This document shows positions 1 to 64,000 of a DNA stretch of 64,000 nucleotides, one piece after another. This DNA is from an uncultured Chloroflexia bacterium. GTDB lineage: Bacteria > Chloroflexota > Anaerolineae > CG2-30-64-16. A model generated the notes under the pieces. That model was not told the DNA's origin, did not search any database, and worked only from the letters and a program-made list of their open reading frames with translations. Position 1 is the first letter of the stretch, and the number at the start of each line of letters is the position of its first letter. The stretch is from the NCBI GenBank assembly GCA_963774265.1, contig CAVZDU010000005.1, forward strand, positions 448,001 through 512,000. The letters are read 5' to 3'. The position numbers were made by a program, and so were the translations under genes.

Positions 1-595
1 GCGAGGTGTGGGGCAGCTCATGTCCGATCTCTACGACCGGCCCGAATGGGTGACGACGTTGGTTGAGTTCTGCGCCGGGGAGGCGATCGCCTTCGCCCGG
101 GCGCAAATCGCAGCCGGCGCGGACATGATTGGCGTGGGGGACGCGGTGTGCTCACAAATATCGCCCAGGATGTATCGCCAGTTCGCCCTGCCGTACGAAC
201 AGCGCATCTTCGCCGCGATCCGTGAGATGGGCGCGGTGGGGCGCCTTCACATCTGTGGCAACACGAGCCGCATCGTGGCCGACATGGCCCGCAGCGGCGC
301 GCTGATCGTAGACCTGGACTGGATGGTGGATTGGGGCCAGGCTGTGCGGACCCTGGAAGCGGAAAGCGGGGTCGCAGCCTGCGGCAATTTCGACCCGGTC
401 AGGGTGATGCTTCAGGGTGCGCCCGAGGAAGTGCAGCAGGCCGTGCGCCACTGCCTTGCCGAGGGGAACGCGTGCTCCTTCATCATGGCCGGCTGCGAGA
501 TTCCCGACGGCACCCCAGACGAGAATCTGTTGGCGCAATTCCAGGCGCTCGTGGCCGCAGGCGCCGGGACGGGCACTTCATGTCGGGCCGCGTGA
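1..595 (+). CDS. Uroporphyrinogen decarboxylase / MtaA-CmuA methyltransferase family protein, 5'-truncated by the window edge
   Basis: LHICGN (H-x-C) and GCEIP Zn-ligand motifs, AQIAAGAD, GNFDP; frame is open back to the window start. Confidence 0.8.
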   Translation, partial: RGVGQLMSDLYDRPEWVTTLVEFCAGEAIAFARAQIAAGADMIGVGDAVCSQISPRMYRQFALPYEQRIFAAIREMGAVGRLHICGNTSRIVADMARSGALIVDLDWMVDWGQAVRTLEAESGVAACGNFDPVRVMLQGAPEEVQQAVRHCLAEGNACSFIMAGCEIPDGTPDENLLAQFQALVAAGAGTGTSCRAA

Positions 596-624
596 ATTCG
601 CAGTGAGATCGTCCTCAAAGGTTA

Positions 625-659
625 TCGGCCTGGCAGACCTCCCAGGTCTGCCAGGCCGA
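625..659. terminator. Perfect 16-bp hairpin between convergent genes (bidirectional terminator or REP-like)
   Basis: tcggcctggcagacct-ccc-aggtctgccaggccga. Confidence 0.65.
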
Positions 660-665
660 ATTCAC

Positions 666-3600
666 TCACATCCCGGCCAGATGCCGCGCCACGTTGATGA
701 ACAGGTGACGCCCGTCAGCTGTCATGAGCGGCGGGCCGGCCTGGAAGCCCCAAAGCAGGAAACGCCTCTCCCGCAAATCCTGCTGCACCAGGTTGTAGTG
801 CGTCTCGTCCGCGGGCTCGCGGCCGATCAGCAGTATACTGGCTGGCGGCTTCTCGACCCGGACGCCGACATGGGCCGTCTTGCCATAGACCCGGACAAGC
901 CGGTCCCGGCCCATCGGGATGCCGTATGGGCTGTGCCACACGTCGTTCACCGCATCTACAGCATAAGTGTACGCCTCGTTTCCGTGCCAGCCATTCGGAT
1001 AGCCGATGGCCAGCCCCGCCTTGCCGAAGAACGCGTAGCCACCCTCTCCAAGGCCAAGGATCGGTGTGGAGTACTGCAGCAAGGCACCCACCGCCGCGGA
1101 CGTGCCCCAGTCGGCCCCGTCGCCCGTCTCCGGTCCGATCACGATCAGGTCGTAGCTGCCCCACACGGTCTTGGCGACCTCAGCCATGGGGACAAGGTCG
1201 ACCGAATAAGAGCCCGCTTGGAGCAGTCTCTGGTAGGCCACCGCGGCCGGAAGGTTGTTCAACCAGATGTAGGCCACGCGCGGCCGCACTGAGAAGCCGC
1301 CCGTGCGATGCCGCACGAAGAGCTGATCGGAGTTATTCCTGCCCCAGCCGGTTGCCTTTACGACATACTGGCCGGGCAACAGTGCCTGAGTGAAGACTCC
1401 GCCATAGACCCCGTCGCCGGCCCTTCCGTCCATGTTCCGGCCGTCGTCGAAGAGCTGGAGCAGTTGCATCAAGTCCGAGTTTGGCCCCTTCACCAGCGCC
1501 CATACTTCCGCACCCGCGATCGGCTTCTCGTCAGACAGCACGACCAGGATCGGGATCTTCGCGCCGACGGTCCGTTCCTCAGGCGGCAGTCCGAAGCCCA
1601 GGTGCATGCTGGTTTGCGATCTGGCAGAGAGGATGAAGAGGTAGTTGGCGCACCCCTTGGCTTGTAGCTCCACCTTCCAGGGACCCCCGAGCGGATCCTG
1701 CACGCGGAACTGGTGGTGGGTGGCGTCCCGAATCTCCCGCACCTTCGGCGGATTGTGCTTGACCAGATTGCCGTCCGGGTCGGTGAGAATCATCTCGATG
1801 GAAACCGCGGGGTCGTCCCAGTTTGTCGTGAAGATCGCCTCGGGCAGCCCCTTTTCGACGGGGAGCTCGAAGATCACCGGCATCTCGCAGATGTAGCCGG
1901 TGCTCTCCCAGACCCGCTGCTGGTGGCCGTTTACCTCGCCCATAGCCTTGTAGATGTCGGCCAGACGGTTGGGGAGCGTGGTGGGCAGGTTGGGACCGGG
2001 CACGGCCGCCGGCGCCTCGGTTGCCGCGGCGTCGGCTGCGGCCGCCAGCGGCAAGATGTCCACGCCCGCCTGGAACGCGCGGCCGTCCGTGTCTGCCGCG
2101 ATATCACCCAGAAGCGCCGTATCCGCGTCGCGGCCGAGCGCCACCGTGTGCACCACCACCCGCGACGGTATGATCACGCCACCGACCGTCGCATCAGCCC
2201 AGTAGGGCGATACGTTCTCCATGCCGTCGCTCAGCAGCGCCAGGCTCCAGTCATGGTCTTCCTTACCCCGTGCGAGGAGTTCGTCATAGCCGAGCTTCGC
2301 GCCCGGGCCCAGCGCGGTCAGGTTGCCGGTCGTCAGCGCGTTGACCGCGGTCTTGGCCGCGTTCCATTCCGGATCGCCGGTGACGGTCGTCAGCCCGTAG
2401 TTAACCGCCGCGCTTGACTCAAAGGAGACTACGCCGATCATGTCGTCGACATTGGTGTGGTCGATGAACGCACGCGCGGCATTCTTCGCGGCCTCAAGCT
2501 TGTCATAATCGGCCATGCTCCCGGAGCGGTCGATCACCAGCACCTGGTCGGCGTTTAGCTTCGGCAGGTAGAATACGGCGCGCTTCTCGGTATCCGTTTG
2601 CGCGCCCAGCGTCACCTCCAGGTCATAGTAGTCCGCCGCAGGCTGCGTGTGTGCGCTGACGACGAGGAAGTGGGTGTCGAGGGAGCGATAGGCGGAGATT
2701 ACGGGGCTGTCCTGCCCGCCGATGCGCACTGTGAAGTCGCTTGCGGTGTAGGTGACCGGCGAGCTGCTGGGTGGCGTGGCGGTCTTCACCTGCACCAGGA
2801 TTTTGTCCGGATCGTTGAACGCGCCCGCGTTCGTGGGGTTGGTCTCAGTGGGCTGAAGGATGTCGAAGATCGGCGTGCAAGCCTGGTGACTGGACGCGTT
2901 GAAGTTGTCGGTCTCGCCCAGGGCGGGCTCATACTTGCCGTCTCGGTCTGTGTCCTCACAGCCATCCACCGAGCTGTCATTGTCGTTGTTGGCGTCCAGC
3001 TCCTTGCGCTGGCCATCGGAATCATGATCTGCGGTGCGCAGACTGTATGTGCCCGCGGTGTCGAACACATACTCCCGAAGGTCCTGTTTGTCCTGCACCC
3101 AGTCGTCGTCCGAATCCGCGTAGGCCGGCATAGTGTGGAAGCGATTCTGCTCGTCCCAGTCCATCACTCCGTCGCCGTCTGCGTCGGTCCAGATCCCGGG
3201 CTCATCCGAGCGAGGAGAGACAGAAGCTGGCACAGGTGGGACGTAGTAGCAGGTGATGCTCAACGAACTGTAGTTTTGCCACGTCGTGCCGCTCCAGGGG
3301 TCGAACAGCCGGATTTGCTGCGTACTATCGGCCAGGGTGCGGTAGCCGCCGATCACCGTCTGATGGCCGTTGAAGAAGCGCATGATCGGCCTGCTGGCAT
3401 CGATCCAGCCTGTCACCTGCGCGAAGGTCGGCTTGGCGTACGCGTAGTCGAAGCTGGCGCCGTTCAGCGCCCAGGACAGCATCTGGCCGCCATGGCTGCC
3501 GTCACCGCCGCACACACTGGTGGTGCGGTCGTGGCCGAGGTCACGCAGCGGGTTATTCTTCTCCCCAATATCGGCCAATGGGCTGCCCCAGTTCTCGAAC

Positions 3601-4961
3601 TGGTAGTACCCGATGCGATCCATGCTCAGATTGCCGCCGTAGTGCGTCACGATCATGGCGATGGATGCGCGGACGCAACTGTTCCGGCCGTGGGTGTAGA
3701 TCCCGTCCGGGTGCACCGCGTCCCATGCCTCTTCCTCCCCTGACGTCGCGGGGTTGCCCTCGTTGTCGCCGTCGAGACACAGCAGGGGGTTATCCTTCTT
3801 TTGGCGCAGCCATGTCATGGATAGCACGACATCAGGGCCGATGCTCAGGGCCTCCGCAGTGTCGCCTGCGGCCATAGCGCTGGTTACGGGGATCACCGTC
3901 ACGCTGAGGGGCGTCGACCAGGCGGACTGCAACGCGCCGAGGCGGCTCCGGACGCGCCACCAGAAGGCGCCACCGGGCAGCGGCGACGCAGGCGTGTAGT
4001 ATGGTTGGGTCAGCTCGACGTCGACCAACGGCGAGCTGAAGCCTGGGTCATTGTCGATCTGGAGCTGATAGGTTGCGCCGGGCACCAGCATCCAGCCCAG
4101 TGCGAAGCCATCGCTTGCCATGACCGCGCCATCGCCGACCGTGCTCCAGATGGAGCGCGGCACCGGGTTGGACGTGCCCGGGGTATGATCCTCCGGGCCG
4201 TAGGCGGCCCAGTCATCGGGGGAAAGATTGACGTGGCCGGGATAGAGGCCGATCGTTCGATTGGCGGGAAGCGGCGCGGACGCGTCCTGCGCGCCGGAGC
4301 CGACGTTGAAATCAACCCACCAGTCTGACCTCCACAGCCCGGCCGCGATCGCATCAGTGGCGCCCTCGCCGGGGGCCGCGCCGTAGGCCACGAAGTCCCG
4401 AATGGTCTGAGGGTCATGTGTTGATCCGGCATAGAGCGCGACCTGGTCGCTTTCCGGGTTGAACATGTCCACCAAACCGGGGGGTGAATGCAGCACGGCG
4501 CGGCCGTCGCCGAAGCTGTAGTCATCCGCGGCCGGGCCAAGCCCGTCGAAGTAAATCACCACGAAGCAGCCCGGCGGAATCCCCGGCAGGGCGGCCGGGA
4601 TAGTGTAGTTCCCGCCGCTCTGATTGCTCACCTGCCAGCCGCTGATGTCCGGACCGGACTCCGCGGTGGGTGCGACAAAGGATGGCGTTGCGGCCGAGCC
4701 GGCAACCGGGCCCGACCCCTTCATCACGAGGGGCAGATACAGCAGGTAGTTCGTTCCAACCGCGGACAACTCAACCCACTGGTGCTGCCCTGCAAGCGGA
4801 CGGGCCAGCACCTCGTTGAGATGGACCTCAGAAGCGCTGGTTGACATCTGATCGGCAGAGGCGGGGAAGCCGGGTGCGGCTGAGAGTGCCGGGGTCGAGC
4901 CCGCGGTGAGGAGACAGACGACGACAATCGAGCAGGCAAGTGTCGCGATTCTGATCTTCAT
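666..4961 (-). CDS. Large secreted multidomain protein: lamin-tail-like, FN3-like, C39/papain-like peptidase, DxDxDG Ca-binding repeats, vWA, CLCA-like C-terminal region
   Basis: Signal peptide; LNEV..WVEL..DISGWQ; NSCVRAS/NGHQTVIGGY/LFDPW triad; DADGDG, DSDDD, DHDSDG, DTDRDG; MIDAS DRSGS..T..LSDG; LFDDG..DG.AGDGVY; RBS aggagg. Confidence 0.8.
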   Translation of the reverse strand: MKIRIATLACSIVVVCLLTAGSTPALSAAPGFPASADQMSTSASEVHLNEVLARPLAGQHQWVELSAVGTNYLLYLPLVMKGSGPVAGSAATPSFVAPTAESGPDISGWQVSNQSGGNYTIPAALPGIPPGCFVVIYFDGLGPAADDYSFGDGRAVLHSPPGLVDMFNPESDQVALYAGSTHDPQTIRDFVAYGAAPGEGATDAIAAGLWRSDWWVDFNVGSGAQDASAPLPANRTIGLYPGHVNLSPDDWAAYGPEDHTPGTSNPVPRSIWSTVGDGAVMASDGFALGWMLVPGATYQLQIDNDPGFSSPLVDVELTQPYYTPASPLPGGAFWWRVRSRLGALQSAWSTPLSVTVIPVTSAMAAGDTAEALSIGPDVVLSMTWLRQKKDNPLLCLDGDNEGNPATSGEEEAWDAVHPDGIYTHGRNSCVRASIAMIVTHYGGNLSMDRIGYYQFENWGSPLADIGEKNNPLRDLGHDRTTSVCGGDGSHGGQMLSWALNGASFDYAYAKPTFAQVTGWIDASRPIMRFFNGHQTVIGGYRTLADSTQQIRLFDPWSGTTWQNYSSLSITCYYVPPVPASVSPRSDEPGIWTDADGDGVMDWDEQNRFHTMPAYADSDDDWVQDKQDLREYVFDTAGTYSLRTADHDSDGQRKELDANNDNDSSVDGCEDTDRDGKYEPALGETDNFNASSHQACTPIFDILQPTETNPTNAGAFNDPDKILVQVKTATPPSSSPVTYTASDFTVRIGGQDSPVISAYRSLDTHFLVVSAHTQPAADYYDLEVTLGAQTDTEKRAVFYLPKLNADQVLVIDRSGSMADYDKLEAAKNAARAFIDHTNVDDMIGVVSFESSAAVNYGLTTVTGDPEWNAAKTAVNALTTGNLTALGPGAKLGYDELLARGKEDHDWSLALLSDGMENVSPYWADATVGGVIIPSRVVVHTVALGRDADTALLGDIAADTDGRAFQAGVDILPLAAAADAAATEAPAAVPGPNLPTTLPNRLADIYKAMGEVNGHQQRVWESTGYICEMPVIFELPVEKGLPEAIFTTNWDDPAVSIEMILTDPDGNLVKHNPPKVREIRDATHHQFRVQDPLGGPWKVELQAKGCANYLFILSARSQTSMHLGFGLPPEERTVGAKIPILVVLSDEKPIAGAEVWALVKGPNSDLMQLLQLFDDGRNMDGRAGDGVYGGVFTQALLPGQYVVKATGWGRNNSDQLFVRHRTGGFSVRPRVAYIWLNNLPAAVAYQRLLQAGSYSVDLVPMAEVAKTVWGSYDLIVIGPETGDGADWGTSAAVGALLQYSTPILGLGEGGYAFFGKAGLAIGYPNGWHGNEAYTYAVDAVNDVWHSPYGIPMGRDRLVRVYGKTAHVGVRVEKPPASILLIGREPADETHYNLVQQDLRERRFLLWGFQAGPPLMTADGRHLFINVARHLAGM

Positions 4962-5093
4962 GAGAGGAGCCTCCTGTGGACACTACCAAACGGTCGACGG
5001 AGCATCAAGACGGTCAGCGATGGGATGGTGCGATGTAAGGTGTAACAGGGAGAAGAACCCCTGGGGAGGGGTCAGGTCGGTGGTCGTTGAGTG

Positions 5094-5243
5094 TTATGAT
5101 TTCCCTTGGGTGAGCGACTTCTGATAGGCCTTCCAGCCGGGGCACCAGCTGGTGTGCCACTTCCACAGCCGCGCCATCAGCGTCTTCGGATTGGCCTCAG
5201 CCTTCTTGCGAATCGGGCAATCTGCGCAGCGAGGTTCGGACAT
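5094..5243 (-). CDS. 49-aa Cys/Trp-rich small protein (absent from the ORF track)
   Basis: MSEPRCADCPIRKKAEANPKTLMARLWKWHTSWCPGWKAYQKSLTQGKS*, with strong SD gaaggagg 5 nt before the ATG. Confidence 0.75.
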   Translation of the reverse strand: MSEPRCADCPIRKKAEANPKTLMARLWKWHTSWCPGWKAYQKSLTQGKS

Positions 5244-5270
5244 GCTGACCTCCTTCGAAAATGATCTCGA

Positions 5271-6512
5271 TTACCCGGTTGGGACGGCGGCTGGCACCAG
5301 TTGGACCTGATAGCCCAGCTTCTCCAGGCGTTTGACGGCCCGCCGCTTCACAGCTTCACGGTCGCGCTCGTCGAAGTAGTTGCCGCCTAAGTCCTCGTAC
5401 TTGGTTTGCCGAGTGATCAAGTAGTAACCGGTGACCAGCAAGCTGTGCCCGACGGCCATTAGCGCCCGTTGTTTGCCCCGCCGGGCCGCCAGGCGCCCAT
5501 AGAGCGCCTGGAAGTACTTGTGCTTGGTGCGGGCAGCGCCGTGCGCCGCTTCCACCAAGGCTCGCCGCAGCCAGGGACTGCCTTTGCGGGTCTTGCCACT
5601 GTAGCGTTTGCCGGCACTTTCGTTGTTGCCGGGACACATGCCCGCCCACGAAGCCAGATGCTCCGCATCCTCGAACGGCTGCAGGTCGGCCCCAATCTCA
5701 GCGACGACGATCTCCGCAATCCGCTGGTTGATCCCCGGCAGCGAGTCCCAGGCCGCCAGCGCCGGCGCAAAAGGGTGCATCTGCTCCGCGATCTGCTGGT
5801 CGAGCCGGTCGATGGCCTCGTCCAAGAAGTCGATGTGGCTCAGGTGCTGCGCCAACATGAAGCGATGATGCGCCTGCACGCGTCCACTTAGCGCCTTCTG
5901 CAGCAGGTCCAGCTTGTCCCGCAGGCGACCCTTGGCCAGCTCGGCTAACACGGCTGGATCGGCCTGGCCTTGCACGATCTGATCCAGCATCGCTCGTCCG
6001 CTGACACCCATCACATCGGTCGCCACGCTCGCCAGCTTGATGTTGGCGTCTTCCAGCACCTTCTGCACCCGATTGATCTCACTGACGCGCTCATCGCCCA
6101 GCTTGGTGCGGTAGCGAGTCAGATCGCGTAGCGCACGTAGCTCAGCCGAAGGAATGAAGCTCCCTTTGAGCAGCCCGTGCCGCAGCAGATCCGCAATCCG
6201 CTCCGCATCTTGCACATCCGTCTTGCGGCCAGCTAACGCCTTGATGTGCTCTGCATTGACCACCAGAATGGCAAACCGCCCGTCGAGCAGGTTGTACACC
6301 GGCTTCCAGTACACCCCGGTGCTCTCCATCGCCACGTGCGTGACCCCAAGGCCCTGCAACCATTCCGCCAGTGCTTCCAGGTTCTCGGTCAAGGTATCAA
6401 ACGTGCGGGTCTCCTTCACCGATTGCCCATCCGGCCCAGGCACGATCGCACACGCCACCACCGTGCGCTTGTGCACATCGATCCCGCAGCACCGCTCATA
6501 GACCACTTGCAT
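5271..6512 (-). CDS. IS110 family DEDD transposase / bridge recombinase
   Basis: GIDVHK, AMESTG, KTDVQD (DEDD) and C-terminal NESAGK serine motif; start MQVVYERCC with RBS ggagg. Confidence 0.95.
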   Translation of the reverse strand: MQVVYERCCGIDVHKRTVVACAIVPGPDGQSVKETRTFDTLTENLEALAEWLQGLGVTHVAMESTGVYWKPVYNLLDGRFAILVVNAEHIKALAGRKTDVQDAERIADLLRHGLLKGSFIPSAELRALRDLTRYRTKLGDERVSEINRVQKVLEDANIKLASVATDVMGVSGRAMLDQIVQGQADPAVLAELAKGRLRDKLDLLQKALSGRVQAHHRFMLAQHLSHIDFLDEAIDRLDQQIAEQMHPFAPALAAWDSLPGINQRIAEIVVAEIGADLQPFEDAEHLASWAGMCPGNNESAGKRYSGKTRKGSPWLRRALVEAAHGAARTKHKYFQALYGRLAARRGKQRALMAVGHSLLVTGYYLITRQTKYEDLGGNYFDERDREAVKRRAVKRLEKLGYQVQLVPAAVPTG

Positions 6513-6519
6513 CGTGCGC

Positions 6520-6690
6520 CTCCGCTTGCTCGTGATCGCCCCAGCGGAGTGCCTGATATGCGAAGAGTCTCCTTCGCGTACTCCCCCAAATTGGAGGGCC
6601 ACAGTCTACGGTGCCTGCAGGCACTCGAGCCAAACTCCCTTGCGGACTCGTGGCACCAGGTAATTCATCCGACTTCATGCCAGGGCGTCT
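6520..6690 (-). ncRNA. Candidate IS110 bridge RNA
   Basis: Lies downstream of an internal promoter; several hairpins; segments matching target (aagggag) and donor (cgaaggag) junctions in the expected order. Confidence 0.6.
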
Positions 6691-6695
6691 CCACC

Positions 6696-6723
6696 ATTCT
6701 ACGCCCCCATTTTCATCCGTCAA
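6696..6723 (-). promoter_or_regulatory. Sigma70-type promoter inside the IS110 left end
   Basis: TTGACG-N16-TAGAAT on the minus strand; the spacer contains a G homopolymer. Confidence 0.55.
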
Positions 6724-6765
6724 CGGTGAGCCAACGGCTAATCGACAACTCCCTTCTTGCTGAAC

Positions 6766-6771
6766 ATTATA
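6766..6771 (-). promoter_or_regulatory. Host -10 box, probably the original promoter of the 49-aa gene
   Basis: TATAAT 13 nt outside the IS110 left junction core; no clear -35. Confidence 0.45.
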
Positions 6772-6978
6772 CACGCATAGGGCCAAAGCATCACAACCCT
6801 AAGAAGACTCTCTGCCCAGCCTCCTGCGTTTGCGTGCTTTGGGAAAAATGGTGATTCCCCCGGCCGCTTGCTCACCCCGCCACGCGCGTTATATACTGCA
6901 CCGCGTCCCGCTCCTTCCTTGCCCCGCTGCGCGGACCAAAACAGAGAGTACGACGAACTGCATCACATAGGAGGAATC

Positions 6979-9831
6979 GTGACGGATCAGCCTGTCTACA
7001 CATTGCCTGTGAGAGACGCATTGGGGGAGTTTGATGTCCAACTGGAGACCGGTCTGACCAGCCAGGAAGTCCAACTCCGCCGGGAACGCTATGGCCTAAA
7101 CGAGCTACAGGAGAAACCGCGGCCGGGCTTCCTGAAACTGCTATTCGATCAACTCAACAATTTCCTGATCATCATCCTGATCGTTGCGGCCGTGATATCG
7201 CTGCTGCTGGGCGAGACGATCGATGCACTGGCGATCCTGGCAATCGTGGTGCTGAATTCCGTCCTCGGCGTCGTCCAGGAGTCGAAGGCCGAGCAAGCGC
7301 TCGCTGCGCTCAAGAAGATGGCCTCTCCCAACGCCCAGGTGTTGCGCGATGGCCTGCAGGTCACACTCCCGGCCCGTGAGCTGGTTCCCGGCGACATCGT
7401 GCTGTTGGAGGCTGGGAACTACGTGCCGGCGGATCTGCGCCTTGTGGAGAGCGTCAATCTCAAAGTCGAGGAGGCTTCGCTCACCGGCGAGTCGGTGCCT
7501 GTCAATAAGGATGCCCGCATGGTGTTCGATGCCGATATCCCCCTCGGCGACCGCAAGAATTCAGCGTTCATGGCCACCGTGGTGACCTACGGCCGCGGCA
7601 AGGGGTTGGTCACCTCCACGGGCATGACCACTCAGATCGGCATGATCGCTGAAATGCTTCAATCCTACGAAGATGAAGCGACGCCCCTGCAGGAGAAACT
7701 GGCGCAGCTCGGTAAAACATTGGGCATCGTCTCACTCGCCATCTGTGGTTTCATCTTCCTGTACGGCGTGATTCGTGACACGAATCCCGGCATGATCTTT
7801 CAGGAGGGCATCAGCGGTTACCTCGCCGCGCACGAAAAAGATCTCATCGGCCTGTTCATGACCGCAGTGAGTTTGGCTATTGCAGCCGTGCCTGAAGGGT
7901 TGCCCGCAGTCGTCACCATCTGCCTGGCGCTCGGCATGCAGCGAATGGTCACCCGCCATGCGCTGATCCGCAAGCTGCCGGCAGTTGAGACCCTGGGTTG
8001 CGCGACGGTGATCTGCTCCGACAAGACCGGCACCCTCACTCAGAACGAGATGACGGTGGTGGCCGGTTGGGCGGGCGGTCACGCTTTCCAGGTCACCGGC
8101 GAAGGTTACAACCCCGAAGGTCAGTTCTACCGGACTGAGACGCCGTTTGCACCGGCCAATGACCCGGCGACCTCGATGCTCTTGCAGGGCGCGTTGCTAT
8201 GCAATGATGCGAAGCTGGAGCCGAGCGGTGAGGAGTCCGGCGAGCGTACCTGGCGTATGATGGGCGATCCCACCGAGGGTGCGCTGGTGGTGGCCGCGGC
8301 CAAGGCGGGTCTGTGGCGCGCCGACATGGAGAACAGCATGCCGCGCGTGGCCGAAATCCCCTTCGACTCTGACCGCAAGCGGATGACCACCATCCATCAG
8401 GTGGGCGACCTGGGCTTACGCGTTTCCGACTTCGGGGATGCCAGGACACCTGCTCCTGGGCAGACGCCACAATCCTGGCTGGCGTTTGTTAAGGGCGCGC
8501 CCGACATTGTGTTGGAGTACTGCGACGACATCATGCTGGATGACCGTGTGGCGCCTCTGACCGCGGAGTTGCGCGGGGAAATCCTGGCGGCCAACACCAG
8601 CATGGCGCGCCAGGCGCTGCGCGTGCTGGGCCTGGCGTGCCGGCCGCTGGACGCCGTGCCCGATGAATCCACATCGGACGAAATCGAGCGCAACCTGACC
8701 TTCCTGGGCCTGACGGGCATGATCGACCCGGCCCGGCCCGAGGTCAAGGTGGCCGTGGACGTCGCGAAGCAGGCGGGTCTGAAGAGCATCATGATTACGG
8801 GCGACTACCGCGATACGGCCCAGGCCATTGCGGGCCAGATCGGCATGCTCACCAAGGGTGGCCAGGTGCTCACCGGCGCTCAACTCGATGCTATGGATGA
8901 CGATGAGCTGAACGCAATGGTTGACCACCTGGATGTTTGCGCCCGTGTGTCTCCGCAGCACAAGATGCGCATCGTTGAGGCCCTCAAGACTCGCGGCCAC
9001 ATCGTGGCCATGACGGGCGACGGCGTGAACGACGCGCCGGCGTTGAAGCGCGCCAACATCGGCGTGGCCATGGGCATCACCGGCACTGATGTGACCAAGG
9101 AGACCGCCGACATGGTGCTGACCGACGACAACTACGCCAGCATCGTCTCGGCCATCGAAGAAGGCCGCATTATCTACTCCAACATCCGCAAGTTCGTGTT
9201 CTACCTGATCTCGTGCAATATCGGCGAGATCCTGATCATCTTCCTGGCGATGTTGGCGGGCCTACCCATCCCATTGCGGCCGATCCAGCTCCTGTGGCTG
9301 AACCTGGTGACCGATGGCGCGCCAGCCTTGGCGCTGGGTTTGGAAAAGGGCGATCCCGACATCATGCAGCGACCGCCGCGGCCGACCAAGGAGCCGGTGA
9401 TCAATCGTGAGATGCTGCTGGGTGTCGCCGTTCAGGCCATCGCCATGACCTCAGCCGTGTTAGCGGCCTATCTTATCGCGGGCGCTCGTCCGGGCGCAGA
9501 CGCCAACGATCCCATGCTGCCCAAGTGGCAGACCATCGCGTTCACGACGCTGGTCATGTCCGAGCTGCTGCGGGCGTACACGGCACGCTCCGAGCGCTAC
9601 GCGCTGCTCAAGATCGGGGTGTTCGGCAACAAGTGGATGCAATATGCCGTGGGTGCGTCTCTGATCCTGCTGCTGTTGGTGATCTACGTGCCGTTCTTGC
9701 AGTCTGTCTTCGGCACGGTGGCCTTGAACCTCGGCGATTGGCTGATGATGGCGCCGTTTATCCTGCTGGCCTCGGTCGCAGCCGAGCTGACCAAGGCCTA
9801 CCTGCGTGCGCGCAGCGCGAAGGCCTCTTGA
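6979..9831 (+). CDS. Cation-transporting P-type ATPase, type IIA (Ca2+-ATPase-like)
   Basis: [35 protein letters not shown]; GTG start after aggagg. Confidence 0.95.
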
Positions 9832-9879
9832 TCGATTGCCGGATAGGATGCTCCAGGCTTCCCCCCCCGGCCGCGCACA

Positions 9880-9907
9880 TTGACGGTCGGGGGGAATACG
9901 CTATAAT
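9880..9907 (+). promoter_or_regulatory. Sigma70 promoter of the liv operon, overlapped by an inverted repeat
   Basis: TTGACG-N16-TATAAT; ttcccccc..ccg / cgg..ggggggaa inverted repeat at about 9859-9896. Confidence 0.65.
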
Positions 9908-10171
9908 AAGGCCCGGTCCGGCCTGTCGAGGTTGACTCCGTGCCGGGCGTCTCCCACAGATTTGATGTCCTTTACTCAATGGCTGTGCTTGCGTATTTCC
10001 CAGCCGCCAGCATAGGTCACGACTCCACATTGCGGTGCGGCGCATCGACTTGTGCCTGAGGGCCGGCTGATGCCGGACAAACAGGAGGTGCTGCTCAGCG
10101 ATGATACTTGCCGCTCATCAGATCGACCTTGGCGTCGTGCTTTTTCATTCAATCAGCATAAGGGAGGAAAC

Positions 10172-11339
10172 ATGCGCAGTAGAGTACTTACTCTGACTCT
10201 GGTCGTCGCCGTGTTGATGGTGACGGTCGCCGGCTGTGTGCCGGCGCCCGCCGCACAGCCCACCATCAAGATCGGCCACGAAGTCGCCCTGACCGGCTCG
10301 AATGCCACGTGGGGCCAATCGGAGTCCAACGCCTTGAAGATGGCCGTTGAGAAGATCAACAAGGAGGGCGGCGTCCTCGGCAGGCAGCTCGAGGTCGTGG
10401 CCTACGACAACCGGGCCGACAGGGTGGAGGCGGTCAACGTCGCCAAGCGCCTGGTCGAGCAGGACAAGGTCGCGGCCATCATCGGCCCGGCCCAGAGCGG
10501 CGTGACCAACGCGATCCGCGAGGTCACCAACTCGGCGAAGGTTCCCGGTCGTCGCCACCACAGCCACCAATCCCACGGTCACGGTGCAGGAGGACGGCTC
10601 GGTCGTGCCCTACACCTTCCGCGTCTGCTTCATCGACCCGTTCCAGGGCACCGTCGCGGCGCAGTTCGCGCTCAAGGATCTGAACGCCAAGACCGCCGCG
10701 GTGCTCTATGACGTGGGCGATGAGTACTCGCAGTTCTCGGCAAGTACTTCGTCGAAGCGTTCGAGAAGGGCGGCGGCAAGATCGTCGCCAACGAGGCGTT
10801 CCGCTCCGGCGAGCTGGACTTCCGCGCCCAGCTTGGCAAGATCAAGGAGGGCAACCCCGAGGTCCTCTTCATCCCGACGATGCAGAAGGAAGCAGCACTG
10901 GCCTCCAAACAGGCGCGCGACCTGGGCATCACCGCCATCTTTATGGGCGGCGACGGCTGGGGCAGCCCTGACCTGATGGACCTGGGCGGCCAGGCCGTCG
11001 AGGGCGCCTACTTCGTCAACATCGCAGCGCTGGAAGACCCGGCCATCCAGGACTTCGTCAAGGAGTACAAGGCGAAGTACAACCAGGACCCGGTGCTCCC
11101 CAATCCCGCTGATGGCCTACGATGCGATCTACTGGCTGGCGGATGCCATGAAGCGCGCCGGCTCGACCGACGGCACCAAGGTCCGGGACGCCATGGAGCA
11201 GACCAAGGACCTGCAGGTGCTCACCGGCAAGCTGACGGTTGATCCCAAGACGCACAACCCGCTGAACAAGCCGGCCGTGATCCAGCAGGTGAAGGACGGC
11301 AAGTTCATTTACGTGAAGACGTTCGTGACCACGGACTGA
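10172..11339 (+). CDS. livK: Branched-chain amino acid ABC transporter substrate-binding lipoprotein (LivK/J-like), frameshifted
   Basis: Lipobox VAGC; IKIG..LTG..A.WG, GGVLGRQLE, FRVCFID, MGGDGW; pieces in several frames. Confidence 0.85.
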
Positions 11340-11390
11340 CGGCGTGATGCGGTGACACGGGTGACTGCATGGTCACCGTATCTCCCTATC

Positions 11391-11429
11391 GACAGGCGCC
11401 CGGCACTTGCCAGGTGCCGGGCGCCTGTC
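11391..11429 (+). repeat. Intercistronic stem-loop after the substrate-binding gene
   Basis: gacaggcgcccggcac-ttgccag-gtgccgggcgcctgtc. Confidence 0.65.
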
Positions 11430-11487
11430 ACGGGCCACTGGGTCTACGTGTCATCCGATCATCGTGTCACGACCGAAGGGGTTCCCC

Positions 11488-12380
11488 TTGATTCTGCAGA
11501 CCGTCATTACAGGGCTCAGCATCGGCAGCGTCTACGCGCTGATGGCTGTGGGTTACTCGCTGGTCTTCTCGGTTCTCAACTTCTCCAACTTCGCCCACGG
11601 CGCGGTCATCACGCTGGGCGCGTACATCGCCTGGGCGGTGATGCAACACTGGCTCCATCTGCCGTTTTTGCCGAGCCTGCTGATTTCCATGGCCGGGGCC
11701 GGCATACTGGCTTTTCTGATCGAGCGAATCGCCTATCGACCGCTGCGGCAGCGCCATGCGCCCGTCGCTCTATCTGATGATCAGCGCGATGGGCGTGGCG
11801 ATTGCCCTGCAAAACCTGCTCTACGCCACCATCGGCGCCAAGCTCTACGCACTGCCCCAGGTGTTCGCCCAGGACTCGCTCCAGGTCGGGAGCGCGGTCA
11901 TCAGCAAGATGGATCTGTTCGCCTTCGGGTTTTCGGTGATTGCCATCGCAATCCTCAACTTCATCCTGACCCGCACCAAGGTCGGCACCGCGATCCGCGC
12001 CGCCTCCTACGACATGGAGATGGTGTCGGTGCTCGGCGTGAACCTGGACGTGCTGGTCGCCGTGCTGTTCCTGATCGCCGGCGCCCTGGGCGGGATGGCC
12101 GGGGTGTTCATGGGCGTCAAGTACATGGTCTACCCGAGCATGGGCTGGATCACCAACAAGGCCTACATCGGCGCGGTGATCGGCGGCCTGGGCAGCCTGC
12201 CCGGCGCGATCGTGGGCGGCATCTTGCTGGGGCTGATCGAGGCGCTGGTCTCGGTGGCGAACATCGGCCCGGTACACCTCTCGCTCTACCGGGATGTCTT
12301 TAGTTTCGGCATCCTGATCGCTCCTGCTGATCTTCCGCCCCACCGGCCTGTTTGGCCGGGAAGTCGAAGAGAAACTCTAG
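11488..12380 (+). CDS. livH: Branched-chain amino acid ABC permease LivH, frameshifted
   Basis: GSVYALMAVGYSLVF..NFAHG; GTAIRA; IGGLGSLPGA. Confidence 0.85.
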
Positions 12381-12382
12381 CC

Positions 12383-13554
12383 ATGGAATACGCCCAAGCC
12401 ATCTTCACCAATGCCGCCATCTACGCCATCGCGACGGTGGGCCTGGCAATTTTCACCGGCTACACCGGGCTGTTTTCGCTGGGACACGCGGCTTTCATGG
12501 CCCTTGGCGCATACACGACCGCCATCCTGACCTACTTCCTGCATTGGCCGTTCATCCCGGCGCTGCTGGTGGGGATGGTGGTTGCCGTGTTGGCCAGCAT
12601 CATCATCGGCTATCCCGACCTTGCGCGTCAAGCTGCGCTCCGACTATTTCGCCATCGCCACCCTGGGTTTCGGTGAGGCGGTGCGGGTGCTGTTGGAGAA
12701 CCTGACGTTGACGCAGGGCGCGCGCGGCCTGCCGGGTCTGCCGAAATACACCAGCCCGCTCATCGCCTGGCCTGATCCTGATCGCGGTCATCTGGCTTTC
12801 GCGCAATTTCCTGCGCAGCACCTTTGGCCGCAACACCATCGCCATCGGCCAGGATCCCGTGGCGGCCGAGATGATCGGCATCCGGCTGCTGCCCAACCGC
12901 ATGCTCAGCCTGGCGATCAGCGCGGCGTTTGCCGGGACTGTCCGGCGGCCTGCTGGCGCATTACCTCACCTTCATCCAGCCGTCCATCTTCAGCATGGAT
13001 CTCTCCGGGCTGTTGACCGCGGGTGTGGTGGCCGGCGGCATGGGCAGCCTCACCGGCCCGGTGGTGGCGATTGCTCTGTTCGTGGGCATCCCCGAGCTGT
13101 TCCGTGGGCTGGCGCTGTGGCGGCTGGTGCTGTACGGCGTCGTGCTGGTGGTCATCATCAACTACCGGCCGAAGGGGCTCTTCGGGTACGAAGAGCTGAG
13201 CGTCGCCAATTTCCCCAAGCTGTTGATCATCCTGGGCGCGTCCGTTGCGTTGGCGGTCGGCGTCGGCATCTACAACTACTACGCTGAACTACCTGGGCGC
13301 TGTCCTCGCCGTGTTGATTGGCATCGCTGCTGGGGCGGCCGTGCTGGCGCTCAGCCTCGGCGTGGGCCGCGCGTGGACGCGCTGGGCTGCGCCGCTTTTT
13401 GGGCGGCGCATCGCCGGGGCAACTGCAGCGGGGGCAACGCGAATCAGGGGTGTCACTACGCGGCCGGGCATCTCAGGGGCAGCTTCTACACCCGACCCCG
13501 GTCGGCACACCCGCGCATGGGCTCGCAGCGAGGGTTGCCCCCACGGCTGCGCCG
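12383..13554 (+). CDS. livM: Branched-chain amino acid ABC permease LivM, frameshifted; possibly fused to LivG (3' boundary approximate)
   Basis: GYTGLFSLGHAAF; DYFAIATLGFGE; GGMGSLTG; RPKGLFG. Confidence 0.75.
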
Positions 13555-14319
13555 CTGCTCGCGGTCACCGGCCTGCGCAAAGCATTCGGCGGCGTCGTGG
13601 CGGTGAATGGGGTAGACCTGCAGGTGCGGCCGGGCGAGGTGGTCGGGCTGATCGGGCCCGAACGGCTCCGGCAAGACCACGGTTTTCAACCTGATTTCCG
13701 GCGTCTACAAGGCCGATGCCGGCAGCATCCGCTTCGCCGGCGGGGAGTTGGTGGGGGTGGCGCCCGACCGGATCGTCGGCAAGGGCATCTCGCGCACTTT
13801 CCAGAACATCCGGCTCTTCTCCAAGATGACCGTCCTGCAGAACGTGCAGACGGCGCTGCACCCGCTGAGCGACTACAGCCTGCCCGAGGCGTTCCTGGCG
13901 TGGCCGTGGACGGTGCGCAAGACCGAGCAGCGGCTTGCGCGATGACTGCGCTGGAGCTGCTGAAGGTTGTCGGCCTGGAGGGGCACGCCGATCAGGTGGC
14001 CGGGACGCTGCCCTACGGCCTGCAACGCAAGCTGGAGATCGCCCGTGCATTGGCCTTGCAGCCCAAGCTGCTGCTGCTGGATGAGCCGGCGGCCGGCATG
14101 AACCCGGAGGAGTCGCTGGCATTGGTGGAACTCGTCGAGCAAATCCACGCCACCCGTGATCTGGCGATCGTCTTGATCGAGCATCACATGGACGTCGTGA
14201 TGAATCTCTGCTCGCGCATCACCGTGTTGAACTTCGGCGGCGTCATCGCCGAGGGCACGCCGGATGAGATCCAGGCCAACCCGGTGGTGTTGAAGGCGTA
14301 TCTGGGGGACAAAGCCTGA
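13555..14319 (+). CDS. livG: Branched-chain amino acid ABC ATPase LivG, frameshifted (5' boundary approximate)
   Basis: KAFGGVVAV, GPNGSGKT across a shift, RTFQNIRLF, LPYG, LLLDEPAAGMN. Confidence 0.8.
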   Translation: MLAVTGLRKAFGGVVAVNGVDLQVRPGEVVGLIGPERLRQDHGFQPDFRRLQGRCRQHPLRRRGVGGGGARPDRRQGHLAHFPEHPALLQDDRPAERADGAAPAERLQPARGVPGVAVDGAQDRAAACAMTALELLKVVGLEGHADQVAGTLPYGLQRKLEIARALALQPKLLLLDEPAAGMNPEESLALVELVEQIHATRDLAIVLIEHHMDVVMNLCSRITVLNFGGVIAEGTPDEIQANPVVLKAYLGDKA

Positions 14320-15066
14320 TGTTGCTATCCGTTGAGGGCCTGAACGTTTTTCACGGCGAGGCGATCCACGCGCTGCGCGATGTGAGCTTCGTGGTGCCCG
14401 AGGGCGAGATCGTCTCGATCATCGGGGCCAACGGCGCAGGGAAATCCACGCTGATGTGGACGCTGGCCGGGCTGTACAAGCCGAAGTCCGGCAGCGATCA
14501 CCTTTCGCGGCAAGCCGCTGCCCGCGGTGCCTCACCTGGCCGTGGCCGCCGGCATCGCCCTGGTGCCTGAGCGGCGCCGCCTCTTCGCCAACCTGACCGT
14601 GCGCGAGAACCTGAACCTGGGCGCGTACCTGCGCAGCGATCGCGCCGGCATCGCCCGAGGATGAGGCATACCTCTTCCGCCTGTTTCCGGTGCTCCAGCA
14701 ACGCTTCAAGCAGTACGCCGGCACCCTCTCCGGCGGCGAGCAGCAGATGCTTGCCATCGCCCGTGCGTTGATGTCCCGGCCCACCCTGCTGCTGCTCGAT
14801 GAGCCGTCGCTCGGCCTGGCGCCGGTGCTGGCGAACCAGGTCTTCGAGGCCGTCCAGGAGATCAGCCGGCAGGGGACGACGATCCTGCTGGTGGAGCAGA
14901 ACGCGTTCAAGGCGTTGGAGATCGCCAGGACGCCTACGTGCTGGAGACGGGACGCATCGTGCTCAGCGGCAAGGGACAGGATCTCCTGCACAACCCGGCG
15001 GTCCAGGCGGCCTACCTGGGCGTACGGCAGCGCAAGGAAGTCGTGTTGGGCGCCGTGCCGCGGTAA
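14319..15066 (+). CDS. livF: Branched-chain amino acid ABC ATPase LivF, frameshifted
   Basis: [35 protein letters not shown]. Confidence 0.85.
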
Positions 15067-15081
15067 TCGTCCAGCGCTATT

Positions 15082-16578
15082 TCAAGGCAAATGCGTCGTC
15101 CCCATCAGGTAGCGATCGCACTCGCGGGCCGCGCCGCGCCCTTCATTGATGGCCCAGACGACCAGGCTTTGTCCGCGGCGCATATCCCCGGCCGCGAAGA
15201 CGCCCGGCACGCCCGTGGCGAACTGCCCGTATCCAGGCGCACTTGCGTGCGTGCGCACGTTGGAGCGGGCATCCTGTTCGAGGCCAAACTGCTCGATCAG
15301 CGTCTTCTCCGGTCCCAGGAACCCCATCGCCAATAGCACCAGGTGCGCGGGCCAACGCTGCTCGGTGCCGGGCAGCTCCCGGAAGCTCGACCGGCCGTCC
15401 CGCTGCTCCCATTCAACCCGCACCGTATGCACTTCAGCCACGCGGCCGCTGGCATCTCCGACGAAACGCTTGGTGAGGATCGCAAACTCGCGCGGGTCCC
15501 GGCCGAAGATCTCCTTGGCCTCTTCCTGGCCGTAGTCGATGTGGAAGGTCCTGGGCCATTCGGGCCACGGATTGTCGGCTGGACGGGTGTCCGGGGGCCG
15601 GGGCATGATTTCCAGTTGGACGATGCCGGTGCAGCCATGGCGCACCGACGTACCCACGCAATCGGTCCCCGTATCGCCGCCGCCGATCACCACCACGGAT
15701 TTGTGCCGGGCCGATATCCACTCGTCCGCGGGTGAATCAGCGCCGAGCAGGCTGCGCGTGTCCGCACGGAGGAAGTCGACGGCAAAGTGGATGCCCTTGA
15801 GATGGCGACCTTCGACGGGCAGATCGCGCGGCCGTGTGGCTCCGCCGCAGAGGACGATAGCATCGAACTCCTCTCGGAGTTGGCTGGCGGGCACGTCTTT
15901 CCCCACCTCGACCCTGGTCACGAACTCGACGCCTTCGGCCGTCATCAGGCTCACCCGGCGCCGGACGACCTCTTTGTCGAGCTTCATGTTCGGGATGCCA
16001 TACATCAACAGTCCGCCGATCCGATCGGAGCGCTCGTAGACCGTCACCAGGTGGCCGGCCTTGTTGAGTTGATCCGCGGCGGCTAGCCCGGCCGGGCCGG
16101 AGCCGACCACGGCCACCCGCCTGCCGGTGCGCTCGGCTGGTGGCCTGGGCGCAACCCAGCCTTCGGCGAAGCCCCGCTCGATAATGGCGTGCTCGATCTG
16201 CTTGACAGTGACCGCCTCCTCGTGCAGCGAGAGCGTGCAAGAGCCCTCGCACGGTGCGGGGCAGACCCGGCCGGTGAACTCCGGGAAGTTGTTGGTGCGC
16301 AGCAGACGCTTCAGCGCCTCCTCCCACAGCCCGCGATACACCAGGCTATTCCACTCCGGGATCAGGTTGTTGATCGGGCACCCCGACGCCATGCCGTTGA
16401 GCAGCGTCCCCGTGTGGCAGAAGGGAATGCCGCAGCTCATGCACCGGGCTGCCTGCGTCTGCAGCTTCTTCTCCGGCAGGTCGAGGTGCATTTCAAGATA
16501 GTCAAATGTGCGCACGCCGGGCAAGCGATCGCCGCCGAGCTCGCGCCCATATTCCATGAAGCCTGTAGGTCTGCTCAT
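15082..16578 (-). CDS. gltD: Glutamate synthase small subunit
   Basis: [51 protein letters not shown]. Confidence 0.95.
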
Positions 16579-16587
16579 ACGATTCCT

Positions 16588-21393
<4,806 letters not shown>

Positions 21394-21431
21394 AAGGCCT
21401 CAGAGGTTGGCGCTCAGCGCCACATTTAAGC

Positions 21432-21477
21432 AAAAAGCCACCCGGCGCGCATCAGTGCGCGGGTGGCTTCATCGTTG
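21432..21477 (-). terminator. Leader intrinsic terminator 2 upstream of gltB, preceded by CAACGATG
   Basis: Minus strand: caacgatg-aagccacccgcgcac..gcgcgccgggtggc-ttttt. Confidence 0.7.
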
Positions 21478-21490
21478 AGCGAATAATTAG

Positions 21491-21550
21491 AAAAGAAGGT
21501 TGCCACCTCCATGCCGCTACCTGGGCATGAAGGGTGCAACCTCATCGTTG
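21491..21550 (-). terminator. Leader intrinsic terminator 1 upstream of gltB, preceded by CAACGATG
   Basis: Minus strand: caacgatg-aggttgcacccttcatgc..gcatggaggtggcaacct-tctttt. Confidence 0.65.
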
Positions 21551-21609
21551 GCAAGAATCATTTATCGAAGCCGGGGGTCGGTTGGGACCCTCAACCGAAC
21601 GGTGCTGCA

Positions 21610-21638
21610 TTTGTATCATGAGATACGCCAAGAGTCAA
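21610..21638 (-). promoter_or_regulatory. Sigma70 promoter of gltBD
   Basis: TTGACT-N17-TACAAA with a TGn extension. Confidence 0.55.
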
Positions 21639-21645
21639 ATGCGCT

Positions 21646-21669
21646 CTGGTTTACTGGTTTACTGGTTTA
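21646..21669. repeat. Octamer tandem repeat (ctggttta)x3
   Basis: Seen directly in the sequence. Confidence 0.7.
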
Positions 21670-21732
21670 CGTGGCTGAATCGGGGCCTACTTGGCTTCGC
21701 CAATGCGCGTGGGCCAGGCAATTCCAGACAAC

Positions 21733-22101
21733 TCACCGCGCATCGATGTCATGCGGATACTGCAATGCCTCGCGCCCGCGCTCCCCTGTGCGGATGCGGA
21801 TGACGTCTTCGATCGGATAGACGAAGATCAAGCCGTCGCCTACGTTGCCCGTCTGGGCAGCCTGGCAGATCGTTTCGATGGCCTTTTCCAGGTTGTGGTC
21901 GCTCAGCACGATGTTGATTTGCACGCGTGGCAGCATGTCAACCTTATAGGCGCCAGTGCGGCCCACAAGATCGATGCCGCCCTGCCGGCCGTGGCCCCGG
22001 CATTCCGTCACGTTCATGCCCACAAAGCCGACGTGTTGCAGCGCATCCTTGACGTCGTTCAGTTTTTCTTCTCGGATGATCGCTTCGATTTTCTTGGTCA
22101 T
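21733..22101 (-). CDS. glnK: P-II nitrogen regulatory protein
   Basis: KKIEAIIR, G.GRQ.G, TGNVGDG.IF, IRIRTGE; immediately downstream of amt. Confidence 0.92.
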   Translation of the reverse strand: MTKKIEAIIREEKLNDVKDALQHVGFVGMNVTECRGHGRQGGIDLVGRTGAYKVDMLPRVQINIVLSDHNLEKAIETICQAAQTGNVGDGLIFVYPIEDVIRIRTGERGREALQYPHDIDAR

Positions 22102-22140
22102 GGTCCTATCTCCTGTAGCTCATGCCAGCGCATCTGTGCT

Positions 22141-23364
22141 CTATGCATACGCTCGTTCGCCGTGCTCGGCGATATCCAGCCCTACCTGCTCCTCGGTTTC
22201 CGACACGCTGAGACCGACGGTGTGCTTGAGAGCCTTCGCCAGCACGAACGTCACGCCGAATGCAAATACGACTGTAATTGCGACGGCAAGAAGTTGCACC
22301 AGGAACTGGCGCGGATTACCGTAGAAAAGACCATCGGCTCCGGCTGTGTTGATCGCCTTCGAGGCGAAGAGGCCGGTCGCCAACGCGCCCCATAGACCGC
22401 CCATACCGTGACACGCCCACACGTCCAGTGACTCGTCCAGGTGGCGGCCCTGACGCAGCTTGATGGCGAAGAAGCTAATGGGTGCGGCCACCGCGCCGAT
22501 GGCCAGGGCCGCGAGCGGCGTCACATAGCCGGCCGCAGGCGTGATGGCCACCAGGCCCACCACGGCGCCGGTAATGATACCCAACACGCTCGGCTTGTGA
22601 GTGCGCCAGCTCAGCAGCATCCAGACTAACCCCGCAGCGGCCGCGGCGGTGTTGGTGTTCAACAACGCTGTGACTGCCACGCCGTTGGCGGCCAGCGCGC
22701 TGCCGCCGTTGAACCCGAACCAACCCATCCACAGCAGCCCGGCACCCAGAACCGAGTAGGGGATGTTGTGCGGTTCCATACTGCCGTTACCGAATCCTCG
22801 GCGGGCGCGGATCACCTGGGCAAAGGCCAGAGCCGAGAAGCCTGCAGTGATATGCACGACCGTGCCGCCCGCAAAGTCCAAGGCGCCCAACCCCCGTAGA
22901 ACGCCGCCTACGCCCCAAACCCAATGGGCCACCGGGTCGTAGACCAGCGTCGCCCATAGCAGGCTGAAGATCAGAAAAGCCTTGAAGCGGACGCGTTCCA
23001 CAAACGTGCCGGTGATCAGCGCCGGGGTAATCACTGCGAACATCATTTGGTAGGCGACGAAGAGCAGGAAAGGGATTGATCCTGCATAATCCGCGTTCGG
23101 TTCGGCGCCCACACCGGCCAGCCCCAGGTAGTTGAGACTGCCGATGATGCCACCTGCACTCTTGCCGAATGCCAGCGTGAAGCCAAACAAAACCCACTGG
23201 ATGCTGATGAGTGCCATGAGGATGAAGCTGAAGTTCAGCGTAGAGAGCACGTTCTTCTTACGCACCATTCCGCCGTAGAAGAATGCCAGGGCTGGGGTCA
23301 TCATCAGCACCAGGGTGGTGGAAATCAGAACCCAGGCAGTGTCACCTGCATTAATGCTGTCCAT
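22141..23364 (-). CDS. amtB: Ammonium transporter
   Basis: FFYGGMVR, DFAGGTVVH, GWFGFNGGS, HGE.AY C-terminus. Confidence 0.95.
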   Translation of the reverse strand: MDSINAGDTAWVLISTTLVLMMTPALAFFYGGMVRKKNVLSTLNFSFILMALISIQWVLFGFTLAFGKSAGGIIGSLNYLGLAGVGAEPNADYAGSIPFLLFVAYQMMFAVITPALITGTFVERVRFKAFLIFSLLWATLVYDPVAHWVWGVGGVLRGLGALDFAGGTVVHITAGFSALAFAQVIRARRGFGNGSMEPHNIPYSVLGAGLLWMGWFGFNGGSALAANGVAVTALLNTNTAAAAAGLVWMLLSWRTHKPSVLGIITGAVVGLVAITPAAGYVTPLAALAIGAVAAPISFFAIKLRQGRHLDESLDVWACHGMGGLWGALATGLFASKAINTAGADGLFYGNPRQFLVQLLAVAITVVFAFGVTFVLAKALKHTVGLSVSETEEQVGLDIAEHGERAYA

Positions 23365-23389
23365 CGTACAACCTCCGGTTTATGTGTCT

Positions 23390-23452
23390 CGTCTCGTTAG
23401 GACGGACGTGCGCGTGCGCCCATCGGCCGCGCCCATCCGTCCTAACGAAACG
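23390..23452 (-). promoter_or_regulatory. Long leader hairpin in the amtB 5' UTR
   Basis: cgtctcgttaggacgga ... tccgtcctaacgaaacg inverted repeat. Confidence 0.5.
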
Positions 23453-23464
23453 ACGGCCACGCAC

Positions 23465-23509
23465 AATGTAGCAGGTGTCCGCCGGAGGGTCTAGTACCCG
23501 TTTGGGTAC
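23465..23509 (-). promoter_or_regulatory. Putative amtB promoter with an adjacent palindromic operator
   Basis: TAGACC-N17-TACATT; GTACCC-N4-GGGTAC at 23494-23509, directly upstream of the -35. Confidence 0.5.
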
Positions 23510-23527
23510 CGTTTTAAGTCAACTGTG

Positions 23528-24337
23528 TCACGTTAGGCCTTGCGCCTGAAGCCAATCGCGGAAGCGTTCGATCCAGGTGTCAGAGGGCAGGTCCAGCTTT
23601 TTCATGCCGAAGCCGTGGCCGCCCTGGGCGTAGATGTGCAGCTCGGCCGGGTGACCGGCAGCCCGCCACTGAGAAAAGAGGCGCAGGCTCAGGGGCGCGG
23701 CCATTTGATCATCGGCCGCGCAGAGGGCGAACAGCGGCGGCGCATCGGCCGGGACGGGGATATCCGCGTACGGGGCGGTGTAGATCGCGGCCAGGAAGTC
23801 GGGTCGGCTGGCCGCATCGTGCACCAGCGCGACACTGGTCGCCACCATGCTGCCGGCCGAGAAGCCCAGCATGCCAATGCGGTCAGGGGCGATGCCCCAC
23901 TCGGCCGCGGCCTGGCGCACCAGGCGCATGGCCTGTTGCCCGTCGGCCAGCACCAGTGGCTCGATGGCCGAGATCACGGCTGCGAGCCTGGCAGGGTCCG
24001 CGATCGCTTCCTCTATCTCCCGGTTGAAATCGTCTCCTGTGTGGACAAGACGATATTTCAAGATGAAGGCCGCGATCCCGTGGGCAGTAAGCCAGGTCGC
24101 AACGTCCACCCCTTCGTGATGGGTCGCGAGATAGTGCCAGGCCCCACCGGGACAGACGATCACGGCGGCCTTGGCCGCTTGGCCGCTGGAGGACCGCGGA
24201 TCTGGCAGGTAGGCCGTCAGCGTCGGCCGCGTGACATTGCGAATGCCGCGACTGCCGTTCGGGCGAACCGCCTCCTGCTCTGCCGGGGGCCACTCATCAG
24301 CGCCTGCTGCGCTCTCCGGCCACAAAGGGATGATCAT
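23528..24337 (-). CDS. Alpha/beta hydrolase (carbohydrate esterase-like)
   Basis: VCPGGA, GFSAG nucleophile elbow, DD, GGHGFG. Confidence 0.85.
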   Translation of the reverse strand: MIIPLWPESAAGADEWPPAEQEAVRPNGSRGIRNVTRPTLTAYLPDPRSSSGQAAKAAVIVCPGGAWHYLATHHEGVDVATWLTAHGIAAFILKYRLVHTGDDFNREIEEAIADPARLAAVISAIEPLVLADGQQAMRLVRQAAAEWGIAPDRIGMLGFSAGSMVATSVALVHDAASRPDFLAAIYTAPYADIPVPADAPPLFALCAADDQMAAPLSLRLFSQWRAAGHPAELHIYAQGGHGFGMKKLDLPSDTWIERFRDWLQAQGLT

Positions 24338-24367
24338 CTCGGCTGCTCCTTTTTGTCCTTGGCTTCC

Positions 24368-26327
24368 CTAGCTCTCCTGAATCAAACCGGAGCGGTACGC
24401 GGCCAGCAGCATTTGCAGGTCATCGATCTGCTTCTGCATACTCCGGCCGAGGTCGATGTCTTTCACCCGAATCCTGACATCGTTTTGTTCCAGAATTTGG
24501 GTGGTAGAAACTAAACTCGTTTCTTCGTCGATCGCCTTCTGCGCAGAATCAAATGGCGGATGCGCCGCCAGGAGCAGACCCTAGGAGTTGTACACCAGCG
24601 TGTAGCCGGCAATGCCGGTTTCACCCTGATAGGCCTTCGCAAATCCACCGTCGATGACAAGTAGTTTGCCGTTGGCCTTGACCGGGCTCTCGCCGCGCTT
24701 GACCCTGACCGGCACATGACCGTTGATGATGTGCCCCGTCTCCGGGTTTACGCCGAACTCAGTGAGGATCTGGCGTGCGCTGTCTTCCCGATCACGGAAG
24801 TTGTAGTAGGCATTGCGCTTCTCGAAATGCGTGGCCTTGTCATCGATGAAGTAACGTTCAAAGGTCGCCATCTTTTCATTGCCGAACAAGGGGGATTGGG
24901 CATCGCTCCACAGCCGCCACATGGTGTCCATCCCTTCCTGCTTCCGGTCCGGGTTGTCGGTGGCGAAGTAACCCTGACGGGCCAGGCGATCGAACCGCTC
25001 CATCAGTGCCCTCCCAGACACCATGCCCTCGTCCACCTGCACGGCTTTGAAGGAACCATCCTCGTTCATCGGGATGCAGCCGTGGTAGAGCAGATTCCCG
25101 TTGTAGACCAGGTACATGCTCCCTTTGGAAAAGAGAAAACGGACATGGCGTTGGAGCCTTGGGCTGCTTGTAAATGAAAGCCTGAGCCGCTCGATCAGCG
25201 CCTTCTCGCGTGGGGTCAGTTCATACGGCTGCTGCGGGTCGACGGTCGGGAAATGGGTATCCAGCAGCGGATAGACCATACCGTCCAGGCAGATCGTGCC
25301 GCTGGCGAAGTCCACCTTATCCAGGAGCAAGCGGTTGTCCATCTGGAAGTGGGGCCGCCTCAGAATGATCTGCGCCTCCAGCTTGAGCTGCAGAATCGTG
25401 ATCGCCTTGTGCATCTTCGCGACTAGTTGGCGCTCGTCACCGGTCAGCTCGTCATCCTCACTGGGCGGCGGCAAGAACCGCTCGCAGGGATCATCGCCAT
25501 AGGTGTCGATTGCAAAGGAAGCCAGCGGCAGGAGGCTGACGCCGTAGCCGTGTTCCAGCGTGTCCACGTTGTTGTAGCGCAGGCCGATGCGGATGACATT
25601 GGCGATACAGGCCTCGCTTCCGGCCGCGGCGCCCATCCACACGATGTCGTGGTTGCCCCACAGCACATCTACGCTGTGATACTTCATGCAGCGTATCCAC
25701 GATCAGGTCAGCCGCAGGGCCGCGATCATAGATGTCGCCGATGACATGCAGGCGGGCGATCGCCAGGCGCTGGATCAGCTCGACCAGGGCGATAATCACG
25801 GTCGCGGCGCTGTCCGTTGCGATGATGGTTTCTCGGATGCTTTGATAGTACTCGGCCTTGTCCCTAAGGTTGTCTTGCTCGTAGAGCAGCTCCTCGATGA
25901 TGCCGGCCAGGTCGTCCGGCAGAAACGAGCGGACCCAGGCGCATGGGTACTTGCCCGAGAGGTCCCGGCCCAGCTCGACCAGTTGCATCAGGGTCGTGCG
26001 ATACCATTCAGCCGGATCCGCCAGCGATTTCAGGATCAGCGGCAATTTTTCCTCGGGATAGTAGATCAGCGTGGCCAGGGTGCGTTTCTCTGCGGGGGAC
26101 AGAGCCTCTCCGAAGACTTCGTCGATCCTGCGTTTGATCGAGCCGGAGCCATTCTTCAGCACGTGGCGAAAGGCCTCGTACTCGCCGTGAACATCGGACA
26201 CGAAATGTTCGGTGCCCTTGGGCAAGCTCAACTGCGCGGTCAGATCGACAATCGCGGTCGAGGCGGCCCGGATCGAGGGATATTGTTTGGCCAGAAGTTG
26301 GAGATAGTGGAGGTGAAGGTCGTCCAT
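24368..26327 (-). CDS. fbp: Fructose-1,6-bisphosphatase class III (Firmicutes type); one frameshift near 25690 and an in-frame TAG at 24581-24583
   Basis: LPKGTEHFVSDVHGE, GDIYDRG, WGNHD, INGHVPV, IDGGFAKAYQ..TGIAGYTL; the C-terminus continues past the TAG to LLAAYRSG. Confidence 0.9.
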
Positions 26328-26436
26328 ATTCACATACCCCATCCCCGAGGGCCCAGCACCTGCGGCTCCGCGCAGGTGCTGGAGATTCAAGATTGACGGT
26401 TATCGACAATCGGCAGTTCTCAGTGCACCAACTGTC

Positions 26437-28241
26437 TTAGGCTGCCGCCGTCTCCCGTGCGAACGCCTGTGTCTTGGCGGCAAGGGCTTCTTCAGCACAA
26501 ACAGCATGCCGGCCGTGACCAGGGTCCCCGCGACGATGGCGATCAGATAGCCGCCCAGGTTGTCGACCGCATTGGGGATGGGCAGCACGAAGATGCCGCC
26601 GTGGGGCACCATGCAGCTCGCACCCGAAGACCATCGAGAGCGCGCCGGTCACCGCCGACCCGACCATCAGGCTCGGGATGGTGCGGAGCGGATCGCGCGC
26701 CGCGAAGGGGATCGCCCCTTCGGTGATGAACGAGATGCCCAGGACGGCCGCCGCGCTGGCCGGCTTCCTGTTCATCGGCCGTGAAGCGGTTCTTGAAGAG
26801 GAAGGCGGCCAGCGCCAGGCCGAGCGGCGGCGTCATGCCCGGCGGCCATCACCGCCGCCATCGGCTCGTAGACCTGGCTGGCCAGCAGGCCGACCGAGAA
26901 GGCATAGGCCGCTTTGTTGACCGGGCCGCCCATGTCAAAGGCCATCATCGCGCCCAGGATCAGGCCGAGCACGACGGCGCTGCCGGTCTGCATCCCCTTG
27001 AGCCAGTTCGTCATGGCGTCATTGACCACTTTCATCGGCGGGCCGATGACGAAGACCATGGCCAGGCCGACGATCAGCGTGGAGAGCAGCGGCAGGATCA
27101 GGACGGGCTTCAGGCCTTGCAGGTTCTTCGGCAGCTTGATGTAGGTGTTCAGCGCCAGGGTCAGGTAGCCGGCCAGGAAACCGGCCACGAGGCCGCCCAG
27201 GAACCCGGACCCCACGGCTGGTGGCCAGCATGCCGCCGATGATGCCGGGCGCGATGCCGGGCCGGTCGGCGATCGAGTAGGCGATGAACGCCGCCAGGAC
27301 GGGCACGAACAGGGCGAACGCCGTGCCGCCGCCGATCTTCATCAAAGCCCACGCCAGCGTGCCTTCGGGATACCCCTCGGGCTTGATGCCGCCGAAGGCA
27401 AACGCCAGGGCGATCAGGATGCCGCCGGCGACGACGATGGGCAGCATGTACGACACGCCGGTCATCAGGTGCTTGTACGGGCCGGTCACCTTGGCGGCGC
27501 GGGCCTTCTTCATCTCCTTGGCCAGGTCGGCCAGGTCGGTGCCCCCCGGCTCCGGCAGGGCCAGGGCTTTCTTGACCACTTCCTGCCCCTCGTGCAGGGC
27601 GGCCTTGGTCGAGGTTTCATAGAGCCGCTTGCCGGCAAAGCGGGTCTTGTCGACGAAGGCATCCGCCGCGATGATCACCGCGTCGGCCCGGCCGATCTCC
27701 TCGAACGTCAGGGTGTTCTGCGCGCCCACCGAGCCCTGCGTCTCGACTTTCATCTCATAGCCCAGGGCCTTGGCTGCCTTGCTCAGGCGCCTCCGCCGCC
27801 ATAAAGGTGTGCGCGATGCCGGTGGGGCACGAGGTGACGCCCACCAGGAACTTCGAGGCGCCGGGCTCGGCCGGCGGCGCGGCGTACGGGCGCGGCGACG
27901 CCGGCGCGGGCGCGGCCGCTGCCGCTTTCGCCTCTTCCGCCTCCGCCAGCGCCTCCTCGATCACGGCGCGGGTCTTGCGGATGGCATCGCTGGTCGAGAC
28001 CGCATAGACGGGCTTGCCGCCGAAGCGGTCCATGTTGATGTGGATATCGGTGGCGATGATGACCATATCGGCTTCACGGATCTCCTGCTCGGTGAGGACG
28101 TTCTTCGCCCCGACCGAGCCCTGCATTTCCGCCCGGAGGGTGTGCCCCATCAGCTTTGGCGGTTTTCTCAAGGGCCTCCGCCGCCATCACGGTGTGGGCA
28201 ATCCCCGTCGGGCAGGCCATGACTGCTACAATTTTGGCCAT
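26437..28241 (-). CDS. fruA: PTS fructose transporter EIIB-EIIB-EIIC, frameshifted
   Basis: Two CPTGIAHT motifs, [46 protein letters not shown]. Confidence 0.9.
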
Positions 28242-28296
28242 ATGTCAGCTCCTTTCGATTGATTGCAGATTTCGGTTTGAATCGTCAATCTTCGAT

Positions 28297-29238
28297 TCAT
28301 AGCTCGCGGATCGTGACCCGCTCTCGTGCCGCTTCGACTGCTTCGATGGAGGGCAGCCCCGACCCGATGTGGCTGATGGCGGTCATCGAGAACGCCGTCG
28401 CCAGCCGGGCGCACTCGGCCAGGGAGAGGCCGCGGATCTTCCCGGCGACGATACCGGCGACCATTGCATCGCCGGCGCCGACCGTGCTCTTGACCTCGAC
28501 GGACGGCGGCACCGCCCAGATCGTCTCGTTGCCTTCGACGAAGATGGCGCCCTCCTTTCCCATGGAGACGACCACACTCGCGATGTTGTAGCGCTGCATG
28601 AGCGCGCGCGCCACCCGCACGATGGCGTCGCCGGTCTCCAGTTTCTCCCCGACGAATTCCCCCAGCTCATCGACGTTGGGCTTGATGAGCCAGGGCCCCG
28701 CGGCGACGGCCTGGCCGAAACCCTCGCCGCTGGTGTCCAGCACGACTTTCTTGCCCGCCAGCGTCTTGCACCATCTCCGCGTAGATGCCCGCGGACACCC
28801 CGGCGGGATGCTGCCCGAGAGCACGAACCACTCGTGGTCGGCGGCGAGCTCCGTGAGGATCTCGAAGAGGCGCTCGATATCGGCCGGCTGGGCGTCTGAC
28901 CGGGGAAGTTGATATCGGTGGTCTGATGCTGGGCCATCGTCGCTGATCTTGACGCCGATGCGGGTCGGCCGGCGATGCGGACGCAGCGGTCCTCGATCCC
29001 CTTGTGCTCGAACAGGCGGCGGAAGATCTCGTCATTGTCGGCGCCCAGGAACCCGGTGACCGTGGCAGGCTGGCCGAAGTCCGACAGGAATGAGGCCACG
29101 TTGATGCCCTTGCCGCCCGCATCCATCTGGGAGGACTGCACCCGGTTCACGGCCCCGGCCGTGAAGTTCGGGATGGAGATGGTCTGATCGATGGCCGGAT
29201 TGATGGTGACGGTGACGACCCTGTTCGACTTGGCTCAT
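28297..29238 (-). CDS. fruK: 1-phosphofructokinase, frameshifted
   Basis: TINPAID, GGKGINVA, IKPN..E, STVGAGD. Confidence 0.9.
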
Positions 29239-29251
29239 AGTCGAGTCCTTT

Positions 29252-31727
29252 CTATGGCAGCGGCAGCGCGCGCACCTCGGCGGCCGTGCGGCAGGCCAGC
29301 GCCTGCCGGGCATAGGCCTGGCACTTGTCCAGGGAGAGGCGGCGCAGCTGCGCCTTGATCGCCGCGATGCTGGGGATGGACATGCTGAGCTCGGTCACGC
29401 CCAGGCCGGTCAGGAGCACCGCGCCCTTGGGATCGCCGGCCATGCCGCCGCACACCCCCACCCACTTGCCGGCGGCCGTCGCCGCCTGCACCGTGCGCTC
29501 GATCATCCGCAGCACGGCCGGATGCAGCCCGTCGGCCTGCTTCGCCAGCATTGGATGCCCGCGATCCATCGCCAGCGTGTACTGGGTCAGGTCGTTGGTG
29601 CCGATGGAGAAGAAGTCGACCTGCTGCGCCAGCTCGTCGGCCATCATGACCGCCGACGGCACCTCGATCATGATGCCGATCTCCACGGCCGGCGCGCCCA
29701 ACTCCCAGCGCACCTCGGCGGCGATCGCCTTGGCCGCCATCAGGTCTTCCAGGGTCGCAATCATCGGGAACATGATCCTGACCGGCCCGTATTGCGCCGC
29801 GCGGTAGATGGCGCGCAGCTGGGCCCGGAAGAGCTCCGGCCTGGCCAGGCAGAGGCGGATGCCGCGCACGCCCAGGAAGGGGTTCTCCTCGGCCGGCATG
29901 TTGAGGTAAGGCGCGGCCTTGTCGCCGCCGATGTCCAGGGTGCGGATGATGAGCGGCAGGCCGTTCAACGCCTGCACCATCGCCCGGTAGGCCTCGAACT
30001 GCTCCTCTTCGGTGGGCGGGGAGGTGCGGTCCAGGAACAGGAACTCGGTGCGCAGCAGGCCCACGCCTTCGCCGCCCGCGTTGACGGCCTGCTCGGCCTC
30101 CTCGACGCGGCCGATGTTCGCCACCACCTCGACGCGGTGCCCATCGGTCATGAGGGCCGGTTCGTAGCAGCGCAGCTTCTCGGCCTCGCGCTGCGCCTCC
30201 ATCGCCTGCCGCGCCTGCTGGGCCGCCGCCAGGGTCGCCGGGCTGGGCGCCACGTAGAGGTTGCCCCGGTTGCCATCCAGGATGGCCATCGCCGCCCTCG
30301 GGCTGGTGCAGCAGGGCCGGGCCGGCGCCGACGACCGCCGGGATGCCCAACGCGCGGGCGATGATGGCGCTGTGCGAGGTGGGGCCGCCGCCGGCGGTGC
30401 AGAAGCCCAGGACGAAGGCCGGATCCAGGCCGGCGGTGTCGGAGGGCGTCAGATCCTCGGCCAGCAGGATGACCGGCTCCGCGGGCAGCAGCGGCCCTTC
30501 TTCGACTGCGGCGCCAGGAAGCCGCAGCACCCGGCTGCCGACATCGCCCAGGTCGACCGCCCGCTCGGCGATCAGCGGATCGTCCACCTTCTTCAGCTCC
30601 GCGACCCGCTGCTCGATCGTCTGCTGCCAGGCCCAGCCGGCGCTGGCGCCCGGTTCGATGTGGCTGACGACCGCCTGCACCAGGTCGGGATCGTCGAGGA
30701 ACTCGGCGTGCGCCAGGAAGATCGACGCCTTGCCTGCGCCCGACCGTGCTTTGACCTCCTGGTAGAGGTCGTTCAACTGCGCCCGGGCGGCCTGCGATGG
30801 CCTGCTTCAGGTGGGTCGTTTCGAGCGTCGGCGTCCTTGGCGGTCGCTTCGACGACGATCTTGCTGCGCTTGAAGAAGCGCAGCGGGCCGATGGCGAGTC
30901 CCGGCGAGGCCGGGACGCCGGGGATGACCTTGGCGCCGGGTTCGGCTTCCCATTCGTAGGCCGGCAGAGCGGCTTCGGCAGCCGGCGCTTCTTCTTCCTC
31001 GCCCAGGCCGCTTTCCACCGCCTCCTTGCAGCGCCTGGAGCGCGGCCGCCTCGTCCGGGCCTTGCGCCATCACCCGGATGACGCTGCCGCCTTCCGACGC
31101 CCAGCTTGAGCAGCGAAGCCAGGCTCTTGCCGTTGGACGACCTTGTCGCCGTAGCGCACCCGCACCTCGGACTGGAACTCCTTCGCCAGGCTGGCAAAGG
31201 TGGTGGCGGGCCGGGCGTGCAGGCCGGTGGGATTGCGGATGGTCAGGTCAACGTAGGCGGGGAAATCGGCCAGCGTCTCGGCGGCGCGCAGCTTGCTGTG
31301 GGCGCCGGCCGCTCAGCGCGTCGATGATGTCGTTGGGGTCGTTCGTCGTGGCGAGCTTGCGGACGGTCTCTTCGTCGGTCAGGACGTTGGTCAGGTTCGC
31401 CAGGATGCCGATGTGCTCGTCCGAGCGGGCGGCGATGGCGACGACCAGGTAGACCGTTTCACCCCGGTTCCACTGCACCCCATCGGGCACCTGCAGGACG
31501 GCGATGCCTGTGCGCAGGATCAGGTCGCGATCCTTCGGCAGTCCGTGCGGGATCGCGATGCCGTTGCCGAGAAAGGTGTTGGCCACCTTTTCCCGGGCCA
31601 TCATGCTGTCAATGTAGCCGGGTTTCATGTACTGGCTCTCGACCAGCAGGGTGCCGGCCTTTCTGATGGCCTCCGCTTTGTTGGCCACCCGGGCATGAAG
31701 TTGTACGTTGCTGCGCTCTAATTCCAT
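29252..31727 (-). CDS. fruB: Multiphosphoryl transfer protein EIIA(Fru)-HPr-Enzyme I fusion, frameshifted
   Basis: GIAIPHG (IIA), GLHARPA (HPr), [32 protein letters not shown] (EI). Confidence 0.9.
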
Positions 31728-31789
31728 CCTGTTTCGCTCCTGTTGCCGGTAAGCCGTTCGAGAATGATCTCGCATATTCGGTTGGGGGT

Positions 31790-33626
<1,837 letters not shown>

Positions 33627-33662
33627 TCAAACGACAAGAAAATGGCGCCTTATCCCGCAAGC

Positions 33663-35369
33663 TTAGCGATGAACAAGTTCGGCAATGAACACCTCATGGG
33701 GTGCGATGGTGAGCCTGTCGAGGATCAGCGTCTGGACGACGCGCGGCTGGTTAGAGAACAGCAGGCGCGGCCGCATATCACTGAGCTCCAAGGCGACCAC
33801 CTGCTCTTCAGGAGAGAAATTGAGGATCACCAGGCACGCCTGGCCCAGGCCTACGTCGCCGCGCATGAAGGCCAGATATGCTTCGCTTTGCGGGTGCAAT
33901 GCCTTGTAATCACCGGCGATCAATGCGGGGGACGTTCGGCGCAGACGGAGCAACCGCCGGTAGAAGGTGAGCAGCGATGTGGGATCGTTTGCCTGGCTGG
34001 CAACGTTGACCCCGGCCGCGTAGTTTGGATTCACCGGCAGCCAGGGCCTAACGCCAGGCGGACAAAAGCCGCCATTTGGCGCATCGCTCCACTGAAGCGG
34101 GCTGCGGCAGCGATCGCGCGTGCTTGCGATCGCCGCGGCCAGGGCCTGTTCTGGCGCAATCCCGAGCCTTTGGGTCATCGTGTGATACTGCTTGATGGCC
34201 ATGGTGTCCCGCAGCTGTCCCAGGTCAGCGAGTTCGAGATCGGTCATGCCGATCTCCTCGCCGTTGTAGAGGAAGGGCGTGCCCTTGAGCGTTAGCATCA
34301 ATGCCAGGTGCAGCCGCGCCAGGGCCGCGTCGCTGCTTGTCCCATCGCCCCACCGGCTCCAGACGCGCGAGGAATCGTGGTTGCTCAGGGTGTTGCACGG
34401 CCACGCGCCGGCAGGCAGCGCGGCGAGGCGCTCGGCCTGGTTGGCGTAAATGTGCGACGGTGTCAAGCGTTCAGCTCTTAGGAGCGGGAAATTGAAAACA
34501 AGGTGCAGCTCATCGTCACCGGCGCCGTGGAATGCGACGTCGTCGTCCTCTCCCACCAGCATCCGATCGCCGGGGTACCCGTGCACGAGCGCCCGCAACT
34601 CCTTCATGAGCTCGTGGATGCCCGGCTGCCGGATCTGGAACTGCATGAGTTGATCATAGTCTGCCATTGGGAGGGTATTGGCGTCGAAAAAATCGTCCGG
34701 TGACAGAGGTAGCGTATGGTCAGGCAGGTCAGGCTGTTCGTAGATCGTGGCAATGGCATCAAGCCGGAAGCCATCCACCCCCAAGTCGAGCCAGAAGCGC
34801 ACCACATCCCAGATGGCCTGCTTGACTTCCAGGTTGCGCCAGTTAAGGTCCGGCTGCTCCTGGAGAAAGGCGTGATAGTAGTATTGGTTCGTCTGGGGGT
34901 CGAGCTCCCAGGCCGATCCGCCGAAGATCGAGGCCCAGTTATTGGGTGGACCGTCCTTCCCATCGCGCCAGATATACCAATCCCGTTTCGGGTTGTTGCG
35001 GCTGGTGCGCGACTCCAGGAACCAGGGGTGCTGGTCGGAGGTGTGATTGAGGACCAGGTCCAGAATGACGCGAATACCCAGCTTGTGCGCCTCCTGAAGG
35101 AAGACGGTGAAGTCAGCCAGCGATCCATATTCCGGCCCGACGCTCATGTAGTCGGAGATGTCATAACCACAGTCCAGAAACGGTGATGGATGATGCGGCG
35201 ACAGCCAGATGGCATCGATGCCGAGATCGGCCAGGTAGCCTAATCTGGCGGTCATCCCTGGGAAATCCCCGATGCCGTCCCCGTTGCCGTCGGCGAAGCT
35301 GCGCGGATAGATCTGGTAGAAAACGGCCCGTTGCCACCATTTGAGGTCATGCATCTTCGCTGCTTTCAT
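33663..35369 (-). CDS. GH13 alpha-glucosidase
   Basis: [28 protein letters not shown]. Confidence 0.9.
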   Translation of the reverse strand: MKAAKMHDLKWWQRAVFYQIYPRSFADGNGDGIGDFPGMTARLGYLADLGIDAIWLSPHHPSPFLDCGYDISDYMSVGPEYGSLADFTVFLQEAHKLGIRVILDLVLNHTSDQHPWFLESRTSRNNPKRDWYIWRDGKDGPPNNWASIFGGSAWELDPQTNQYYYHAFLQEQPDLNWRNLEVKQAIWDVVRFWLDLGVDGFRLDAIATIYEQPDLPDHTLPLSPDDFFDANTLPMADYDQLMQFQIRQPGIHELMKELRALVHGYPGDRMLVGEDDDVAFHGAGDDELHLVFNFPLLRAERLTPSHIYANQAERLAALPAGAWPCNTLSNHDSSRVWSRWGDGTSSDAALARLHLALMLTLKGTPFLYNGEEIGMTDLELADLGQLRDTMAIKQYHTMTQRLGIAPEQALAAAIASTRDRCRSPLQWSDAPNGGFCPPGVRPWLPVNPNYAAGVNVASQANDPTSLLTFYRRLLRLRRTSPALIAGDYKALHPQSEAYLAFMRGDVGLGQACLVILNFSPEEQVVALELSDMRPRLLFSNQPRVVQTLILDRLTIAPHEVFIAELVHR

Positions 35370-35383
35370 CTCTGTGGTGATTT

Positions 35384-36546
35384 TCAGGACAGGGGCCTCC
35401 CTTTGGAGCGTGCAACGATCTCCGCGCCATTAGTCGCGCGGCAAACATAGACGCGCGGCGACAGGCCGGTGCGAACAGTGTACTCGGCAGCCACGCTCTT
35501 GACGAACGCCGGAATACCCGCATCCTCCACCAGGGCCACCGCGCACCCGCCAAACCCGCCGCCGGTCATGCGTGCGCCGACGCACGCCGGGTGGGCCGCC
35601 GCGATCTCGACGAAGATATCCAATTCGCGGTTGGAGATCTGGAAATCGTCGCGCATGCTGACGTGGCTGGCGTCCAACAGCCGGCCCACTGCGTGGGCAT
35701 CGCCGGCCCGCATCGCATCGCACGCCTGCAACACCCGGTCGTTCTCAGTGACGACATGCCGGGCGCGGCGGTAGATCAGGGCTCGAGCTCGGATCTCGCC
35801 GCCTCGAGTTGCGCGGCGCTAACGTCACGCAGCGCCTTGACCCCAAAATGGCGGGCTGCGGTCTCGCACTGCGAACGGCGCTCGTTGTATGCCGAACCGA
35901 CCAGCCCGCGCCGCGTGGACGTATCCAGCACGACGACCGCAAAGCCCGCGGGCAGCGGGATGGGCGTTGTGTCCAGCGAACGGCAGTCGATGAGGAGCGC
36001 GTGTTCGGCCACGCCCGCGGCCGAGATCATCTGGTCCATGATGCCGGTGTTGACGCCCACCCACTTATTCTCGGCCAATTGACCGCTCAGCGCCATCGCT
36101 GGCGCATCCCAGGGCCAGCCGGCGACCGCCGCGAACGCGCGCGCCACAGCCATCTCCAGCGCGGCCGAGGAGGAGAGCCCCGCGCCCAGCGGCACATCAC
36201 CGGCCATCACGCCCTCCCAACCGACCGGCGTATAGCCGCGCTGCTGCAGCGCCCAGGCCACCCCACGCACGTAGTCAGCCCACGAGCCAGGCTTAGGAAC
36301 GAGGTCATCCAGGTGAAAGTCGTCCGTTTCCTGAAAATCCAACGCCTGGACGACAACCCGGCGGTCGGATCGCGGCCGCAATGCGATCCACGCGGCCCGG
36401 TCGATGGCCAGTGGCAGCACGAACCCGTCGTTGTAATCGGTGTGCTCGCCGATCAGGTTGACGCGACCGGGCGCGCGCACCAGGATGGCAGGTGGCTGAC
36501 GATGGCTGGCCTCAAAGACTTGGATGACTTTGACTTCTACGGGCAT
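35384..36546 (-). CDS. galK: Galactokinase, frameshift near 35780
   Basis: APGRVNLIGEHTDYNDG, PLGAGLSSSAA, GARMTGGGFGG. Confidence 0.93.
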
Positions 36547-36612
36547 CGACGTTACCTCCACGCGCCCTGGGGCGGCCACAGAGCCCCCGCGGCGTCAGCC
36601 GCGGGGCCACCC

Positions 36613-37596
36613 CTACTGCGCTTCCTCGTATCCGTTCGGGTGCGTCAGGTGCCAACGCCAGGCGCTCTCGATGATGCGATCCAACTCAGGATGCTGTGGC
36701 TGCCAGCCAAGCACTTCCTGGATCCTGGCGCTGCCCGCAATCAGGATGGCCGGATCCCCGGGACGGCGCGGATGCACCACAGCCGGGATGGGATGGCCGG
36801 TGACGCGCCGCGCGGACTCGATCACCTCGCGCACGGAGTAGCCGGCGCCGTTGCCCAGGTTGAAGCGCATGAAGGGCCGCTCAGCCAGCCCGTCCAGCGC
36901 GAGAACGTGGGCCGTCGCCAGGTCCTCAATGTGGATGTAATCGCGCACGCAGGTGCCGTCAGGCGTGGGGTAGTCATCGCCGAAGATGGCGATCTCCTTC
37001 CGCTTGCCCAGCGCCACTTGCAGCACCAGGGGGATCAGATGCGTTTCGGGTCGGTGCGCCTCCCCGCGTGTGCCGGCCGCGCCCGCGGCATTGAAGTAGC
37101 GCAGGACGGCCACCCGTAGGCCGTGAATGCGGTGGTACCACTCCAGCGTTTGCTCCACCATGTACTTCGTGGCGCCGTAGACGCTGGCCGGCCCGACCGG
37201 GTCGGTCTCCAGGAGCGGGCTGTCCTTGCTGGCGTAGACGCCCGCGGTGGAAGAGAAGACGAAACGCCCCACGCCGTGAGCCACCGCCGCATCGACCAGG
37301 TTCAGGCTGCCGGTGACATTATTGCGAAAAAACCGGCCCGGCTCACGCATCGATTCACCCGCCTCGATGAAGGCGGCGAAGTGCAGGATGGCTTCGAAGC
37401 CTGCGCCAGCCAGAGTTGCGTCCAGGGCCGCGCGGTCGAGCGTGTTACCGTGCACGAACGTGGCGGCCGCAGGGATGGCCGCCAGGTGGCCGCTCGACAG
37501 GTTGTCGTAGATGGTGACGCTGTGGCCGGCCGCCAGCAATTGCTGCGCAACGGTGCTGCCGATGTAGCCCGCGCCGCCGCTGACGAGTATCTTCAT
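36613..37596 (-). CDS. galE: UDP-glucose 4-epimerase
   Basis: GGAGYIG, YGATK, RYFNAAGA, DGTCVRDYIH. Confidence 0.93.
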   Translation of the reverse strand: MKILVSGGAGYIGSTVAQQLLAAGHSVTIYDNLSSGHLAAIPAAATFVHGNTLDRAALDATLAGAGFEAILHFAAFIEAGESMREPGRFFRNNVTGSLNLVDAAVAHGVGRFVFSSTAGVYASKDSPLLETDPVGPASVYGATKYMVEQTLEWYHRIHGLRVAVLRYFNAAGAAGTRGEAHRPETHLIPLVLQVALGKRKEIAIFGDDYPTPDGTCVRDYIHIEDLATAHVLALDGLAERPFMRFNLGNGAGYSVREVIESARRVTGHPIPAVVHPRRPGDPAILIAGSARIQEVLGWQPQHPELDRIIESAWRWHLTHPNGYEEAQ

Positions 37597-37607
37597 GGCG
37601 ACTCCCT

Positions 37608-38645
37608 TCATCGTTCCTTATAATGTACTTCCGGCATTTCCTGCAACCGCGCTGCTGCCTGCTCGGCGGTGATGTCACGCTGCGCCTCACCAAGCATCTC
37701 GAAACCGACCATGAACTTCTTCACCGTGGCCGAGCGCAGCAGCGGCGGGTAGAAGTGCGCGTGCAGCTGCCAGTGGCTCAAATCGCCATCCTGCCAGGGC
37801 GCACCGTGCCAGCCCATCGAATAGGGGAACGAGGTCTCGAAGACGTTGTCGTAGCGCGTCAGCAGGCGCTTGAGGACGTCCGCCAGCGCGTCACGCTGGG
37901 CGGCGTCCAGGTCAGGGAGGCGCAGCACGTGCTGCCGCGGCATCAGCAGGACCTCAAACGGCCAGACGGCCCAGTAGGGGACAACCGCGACCCAGGCATC
38001 GTTCGCCACCACCACGCGCTCCCCGCGGTCCAGCTCGGCCGCGAGATAATCCAGTAGCAGCGGCCGCCCGTGCTCGGCGGTGTAGCTCCGTTGCTGGCGA
38101 TCCTCCTTGGCCGGCTCATTGGGCAGCGCGTCCAGTGCCCAGATCTGGCCGTGGGGATGCGGGTTGGAGCAGCCCATCACCGCCCCCTTGTTCTCGAACA
38201 CTTGCACCCAACGGTACGTTTGACCCAGCTCCGCGGTCTGCGCCGCCCACACGTCGACCACCGTACGAATCTGCTCGACAGGCATCTCCGGCAGGGACAG
38301 GTCATGTCGCGGGGAGAAGCAGATCACCCGGCAGTCACCCGGGACCGGTGTGGCCCGAAAGAGCGGATCGTCACTGCCTGCAGCTGGTGCGTCAGGCACG
38401 AGCGCGGCGAAGTCGTTGGTGAAGACGAAGGTGCTCTCGTAGGCCGGGTTGCGTGCGCCCCCGGCGCGGCCGTTTCCGGGGCAGAGGTAACAGGTCGGAT
38501 CATGGTCCGGGCGCTGCTCGCCGGGCAGGCGCTCCACCTGGCCCTGCCAGGGCCGCTGGGTGCGGTGCGGCGACACCAGCACCCACTCGCCTGTCAACGG
38601 GTTGAAACGACGATGGACGTGTTTGGTGGGGACGAACGTTTCCAT
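37608..38645 (-). CDS. galT: Galactose-1-phosphate uridylyltransferase
   Basis: [32 protein letters not shown]. Confidence 0.95.
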
Positions 38646-38649
38646 GGCT

Positions 38650-40893
38650 TCACACCTTCTGCAAATGGAGCGTGCGGCTGTAGCCGGTCCCACCCCAGGC
38701 GTCACCTGGGATGCCGGTCAGCATCAACTCGAACCCGCTGGCCCGGTAGACTTCAGTCCCGTGCCGATCAGTGACTGCGTAGATCGCGATCGGGTCAAGG
38801 CCAGCCAACGGCGCGGGCGGCCGCGTCCAGCCCAGTTGATAAGACATCACCACGACCGAGTAAACTGCTTCTCTGCGATCAGGGGAGACGTACTCGACAA
38901 TCGATGCGCCGTACTCCTCCAGCCGCTGCAGGCGATAGAGCTGGCCGCCCTGCACCACCGGGCGGATGCGCTTGTAGAACGCGATGTATCTGGCGTACTC
39001 GGCAGATTCGGCATCATCCAGCTCGTTGAGGTTGGAGCCGATGCCCAGGCCGCCGCGCATGGCCACGTCGAAACGCAGGCTCAGCGGGCTGACCACGCCG
39101 GTCTGGTGATTGCGCGCGTGAGTGACCCACGCTTCCATGGCCCGGCTGGGATAGACGAGGCTGCACCCCTCCTGGATGCGAATGCGGTCGTATGCGTCGG
39201 TATTGTCGCTGGTCCATACCTGGTCGGTGCGGGCCAGGATGCCCAGGTCCACCCTGCCGCCGCCGCTGGCGCAGCTTTCGATCTGCAGGCGGGGGAAATC
39301 GTGGCGCAGTCGGTCCATGATCGCGTAGACTCCCGCCGTGTGCGCGCGCCAGATGGCTTGGCCCGCGCTCGATCCCGGCTCGGTTGCATAACGGTTCATG
39401 TCCCACTTGAAAAAGTCGATGCCGTAGCGGGAAAGAAGTCGATGTAGAGCGTTGTAGATGTGCTCTACCACCTCAGGCCGGCCGAAATCCAGAATCAACT
39501 GATGGCGCCATTCGGTGCGCGGCCGGCCAGGGAAATGCAGCACCCAATCCGGATGGCTGCGGGAGAGATCCGAGTCCGGGTTGACCATCTCTGGCTCAAC
39601 CCATAGGCCGAACTGCATGCCCAGGCGATGCACCTCGTCGATCAACGGCTCGAAGCCCTCTGGAAAAACGTCGAGGCTGACGGTCCAGTCGCCCAGACCG
39701 GCGTGATCGTCGCGGCGGCCGCCGAACCAGCCATCGTCGACGCAGAACAACTCTACGCCCATAGCTGCGGCCTTGCGCGCCAGCGCCACCTGCCCCGCCA
39801 GGCTCAAATTGAAGTAGGTAGCCTCCCAGCTATTGTATAACACCGGGCGCAAGGCCGTCCCGCCCACGGGATTGGGCAGCACCCGCTCCATCGTGAAGGC
39901 GTGCAGCCGCCGGCTCGCGCCGCCCCAGCCGTCCGGGCAGGCGCCGATCACGATGGCCGGCGTGGTGTGACGCTCGCCGGGCGCCAGGGTCAGACCGAAG
40001 TCGAAGGGGTTGTAGCCTGCGTGGCAGCGCACATCGAGTGAGAACAACTGCTCGAACGCGATGCGCCACGCGCCGCTGTAGGCCAGCGCACCGAAATACA
40101 CCTCGCCGCTCTCTTCCCAGGCCTGGCCGGGCCGGTTGAGCAAGAAGAAGGGATTACTCTGATGCCCGGTTTGCACCGCACGTTGCTCAATAACCCGCAG
40201 GCCCATGGGTAGGCGCTCGCGGGCCGTCATGAACTCGCGGGCCCACCAGCCGGATACGGACGTCAGCTCAATCGTGCCATTGGGGAAATGCAGCGTGGCG
40301 AACGCAAGTGCCTCCACGGCCAGCGGCTCATGGCCGGTGTTGGCGACCACGCACCAGCGCTCGATGATGTCGTGCTCCGGCGTCAGCCGGTAGCACAACG
40401 TAACTTCGAACGGCTGCACCGGGTCTGCCAGACGCACGCGCAATGTCTCTCGCGGGGAGCTAACCCGCGTGGGTTGTCCGTGAGCTGGCGCCAGGCCGGG
40501 CCGGGAATCGGTCACGACATCGTATCCGACGTAGCGCAGCCGCACATCGCGCACCGGCAAATGTGGCGCGTCGCCGCGGACCATCTGGCTGGGCAGCGCC
40601 GGGAAACTGACCTTGAGCGACACTTCCTGGAGCGCGCTATCGGCGAAGGTGCTCAGTTCATAACGACGAATCACCGGAGGGTAATCGTGGTGCAAACCCT
40701 CAGGTACGTCCGGTCGGACAGGGGGCACCGAGTCAAAGCCGGGGCCGCTCAGCCCGGACATGTCAGGCGCGCCCGCGGACCGCGCGCCCCAGGCCAGGTG
40801 CAGCAGCCGGCCCTCGCCGTCGACGCGGAAGGCGTAGATACTGGTCGCGAGAACCAGGTTGAAGGTTTTCGTGGTTAGGTCGAAGTGGATCAT
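38650..40893 (-). CDS. GH36 alpha-galactosidase
   Basis: [41 protein letters not shown]. Confidence 0.93.
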
Positions 40894-40968
40894 TGTCACG
40901 GTGTCCCCAAGAATGAATGATGTGCCGCAAGGGAGCTCGGGATGGCCGCTTCGACCACCGGGGATAAT

Positions 40969-40999
40969 TGTTCGCCGCCTCAGTCTGAGGCGGCGAACA
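40969..40999. repeat. Perfect inverted repeat after the sugar-binding-protein gene
   Basis: tgttcgccgcctcag-t-ctgaggcggcgaaca. Confidence 0.65.
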
Positions 41000-41026
41000 G
41001 TTCAGCAAGAGTCGATATCCGCGCGC

Positions 41027-42460
41027 TTACTTGAAGAGCACGTTGACTTCAGCGTTGGCGGCAGGCAGGGCATCAGCGGCCTTGACCTGGCCTAGCATGA
41101 TGCTCTGCATGACCGGTCTCATGATGCCCGAGATCTCGGACGCATGATCGGTGACCGGGAAGAGGAAGGTGCCGTCCTTCTCCAACGCTTGCGCGGTGAA
41201 GGCCGACACGTCCAGGTTTTTGGCGGCCTTGTAGGCGGCGACAGCCTTTTCGACGCCGGACTGCTGCGCCGGGAAGACGACGCCGGCATCACCCACCGTG
41301 TTGGCGCAGTCGGCCGAGGCCAGGTACTTCACCCACTGCCAGGCTTCTTCTGGATGCTTGGTGCCGATATAGATCGAGTCCGCCAGGCCGTTGAACATGC
41401 TCTTACGGCCTTCCGGTCCCTGGGGCAGGCGGGCGAAACCGAAGGGGAAGGTTGCGTTCTTGGCAAAGTCGCCGATCATCCACGAGCCGTTGGAGTGCAG
41501 CGCCCCCTTGCCGGCTTCGAAGGCCGCCGCGCCGCCCAGGCTGGTGACCAGCTCCAGCGGCATGATCTTGCCCGCAGCCATCATGTCCGCATACCATTGG
41601 ATGGTCTTGATGAAGCGCGGGTCGTCGTAGTGGTAGGCAGTGGCGTAGAGTTTATCGATATGCCGCCAGCCGGTGGTGTCGGTCAGCCAGCTCCATTCGG
41701 TCTGACCGTAGCCTTCGCCGGCGCCGTTGACGATCAGGCCATACTGCGCGACCTTGCTCTTGTCGAAGGCCGGGTCCAGGGCATTCTTGCCGTTCTCGTC
41801 CACCGTCAGCTTGGCGATCAGTTGGGCGAAGGTGCCGCCGTCGTCCGGGTTCCAGGTGGCGTTGCTGACATCGTCTACGGTGACGCCGGCTTTATCGAGC
41901 ATATCCTTGTTGTACACGATGGCGATCGTGTCCCAGTCCTTGGGCAGGCCGAAGCGCTTGCCGTCGCGAGCCCAAAGGTCGGCCAGGCCGCTCAGGTAGA
42001 CGCTCGTGTCCACCTTGTCGCGATCGATGAACGGCTGGATGTCGAGCAACTGGTTCTTGGCCGCGAATTCAGGATACTTGGCCAGGTGGTCGGTGAAGAC
42101 GTCGGGCGCGTTCCCGGCGATCATGCCGTTTTGGATGCCACTCCAATAGTCGTCCCAACCCTGCTGGGTGATGTTGATCTTGATGTTGGGGTTCTTGGCC
42201 ATGAAGTCGTCGGCGCACTTCTGGTAGGCTGGGAGCTGGTTAGCGTCCCACAGCCAATACGCCACGGGCACCGCTTCACCGCCGGCCGCCGGGGCTGCAG
42301 CCGCTGGGGCTGCGGTAGCTGCTGGCGCAGCCGCCGGAGCTTGGGTGGCTGCCGCCGCCGGGGCTTGAGTCGGAGCCGGCTGGGCGCCGCCACCGCAGGC
42401 GCCGAGCAACACGCTGATCACGGTCAAAAGGCTCACAAGTAGCAGAAGACGACGGTTCAT
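41027..42460 (-). CDS. Carbohydrate ABC transporter substrate-binding lipoprotein (CUT1)
   Basis: Lipobox LGAC, Ala/Pro/Thr linker, APDV, YNKDM, HPEEAWQWVKYL. Confidence 0.9.
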   Translation of the reverse strand: MNRRLLLLVSLLTVISVLLGACGGGAQPAPTQAPAAAATQAPAAAPAATAAPAAAAPAAGGEAVPVAYWLWDANQLPAYQKCADDFMAKNPNIKINITQQGWDDYWSGIQNGMIAGNAPDVFTDHLAKYPEFAAKNQLLDIQPFIDRDKVDTSVYLSGLADLWARDGKRFGLPKDWDTIAIVYNKDMLDKAGVTVDDVSNATWNPDDGGTFAQLIAKLTVDENGKNALDPAFDKSKVAQYGLIVNGAGEGYGQTEWSWLTDTTGWRHIDKLYATAYHYDDPRFIKTIQWYADMMAAGKIMPLELVTSLGGAAAFEAGKGALHSNGSWMIGDFAKNATFPFGFARLPQGPEGRKSMFNGLADSIYIGTKHPEEAWQWVKYLASADCANTVGDAGVVFPAQQSGVEKAVAAYKAAKNLDVSAFTAQALEKDGTFLFPVTDHASEISGIMRPVMQSIMLGQVKAADALPAANAEVNVLFK

Positions 42461-42668
42461 AGGTTTCTTATCCTCCTGGAACTGAATGGTTGGCCCGAGC
42501 GGGCCTGCTTCACAGAATTGTCTGGCTTTCAAAGAGTCGACTGTGGGTTAGTTCATTTACACCTCCGCACGGCTGTTTTGGTTGAATCGCTTCACGGCGA
42601 CGCATGGCATCTTGTGGGCTGGCAAGGTGGTGCGACGCGGCTCCTTGCATCGACCCCGCCTGATCGCA

Positions 42669-43580
42669 TTACTTGAAGCCGCTAAACTGGATCGAGTCCA
42701 GGATCTTACGCCCCACGACCATGAAGAGGATGAACGTCGGGATGATCGCCAGCGTCGTGCCGGCCATCAAGCCCGTCCAGTCAGGCGCGCCTTGAGGCGT
42801 CTGTGATCGGAAGACACCCAATGCGACCGTCAGCACACGGACGTTCTCCTTGTTGCCGATGATCAGGGGCCACATGTAGTTGTTCCACGAATTGATGAAG
42901 GTGATGACCGCCAGCGTCGTGATTGCCGGTATGGTCATCGGCAGCACGATCCGGAAGAACACCACCGGAACGTCGGCGCCGTCGATCAAGGACGCCTCTT
43001 CCACCTCCCGGTTGATGCCCAGGAAGAACTGGCGCAAGAAGAAAATCGCGAACGGCGTCATCAAGAATGTAGGCGCGACGATCCCGGCAAAGGTGTCGAG
43101 CCACCCCAGATTGCGCACCAGGATGAAGTTGGGGATGGTCATGACGATCCCAGGCACCATCAGCGCCGCGATGTAGATGGCGAAAATTTGATTGCGGAAG
43201 GGGAACTGCAGGCGCGCGAAGGCGTAGGCCGCCATGGCGCAGAAGGTTATCTGCCCCGCCACTATGAGCACCGAAACGATGATCGAGTTGCGCAGGGCCA
43301 GGAGGAAATTGATCGACTGCCCTGTTCCGCCCAGCGCCACGGCGGTCGCCACGTCGAGCGTGCCCAGCACACGTTGGAAGTTGATCAGGGTCGGCTGCAC
43401 CGGCAGGAGCGAGCTGGTGTTTTTGAAGATGGCCGTCGGAAAGGTAAACGCCGTGCGCAGCATCCAGTAGAAGGGAAACAGGGTGACAAACAGCAGCAGG
43501 CCGACACCGGCCCATGCCAAGATCCTGCCCCATGGGATAGGCCGGCGCGGTGTGTGAATGGTTTGAGCGGGTGCGGTCAT
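42669..43580 (-). CDS. Carbohydrate ABC permease (MalG-like)
   Basis: AYAFARL, EEASLIDGA, WNNY.WP. Confidence 0.92.
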   Translation of the reverse strand: MTAPAQTIHTPRRPIPWGRILAWAGVGLLLFVTLFPFYWMLRTAFTFPTAIFKNTSSLLPVQPTLINFQRVLGTLDVATAVALGGTGQSINFLLALRNSIIVSVLIVAGQITFCAMAAYAFARLQFPFRNQIFAIYIAALMVPGIVMTIPNFILVRNLGWLDTFAGIVAPTFLMTPFAIFFLRQFFLGINREVEEASLIDGADVPVVFFRIVLPMTIPAITTLAVITFINSWNNYMWPLIIGNKENVRVLTVALGVFRSQTPQGAPDWTGLMAGTTLAIIPTFILFMVVGRKILDSIQFSGFK

Positions 43581-43650
43581 GATGATTGCTCCTTTTTGCG
43601 CTCGGGTCTGCCGGCGCACACGAAATGGCGGGAAAGGCTGCCGCCTGCGA

Positions 43651-44577
43651 CTACACGTCGGACTCTCCGGCGCGCATCAGGCGCATCTGCATCAGGCTGA
43701 TGAAGATCAGGATCAGGAACAGCACCATGGAAATGGCCGTCGCGTAACCCATGTTGAAACGCGTGAATGCCTGCTCGTAAATGTACCAGTTGAACACCTT
43801 AGTCGCGTTCACCGGGCCGCCCTTGGTCGTGATGGCTATCGTATCGAAGATCTGGAAAGAACCGATGACGGAGGTGACGAGGACGAAGACCAGCACCGGG
43901 CGCAGCAGAGGCACCGTGACCTTCCAGAACATCTGCGTCTCCGAGGCGCCGTCGATGGAGGCGGCCTCGTATACCGAGTTGTCAATGGACTGGAGGCCGG
44001 CGAAGAGCAACAGCGCGGTATAGCCAACGTACTGCCAGATGTTGATCATCGCAATCGACGGCATCGCATACTTCGGAAGGTTCAGGAACGGGATCGTGCC
44101 CACCCCTATCGCGCGGAGCACCACGTTCACGATGCCGATGGTCGGATCCAGCAGCCACAACCAGAGCAGGCCGACGACCACACCCGGCATCAGCCATGGC
44201 AGGATGATCATAGCCCTGATGATGATGGACTTTGTTAAGCGGGACATCATCACCGCGATGACCATCGCCAGCACCGTTTGGATTGGGATGTTGAGTAAGA
44301 CGTAGTAGACCGTTACCTTGAGGGAGTTCCAGAAGTTCGGGTCCTGCAGAAGTCTGGCGTAGTTCGCCAGGCCAACGGACTTGGCCGGCGTCAGCAGATC
44401 CCAGTTGGTGAAGCTGATCAACACTCCGCGCACGGCCGGTATGGCATAGAAGACGGTAAAGCCAATCAGGCTGGGCAGGATGAACAGCAGCCCGAAGACG
44501 GTTTCGCGGGGTCGCCATCGTCGCTTGGGTTCCGCGCCTATCACGAGTTTCGGGATAGCGGTTGACTGAACGCTCAT
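43651..44577 (-). CDS. Carbohydrate ABC permease (MalF-like)
   Basis: GLANY, YEAASIDGA, GGP..AT, GYATAIS. Confidence 0.92.
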   Translation of the reverse strand: MSVQSTAIPKLVIGAEPKRRWRPRETVFGLLFILPSLIGFTVFYAIPAVRGVLISFTNWDLLTPAKSVGLANYARLLQDPNFWNSLKVTVYYVLLNIPIQTVLAMVIAVMMSRLTKSIIIRAMIILPWLMPGVVVGLLWLWLLDPTIGIVNVVLRAIGVGTIPFLNLPKYAMPSIAMINIWQYVGYTALLLFAGLQSIDNSVYEAASIDGASETQMFWKVTVPLLRPVLVFVLVTSVIGSFQIFDTIAITTKGGPVNATKVFNWYIYEQAFTRFNMGYATAISMVLFLILIFISLMQMRLMRAGESDV

Positions 44578-44595
44578 ACTCTTCTCCTCTCTGAA

Positions 44596-44961
44596 CTAGC
44601 CTTGAAGGACTTTTTGCAGTGTGTCAAGCAAGGTCTGGGGCAGAACCGGTTTGACCAGGTATGCAGCGGCTCCCAGGTCCATGCCGCGCCTGCGTTCGTC
44701 CAAAGCGGTGCAAAAGACAATGGGCAACGGTGCGCCAGACCGCGTGTTCCGTATGCTTTCCATCAGGTGCCAGCCCTGGCCATCCGCCCACGCGGGTTCT
44801 AGCACGATGACATGAATATCGCCGGTGAGCAGGCGCTGCAACACCTCCTCTTCATGCTGGCAGGTCTGCACGAGATAATGGCTGCTGAGCTCTCGCCGGT
44901 AAAGCTCTCGAGTCACATCGTCCGCCTCGAGGAGTAGGAGCGCTGGCAAGGCGTTTGACAT
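44596..44961 (-). CDS. Stand-alone receiver-domain protein, atypical (Glu at the phospho-Asp site)
   Basis: LLLEADD..R, VIVLEPAW, PIVFCT, GAAAYLVKP. Confidence 0.8.
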   Translation of the reverse strand: MSNALPALLLLEADDVTRELYRRELSSHYLVQTCQHEEEVLQRLLTGDIHVIVLEPAWADGQGWHLMESIRNTRSGAPLPIVFCTALDERRRGMDLGAAAYLVKPVLPQTLLDTLQKVLQG

Positions 44962-45013
44962 AGCCTGTCTTCATGGTTGAGCAGTGGTTTGCTAGCGCGT
45001 AATGGATGTTGTA

Positions 45014-45077
45014 ATGATACAGAATCTGGCGGTGGCTGTCTTGTACAAGAGGGACGCATTTTTGGAGAATTGGGGAC
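45014..45077 (-). promoter_or_regulatory. Promoter with AraC-like direct repeats overlapping the -35
   Basis: Minus strand: gtccccaattctccaaaa and gtccctcttgtacaaga about 22 bp apart; AAGACA-N17-TATCAT. Confidence 0.5.
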
Positions 45078-45129
45078 AGGGGCCGGCTCATCCTGTGGGC
45101 TGTGAGAATTGGGGGGTCCTCCCGGCCGG

Positions 45130-47650
45130 CTAGCGCACCTGGCGGCGGAAAACGAGGGGACTGCGGCCGGCTTCCTGGTGGAAGACCCGGCTGAAGTAGG
45201 CGCTATCGTCGTAACCAACCCGATTCCCGATCTCAGTGATAGTGAGATTCGTGAAGCGCAGCAGGGTCTTGGCTTGCTCGATGCGGAAGCGGGTCAAATA
45301 CTCCCAGGGTGCGATGCCCAGATCGCGGCGGAAGATGCGCGTGAGGTAGCTCTCGCTGGCTGCGACTTGCGCCGCAATCTGGCCGCGCGAACAGATCTGT
45401 GTCCGCGTAATTTTCGCGAAGACAAAGCACGGTTTCGCGGGTCAGGTTGTTGCACTGCGGGGGCAGGTTAGTTTCGCTGGGCAATGTGCTCGCAGGCGCA
45501 TCAGGACGGAACCTCGGCCGGCTCTCTGGCTCTGGAAACGGCAGATAGACATGGAATGTGGTGCCCGCACCGGGCAAGCTGGTGAAGGTGATGGCGCCAT
45601 CGTGCAGCTTGACGAGCTCGTGCGTCACGCGCAGCCCTAACCCCAGCCCTTCAGGCGCCCGCCGCGGGCTTTCGGCAGTGATAAAGGAGCGAAAGATGTG
45701 CTTCTGCCGCTCCAGTGAGATACCTGAGCCCGTATCATCGACCCACAGGTGCAGGTGTGTGGCAGTGGGCAGAGCGCCCAAGGTGATGTTGCCGACCTCG
45801 GTGAACTTGTGTGCATTGCTCAGCAGGTTGAACACGATCTGGCGGAGCCGAACCGGGTCAGCCAGGACCATGGGCAGAGACTCGGGCAACTCCAGCCGCC
45901 ACCTGACCTCGGGACGCGAAGGCAAACTGCCCATCATGGCCTGGAAGACCTCTTCCAGAAACGCGTTGGTTGCAATCTGCTCGGGGAAGATGTCCAGGTC
46001 GCTGATCTCCGCACGAGACAGATCCAGGAGATCGTTGATGAGCCAGCCCAGGTGCTCGCTGCTACGATAGATATGCCGCAGGTCGCGCGATAGCTCGGCC
46101 GGCAGATCGATCCCGTATGGGTTGGGCGTGGCCAGGGCAGATTGGCTATACCCCTGGATGATGTTGAGTGGCTGGCGCAGCTCGTGGCTGACATTGGCCA
46201 GCAGGCGCGCTTTAAGCTCGCTGGCGCGGCCGGCTTGAGCCTGGGCCGCCAGCGCCTCGCCATATAACTCGGCATTGCGTATCGCGATGCCCAACTGGCT
46301 GCCCAGGACCTGTAGGCCCACCAAATCCAGGTGGCTGTGCTGCGTGGTGCGAGCACTTTGCAGGTCCAGCACCCCCAGCACTTGCTGCCCGAATCGAATC
46401 GGCACGATGACGCGCGAGCGGCAGTCAGGCGCACGTGGGTCCAGCGAGAAGCGCTCGCTGCGTTGCATGTCGGGGACGAAGGTGGGCTGGTTGCGCTGCA
46501 GTGTGTCGCCCAACAATCCCGATTCGGTCAGCGGGATGGGGGCCAGGCTGCCCGCGCTTACCCCCAGTTCCGGAACCAGCGCCTGGTCGGCCTCCGACCA
46601 TAAGAAAATCTGCACCCGGTCATAATCGTAGCTGATGCGAATGGTCTCTGCGATCTCGCGACTCAGTTGCTGGCGATCCAGGATCGTGCCGACGCGTTGG
46701 CCGATCGCAAGGGTGGTCTCGAGCTGCCGCAGCCGCTGCACCTCCTGCTCCCGACTGAAACCCACCAGCCGGCTGGGAATGGTGGCGGAAGTGACGAGCT
46801 TTTCCGCCGCAATTACCGCGACGTTCTCTCGAGTCACGAGCCGTGGCTTGTAGCTGAAATGGGGCGGCAACGGTTCGCCGCGCGCTGCCTGACATGCGAG
46901 ATCCATCATCTGGCGGCCGAGCTCCGCGGCGGGTGTCTCGACCGTGGCGGCCATCGTGCCCTCGATAATCGCGGCCAGCGCCAGCGGGTCGCCGTTGATG
47001 CCGACAACCAGCGTCGCGTCCGTGGCCAAGCCCGCGACCCTAGCGGCATCCCGGCCGGCCAGTGCCAGCGAGTCGGAGAGACCGAAGAGGCCGTCAAACG
47101 GCGTCGTGCAGTCGCATAACGTCTCGCTCAGCTTACTGTAGGCCGGGCCATAGGTCCAAGGCGCCGGCCTATGGGTCAGGCTGATGCCGGGGAAGCGGCA
47201 AAGCACATCGTGGCACGCTGCCAGACGGCTGGCGCCCTTCTCGAAGCCTTCGTGCAGGCCGCCGACCAGCAGGACGCAACCCTGACCATTCAGCCTCTCG
47301 GCCAGGTAGGACGCGCCGATGGCGGCCGCCTCGTAGAGGCCGTACGGCGAAGTTGCGCGGGGATGAGACAGGTCGATTTCTGTAGCGGTGATGAGCGGCA
47401 CGCCTGCATCGAGGATGAGGTTCGCCAGCGCGATGTCCACCCCGCTGACGATCAGCGCATCCAGGTTCTGCGCCAGGCATTCCTCCAGGATGCTCACACG
47501 TTCTTCTGGCGCAAGAGGTGTGAGATCCCATTCCAAAGGGATCAGCGCGATGTTGAGTTGACCCGCGCGGTGATAGATCGCCTCACGTACAAGGACCCAG
47601 AACGGGTCACCGGTCGCAAACTGTAAGCCGATGCGGATTGCTTGAGTCAT
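45130..47650 (-). CDS. Hybrid regulator: sugar-binding (LacI/RbsB-like) domain, GAF, histidine kinase and AraC HTH; frameshift near 45395
   Basis: DPFW, DSLALAG, SHELRQPL, NLLSNAHKFT, DTGSGI, GLGLGL; shifted tail YLTRIFRR..GYDDSAYFSRVF. Confidence 0.85.
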
Positions 47651-47979
47651 GGCATTTCTAACGATGGCTAGCTTCCCAAGGTTATTCAGCCTGGAATCGA
47701 TCGTTGGCTACGCTTATGCGCGTTGCGCACCCCGTGCCTTGGGGTATGACGATGCTGGTACAGGTCTTTGGTGTCGTTTGGCTCGGCGTACTGAACACCG
47801 CATTGTCCAAGTATATCAGAAGGTTGTGGGTTGGCCAACACAGGGCAACGAAGGGGATGCACAATCCTGCCACAGTATCGCTTCGTTCTGAACCAGGGTT
47901 TCGTGGTATGGTGGCGCATCTGACAGACTGCCACGCGACCCATGGGAGAAGCATTATTGCGAACGCATATAATCAGCTG

Positions 47980-48199
47980 CGCGACGCTTGGGGACGAGAT
48001 GAAGCGCGTCGCGGATTTCTTCGGCATGGCGTTCGAGGAAATCGAGGGGTCAGACGTGTTCTTGCGCAAGCTGGTGGAGGGAGACTGGGACCAGCCAGCG
48101 GCCCACGCGAACGGCGATTTCGTCGTCATAGAGCCGGGGCAGACGGTGGAGTACACCGCTTTCAGCGCCAGCGGATCGGGAATGCCCACCACGGCATAA
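47980..48199 (+). pseudogene. C-terminal remnant resembling DUF1638-family proteins
   Basis: ADFFGMAFEEIEGSDVFLRKLVEGDWD..DFVVIEPGQTV; no N-terminal part present. Confidence 0.5.
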
Positions 48200-48233
48200 G
48201 AACCTCCGTGGTGGGCGCCGACGCATTTTCGCC

Positions 48234-50794
48234 TCATTCGTACCGCAACGCCTTGATAATCTCCATCTGCGCGGCGCGGCGCGCGGGGTATAGCGCGGCC
48301 AGAACGCCGAAGATCAGCCCGGCCGCGGTGGCCGCGAGGAGGCTGGCCAGGGGGAACGTGTATTCCATCTTGAAGACCCCGCTGGCGCTCAGGCCGGCGA
48401 CCATCACGTAGCCGAGATACAGCCCGCCCAGGAGGCCGAAGGCCGTGCCGATCGCGGCCAGCAGCAGCGCCTCGGCGACGATCATCCGACGCACCTGGCC
48501 GCGCGCCGCACCGATCGCGCGCAGCATGCCGATCTCGCGCGTGCGTTCGATGACGCCGATGGCCAGCGTGTTGAGGATCGCGATCAGCGACGGCACCGAG
48601 AGCACGGCCAGCAGGACGTACACCCCCGCAAACATCGCATCGAACTGCTTGCTGAACTCGGCCAGGTATTCGCGCGTCGAGACCAAACGGAACTGCGGAT
48701 AGTCCTCCACGATCGGCTTCAGCCGCTCTTCCACCGCGGCCGGGTCCGCGCCCTGCGCCAGGTTGACCTGCACGAAGATGTCCTCGGTCTTGTTGAAGTC
48801 CTCGCGCATCATGGCCTGCGAGATGTAGGCCGTGTTGATCTTCATGTTCAGCACGTCGCCGCCCACCGCGACGATGCGATAATCCATCTGGCCCTGGGGC
48901 GTGGACAGCGCCACCGTGTCGCCGATCTTGAGGCCCGCCTGGGCCGCCAGGATGCCGTTGACGATGATGTTCCGCCCCTCACCCAGGCGGCGTAGGCGCC
49001 GTCAGGGTCGCCCTCGGTGAAATCCATCCCCGAGACCTCGCGATAGGTCGGGGGATCGATGCCCAGCACCGAGATTTCCACGTCCCCGGTCCCGCGCGCG
49101 GCGCTGGACGGGAACTCGGACCTGGCATAGCGCAAGGAGGTGACCGTGCCGACGCCCGGCACCGAGCGGATCTTGTCGGCCAGGATCGCGGTCGCGCCGA
49201 CGTCGCCCTTCCAGACGGCAACCGAGGGCGGGACGAGCATGTAGTCGCTGCCCATCGACTTCTGGAACATCCCGATCACGCTGCCCTGGAGGCTCCACAT
49301 CAGGCCGCCCACGCCGACGACAATGGCCAGGCCGATCATGGTCGCGCTGGCCGTGATGGCCGAGCGCGACGGCTGGCGCGTGATGTTGCCCTGCGCCAGC
49401 TCGCCCGTGCCCTCGCGGGCAATGCCAGCGACACCAGCCCGCTAAGCAGCCGGGCGATCGGCTTGACGAGCACAGGCGCGAGGAGCACCAGGCCCAGGAG
49501 GAAGAGCAGCCCACCGAGCGCGACCAACGCAAAGATGCCCGACAAAAGCCCGGCGATGGCCAGGACGATCATGACCGCGCCCACGATCGTGATGCCCCGG
49601 CCGATGCGCTGCGATTTGTCGCCTGCCATCGGCCGCAGCACTTCCATCGGCGTCACGCGGCTGGCGCTCAGGGCGGGGAGCAGCCCGGCCAGCAGTGTCA
49701 CGCCGACGCCCAGCACGACGGAGGTGATGACCAGGCCGGCGAGATGACCGGCGGCCCAGGAGTGACGCTGAGGAATTGCCGGTAGATGGTTTGGGTGCCG
49801 TTGGAAATGACCACGCCCAGGAGATAACCCAGCACCAGGCCCAGCGCCGTGCCGACGAGCCCCTGCACCAGGCCCTCGCTCAGGATCAGGCCAACGATCG
49901 TGCCCCGGCTCGCGCCGATCGCGCGCAGCATGCCGATGTCGTGACGCCGCTCGGCGACGATGGTGCGGAAGGTGTTGAAGATGATGAACGCGCCCATGAA
50001 CAGCGTCAGGAAGCCGAGGATGTTGAAGGCGGCCTGCGCCATGCCGATGCTCGCGAAGATCTCGGAGCCGCTGCCGAGCGCGTTGATGCTGTAGGTCTTG
50101 CCCAGCTGCGCCTGGATTTGGTCGATGATCGCCTGCCGCTGCGCTTCGTCCGTGGTGTTCAGGTTGGCTTCGATGACGTTGAGCCGCCCCTGCATGTCGA
50201 GCAGTTTCTGCGCCTGCGCCAGCGTGATGAACACCTCTTCGCCGGCCATGGGCCGGCCCGGCAGCAGGCCGACGATCTCAAGCTTGACGACGCCCTCGGT
50301 GGTCGGGACACGCAGCGTGTCGCCCAGCTTCAACTCCAACTGATCGGCCAGGCTCGTCCGGATCACCGCCACATTGCCGTCGCCCGGCTTCAGGAAACGC
50401 CCCTCCTTTGGGGTGTAGTCGTGCAGCAAAGGTCCGGCGACCGGGTCGACGCCGGTCAGCGTGAGGCTCGTGACGGTCGAGCCCCGGCCGTAGAAGTTGG
50501 GCGGCAGGTTCATCGGCCGCGAGATCGAGCCGGCGATGGCTGCCACCCCGTCGACGTTCCGACTTTGTCCAGCGTGCTCGCGGCGAAAGCCTCGCCGGTC
50601 TTGTGGGTGATGGTCACGTCCGTCTGGCCCGAGACCGCGAGGAGGCTCTGCTGGAATGCCTGCATCATCGTCGGCAGCACGGTGCCCATGCCGAAGATCA
50701 TCATCACGCCGATGACGATGGCCAGGGTCGTCAGGAAAGAGCGCAGCTTGCGGCCCCACAGATAGCGGGCGGCGAGCGATAGTTGGAATCTCAT
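48234..50794 (-). CDS. ABC exporter permease (duplicated MacB/FtsX domains), frameshifted
   Basis: [55 protein letters not shown]. Confidence 0.88.
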
Positions 50795-50802
50795 GGGCAC
50801 TC

Positions 50803-52098
50803 CTACTTGGACTCGATGGTAACTTTGGCCGTCATGTTCCAGCGCAGCCGCGGGTCCTGGCGGTCAAGGATGACGCTGACGGTGTAGACGATGTCGCCCT
50901 GCTTGCTCTCGCCGTACGGCTCGACCATGCCCACGCGGCCCGGCAACTCCAGCCCAGGGATCGCCTCGAACGCGACAGTGACCGGTGACTCCTCGCTGAT
51001 CTCCGCTACATTCAACTCGGTCAGGTCGGTGGTTTCGACCTGCCAGGCCGACGTATCGGCCAGCAGCAGGACTGCAGCGCCCGGCGCGGCATATTCGCCT
51101 GGATGGATATCGAGCTTCATCACAGCGCCTGCGAACGGCGCAGCCAACGTGGCGTTCTTGAGCTGGCTGGCAGCCAGGTCGCGGCCAGCTTGGGCTGCCT
51201 TGAGGCTAGCCTCCAACACCGCGCGGTCATCCGCCGGCTGCTCAAGCTGCGCCAGTTGGGCCTTGGCGTTCTCAACCGCAGCCAGCGCTGCCTGGATCTG
51301 AGCCGAGCGAGGCGTCAGGCGATCGAGGCTGGCTTGCGCCGCTTGCACCTCCGCCTGGGCCGCGGACAACTCGGCCGGGGTCGGATGACCGGCTGCGGCC
51401 TGGTACGCGGCGATGGCCGCGTTGTAGTTGTTCGTCGCCTGCTGGAGCGCCAAGCTTTGCGGGAGCATGGCTAGGTTTGCGTTGGCTTTGACCTGATCGT
51501 AGGCTGCCTGCGCTTGCTCCAGGCTGGCCCTGGCGTTGGCTACCTGCGCGCTCAGTTGCGCCAAATCATCGGCAGACGGTCCCGCGGCCACGCGCACAGA
51601 ATTCTGCTGTGCAGCCGTCAGCGCCGCTCTTGCCGCGGCAAGGTCCGCCGCGCTGGGTCCCGCGGCCAGTTGGTCGTAGGCTGCCTGTGCCGAGGCCACG
51701 TTCTGCCTGGCTGCCGTCAAATCCTGCTCGGTTGGGCCGCGATCGAGCAGGTCCAGTCGAGCCTGGGCGCCGGCCAGGTTGGCTTCGGCCTGTGCAAGCT
51801 GTTGCTCGAGCACCCCGATGTCGAGCTGTGCCAGCACCTGGCCCGCGGCCACCTGCTCGCCAAGTGCAACTGGGACTTGAGACACAATGCCGCCGGTCGC
51901 AAAGCTAAGGGTTACGCTCTTGGCGGGGATCACTCGCCCCTCTGCGACAATACGGCTGGCGGGCTGTCCTCCGCCGGCGACCGTAATCGGTGCCGCGGTG
52001 GGCGTCGGTTTCACCGGTATCTCTGTCGAACGGCACCCGGCAAGAGCGAGGGCCAGCAATAAAATCACCCACAGGCTACGGATGGCGCCTTTGGTCAT
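50803..52098 (-). CDS. Membrane fusion / periplasmic adaptor lipoprotein (HlyD/MacA-like)
   Basis: Lipobox LAGC, lipoyl-like GEQVAAGQVLAQLD, long coiled coil, APFAG, LRWNMTAKV. Confidence 0.88.
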   Translation of the reverse strand: MTKGAIRSLWVILLLALALAGCRSTEIPVKPTPTAAPITVAGGGQPASRIVAEGRVIPAKSVTLSFATGGIVSQVPVALGEQVAAGQVLAQLDIGVLEQQLAQAEANLAGAQARLDLLDRGPTEQDLTAARQNVASAQAAYDQLAAGPSAADLAAARAALTAAQQNSVRVAAGPSADDLAQLSAQVANARASLEQAQAAYDQVKANANLAMLPQSLALQQATNNYNAAIAAYQAAAGHPTPAELSAAQAEVQAAQASLDRLTPRSAQIQAALAAVENAKAQLAQLEQPADDRAVLEASLKAAQAGRDLAASQLKNATLAAPFAGAVMKLDIHPGEYAAPGAAVLLLADTSAWQVETTDLTELNVAEISEESPVTVAFEAIPGLELPGRVGMVEPYGESKQGDIVYTVSVILDRQDPRLRWNMTAKVTIESK

Positions 52099-52110
52099 AT
52101 CCCACCCCCG

Positions 52111-52854
52111 TCACTGTAAGACGGCTTGCACCTGGCCGGCCACCGTTTCCCGCTCGCTCGCGGTGCTGGCTGCCAGGTCGGTCTCGCTCACAACTGTGCC
52201 GTCTTTCAGGAAGACGATGCGATCTGCGTAGGCGGCAATACGTGGGTCGTGCGTCACCATGAGCACGGCATGGCCCCACTCCTTCGCGACCTGATTCAGC
52301 AAGCCAGCGATCTCGTCCGCCGCGCGCGAATCCAGGTTCCCTGTCGGCTCATCGGCAAGGACCAGCATCGGGTCGGTGAGCAACGCGCGCGCGATCGCCA
52401 CGCGCTGCTGCTGCCCCGCGGACAGCTCGTCGGGCCGGTTGCTCAGCCGCGCGCCCAGGCCCACTCTCTCCAGCCACTCGGTTGCTCTCTCCTTGGCCTG
52501 CTTGCTGTTCTCGCCGTCCAGCAGCAGCGGCAGCGCGGCGTTGTCCACGGCGTCGAGGATCGGGATCAGGTTGAAAAACTGAAAGATGAAGCCGATCTTG
52601 CGGCGCCGGAGCTGCGACAGCGCGTTGTCGGACAGGCTCGATAGCGACTTACCGTCGATCATCACGCTGCCCTCCGTCGGCCGGTCGAGGCCGCCCAGGA
52701 GGTGCAGCAGCGTCGACTTGCCGCAGCCGCTGGGGCCCATCACCGCGACAAGCTCGCCCGCGTCCACGCTCATGTTTACGTGGTCGAGGGCGACGACCGC
52801 GGTTTCGCCTTTACCGTACACTTTGGTCAGGTTCTCGGTTCGAACGAGTGGCAT
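52111..52854 (-). CDS. ABC transporter ATP-binding protein (LolD/MacB-like)
   Basis: [36 protein letters not shown]. Confidence 0.93.
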
Positions 52855-52869
52855 GGTTTCCTCCGGGTA

Positions 52870-53464
52870 CTAATGATTATCCGGCGTTCTTTTGGGACGT
52901 CCGCGCTGCCTGAGTTCGGGCTCAGGCAGCGGTTGGCGCTTGATTTCGTCTAGACGAGCCTCCGTCATGTCCAGCCAGCGGAGGTCCGCTTCCAGATGCA
53001 TGGCGGCTTTGTCGAGCAGCAGGATCTTGGCCAGCTCTTGACCGGCATCAGCACGCGTGCGCTGGCCCGTGATCGCATGGAGTTCCCGGTACAGGCACGT
53101 TCGTTGTGTGTGGATCAGCCGATAGGGATCGGCGGCCCCCGAGATCAGCGCGAGCATCAGCTTCATGAAGAATTCGTCGCGCTCGATGCTCCGGCAACAC
53201 GCCCTCTTCAAACCAGGCTCGCAGAGCCTGATGTCCCTCGGGTGTGATGGCGTAAATACGCTTTTCGGGCCCCCCGTCCTGCTCGATTGACTGCTCCGTG
53301 ACAAGGCCGCTTTTCTCCATGCGAGTCAATGTCGTGTAAACTTGCGCCGGCTTAACGTCCCAGTTCTCTGCGCCGCCCGCCACAGCCTCGAACGCCGCGC
53401 GCAGCTCGTACCCGTGACGCGGGCGCTGCGCCAGCAATCCGAGAACGGCATGGCGGACGGTCAA
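52870..53464 (-). CDS. PadR-family transcriptional regulator, frameshift near 53190
   Basis: LGLL..PRHGYEL, QVYTTL.R, YAITPEG, RDEFFMKL, HLEADLRWL. Confidence 0.88.
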
Positions 53465-53490
53465 CTGACACCTCTGATGAAGGTCAAAAT

Positions 53491-53552
53491 GTTACTACTC
53501 TACAAGTTACTAGATTCGGAGAAATAATACAACGAGTTACTAGATTTGTCAA
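53491..53552 (-). promoter_or_regulatory. Consensus promoter of the padR operon with three direct repeats (probable PadR operators)
   Basis: TTGACA-N17-TATTAT; agttactagatt at 53505-53516 and 53535-53546, gttacta at 53491-53497. Confidence 0.7.
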
Positions 53553-54045
53553 GAGGGAGCCGCAGGTGAACATCTACGCTGTCGCGACCATATTGGACAA
53601 AGCCCTGCGATGCGTAGAACGCCAGGGCATTTCTCCAATGCGGTTCTGTGAACACATGCAGGTCGAAGGCGCCGCGGCGTTGCGCGGCCGCCTTGCACGC
53701 GGCCACCAATGCCGATGCGATCCCACACCTTCTGTGCCCGGCGTCCACGGACATGCGGACGATGCGCGCCACGCCGGCTGACTCGAAGATCAGGCCGGCG
53801 GTGCCAACGATCCGGCCGTCGAGCTCCGCGATGAAGAACTCACTCCCGCGACGACTGAAGTGTGCGTCGATGTCGTCGAGGTCCGGGTTGGCTGTCTCGT
53901 CGATGAACCCAAAGTGCTCGCCGAGCCCGGTCAGTACGAGGGCCCGGGTCTCGGCCTGGTCGGCCGGTCGAAACGGCCGGATCAGGACGCCCTGCTGTTT
54001 TGTGATGTCGTCCTCTGTGTTCGTTGGGCAGTTATAGGCGTTCAC
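53500..54045 (-). CDS. GNAT-family N-acetyltransferase
   Basis: IRPF, IVGTAGL, RMSV..HRRCGIA, ALAFY..GF. Confidence 0.8.
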   Translation of the reverse strand: MNAYNCPTNTEDDITKQQGVLIRPFRPADQAETRALVLTGLGEHFGFIDETANPDLDDIDAHFSRRGSEFFIAELDGRIVGTAGLIFESAGVARIVRMSVDAGHRRCGIASALVAACKAAAQRRGAFDLHVFTEPHWRNALAFYASQGFVQYGRDSVDVHLRLPLDKSSNSLYYFSESSNL

Positions 54046-54593
54046 GATAGGCCCCGTACGCGGTATTTATGCTGCACGAAGCCGAAATCATAGACTTGCG
54101 TGGCGATGTGGGTCAGGTGCATATCGGCAGGCAGCGGGCCGAACAGCGGCTTGCCCGCGCCTAGGAGAATGGGGAGGACGGTGACGGTGAGATCGTCGAT
54201 CAATCCCGCGGCCAGAAAGCTCTGGATCGTCCGGCCGCCGTCGATGTAGAGATGGCGCGCGCCGTCCGCAGAGAGCCTGGCGACGAGAACTGCCGGCGCC
54301 TCTTGAGAGATCGAGACGGTAGGGGGCGCTTTGCCCGGCAGCGAGCGGAGGGTGTGGCTCATAACAATCACCGGTGTGACGCCATAGGGCCACTCGTCGA
54401 ACGTCAGCACCTGCTCGAAGGTGTTGCGGCCCATGATGAGCGCGTCCACGGTCGCCATGAACTGGGCGAAGCCGAAGTCCTCACCGGGCGGTACGCCGGT
54501 ATTAGCCTGTTCCAGCCAGTCGATGGCCCCGTCGGAGCGCGCGATGAAGCCGTCGAGGCTGACGCCAACGAAGACGGAACATTTAGCGGTCAT
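54042..54593 (-). CDS. Dihydrofolate reductase / RibD C-terminal domain protein
   Basis: SLDGFIA, MGRNTF, YIDGG, PILLG.G.PLF. Confidence 0.88.
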   Translation of the reverse strand: MTAKCSVFVGVSLDGFIARSDGAIDWLEQANTGVPPGEDFGFAQFMATVDALIMGRNTFEQVLTFDEWPYGVTPVIVMSHTLRSLPGKAPPTVSISQEAPAVLVARLSADGARHLYIDGGRTIQSFLAAGLIDDLTVTVLPILLGAGKPLFGPLPADMHLTHIATQVYDFGFVQHKYRVRGLS

Positions 54594-54622
54594 TCTCAAG
54601 GTCCTCCCTTCTTCACAACTGC

Positions 54623-54651
54623 TTGTGATCCGTTTGAGCACCGATTATACT
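54623..54651 (+). promoter_or_regulatory. Putative sigma70 promoter
   Basis: TTGTGA-N17-TATACT. Confidence 0.45.
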
Positions 54652-54677
54652 ACAGGAACGAATCAGGAGACTTGAGC

Positions 54678-55055
54678 ATGACCGGCACAACCGAACTGGA
54701 GAACTTCCTCGCCGTCCATCCCGCGAACATCCGCGATCTCGCCTTGTACGGTCGCACGCTGATCCTTGACATCTTCCCCGACGCGGTCGAGATGCTGGAT
54801 GAGCCCGCGCGGCTGGTGGGATACGGGACCGATCGCACGTACAAAGGGCTGGTGTGCGGCCTCGCACTGCAACGCGCCTACGTCAATCTGATGTTTGCAC
54901 GCGGTGCGGAGCTGCCCGATCCTACGGGCCTGCTGCAGGGGACCGGCAAACGCGGACGGCACGTCAAGCTGCGCCGGCAGGAGGATGTCGACGATCCCGC
55001 GGTGGCCGCGCTGCTTCGCGCGGCGCTGGCGCTGCACAGGCAGGCGGAGGGGTGA
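54678..55055 (+). CDS. DUF1801 (YdhG-like) protein
   Basis: YVNLMF.RGAEL.DP.GLLQGTGKR.RHVKL; RBS aggag. Confidence 0.75.
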   Translation: MTGTTELENFLAVHPANIRDLALYGRTLILDIFPDAVEMLDEPARLVGYGTDRTYKGLVCGLALQRAYVNLMFARGAELPDPTGLLQGTGKRGRHVKLRRQEDVDDPAVAALLRAALALHRQAEG

Positions 55056-55693
55056 CCACGTGCGCCCACCCCTGGCCGTCGCTGGATGAAGTCACGCTCC
55101 GGGAGGCCGCTGCAGAGCTGGCCGGCCGCGATGGCCGGCTGGCGCGTATCTTCGACGCATATGGTCCGCCGCCTTTGTGGAGCCGTGAACCCGGCTTCCC
55201 CACCCTGCTCCGCATCATACTGGAACAGCAGGTGTCGCTGGCCTCGGCCAGGGCCGCGTACGACAAGCTACTTCTCATTGCGTCACCACTCACGCCAGAC
55301 CGATTTCTGGCGCTGGATGACGCGGCGCTCAAGGGGGCCGGCTTTAGCCGCCAGAAAGCGTGCTACGGTCGTGAGTTGGCAGCAGCGGTCAGGTCCGGCA
55401 GGCTCGATCTGGATCACCTGGGAATGCTGGACGATGATGCGGTGCGCCGCGAGTTGATGACCGTAAAGGGCATCGGTCGGTGGACTGCGGAAATCTATCT
55501 GCTAATGGCGCTGGGCCGGCCCGATGTGTGGCCGAGAGGCGATCTGGCGTTGGCGACCGCGGCCGGCCGCGCGCTTAACCTGGCGACTGCGCCAGGTTAC
55601 GAGCAGCTGGAGGCCCTGGCGGACGCGTGGCGGCCGTGGCGCGCGGTCGCCGCGCGGTTGCTGTGGCACTTCTATCTGAGCGAAAAGGCCTGA
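55052..55693 (+). CDS. DNA-3-methyladenine glycosylase II (AlkA/HhH-GPD family)
   Basis: ILEQQVS, KGIGRWTA, P.GD, WRPWR..AA..LW. Confidence 0.88.
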   Translation: MTTCAHPWPSLDEVTLREAAAELAGRDGRLARIFDAYGPPPLWSREPGFPTLLRIILEQQVSLASARAAYDKLLLIASPLTPDRFLALDDAALKGAGFSRQKACYGRELAAAVRSGRLDLDHLGMLDDDAVRRELMTVKGIGRWTAEIYLLMALGRPDVWPRGDLALATAAGRALNLATAPGYEQLEALADAWRPWRAVAARLLWHFYLSEKA

Positions 55694-55923
55694 GACCTGT
55701 TGATCGGATCAGCCTGGACACTTGACCTGAACATTAGTTAATCATGTGCATGACGGATTTCACTTCGGTTTCATTTGGCCCCGTTACACTAACCAGACGA
55801 GGTAGACCAGGCACCTCCAACTCCATCACAACACGGAAGGCAAGTTGTCAGAAGCCTACCGTCTGTCTCAGGCAAATGCGCGACATACGTTTTGACTTGC
55901 GTGATTCGCAGCGGAAAGCGGCC

Positions 55924-57078
55924 ATGGCCTTCGACTTCGATCGTGTCATCGAACGCCGCACTACGGATAGCATCAAGTGGCGCCGGTATGGAGAGGCCAT
56001 TCCTATGTGGGTGGCTGACATGGATTTTGCAGCACCGGAAGCTGTGATTCAGGCGCTTCATGCCCGGGTGGATCATGGCGTATTCGGCTACCCAGACGAG
56101 CCACCTATGCTGCGCGAGACGATCTGCACGTGGTTGCAGCGGCGCTTCGGTTGGACCGTTTCTTCCGACGCGTTCGTTTTCGCATCCGGCGTGGTTTCAG
56201 CCTTCAATGTCGCGTGTCGCGCCTTCTGTGCGTCGGGCGACGGCGTGTTGGTGCAGGCGCCGGTGTATCCTCACATTCGCACTGCGCCGGCTAACTTCAA
56301 TCTGTCGTGCGACGAGATGGAGCTGACTCAGGATTCAAGCGGCCGCTATACGGTGGACTACAGCTGCATGGCGAACACCATAACGGACCGAACACGGCTC
56401 TTCCTGTTGTGCAATCCTCACAACCCGACAGGCCGCGCCTTCACTCGCGACGAGTTGATAGACATGGCCGACATCTGTCTGCGCCGGGGATTGACGATCT
56501 GCTCCGACGAGATTCACTGCGACTTGATCTTTGAGCCCCATCAGCACTTGCCGATCGCCAGCCTCGATGCGGAGATCGCACGCCACACCATCACGCTGAT
56601 GGCGCCGAGCAAGACATTCAACCTCCCGGGCCTGGGTTCTGCATTCGCGATTATCGAGGATCCCGACCTGCGGCAGCGATTCAGGATGGCCAGTCGCGAC
56701 ATCGTGCCCCACACAAACGTGTTAGGCTACACCGCCGCGCTGGCCGCCTACACCGAGGGCGAGCCGTGGCTGGAGGCGTGCATCGCTTACCTGCGCCAGA
56801 ACCGTGATACCCTGATGCAGTTCGTTGCAGAGCGGCTGTCTGGCGTTTTCATGGCCTTACCCGAGGCGACCTACCTCGCATGGCTGGACTTTCGGGCGGC
56901 AGGCCTGGGCGAAGATCCCCAGCAGTTCTTTCTCAAACATGCCGGAGTCGCTCTGAAGGAGGCTGCAGCATTTGGCCCGGGCAGCGAAGGGTTCGCGCGT
57001 CTCAACTTTGGCTGTCCCCGCAGCACACTTTTCGAAGCTCTGGAGCGGATGGAGTGCGCTCTGCGTGGCCGGCAGTGA
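55924..57078 (+). CDS. MalY/PatB-family PLP-dependent C-S lyase
   Basis: PMWVADMDF, CNPHNP.GR, SDEIH, APSKTFN, TYLAWLD. Confidence 0.92.
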   Translation: MAFDFDRVIERRTTDSIKWRRYGEAIPMWVADMDFAAPEAVIQALHARVDHGVFGYPDEPPMLRETICTWLQRRFGWTVSSDAFVFASGVVSAFNVACRAFCASGDGVLVQAPVYPHIRTAPANFNLSCDEMELTQDSSGRYTVDYSCMANTITDRTRLFLLCNPHNPTGRAFTRDELIDMADICLRRGLTICSDEIHCDLIFEPHQHLPIASLDAEIARHTITLMAPSKTFNLPGLGSAFAIIEDPDLRQRFRMASRDIVPHTNVLGYTAALAAYTEGEPWLEACIAYLRQNRDTLMQFVAERLSGVFMALPEATYLAWLDFRAAGLGEDPQQFFLKHAGVALKEAAAFGPGSEGFARLNFGCPRSTLFEALERMECALRGRQ

Positions 57079-57216
57079 TAGCCCCTTTTGAAATGCGACA
57101 GCCAGGGTGCAGCCTTCAAACACGCTTATCGAGGCCGCAGGGTCCCGAAGACAAGGCCGGCTTCAGCAACGTGTGCGTTTTATCTGGACTTTGGTTGGGC
57201 TTGGAGGTACCTTCCA

Positions 57217-58218
57217 GTGGAGTTATTTGGAAAGAACATCTTGATTACAGGCGGGGCCGGGTTCATCGGCAGCCATCTGGTCGACCGGGTTGTGGCCGCC
57301 GGCAACTGCGTGACGATCATCGACGATTTCTCCTGCGGCAAAGAGGCGAACGTCCACCACCACCGGGGCAATCCGCTGGTGCGCATCATTCGGGCAGACA
57401 TCCGCAATTATGACGAGCTAGATCGCGCCATGAGGGGCGTGGACGTGGTCCTGCACTTGGCCGTCTGCTGCGCGCGCACCTCGGCCTCCAACCCGGCCCA
57501 AGCCGATGGAGTGAACGCCGTTGGCTCGCTGAACGTGTGCGAGGCCGCCCGGCGGCATCGTGTCAGGCGGCTGATATATGTCTCTTCGGTTGGCGTGTAT
57601 GGCGACGCCCAGTACTTGCCTGTGGACGAGAGGCACCCCCTTTGGCCAACGAACATGTATGGAGCCAGCAAGGCCGCCGGTGAGATGCACGCCCTCAGCT
57701 ATTGGAAAACCTATGGCCTGCCCACAGCCATCGTCCGGCTGTCGAGCACCTACGGCCCGCGCGAGCCGTCGGAGGGCAGGCGCGCCGAAGTAATACCCAA
57801 GTTCGTGATGCGCATTCGGGCTGGCGAGCGGCCAATCATCTGGGGCACCGGCGAGCAGACCCGCGATTTCACCTACGTGGACGACATCGTGCGCGGTCTG
57901 CTCCTTGCCACGGAATGCGACGCCCTGGTTGGCGAATGTGTGAACCTGGGCCGGGGGCAGGATGTGAGCATCGGGACGGTGTGTCGCATGATCCTGCAGA
58001 AGCTGGATCGCCCGGACCTGGAACCTGTTTTCGTCCCCAACGGGTCATCGCCGGATCGCGATCGGGCCGTTATCAATGTTTGCAAAGCAGGGCAGTTGTT
58101 TGGCTTTAAGGCCTACGTCGATATCGACGCAGGCCTGGATAGCTACATCCAGTGGATACGCCAGCAGGACCTGGACCTGAAGTGCTGGCTGGAGCAGGAT
58201 CGAACGCCGGGGACCTGA
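57217..58218 (+). CDS. NAD-dependent epimerase/dehydratase (extended SDR)
   Basis: TGGAGFIGSH, YGASK, G.GEQTRDF. Confidence 0.88.
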   Translation: MELFGKNILITGGAGFIGSHLVDRVVAAGNCVTIIDDFSCGKEANVHHHRGNPLVRIIRADIRNYDELDRAMRGVDVVLHLAVCCARTSASNPAQADGVNAVGSLNVCEAARRHRVRRLIYVSSVGVYGDAQYLPVDERHPLWPTNMYGASKAAGEMHALSYWKTYGLPTAIVRLSSTYGPREPSEGRRAEVIPKFVMRIRAGERPIIWGTGEQTRDFTYVDDIVRGLLLATECDALVGECVNLGRGQDVSIGTVCRMILQKLDRPDLEPVFVPNGSSPDRDRAVINVCKAGQLFGFKAYVDIDAGLDSYIQWIRQQDLDLKCWLEQDRTPGT

Positions 58219-58233
58219 AAACAGAATTCCTTC

Positions 58234-58324
58234 TTGACAAGCACTGGCTCTCGTGCTAAACTGTGCAAGTGTTCGCTGATTGTGCAATTGCACATCCTCT
58301 TCGCCGCTTCGTTCAGTTGCACAG
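58234..58324 (+). promoter_or_regulatory. Strong promoter plus palindromic operator(s) of the ROK operon
   Basis: TTGACA-N17-TAAACT with TGn; TGTGCAATTGCACA at 58281-58294; extra half-sites ctgtgcaa (58261) and ttgcacag (58317). Confidence 0.7.
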
Positions 58325-58367
58325 ACCTGTATAGTTTGAACCGCACTTAGCCGGTGAGGGTGCTCAT

Positions 58368-59324
58368 ATGGAACCCTGGGTTGTCGGCATAGATCTCGGC
58401 GCGACCAAGGTGGCTCTCGGCCTGATCGATCCTGAGAATCGGATTGTGGCTCGCAGGCGCTTTGCGATGACCGAGGCGCCTTCTGCAGCTGCCGTCGTGG
58501 ACCGCATCGCCGGAGCGGTGACCGAACTATCCGCCAGCCTGCCCTTCGGCCAGCACCCTGTCGGCGTGGCCCTGTGCAGTCCCGGCCCGCTCGATCACCA
58601 GAGCGGCATCATCCTCGATCCTCCTAACGTACCTGCCCTGCACAACGTCCCGCTTGCGCAACTCCTCCAAGATCGACTGGCCCTGCCGGTTCGCCTGGAG
58701 CACGACGCCAAGGCCGCCGCCTTGGGCGAGTACTATTACGGTGCGGGAAAAGGCGCCCGGAGCATGGTGTATATCGTCGTCGGCACGGGGGTCGGCGCGG
58801 CGATCATCGTGGACGGCCAACTATTCCGGGGGGAACACAACTCCGCGGGCGAGATCGGTCACGTCACCATCGATCCGCACGGCGAGCGTTGTTCTTGCGG
58901 CTCGATCGGCTGCGTCGAGACGTTCCTCGCCGGCCCTGGGCTGGTGCGGGCATATCGCCGCTCACTGCAGGAGGCCGCGATCTTGCCCCCAGGCGCGCCC
59001 AGCCCTGACGAGGTGACGGGCGAGGTGGTCGCCCGCCGCGTGGCAGGGGGTGATCCACTGGCCGTGGTCGCGATGGCGCGTGCCGGCGAAGCGCTGGGCG
59101 TCGCAGTCGCCTCCCTGGCGATGATCCTCAATATCGACCTCTATGTTATTGGCAGCAGCGTGTCCAAGGCGGGTGATCTGTTGCTCCAACCTGCACGCGA
59201 GGCTGTGCCGCGCCACGCCTTCCGCTCGGTCGCCAGCCGCGTGCGGATCGTTAGCTGCGACCTGCCGGATGACGGGCCCATTCTCGGGTGCGGCTGGATC
59301 ATCCGCCAGGCGGTGCGGTCATAG
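58368..59324 (+). CDS. ROK-family sugar kinase
   Basis: GIDLGATK, GTGVG, GEIGH, CSCG..GC.E; no N-terminal HTH. Confidence 0.88.
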   Translation: MEPWVVGIDLGATKVALGLIDPENRIVARRRFAMTEAPSAAAVVDRIAGAVTELSASLPFGQHPVGVALCSPGPLDHQSGIILDPPNVPALHNVPLAQLLQDRLALPVRLEHDAKAAALGEYYYGAGKGARSMVYIVVGTGVGAAIIVDGQLFRGEHNSAGEIGHVTIDPHGERCSCGSIGCVETFLAGPGLVRAYRRSLQEAAILPPGAPSPDEVTGEVVARRVAGGDPLAVVAMARAGEALGVAVASLAMILNIDLYVIGSSVSKAGDLLLQPAREAVPRHAFRSVASRVRIVSCDLPDDGPILGCGWIIRQAVRS

Positions 59325-59358
59325 TGGAGACCTGTTGTCCATCCGAGGAGGCTTCAAG

Positions 59359-60414
59359 ATGGTGATTCGTATCGGCATCGTCGGTTGTGGCTCCATCAGC
59401 GAGTTCCGGCACGTCCCCGAGTACGCCGCCAATCGCAGCGCCAGGCTCGTCGCCTATTGCGACCCGCAGGGGGACAGGGCCGCGAGACTGGCAGCCAGGT
59501 ACGGCGGGCGGGTCGCGACCGATTACCGTGAGATCATCGAAGACCCGGAGATTGATGCCATCAGCGATTGCTCGACAAACGAGATGCATCACATTATCAC
59601 TACGGCTGCACTGGAGCACGACAAGCACGTACTTTGCGAGAAACCGATGGCGTTGACCCGCGAAGGCGCCCACATGATGCTGGATGCGAGCCGTAAGTCG
59701 GGCAAGATCTTGATGCTCGGCCACAACCAGCGCCTCGCCCCCGCGCACCGTAAGGCCAGGGCCATTCTCGAGGGCGGAGAGCTCGGCAAGGTGCTGACCT
59801 TCGCCACCGTCTTCGGGCACAAAGGCCCCGAGTACTGGAGCGCCGACAAGAGCAAGGCAACGTGGTTCTTCGATCGCGTCCGTTCGGGGTTCGGCGTCAC
59901 CGGCGACCTGGGCATCCACAAGGTGGATCTCCTGCGTTACTTGTTGGATGATGAATTTGTTGAGGTTTGCGCCCAGGAAGGGGTCCTCGACAAGGTCGAC
60001 TCCTCAGGTCAGCCCATTTCCAGCAGCGACAACCTGGTGGCTTTGCTCAAGACCGAACGCGGTGCTTTCGGCACGCTGACGGTGAGTTGGACCCACTACG
60101 GCCCCGAGAGCAATAGCACTACGCTCTACTGCCAGCGCGGGATCATGCAACTGTACGGCGATCCCACCTATCAGATCGTGATCCGGAAGGTTGATGGCGA
60201 GGAGGCGCTGTATAAGGTCGGCGAGATCCAGACCAACGACAACCAGACGAACAGCGGCGTCATCGACGCCTTCATCGATGCCATCCAGCGCGGTGTCCCG
60301 CCGCCCATTACCGGTGAGGACGGTCTGCGAGGGTTGGAGGTCGTGTGGGCCGCAGTAGAATCGGCGGCTAAGGGGGTCAGGGTTCGGGTGTCACATGAGG
60401 GGCGAGGTCTGTAA
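59359..60414 (+). CDS. Gfo/Idh/MocA-family oxidoreductase
   Basis: GIVGCG, HVLCEKP, GHNQR, DLGIH. Confidence 0.9.
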   Translation: MVIRIGIVGCGSISEFRHVPEYAANRSARLVAYCDPQGDRAARLAARYGGRVATDYREIIEDPEIDAISDCSTNEMHHIITTAALEHDKHVLCEKPMALTREGAHMMLDASRKSGKILMLGHNQRLAPAHRKARAILEGGELGKVLTFATVFGHKGPEYWSADKSKATWFFDRVRSGFGVTGDLGIHKVDLLRYLLDDEFVEVCAQEGVLDKVDSSGQPISSSDNLVALLKTERGAFGTLTVSWTHYGPESNSTTLYCQRGIMQLYGDPTYQIVIRKVDGEEALYKVGEIQTNDNQTNSGVIDAFIDAIQRGVPPPITGEDGLRGLEVVWAAVESAAKGVRVRVSHEGRGL

Positions 60415-60417
60415 GAG

Positions 60418-61188
60418 ATGAAAGAAACCATCGGGAAGATTGACGGCAGGACCAAAATCGCGGCCGGCCTGTTCTGGGCCGATTACGGCGTTCTTGGCGC
60501 CCAGGTGGAGGAACTGACTGCAGGCGGCGTGGATTGGATCCACCTGGAGATGCGCGACGGCAAATACATGAACTTCAGCGTTCCGCGCGGCGGCATCGAT
60601 ATTCTCGAAGGGGCGCGCGACCACACCGATCTGGACATCGAAGTCCAGCTACAGATGATGCGACCTGATCACGAACTGTTCCGCCAGTTGGCGGACGCGG
60701 GCGCCAATCCGATTTCCCTGCCCATCGAGACCACCGGGGAAACCCTGATCCAGAGCATCTCCTACATCAAAGAGACTCTGGGCCTCAAAGTAGGCGTATG
60801 GGCCTGGCAGGGTTGCCCATTGGTTTTCTTCGATCCCTACCTGCCGTTCGTAGACATCATCGAATACGAGAGCCGGGCGCCGTTCTGGGCGCCGTTGAAG
60901 CCGGGACAGAGCCCGCATACGATCGACCCGATCGTGATCGAAAGCATCGGCACGCTCCATGACATGTTGGTCGGCCGTGGAGTCGCGGACCGGGTCGATC
61001 TGATGGAAGACGGAGGCCTGAACGCCGGCAACGTCGCGCAGTTTGTTGCCGCGGGCATGACCGTGGGCGAATTCTCCTCGCCGCTGCTCAAGGGTCCGGG
61101 CGGCAAGCTGCGCCCCGGCACGGGCGAAATCGCGGCCGCCGTGGCCCGCGTGCGTGCGGCGCTCGATCGGGCCGTGGCCGGCAGGTAA
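60418..61188 (+). CDS. Divergent ribulose-phosphate 3-epimerase-like protein
   Basis: AD...L..Q, GVDWIHLEMRDG, EDGGLN, FVAAG; metal ligands altered. Confidence 0.7.
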   Translation: MKETIGKIDGRTKIAAGLFWADYGVLGAQVEELTAGGVDWIHLEMRDGKYMNFSVPRGGIDILEGARDHTDLDIEVQLQMMRPDHELFRQLADAGANPISLPIETTGETLIQSISYIKETLGLKVGVWAWQGCPLVFFDPYLPFVDIIEYESRAPFWAPLKPGQSPHTIDPIVIESIGTLHDMLVGRGVADRVDLMEDGGLNAGNVAQFVAAGMTVGEFSSPLLKGPGGKLRPGTGEIAAAVARVRAALDRAVAGR

Positions 61189-61192
61189 CACG

Positions 61193-62353
61193 ATGACGAA
61201 CACCCTCCGGCCACTCGGCATCGCTATGATCGGCTACGGCGGAATCGGGCGGGTTCACGCCATGGGCTACCGCGACCTCGGCTTCCACTATGGCTTGCCG
61301 GCCGATGCGGTGCGACTGGTCGGCGTCGCGACGACAAGGGCCGAAACGGCTGAGAAGGCGGCGCGCGAGATCGGTTGCCCGATCTGGACGGCCGATTACC
61401 GGGATCTGCTGGCACGTGACGATGTACAGGTCGTCGACGTGTCTGTGCCCAACGACCGGCACGAGGAGATCGTGCTGGCCGCGGCTGCAGCAGGTAAGCA
61501 CATCTACTGCGAGAAGCCACTCGCGCTGGATGCGGCCCAGGCGGAACGCATGGCGCACGCGGTCGAGGAGGCCGGTGTCAAGGCACAGGTGACCTTCAAC
61601 TTCCGATTCGTTCCCGCTGTGTTGAGGGCCCGCCAGCTTCTCGACGAAGGCCTGGTCGGTCGCGTCTTTTCCTTTCGGACCTGGTATTTTCGTTCCAGTT
61701 ACATCTCGCCACAGCGGCCGCTCACCTGGCGCTTCAGCCGGGAAGTGTCGGGCGGCGGCGCGCTCTTTGACCTGGGCTCGCACCTGCTGGACCTGATCAG
61801 GTTCCTGTTGGGGGATGTGGCCCAGGTACGCGCCATGCTGGAGACGCGCATCCTCGAGCGCCCGGTAGCCGGCGATCCATCCAGGATGGGCAAGGTAGAG
61901 GTCGATGACCTGGCCTTTCTGCACATGCGGCTGGCCGACGGTACGCCCGGCGCCGCCGAGACTTCGCGGCTGGCCACCGGCGCCACGAACGACTTCGAGC
62001 TCGAGATTTTCGGCGAGTCGGGCGCCGTTCGTCTCAACCTCACCGACCCGAACTGGCTGCACATTTACGATACACGCGCGGCGGACAAGCCGGTGGGCGG
62101 GCGCCGCGGCTACACCCGGGTGGAAACCATTCAACGTTTCGACGGCGCGCTTGCACCGGATTGGACCCAACCGATGAGCTTCGTGCGCTCACACGCAGAA
62201 TGCCAGTACCAGTTTTTGAAGGCCATCTGGGAAGATCGTGCACCCGAGCCCGATTTCTGGGACGGCGTGGCCGTCCAGGCCATGCTGGACGCGGCGCAAG
62301 CCTCCGCCCGCGAGAACCGATGGGCGGACGTTGAACGGATTGAACGGACATAA
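61193..62353 (+). CDS. Gfo/Idh/MocA-family oxidoreductase
   Basis: MIGYGGIG, HIYCEKP, FNFRF.PA, GGGAL.DLGSH. Confidence 0.9.
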   Translation: MTNTLRPLGIAMIGYGGIGRVHAMGYRDLGFHYGLPADAVRLVGVATTRAETAEKAAREIGCPIWTADYRDLLARDDVQVVDVSVPNDRHEEIVLAAAAAGKHIYCEKPLALDAAQAERMAHAVEEAGVKAQVTFNFRFVPAVLRARQLLDEGLVGRVFSFRTWYFRSSYISPQRPLTWRFSREVSGGGALFDLGSHLLDLIRFLLGDVAQVRAMLETRILERPVAGDPSRMGKVEVDDLAFLHMRLADGTPGAAETSRLATGATNDFELEIFGESGAVRLNLTDPNWLHIYDTRAADKPVGGRRGYTRVETIQRFDGALAPDWTQPMSFVRSHAECQYQFLKAIWEDRAPEPDFWDGVAVQAMLDAAQASARENRWADVERIERT

Positions 62354-62373
62354 CCCCGATGATCACAACAGCC

Positions 62374-62398
62374 GGGCGACCGCAGGGGTCGCCCTTAC
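62374..62398 (-). repeat. GTAG-type REP-like palindrome
   Basis: Minus strand: gtaa-gggcgacc-cctgc-ggtcgccc. Confidence 0.55.
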
Positions 62399-62406
62399 CC
62401 CTCCAA

Positions 62407-62634
62407 ATGCACGTCCCGGTGTTCGCCGGCTATGGTGAGTTGGCCTACGAGGACCGCCTCGTGCCACATCCCCAGGCGGCCGACGACGCGCTGGTCGGAA
62501 CCTTCCATCCCGGTGTTTTGATCACGCATCGTCTGCCGCTCTCGGCCCTGGCGGAGGGCGTAAGCCTGATGCGGTCGGGACAGGCCATGAAGGTCGCCAT
62601 TCAGATGGCCGAGCATGGACCCAGTCTATCGTGA
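62407..62634 (+). pseudogene. Internally deleted Zn-dependent (MDR) dehydrogenase
   Basis: N-terminal VFAG.GELAYEDR.VP.P..DD.LV joined directly to C-terminal LITHRLPL..G..MRSG.AMKV. Confidence 0.65.
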
Positions 62635-62666
62635 TATGCCGGCAGATTGGGTAAGAGAGCTTATGC

Positions 62667-62831
62667 GTGCCGCGGATTCTGTGTTGCGCCGCGCTGGTGC
62701 TCTCGCTTGAGGCCGTGCGCCGGGCAAGCGCCATCATCACCGCCTCACTGTTGGTGGTCGGCGGCGCCACCTGGCTCATCCTGATGACGCATCCGGTGAC
62801 CTACCCGGAAGAGTCGCTGTTGATCGGTTGA
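62667..62831 (+). CDS. Possible 54-aa hydrophobic peptide or membrane-protein fragment
   Basis: GTG..TGA open frame with a hydrophobic segment IITASLLVVGGATWLILM; weak RBS. Confidence 0.25.
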   Translation: MPRILCCAALVLSLEAVRRASAIITASLLVVGGATWLILMTHPVTYPEESLLIG

Positions 62832-62853
62832 AGAAATACCGGACACAACATGC

Positions 62854-63970
62854 CTATCCCTCCCAGCTACGCACCCCCTCGTTGACGAACTGCGTCAGCT
62901 CGCCGACGCTCAGCCGGTCGATGCCCAGCTTGTCCAGCGTACGGCCGCGGCGCCAGTAGTCGGTGCGGTGGATGATGCACGCCAGGCGGATGATCGCATC
63001 CATGCCGCGCACCGAGACGCCGATAGTGCTGGCCCAGCGCCGCAATGGGCACCAGGCTCATCGGAATGTCCTCGAAGATGTAACGATGGTTCAGCGTGCT
63101 GGGCGCCTTGATGCCATAGTAGCCGGGCTGGTTGTGGATGGCCTCGTTGAGGTCTTCGCCTTCGGCGTCGTAGGCCATCTTGAGCCACTCCTGGGCCGTC
63201 TGCGCGCGGATGCCCAGCGAGGCAGCCACGGTCACCCGCTCGCGATCCAGCACCTCCAGCACCCGCGCCACCGACGGCGTCACCCCCTCGATGTAGAACT
63301 CGTAGTCGCCGTGGGTGGACTCGATGCGGCCCGCGTTGAGCAGGGTCAGCGCCGGATGGAAGATCGCGCCCATGTTGTCGAGCCCGGTGCGCAGCACGTT
63401 GATCCCGTCGATGAACTGCGGATAGGCCGGCGCCAGGGCTTCCAGGACTTGCGCCGTGCGCGTGGCCGGCAGCGCGGCCAGCGGCACGGCCTCCTTGATG
63501 CGGAAGATGCGCGCCTGGGCCGGGCCATCGGAACGGCTGGCATAGATGAAGGTGCCGGCCTCGGCGACGGTGACATCGGCCTGGCAGCCCTGGTCGCAGA
63601 GCACCTTGTCGAACTCGATGGCGCCCAGGGTGCGGCCAGGATGCAGCACGACGATCTGCCCGTCGCGCAGGTGCGGCGCCGCGGTCTTGGCGATCTCGGC
63701 GTGGGCCGAAGAAGGCACGACGACATGCACCACGTCGGCCTCCGCCAGCGCTTCGCCCATGTCTGACGTGACGGCCGCCAGCCGGCCGAAGCCGTGCGGG
63801 CCGCCGTCGTAGCTCTCCAGGTCGATCCCGCGGCGAGCCTTGATGGCCGCCACGCGCTCGGGGGTGCGGTTGAACAGGGTCACGCGGAATCCCATCAGCG
63901 CCAGGTGGGCGGCCATCGCCTTGCCGCCGTGCCCCGCGCCGATGACGGTGTAGTTTGGAGTCGTGCTCAT
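62854..63970 (-). CDS. NAD/NADP octopine/nopaline dehydrogenase family protein, frameshift near 63025
   Basis: GAGHGG, PGRT.GA, N.GAIFHP, FY.EG.T, RYIFEDIP, GRTL.KLG. Confidence 0.88.
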
Positions 63971-64000
63971 TGACTGCCTCCTCATGGAATAGAGTGGATC

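Follow-up and report, generated by a model that had tools for sequence, protein, structure and literature searches.

A Shine-Dalgarno-like guide word in the left end of an IS110-family insertion sequence located upstream of host start codons

We have analysed a stretch of 64,000 nucleotides (the window) from an uncultured Chloroflexia bacterium, which carries an IS110-family insertion sequence placed between the Shine-Dalgarno (SD) sequence and the start codon of a small gene. Judging from the sequence, this is most likely (probability of about 0.85) an active element that moves by RNA-guided site-specific recombination, with a guide that spells the SD of its target.

The element extends from 5250 to 6748 of the window on the minus strand (1499 bp, the right-hand GGAG being counted as its own). 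Read on this strand, the left junction consists of TATAAT (6771-6766), then gttcagcaagaaGGGAG up to 6749, then the first bases of the element, TTGTCG (from 6748). The left edge thus lies directly after a host AAGGGAG (6749-6755), the original SD, which comparison of the copies and an empty site identify as the left half of the target plus the core; the TATAAT, a -10-like sequence of the promoter of the host gene, is found 10 nt upstream of it. At the right junction, cattttcgaaGGAG (up to 5250) is followed by gtcagc and the ATG of the host gene (5243-5241). According to the junction and the copies, the right end comprises 21 nt (5250-5270), and its last 8 nt, CGAAGGAG (5250-5257), stand 6 nt upstream of this ATG and are the SD that now precedes it, as the earlier note had proposed. 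A right-end pattern of ..ATTTTC plus 7 nt is common to the right ends of the clade. Re-reading of the minus strand gave both junctions as that note had written them.

Three copies are present in this genome (assembly 84% complete, in 10 contigs); they are 99-100% identical, their frames are intact, and their flanks are unrelated past the target word. The two further copies (100% and 99% identical) lose similarity to this one exactly at the end bases given above. In addition, a genome of the same genus, G002, has the sites of two of the three copies without any insertion, with a single GGGAG or GGGGG in each. The first reads tgtataat..ctgaagggag|GCCGCCATGTCCGAATC, with one GAAGGGAG immediately 5' of GCCGCC ATG, and the second ttcatcaaggggg|TCGTCCATGAACCC. 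The ends proposed earlier are therefore the true ones, and the arrangement of TATAAT, SD and start codon that was expected after removal of the element exists in G002, where the TATAAT and an upstream GGTTG.. are conserved; a consensus promoter scan did not return the TATAAT at 6766-6771 as a full promoter. No target duplication was observed beyond the short core, which is single in the empty sites. We found no conserved terminal inverted repeats: the only end-to-end pair measures 11 nt (10/11 complementary), is subterminal and is confined to this copy, being by eye absent from an 82%-identical relative, C10b. The latter lies head-to-tail with one of the copies, as a tandem pair at the end of contig 10. 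Among public sequencing runs, covered as assembled contigs, at most 0.38 of the sampled words occurred in any run; contigs of runs X1-X4 carry related elements, with no contig extending across this element or an empty site and no joint at the element's ends among those listed. One contig of X1 joins a right-end-like ..CTATTTTC to AAGGGAG|TTG, which could stem from a tandem pair or a circle.

The host gene (5094-5243, minus strand) encodes 49 amino acids with a Cys-x2-Cys ... WCPGW arrangement. The protein has no match in Pfam or NCBIfam; full-length homologues with 64-86% protein identity occur at 8 loci of 7 related genomes, each with an AGGAG-type site upstream, and to judge by these homologues the gene is real. 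The host frames downstream of the insertions are intact, and all copies of the element are in sense to the host gene, as had been noticed for this one. SD sites may on this basis be the nearly harmless target that the earlier note supposed them to be.

The recombinase gene (5271-6512, minus strand; 413 aa) has its own GGAGG 7 nt upstream of its ATG. The protein matches PF01548 (E = 1e-32) and PF02371 (E = 4e-20), that is, both the N-terminal DEDD RuvC-like domain and the C-terminal Tnp domain are present, and it scores 274.8 bits with NCBIfam NF033542, for which the cut-off is 140. Its alignment with the IS621 transposase 8wt6 (E = 7e-17) brings together the GID, E..TG, KTD..DA and ES motifs. 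The acidic motifs and the ES motif, which we take to be functional residues of IS110 transposases, are conserved in this alignment. These matches bear out the earlier assignment to the RNA-guided recombinases of the IS110 family. A tree of 27 recombinases, built without the rows shorter than 300 aa (L031, L072, L076, L079, L080 and L082), has a backbone without resolution and thus gives no support to SD-like guides having arisen more than once.

Upstream of the recombinase gene, the non-coding left end (6513-6748, minus strand, as are all features within it; 236 nt), conserved according to nhmmer in 33 related loci, is the predicted template of a guide (bridge) RNA. It contains a promoter-like TTGACG-16-TAGAAT (6696-6723) with 10/12 consensus matches, in a scan that found 2 sites versus 0.4 expected; its TAGAAT is kept in close relatives. 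The putative target loop starts with a 5' side, AUGAAUUACCU (6658-6668), which in the alignment is antisense to the core and the right flank and predicts AG|GTAATTCAT. A capping hairpin follows, GGUGCC-ACGAG-UCC (6644-6657), in which 4 pairs compared across 24 elements give 95/96 paired cells and include the compensatory changes GC>AU, GC>UA and CG>UA. Then comes the left-target guide, CAAGGGAG plus UU (6633-6642), in the same sense as the left flanks, the UU being the first two bases of the element. Folds and covariation delineate a long-range stem with GAGUGCCUG (6618-6626) as its 5' strand and CAGGCACUC (6547-6555) as its 3' strand; its longest helix has a mean of 8.6 bp with the true partner versus 5.9 bp with the partners of other elements. 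This stem would enclose the donor loop and, in it, the left-donor guide CGAAGGAG (6569-6576), which according to the alignments repeats the final 8 nt of the element in the same sense.

Co-variation of these guide words with their presumed partners was assessed in 22-25 distinct related elements with 5000 shuffles each; the guide tests left out L066 (the same element as L007) as well as L021, L022, L032 and L047, whose left end is poorly aligned. The left-target guide agrees with the flank at 3.5/6 non-core positions versus 1.9 for mismatched partners (0/5000 shuffles), a match that is understated because the junction column is one base off in 8 loci. The two bases after this guide follow the first bases of the element (2/5000 shuffles), and the left-donor guide agrees with the right end at 5.48/6 versus 2.84 (0/5000 shuffles). 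In C10b, CAAGGGAG is the sequence of the donor guide as well as of the right end. Where a relative has a different guide word (CAAATTAG, TCGGAATC, TTGTCAAG and others), it is inserted directly after that very word instead of at an SD. As regards the left target half, the proposal of the earlier note that the element is programmed to target ribosome-binding sites is therefore correct, since CAAGGGAG is a same-sense copy of the flank and co-varies with it in the relatives. It does not extend in the same way to the right half. There, a k-mer scan suggested as the guide the stretch on the 5' side of the capping hairpin, and this side of the loop pairs well with the right flank in the relatives L033, L024, L071 and L026; over all loci the agreement is weak (2.32/7 versus 1.79, a value reached by 93/5000 shuffles), and at the three sites of the element itself the fit is limited to 2 nt beside the core (GT in 2/3).

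Other searches of the left end were less informative. An Rfam scan of 5100-6900 with E up to 1 gave no match for it, its single-sequence fold is not better than shuffles (z = -0.19), and RNAalifold on a MAFFT alignment returned almost no consensus because three sequences are one column out of register; the structure was assessed by anchored, per-sequence tests instead. The lower stem of the target loop is weakly distinguished (21/24 paired versus 329/552 for mismatched partners). Within the left end we found no guide for the element's own left end (right-donor guide). One candidate for it, CAGGCACUCC, was rejected since it is the 3' strand of the co-varying long stem. For the right-target guide, the variable 6 nt 5' of a conserved UGU were rejected too, as they have by eye no complementarity to the right flanks.

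The insertions are placed before start codons more often than expected by chance. In this genome, all three copies lie between an SD and a start codon and have the orientation of the host gene. Of the 16 insertions in the nearest clade, 14 are found 3-9 nt upstream of an ATG that opens a frame, always in sense to the gene. As background, 36 of the 303 AAGGGAG sites here (12%) have an ATG opening at least 60 codons 3-8 nt downstream, the range for motif sites being 9-12%, and at 12% per site the 14/16 has a binomial p of ~1e-11. The two exceptions are L115, where the ATG opens a 5-codon frame, and L106, which has no ATG. Other groups with SD-like guides are mixed: L019 and L042 are at starts, and L041, L035, L018 and L024 are elsewhere. 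In the SD-targeting clade, the 5' guide opens with AUG in 4 of 6 elements.

In the mechanism that we propose, the left end would encode a two-loop guide RNA. The target-loop side, CAAGGGAG plus UU, is in the same sense as the host SD and the first bases of the element and would thus pair with the strand opposite the SD, and the donor-loop side, CGAAGGAG, would stand for the element's own right end on a circular donor. Recombination inside the shared ..GGAG would place the element directly behind the SD and in the orientation of the gene. As the incoming right end resembles an SD too, the host start codon would still have one 5-6 nt upstream. The host gene would end up behind the recombinase gene with no terminator-like site in between (0 in 4900-7000), and its expression would presumably continue there. 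The rebuilt junction would be a target again, which would explain the tandem pair on contig 10.

A protein-guided transposase that makes a 4-bp target-site duplication would also leave GGAG at both junctions and a single GGGAG in the empty site, the SD words of the left end then being a coincidence. We consider this very improbable. The recombinase scores above the curated cut-off of the DEDD/IS110 RNA-guided family; not merely 4 but 8 terminal nt of the right end are mirrored in the left end, and the two change together; the flank word is mirrored as well and varies between elements (0/5000 shuffles); and instead of conserved terminal inverted repeats there is one 11-nt subterminal pair in this copy alone. 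Hardly more credible is that the copies are inert relics, their pattern stemming from one old regional duplication and not from repeated targeting. That just three copies exist in this genome would agree with it, as would the lack of a circle or an excision in the public assembled contigs, which say nothing on either; against it, the copies share 99-100% identity, have intact frames and are flanked by DNA that is unrelated outside the target word, G002, of the same genus, is without the element at both sites examined, and a relative in the family has 11 insertions at 11 different genes.

It is harder to decide what brings RNA-guided insertions so close to start codons. The guide might read the SD-like left half only, and the nearness of the start codon might be produced later by selection: insertions at the ~90% of AGGAG-type sites that lie inside genes would be lost, and the non-coding remainder is mostly true SDs. 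This explanation, which competes solely with the sub-claim of an additional reading of the start codon, has in our opinion a serious chance of being correct, somewhat short of even. Of the motif sites that do not fall in open frames of 150 codons or more, 59-68% are an SD with an ATG-ORF, and the same non-coding count gives 1172 versus 549 for AGGAG and 42 versus 25 for AAGGGAG, these start and ORF backgrounds resting on an open-frame proxy. A crude selection-only model then yields ~65% per site, under which 14/16 has a probability of roughly 0.05. The poor match of the right-flank guide to real sites is in line with this, and L106 and L115 show that non-start sites are used. On the other side, IS900-like elements, discussed below, carry UUCAUG in their guide region, and the consensus of the IS900 kind includes a CATG whose spacing varies (PMC8141618, in the part available). 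In our set, a C precedes the ATG in 11/14 start sites versus 44% in the background (p = 0.009), the spacing GGAG-N6-ATG occurs in 8/14 versus 25% (p = 0.011), and the AUG opening the 5' guide (4/6 SD-targeting elements) is placed to meet a CAT 5-7 nt from the core. Moreover, 0/16 insertions were seen to break a recognisable gene, in an annotation that excluded the surroundings of L106 and L115.

A more tentative possibility, which we put forward with reserve, is that the two target guides of the clade jointly read both of the universal bacterial gene-start signals, SD and start codon, and that IS110 contains a general class of gene-start homing elements, in at least two distant branches. The 3' guide would read AAGGGAG; the 5' guide would set CU.AC beside the core and AUG against the C-AT of the start codon, the spacer not needing to pair; and the geometry of RNA to gene would be that of the IS900 kind with the body of the element flipped. 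If so, the flipped body would let the guide RNA and recombinase genes ride the host promoter, with the host gene kept alive behind a portable SD.

IS900 reportedly targets translation initiation signals, as the title of Doran et al. 1997 has it. We analysed IS900-like copies from genome G233 and six other genomes; L082, from a Mycobacterium MAG, was rejected as IS900-like on its guide and flank (..TTTAG / ..CTTAG). Read in host sense, AAGGA|N3-6 ATG is present in 14/14 junctions, 11 of which precede an ORF of 60 aa or more, so that an SD core is left beside the host ATG there too, and the guide region contains UUCAUG plus GAAGGAGAU, which pairs with TCTCCTT. The target motif of IS900 itself is CATGNNNNNNTCTCCTT, as given in the available part of PMC8141618. 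In view of this motif, the 1997 title and these junctions, SD targeting is not new for IS110 elements: the mycobacterial IS900 has the same habit in mirror image. In both kinds the insertion falls between SD and start codon, and the target loop has an AAGGAG-like 3' guide and a 5' guide toward the start-codon side. In contrast, the IS900-like recombinase is antisense to the host gene and that of our element sense; the IS900-like element has an opposite-strand, hed-like frame of 486 codons that spans it, whereas the longest opposite-strand frame among those listed here has 202 aa; the guide order differs; a tblastn search of the IS900-like element with the recombinase of our element found no match at 1e-3; and the host phylum is another, IS900 occurring in Mycobacterium.

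With IS621, whose bridge-RNA pairing rules were described by Durrant et al. 2024 (PMC11208160, in the part available), our element shares the two protein domains, a left end that is non-coding and precedes the recombinase gene, two putative loops, both with a same-sense guide of ~8 nt that includes the core, two nucleotides past the target guide that match the first bases of the element, and the absence of target duplication outside the core. It differs in several respects. IS621 naturally targets a REP element (PMC1525189, in the part available), our element an SD; the core here has AG as its end, inside GGAG, and from the available part of PMC11208160 we read the core of IS621 as CT; relative to the same part of that paper, the guide order in each loop is reversed; and here a long-range stem encloses the predicted donor loop and a promoter-like site lies entirely within the left end. 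The reversed order implies that the orientation of the genes in an IS110 element is not tied to the geometry of recombination. In our literature searches, no paper traced SD targeting back to a bridge or seek RNA; Supplementary Data 2 of Durrant et al. (target motifs per guide) and Supplementary Figures 2-3 of the IS900 paper may show it. In the parts of these texts that were available, PMC11187229 mentions a ribosome binding site solely for a cargo gene, PMC11208160 makes no mention of IS900, and a 2026 preprint mentions the SD solely for a riboswitch.

These observations would supply a sequence-level reason for the habit of IS900 reported since 1997, namely that the SD, and perhaps the start codon, is spelled in the guide RNA, and a guide-spelled SD is visible in two distant branches of IS110. 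Such a natural guide set would be aimed at a short, abundant and degenerate word and not at a unique site, which is relevant to off-target activity when bridge recombinases serve as tools. For annotation, such elements create operons of a recombinase plus a host gene as well as tandem stacks, and these can be wrongly taken for errors of assembly or disrupted genes.

The targets of IS117 and IS900 are stated to resemble the circle junction (PMC1525189, in the part available). The same can be said here, since the joined ends, CGAAGGAG|TTGTC.AT. in this element and ..AG|N5 CATG in the majority of clade members, are similar to the target xAAGGGAG + N5 + CATG; unlike in those systems, the resemblance is traceable to two separate guide words of the left end. 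SD-like right ends and the conserved left-end N5-CATG are present even in clade members with other targets, and they would be a trace of ancestry if both gene-start signals are indeed read by the guides.

Read on the minus strand, the region carries TATAAT gttcagcaagaaGGGAG/TTGTCGATTAGCC ... ATCATTTTCGAAGGAG/gtcagc ATG, where the slashes mark the edges of an IS110-family element (5250-6748; 1499 bp between the two junctions) lying between the Shine-Dalgarno (SD) sequence AAGGGAG and a 49-aa host gene. On this strand, the element is made of a non-coding left end of 236 nt, a recombinase gene of 413 aa with its own GGAGG (6512-5271) and a right end of 21 nt. Both IS110 domains are present in the 413-aa protein (PF01548, E = 1e-32; PF02371, E = 4e-20), which exceeds the 140-bit cut-off of NCBIfam NF033542 ('IS110 family RNA-guided transposase') with 274.8 bits and aligns with the solved IS621 transposase (E = 7e-17).

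We searched the source genome (5.5 Mb in 10 contigs, 84% complete) and found five matches to the element: the window copy, near-identical copies on contig 10 (100%) and contig 3 (99%), an 82% relative, C10b, directly upstream of the contig-10 copy, and a left-end fragment of 147 nt on contig 2. Similarity ends at identical bases in all copies. One of the non-window copies reads ttttcaaGGGAG/IS/gtttcATG, ahead of a 164-codon frame starting MRLLVTGSSG, and the other tcatcaaGGGAG/IS/tcatccATG, ahead of an lgt-like gene. In G002, a genome of the same genus, the counterparts of the window and lgt sites are uninterrupted, with tgtataatatccccactgaagggag GCCGCC ATGTCCGAATC and ttcatcaaggggg TCGTCC ATGAACCC, respectively, indicating that a single core copy was present before insertion and that the GGAG beside the ATG was brought by the element. 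The 49-aa gene is conserved over its whole length in 7 relatives (8 loci). The earlier note had proposed these ends and junctions, an empty allele and a right end supplying a new SD; since the copies diverge at the same bases and G002 holds the empty sites, this observation is confirmed.

The window copy starts with TTGTCG (6743-6748), while the contig-10 and contig-3 copies, otherwise 99-100% identical, start with TTGCTG, bases 4-5 being CT instead of TC; C10b starts with TTGTC. GTCAGC, the right flank of the window site, is exactly complementary to GCUGAC, the variable word that precedes UGU in C10b. The TTGTC start and this match could possibly be the trace of an exchange between the two element types. 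A subterminal inverted pair of 11 nt (10/11 complementary; 5267-5277 and 6735-6745), set in by 3 nt at the left end and by 17 nt at the right, is absent by eye from the 82% relative and thus probably due to chance.

The left end holds CCG-CAAGGGAG-UUUGG, which repeats the left flank and the element's first two bases in the same sense, and ACG-CGAAGGAG-AC, which likewise repeats the element's final 8 nt. The corresponding sequences of C10b are ..TTTTCAAGGGAG at the right end, CAAGGGAG as the second (donor) word and GUAAGGAG as the first (target) word. The first word of the contig-2 fragment is that of C10b, and the host flank there is ctggAAGGAG. This solitary fragment (G000:C2:601493-601639, 75% identical) comprises the guide region only, without recombinase gene, and ends abruptly after the donor-guide word. 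We then fetched 79 related loci and aligned 33 left ends, among which both words differ between elements and track the flank and the element end, respectively. For instance, guide and flank are both CAAATTAG in L040, TCGGAATC in L033, TTGTCAAG in L049 and ATAGGAG in L041. With 22-25 distinct elements and 5000 shuffles, flank and guide agreed at 3.5 of 6 non-core positions for true partners vs 1.9 for mismatched ones, and right end and guide at 5.48 of 6 vs 2.84; no shuffle reached the observed value in either case (0/5000). The same pattern has been described for bridge RNAs. That the element is programmed to target ribosome-binding sites, as the earlier note suggested, is therefore supported for the left half of the target, the target word being spelled in the left end and co-varying with the flank.

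Placement relative to start codons was measured in the nearest clade (76-100% DNA identity), where the right junction is known for 16 insertions: 3 in the source genome, 11 in the family relative G024, 1 in G048 and 1 in L013 (ten G024 places coincide with fetched loci and were counted once). All are sense to the gene, and 14 lie 3-9 nt ahead of an ATG opening a frame of 49 to >498 codons (in L120, one of the 14, about 38 codons are seen), including every source-genome copy. The exceptions are L106, which has no start codon, and L115 in G024:C2, where the ATG opens a 5-codon frame (ATG GTG AAA TAC GGC TGA), either a leader peptide or a non-start site. As such a position is found for just 9-12% of the AGGAG or AAGGGAG sites in the source genome (p about 1e-11), the left word alone is insufficient to explain the placement. 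Selection may have removed in-gene insertions, leaving mostly SD sites; 59-68% of the motif sites outside long open frames are SD sites, so that 14/16 would be only mildly unusual. Alternatively, the guide may also read the start codon: CATG is present at 11/14 sites vs 44% in the background (p = 0.009), an N6 spacing at 8/14 vs 25% (p = 0.011), and AUG opens the 5' guide in 4/6 clade elements, where it could pair with a CAT lying 5-7 nt away from the core. In the target loop, the 5' side (AUGAAUUACCU in the window element) is antisense to the core and right flank. Its fit to the right flank is good in some relatives (8/9 in L033; 6 contiguous in L024, L071 and L026) and weak overall (93/5000 shuffles reach the observed value); at the window element's own sites it is only the GT next to the core.

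Three helices of the left end are backed by co-variation. The hairpin capping the target loop is paired in 95/96 cells with compensatory changes, and the donor loop lies within a long-range stem (8.6 bp on average for true partners vs 5.9 bp for mismatched ones); the third helix, a short lower stem, is less strongly supported. Both loops (6633-6668 and 6547-6626, minus strand) carry the same-sense guide on their 3' side, whereas the IS621 paper (PMC11208160) puts it on the 5' side. A promoter-like TTGACG-16-TAGAAT is found within the left end, and no terminator-like site was found in window 4900-7000.

Insertion at gene starts is already in print for IS900, reportedly in a paper by Doran et al. 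(1997) that a 2021 genome study lists among its references. That study (PMC8141618) gives the IS900 motif CATGNNNNNNTCTCCTT and an opposite-strand frame, hed, without its own RBS and start, and a 2006 paper (PMC1525189) points out a resemblance between the circle junction and the targets of IS117 and IS900. Using the 24-nt motif printed in PMC8141618, we found IS900-like elements in 7 of the 201 genomes of one genus; G233 has 7 copies. In host sense, the junction is AAGGA/N3-6 ATG in 14/14, and 11 of these open ORFs of 60 aa or more. As with the window element, the SD core is left by the host ATG; unlike it, these elements carry the recombinase gene antisense to the host gene, with a frame of 486 codons across the opposite strand. 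The guide region reads UUUCAUGU - hairpin - GAAGGAGAU, then AUUGAGAGAU - hairpin - GUAAGGA, and its GAAGGAGA pairs with TCTCCTT of the published motif. The same-sense guide is 5' and the antisense guide 3', the IS621 order and the reverse of the window element's. In both kinds, the target-loop 3' guide resembles AAGGAG and the 5' guide is turned towards the start codon; only the element body is turned round. The IS900-like elements are too distant for a tblastn match to the window recombinase at 1e-3. In a tree of 27 rows, whose backbone is not resolved, four groups contain SD-like guides. The window element is thus of a known kind, with noteworthy differences in sense orientation, reversed guide order and guide-level explanation, and no such explanation of SD targeting was found in the literature searched, supplements aside.

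As read from the junctions, the host ATG would keep an SD (GAAGGAG at 5-6 nt here, AAGGGAG in relatives) and the host gene would come to lie distally, 20 nt past the stop codon of the recombinase gene. The rebuilt right junction would be a target again. The right junction of C10b is exactly where the contig-10 copy lies, and either may have inserted first; in six distant relatives (L015, L018, L021, L028, L031 and L071), the left flanks resemble another element's right end. SD-like right ends (AGGAG, GGAGAG, AGAAGAG) are present in many clade members even with a non-SD target word (L015, L018, L025, L031, L069, L072 and L076), and CATG occupies bases 6-9 of nearly all clade left ends, so that joined ends would form SD-N6-ATG; no reading frame is conserved after this ATG because hairpin lengths vary. 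A sediment-metagenome contig of the public run X1, with a loose end at window 6755, has ..GGCTATTTTC joined to AAGGGAG/TTG.., right-end-like onto left end, either a tandem pair or the circle junction of a related element.

In L016/L017, a 59% relative, runs of CGAACG in the left end and GCAGAGCAGAGCAG after the right end mean that element boundaries cannot be set from two copies. Among the neighbouring genes, one for a secreted-looking protein of 1431 aa (666-4961, minus strand) lies downstream of the 49-aa gene, and a P-type ATPase-like gene of 987 aa is divergently placed (6868-9831, plus strand).

Follow-up and report, generated by a model that had tools for sequence, protein, structure and literature searches.

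The stretch of DNA analysed here (the window, 64,000 nt) contains an intact IS110-family element, located at 6748–5250 on the minus strand and inserted in the Shine–Dalgarno sequence AAGGG-AG^GT. Very probably its left end specifies a bridge RNA, about 156 nt long, that folds into a three-way junction, has its right target guide (RTG) 5' of the left target guide (LTG) and uses AG as core; we regard this as the best explanation overall. The layout is that of a bridge RNA with a variant architecture. The boundaries of the element, the family of its protein, a conserved RNA structure, and the covariation of the LTG, the left donor guide (LDG), the RTG region and a 2-nt extension of the LTG were observed directly and are described in turn.

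The element and its insertion site

The following features were assigned to the element and its flanks.

5250–6748, minus strand: IS110-family insertion sequence, 1499 nt including one copy of the AG core at the right end
6749–6755, minus strand: flanking left target with core, AAGGG + AG (core at 6750–6749)
5271–6512, minus strand: transposase (recombinase) gene, 413 aa, identified with Pfam and NCBIfam profiles
5250–5263, minus strand: right end with the conserved CATTTTC (5263–5257), overlapping left donor plus core, CGAAGG-AG (5257–5250)
5094–5249, minus strand: right target GTCAGC (5249–5244) and a 49-codon gene (ATG at 5243–5241) whose ribosome-binding site is hit

The element starts with TTGTCG at 6748, directly preceded by AAGGGAG (6755–6749), and ends with ...TTTTCGAAGGAG (5257–5250), which is followed by GTCAGC and the ATG. 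Three near-identical copies with common ends are present in the genome (C5, the copy in the window, C10 and C3; 99.3–100% identity). The same 7 nt precede all three, and the flanks further out differ. In a genome of the same genus (G002) an empty site, ...ACTGAAGGGAGGCCGCCATGTCC..., was found without the element; here the orthologous small gene has an intact Shine–Dalgarno site, AAGGGAGG, 5 nt before its ATG. The empty-site support for the boundaries is this one site. Many other junctions were placed by guide match, a procedure covered by permutation controls (recurrence of the LTG and LDG and the two-base extension tests, see below).

Ribosome-binding sites appear to be the aim of the element and its close relatives. 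The site is rebuilt with the element's own right end, so that insertion would cut the gene off from its promoter and leave it translatable. In the excerpts of the literature on IS110 and Shine–Dalgarno target sites considered here, ribosome-binding sites are not described as a target.

The protein contains PF01548 (N-terminal DEDD RuvC-like domain, 1e-32) and PF02371 (C-terminal Transposase_20, 4.4e-20) and reaches 274.8 bits with NCBIfam NF033542, 'IS110 family RNA-guided transposase' (cutoff 140). Its residues D12, E63, D99, D102 and S299 align with D11, E60, D102, D105 and S241 of IS621 (phmmer against 8wt6_A, whose chain numbering is offset by 2; E 7.4e-17), which are named as catalytic in the excerpt of PMC11208158. 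The stop codon lies at 5273–5271, leaving 21 nt to the end of the element at 5250.

Besides the gene, the element carries short conserved DNA motifs. ATTTTC stands directly before the LDG match in nearly all orthologs. An inverted copy of the right-end CATTTTC is found in the left end (GAAAATG, 6714–6708); this 7-nt pair is conserved in relatives and its members lie at very unequal distances from the two element ends. A conserved CATG is situated near the left tip.

The predicted RNA and its conserved fold

Upstream of the transposase gene the following features were assigned.

6696–6723, minus strand: internal promoter-like site, TTGACG (6723–6718), 16 nt, TAGAAT (6701–6696), 10 of 12 matches
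6534–6689, minus strand: predicted bridge RNA, about 156 nt, with putative ends from the 5' strand to the 3' strand of helix G
6689–6679 and 6545–6534, minus strand: closing helix G, detected by permutation test
6671–6674, minus strand: 5' strand of helix H1, AGUC, pairing with GGCU (6631–6628) and closing the target-binding loop
6658–6661, minus strand: RTG proposed here, ACCU, complementary to the core AG and the right-flank GT
6643–6657, minus strand: hairpin A (GGUGCCACGAGUCCG), small and conserved, between RTG and LTG
6635–6642, minus strand: LTG, CAAGGGAG, identical to left target plus core
6633–6634, minus strand: UU after the LTG, the same as the two bases with which the element begins (right donor +1 and +2)
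6618–6626, minus strand: 5' strand of helix B:D, GAGUGCCUG, containing GUGCC, pairing with CAGGCACUC (6555–6547) and closing the donor-binding loop
6583–6598, minus strand: hairpin E (CCCUCC-AAUUU-GGGGG), with CCUCC (6597–6593) in its 5' arm
6569–6576, minus strand: LDG, CGAAGGAG, the same as the terminal 8 nt at the right end of the element (5257–5250)
6546–6550, minus strand: ACUCC, earlier proposed as right donor guide (RDG); 6550–6547 form the 3' end of helix B:D

A structured RNA model constructed in this analysis (R1) matched the window at 6532–6682 as its sole hit (112.5 bits, E 9.3e-25) and matched 55 places (53 distinct) in 57 sources, located in orthologous elements. An Rfam scan of 5000–7100 (E up to 10) yielded no family for the left end and only three chance-level matches elsewhere. 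The sequence-only reading with which this analysis began had placed a guide RNA in the left end of an IS110-family element, and the R1 match together with the covariation of guides and DNA bears this out. All strings it had named, including GUGCC-UGCA-GGCAC (6624–6611), are found on the minus strand where it placed them, and its junction strings are correct as well.

That reading had also proposed the internal promoter TTGACG-N16-TAGAAT. It is among the two promoter-like sites found in 6300–6900, compared with 0.1 expected from shuffles. A -10-like TANNNT is located upstream of the start of the RNA model in 39 of 50 orthologs, mostly at 12–25 nt (control 51-mers: 495/2160, 23%). Conservation of the -35 box was not found in the closest relatives.

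Four RNA-library runs (X1–X4) gave contigs that are only 90–99% alike to the element, mostly over the transposase gene; in all 24 runs the shares were small (0.05–0.22 of sampled words). A 152-nt contig from X1 spans 6601–6751. Loose contig ends at 6755 and 6756 suggest relatives that are inserted elsewhere with the same boundary. As neither start, strand nor level can be read from these contigs and DNA may be present, they were not used for expression or habitat. We infer that the bridge RNA is made, where it ends and that the recombinase binds it, and, by analogy with IS621, how it pairs.

In the model structure 86.7% of 1136 cells are paired (shuffles: 65.2%). Changes on both sides are seen in 22 of 23 pairs. 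These counts lean towards the model, since the alignment (A3) was fitted to its structure. Helix G was assessed by permutation: the longest helix between an element's own strands averages 8.88 pairs, versus 5.63 in mismatched pairs (0/5000 permutations). Helix H1 comprises 4 pairs (96.1% of cells paired, changes on both sides in 4/4) and hairpin A 5 pairs, four of them with changes on both sides (92.4% paired). Helix B:D, with 9 pairs and 89.5% of cells paired, has changes on both sides throughout (9/9) and is fully swapped in the elements L020, L030, L033 and L035. Hairpin E is kept in orthologs with different sequences; as it varies in length, only 65.6% of its cells are paired when columns are fixed. 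The minimum-energy fold of the window RNA contains G, B:D and E, and folding of the single sequence scores no better than folding of shuffles (z = -0.73). With the raw MAFFT alignment as input, RNAalifold recovered H1 and hairpin A only, the long-range helices being misaligned until realignment with the covariance model.

Three further pairings were considered. The GUGCC-UGCA-GGCAC hairpin, earlier placed between guides one and two, lacks conservation (paired cells 64.6%, in shuffles 65.2%). A CGAAG/CUUCG hairpin formed by the LDG and the bases after it is attractive in several elements, but in fixed columns it stands at 47.1%, the same as in shuffles (47.1%), and was rejected. Pairing of GGUGCC (6657–6652) with GGCACC (6615–6610), which would make a pseudoknot with B:D, hardly varies and was left out of the count.

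The internal copies of the flank and of the right end could also work as DNA, for instance as direct repeats bound by the recombinase, with no bridge RNA being made. The conserved CATTTTC of the right end, GAAAATG of the left end and CATG of the left tip resemble protein sites, and the RNA-library runs gave no evidence of transcription, their contigs belonging to relatives. The conserved helices, however, use strand-specific G–U pairs, such as the U–G pair of hairpin A in 47 of 53 sequences. On the other strand these would be C–A mismatches, which argues that a single-stranded transcript from the transposase strand is under selection. Also at odds with a purely DNA-level function are the -10 box at a fixed distance upstream, the score of the protein as an IS110 family RNA-guided transposase, and the RNA guidance demonstrated for IS621 and ISEc21 in the cited parts of PMC11208160 and PMC11187229. 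We consider such a function extremely improbable.

Guides, core and the donor side

The two left guides of the bridge RNA recur in the DNA of their own elements. With the two bases after it, the LTG (LTG(+2)) recurs over at least 7 nt in the own left junction in 22 of 28 elements, compared with 64 of 752 mismatched pairs, and its agreement with the left target is 6.70 for own versus 2.92 for other pairs (0/2000). Ortholog LTGs such as TCAGGAG, TTAGGAG and CAGAGCAG each match their own flank. The LDG recurs over at least 7 nt in the own right end, directly after ATTTTC, in 24 of 36 elements (mismatched pairs: 71/1246) and agrees with the left donor with 7.71 versus 3.25 (0/2000). In an in-genome paralog CAAGGGAG is present both at the LDG and at the right end. 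Mononucleotide shuffles of the 173-nt RNA contained the 7-mer in 421/20000 and the 8-mer in 133/20000 cases. Both left guides had been read correctly to the base before, the LTG as AAGGGAG (6641–6635), and both covary with left flank and right end, respectively, across orthologs.

The last two bases are common to LTG and LDG in 45 of 52 distinct RNAs (AG in 30, AA in 15); the commonest shared length is 2, and in the elements L015, L024 and L033 the core is 2 nt. The 4-nt GGAG core suggested for the window resolves into a 2-nt core, AG, and two coincident G's.

An unbiased screen of 13 RNA regions against 4 DNA segments in 2 senses gave 0/2000 in four combinations only: LTG with left target, LDG with left donor, the region before hairpin A with the right target (as complement), and B with the right donor. 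The third of these is the proposed RTG. A separate test (0/5000) likewise found the stretch directly 5' of hairpin A to complement the own core and right target, and over 37 insertions its pairs beyond the core average 1.41 for own versus 0.43 for permuted combinations (0/10000 permutations). Pairing spans few bases, 4 nt in the window, and is irregular; by a strict rule 18 of the 37 insertions have no pair beyond the core. Within the genome the RTG fits two of three insertions (right flanks GT, GT and TC), the copy at TC pairing at the core only. When bulges of 1–2 nt in the RNA were allowed, own and mismatched scores both rose and nothing decisive was added.

RNA regions 3' of the LTG gave no signal of complementarity to the right target (304 to 912/2000). 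The IS621 order LTG-RTG-LDG-RDG that had been assumed is therefore not the order found here, the segment that tracks the right target being 5' of the LTG. CCUCC, taken for the RTG in that order, is the 5' arm of hairpin E, and its region gave 912/2000 against the right target. Its column facing RT+1 shows no excess (411/5000), and in the closest paralogs it is replaced by GCCCC or CCCCC with the AG core kept.

The two bases following the LTG, UU in the window, also follow the DNA. With the left end located from the LTG alone, both match the first bases of the element in 34 of 41 elements, one matches in 5 and none in 2 (permuted mean 7.1; 0/10000). These two nucleotides, in the same sense, are all that was found to track the right donor. 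An RDG was sought in the 5' strand of the donor loop, in hairpin E, in the bases after the LDG and in helix D and its flanks, with no replicated signal; the limits of the alignment, or the number of usable elements (only about 40), may account for this negative result. In a first round of 20 elements B resembled the right donor (0/2000) and D was complementary to it (4/2000); in 20 previously unused elements neither signal was replicated (2411 and 1567/5000, respectively). A column matrix against the right donor showed no diagonal.

ACUCC, the earlier RDG, shares four of its five bases with the 3' strand of helix B:D, and its family-wide complementarity is 2.28 of 5 compared with 2.11 in permuted combinations (409/5000). 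Complementarity of all five bases to the left junction GGAGT is confined to the four closest relatives of the window, among which there is no variation, and the first column is at chance against RD+1 (1669/5000). On the covariation of guides and DNA, the sequence-only reading thus stands for its LTG and LDG; its RTG and RDG do not track the DNA.

One may still ask whether the RNA is IS621-like, with LTG 6641–6635, RTG CCUCC, LDG 6576–6569, RDG ACUCC and GGAG as a 4-nt core. The four strings are all present and consistent with the junctions of the window copy, their order agrees with the IS621 scheme as given in the cited part of PMC11208160, and ACUCC is complementary to GGAGT in the window and in L006, L007 and L013. 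Weak excesses were seen for the RDG columns against left donor, core and RD+1 (38/5000) and, marginally, for the five RTG columns against left donor, core and RT+1 (46/5000), besides the 4/2000 of the D zone. These excesses can stem from shared base composition, however, and the D-zone signal failed in the further elements and in the matrix. CCUCC and ACUCC lie in helices whose partners change with them, and occur in 2310 and 2174 of 20000 shuffles (about 11–12% each, the level of chance). Together with the chance-level first columns, the paralog variants of CCUCC and the 2-nt cores, this makes an IS621-like RNA with such a layout very unlikely.

It is less far-fetched, if still rather unlikely, that an RDG exists and was missed, being discontinuous as in IS621 and overlapping helix D together with the adjacent bases on its 5' side. 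AUC (6557–6555) and ACUCC of the window line up in register with the donor's GAT and GGAGT; partial in-register complementarity is visible by eye in the window, L007 and L013, and the D strand has matches of 5–7 nt to the core G and right donor in L024, L071, L020 and L035. The RDG of IS621 likewise pairs discontinuously according to excerpts of PMC11208160 and PMC11208158. Against this, the register is inconsistent across lineages, the family-wide tests fail or were not replicated, and the D strand is taken by B in 89.5% of cells.

Proposed mechanism and comparison with known systems

The bridge RNA with its RTG 5' of the LTG would probably start about 7 nt after the TAGAAT box and fold into a three-way junction of closing helix G, a target arm and a donor arm. 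The target arm would be an internal loop around hairpin A, closed by helix H1, and the donor arm a loop around hairpin E, closed by B:D. The RTG (ACCU) would lie on the 5' strand of the target arm and pair with the top-strand bases of AG+GT; the LTG would follow and then UU, matching the first two bases of the element. Both left guides would end in the 2-nt core AG, presumably the point where recombination joins target and donor.

Transposases of about 400 aa of this kind form a subfamily found from Chloroflexota to Bacillota and Actinomycetota. Tentatively, we suggest that this IS110-proper subfamily may use a mirror-image target loop (RTG 5', LTG 3') in which 'handshake' bases of the LTG reach the donor bottom strand, and no RNA guide for the right donor, a proposal we hold to be possible but short of probable. 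[quoted passage not shown]

Bridge RNAs are under development as programmable recombination tools, and nearly all of their design rules derive from IS621 and its close relatives. A bridge RNA that is widespread, lies in the left end and has its guide strands swapped would mean that solutions other than the IS621 layout exist, and would offer a second set of design rules as well as a possible evolutionary link to the seekRNAs of IS1111. The product-mimicking 2-nt extension of the left guide and the lack of a detectable right-donor guide would have the same import.

The IS621 bridge RNA is compared here from excerpts of Durrant et al. (2024; PMC11208160) and Hiraizumi et al. (2024; PMC11208158). 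As in IS621, the RNA is encoded in the left noncoding end on the transposase strand and has two guide-bearing loops; LTG and LDG (8–9 nt) repeat the left target and the left donor, respectively, and each contain the common 2-nt core; the RTG is short and complements core and right target; and the recombinase is of the DEDD plus Ser type. In the target loop of IS621 the LTG is the 5' and the RTG the 3' guide, whereas here the sides are reversed. AG or AA takes the place of CT as core, a 2-nt extension 3' of the LTG matches the donor in the bottom-strand-pairing sense, no RDG was detected, and the protein has 413 aa compared with 328 aa in the solved chain. Many bridge-RNA models already deviate from IS621 in large surveys, according to an excerpt (bioRxiv 10.64898/2026.10.21.760802), so the swapped-guide layout may have been depicted in earlier work.

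The seekRNAs were compared from parts of Siddiquee et al. (2024; PMC11187229). That of ISEc21 (IS110 type) is likewise encoded in the upstream noncoding region and is a short RNA matching both target strands, but its top-strand match is 3' of the bottom-strand match, and here it is 5'. The IS1111-type elements (ISEc11, ISKpn4, ISPa11) differ in two respects: here the RNA is upstream of the transposase gene, with only 21 nt after the stop codon; and IS1111 transposases have 330–350 aa compared with 413 aa here, the same source giving 395–455 aa for the IS110-containing subgroup. IS1111-type elements have sub-terminal inverted repeats of 7–17 bp; the element in the window has the 7-nt GAAAATG/CATTTTC pair, at very unequal end distances. 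The order of their guides is the one found here, as in IS1111-type seekRNAs, too, the complement of the top strand lies 5' of the bottom-strand match.

Boundaries of the element and its insertion site

The element, on the minus strand of the window, encodes a 413-aa protein which matches the NCBIfam model NF033542 ("IS110 family RNA-guided transposase") with 274.8 bits (cutoff 140). In an alignment with 8wt6_A, the solved recombinase of IS621 (E 7.4e-17), its D12, E63, D99, D102 and S299 fall opposite the IS621 catalytic residues named in PMC11208158. Functionally, the element is an ordinary representative of a known kind.

6512-5271, minus strand: transposase gene, 413 aa, PF01548 and PF02371
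5243-5094, minus strand: small gene, 49 codons, four Cys, ortholog at the empty site in G002

Three near-identical copies are present in the genome, on contigs C5 (the window), C10 and C3. In all three the left flank ends with AAGGGAG, followed by the element start TTG(T/C)(C/T)GATTAGCC, and the right end reads ...CATTTTCGAAGGAG; the right flanks are GTCAGC-ATG, GTTTC-ATG and TCATCC-ATG. The same-genus genome G002 contains an empty site, ...GTGTATAATATCCCCACTGAAGGGAGGCCGCCATGTCCGAA..., with the same -10-like box, one AAGGGAGG and the same small gene. The element therefore comprises 6748-5250 and was inserted in a Shine-Dalgarno site. This site is rebuilt by the element's own right end, which supplies a new AAGGAG before the ATG of the small gene.

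The insertion (window 5241-5260 and 6749-6780; L086, 2100-2160) parts the small gene from the -10-like box TGTATAAT around 6773-6766, and transcripts from this host box would run into the left end of the element. On the other side lies a gene of 987 aa (6868-9831, plus strand) whose translation includes DKTGT, a motif that marks P-type ATPases. Close relatives show the same habit: for the ten copies in one Anaerolineae genome (L007-L012, L014, L043, L051, L066), the right flank runs into an ATG after about 3-9 nt.

Immediately upstream of the C10 copy lies an 82.7% paralog, so that two distinct members of the family follow each other head to tail (L002, about 1500-4493). The paralog, which has lost its left flank because the contig stops there, terminates with ...TTTTCAAGGGAG, which together with the next GT is a perfect target for a window-type element, and such an element is sited right behind it. 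In 14 of 38 distinct left flanks (L015, L016, L021, L025, L026, L028, L031, L034, L036, L056, L071, L081, L082 and the L002 copy) the 8-nt left target is immediately preceded by an ATTTTC-like run, versus 43 of 1900 random 12-mers. It seems that many elements of the family are located straight after the right end of a different member, or of another copy of themselves. Contig C2 carries a left-end remnant of 75.8% identity (L005, 1498-1713), which belongs to a third relative and stands alone, with an RNA model match of 64.4 bits and no transposase gene behind it, and its flank GGAAGGAG agrees with its own left target guide UAAGGAG.

Left guides, core and fold of the predicted RNA

From the sequence alone a bridge RNA had been proposed in the left end, with left and right target guides (LTG, RTG) and left and right donor guides (LDG, RDG). 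Each string quoted for it is present where it had been placed. Mononucleotide-shuffled versions of the RNA rarely contained the 7-mer (421/20000) or the 8-mer (133/20000); each of the two 5-mers turned up in 11-12% of them.

For comparison 79 loci with related transposases (36-88% identity) were fetched. Two variable 8-mers follow the conserved anchors GGUGCY...GAGYCCG and AGCACG. The second (LDG) was found, with at least 7 nt exact, directly after ATTTTC in the element's own right end in 24/36 distinct elements (71/1246 for mismatched pairs), and the first (LTG) plus two more bases at the own left junction in 22/28 versus 64/752. This recurrence at the own junctions bears out both left guides. 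The states differ widely among elements, for the LDG CGAAGGAG, CAAGGGAG, AAGAGAG, CACAGCAG, CACGGTAG and CATAGTAA, for the LTG AAGGGAG, TCAGGAG, TTAGGAG, CAGAGCAG, CAGGGTAG and TCGGAA; the in-genome paralog has CAAGGGAG as LDG and right end, the window copy CGAAGGAG in both. In L026, which seems to lie behind another copy of itself, LTG and LDG are nearly the same. In the L016/L017 relative, inserted in an (AGAGC)n repeat which agrees with its LTG AAGAGCAG, hairpin E is enlarged by a long insertion, and a (GAACGC)n repeat separates RNA and gene.

Of 52 distinct RNAs, 45 have the same last two bases in LTG and LDG (AG 30, AA 15), and the commonest length of the shared suffix is 2 (20/52). The stretch shared at the DNA junctions has a length of exactly 2 in 8/26 elements and of 3 in 9/26. 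The core is two bases; the GGAG taken for a 4-nt core consists of AG and two G's coincidentally common to target and donor. With the left end placed from the LTG alone, the two RNA bases after the LTG are those with which the element begins in 34/41 cases (permuted mean 7.1; 0/10000), with ten different dinucleotides in the set. [quoted passage not shown]

A covariance model was built from 26 sequences, its structure written from the comparisons. Across 57 sources it matches 55 places, 53 of them distinct, including distant Bacillota and Actinomycetota elements, with a single match in the window (6532-6682) and five in the whole genome. In the derived alignment 86.7% of 1136 cells are paired versus 65.2% in shuffles, counts that are favoured by fitting the alignment to the model.

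Helix H1 (target arm): 96.1% paired
Hairpin A (target arm): 92.4% paired
Helix B:D (donor arm): 89.5% paired, both sides changed in 9/9 pairs
Hairpin E (donor arm): 65.6% paired, length varies

Full B/D swaps were seen before alignment (CGACGACC with GGUCGUCG, GGGUGGCUG with CAGCCACCC, GGCGAUCCG with CGGAUCGCC). Helix G closes the two ends of the RNA, the own longest helix averaging 8.88 pairs versus 5.63 for mismatched ends (0/5000). The formerly assumed GUGCC-UGCA-GGCAC hairpin stays at shuffle level (64.6% vs 65.2%); the partner of GUGCC is the GGCAC further downstream, in helix D, and not the local one.

The claimed internal promoter-like site was recovered by a scan (2 sites vs 0.1 expected). 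A TANNNT box precedes the model start, mostly by 12-25 nt, in 39/50 distinct elements versus 495/2160 control 51-mers; the window has TAGAAT there, at a distance of 7 nt from helix G. The nearest relatives do not share the -35 box. As the scan found no terminator-like site downstream, the predicted RNA may arise by cleavage of a longer transcript. In public RNA libraries matching contigs came only from relatives.

Right target and right donor

The CCUCC (6597-6593) read as RTG is the 5' arm of hairpin E, and its column facing RT+1, the first right-target position, is at chance (411/5000). We screened 13 RNA regions against left and right target (LT, RT) and left and right donor (LD, RD) in both senses. 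Four of these 104 tests gave 0/2000: LTG with LT, LDG with LD, the 12 nt directly 5' of hairpin A as complement of RT, and B resembling RD. By a rule fixed beforehand, the core had to pair and contiguous Watson-Crick pairs into RT were then counted. Own RNA-RT combinations averaged 1.41 pairs versus 0.43 for mismatched ones in 37 insertions (0/10000); a first set of 31 had given 0/5000. Clear cases are GGUUCU with AG+AACC, GUCAUU with AA+TGAC and CAGCCU with AG+GCTG; the signal is uneven, 18/37 insertions having no pair beyond the core. The right flank of window-type copies begins with GT in two of three and with TC in the third.

6661-6658, minus strand: proposed RTG, ACCU, opposite AG+GT

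The RTG is therefore located 5' of the LTG with hairpin A in between, and the order LTG-RTG-LDG-RDG given in the sequence-only reading is not supported.

Of the ACUCC (6550-6546) read as RDG, four of five bases form the 3' end of helix D, and the column facing RD+1 is at chance (1669/5000). Full complementarity (5/5) of these columns to the relevant junction is confined to the window and three close relatives, among which they are invariant; family-wide, complementarity is 2.28/5 versus 2.11 permuted (409/5000). Two marginal excesses (38/5000 and 46/5000) can be explained by shared base composition. Signals linking B and D to RD in the first 20 elements came from few lineages (L031, L071, L036) and did not replicate in 20 others (2411/5000, 1567/5000), and a column-by-position matrix showed no diagonal. 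Thus neither region screen, proposed columns, matrix nor replication set yielded an RDG.

On its right side the donor has conserved DNA features that could be read by a protein: a CATG located at about +5 to +9, a hairpin at the terminus, and GAAAATG. GAAAATG (6714-6708, left end) is an inverted copy of CATTTTC (5263-5257, right end). Both are conserved across the family, GAAAATG about 35-45 nt inside the left tip and CATTTTC 8 nt inside the right one; they may be recombinase-binding sites. At 6743-6745 the copies differ, the window copy starting with TTGTCG and L002 and L003 with TTGCTG. Right-donor positions +4 and +5 are thus swapped while the RNA region is identical, which speaks against their being read by an RNA guide.

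Comparison with known bridge RNAs

The finding of the sequence-only reading is real and half right: guide RNA, LTG and LDG were confirmed, RTG, RDG, hairpin, order and 4-nt core were not. With LTG, LDG, a shared core and a conserved fold the predicted RNA is bridge-RNA-like. IS621 has its LTG on the 5' and its RTG on the 3' side, according to PMC11208160 and PMC11208158; in the window RNA this order is reversed. Section 8 of a 2026 preprint (10.64898/2026.10.21.760802) states, in text that does not describe guide order, that many of its 86 bridge-RNA models deviate from IS621. The layout may already be recorded. Compared with the elements of Siddiquee et al. (PMC11187229), the guide order is IS1111-like, the IS110-type ISEc21 being reversed, whereas the RNA is located upstream of the gene as in IS110 and the transposase is within the size range given for the subgroup containing IS110 itself. 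The RNA architecture of the element is a variant which deserves a bench test.
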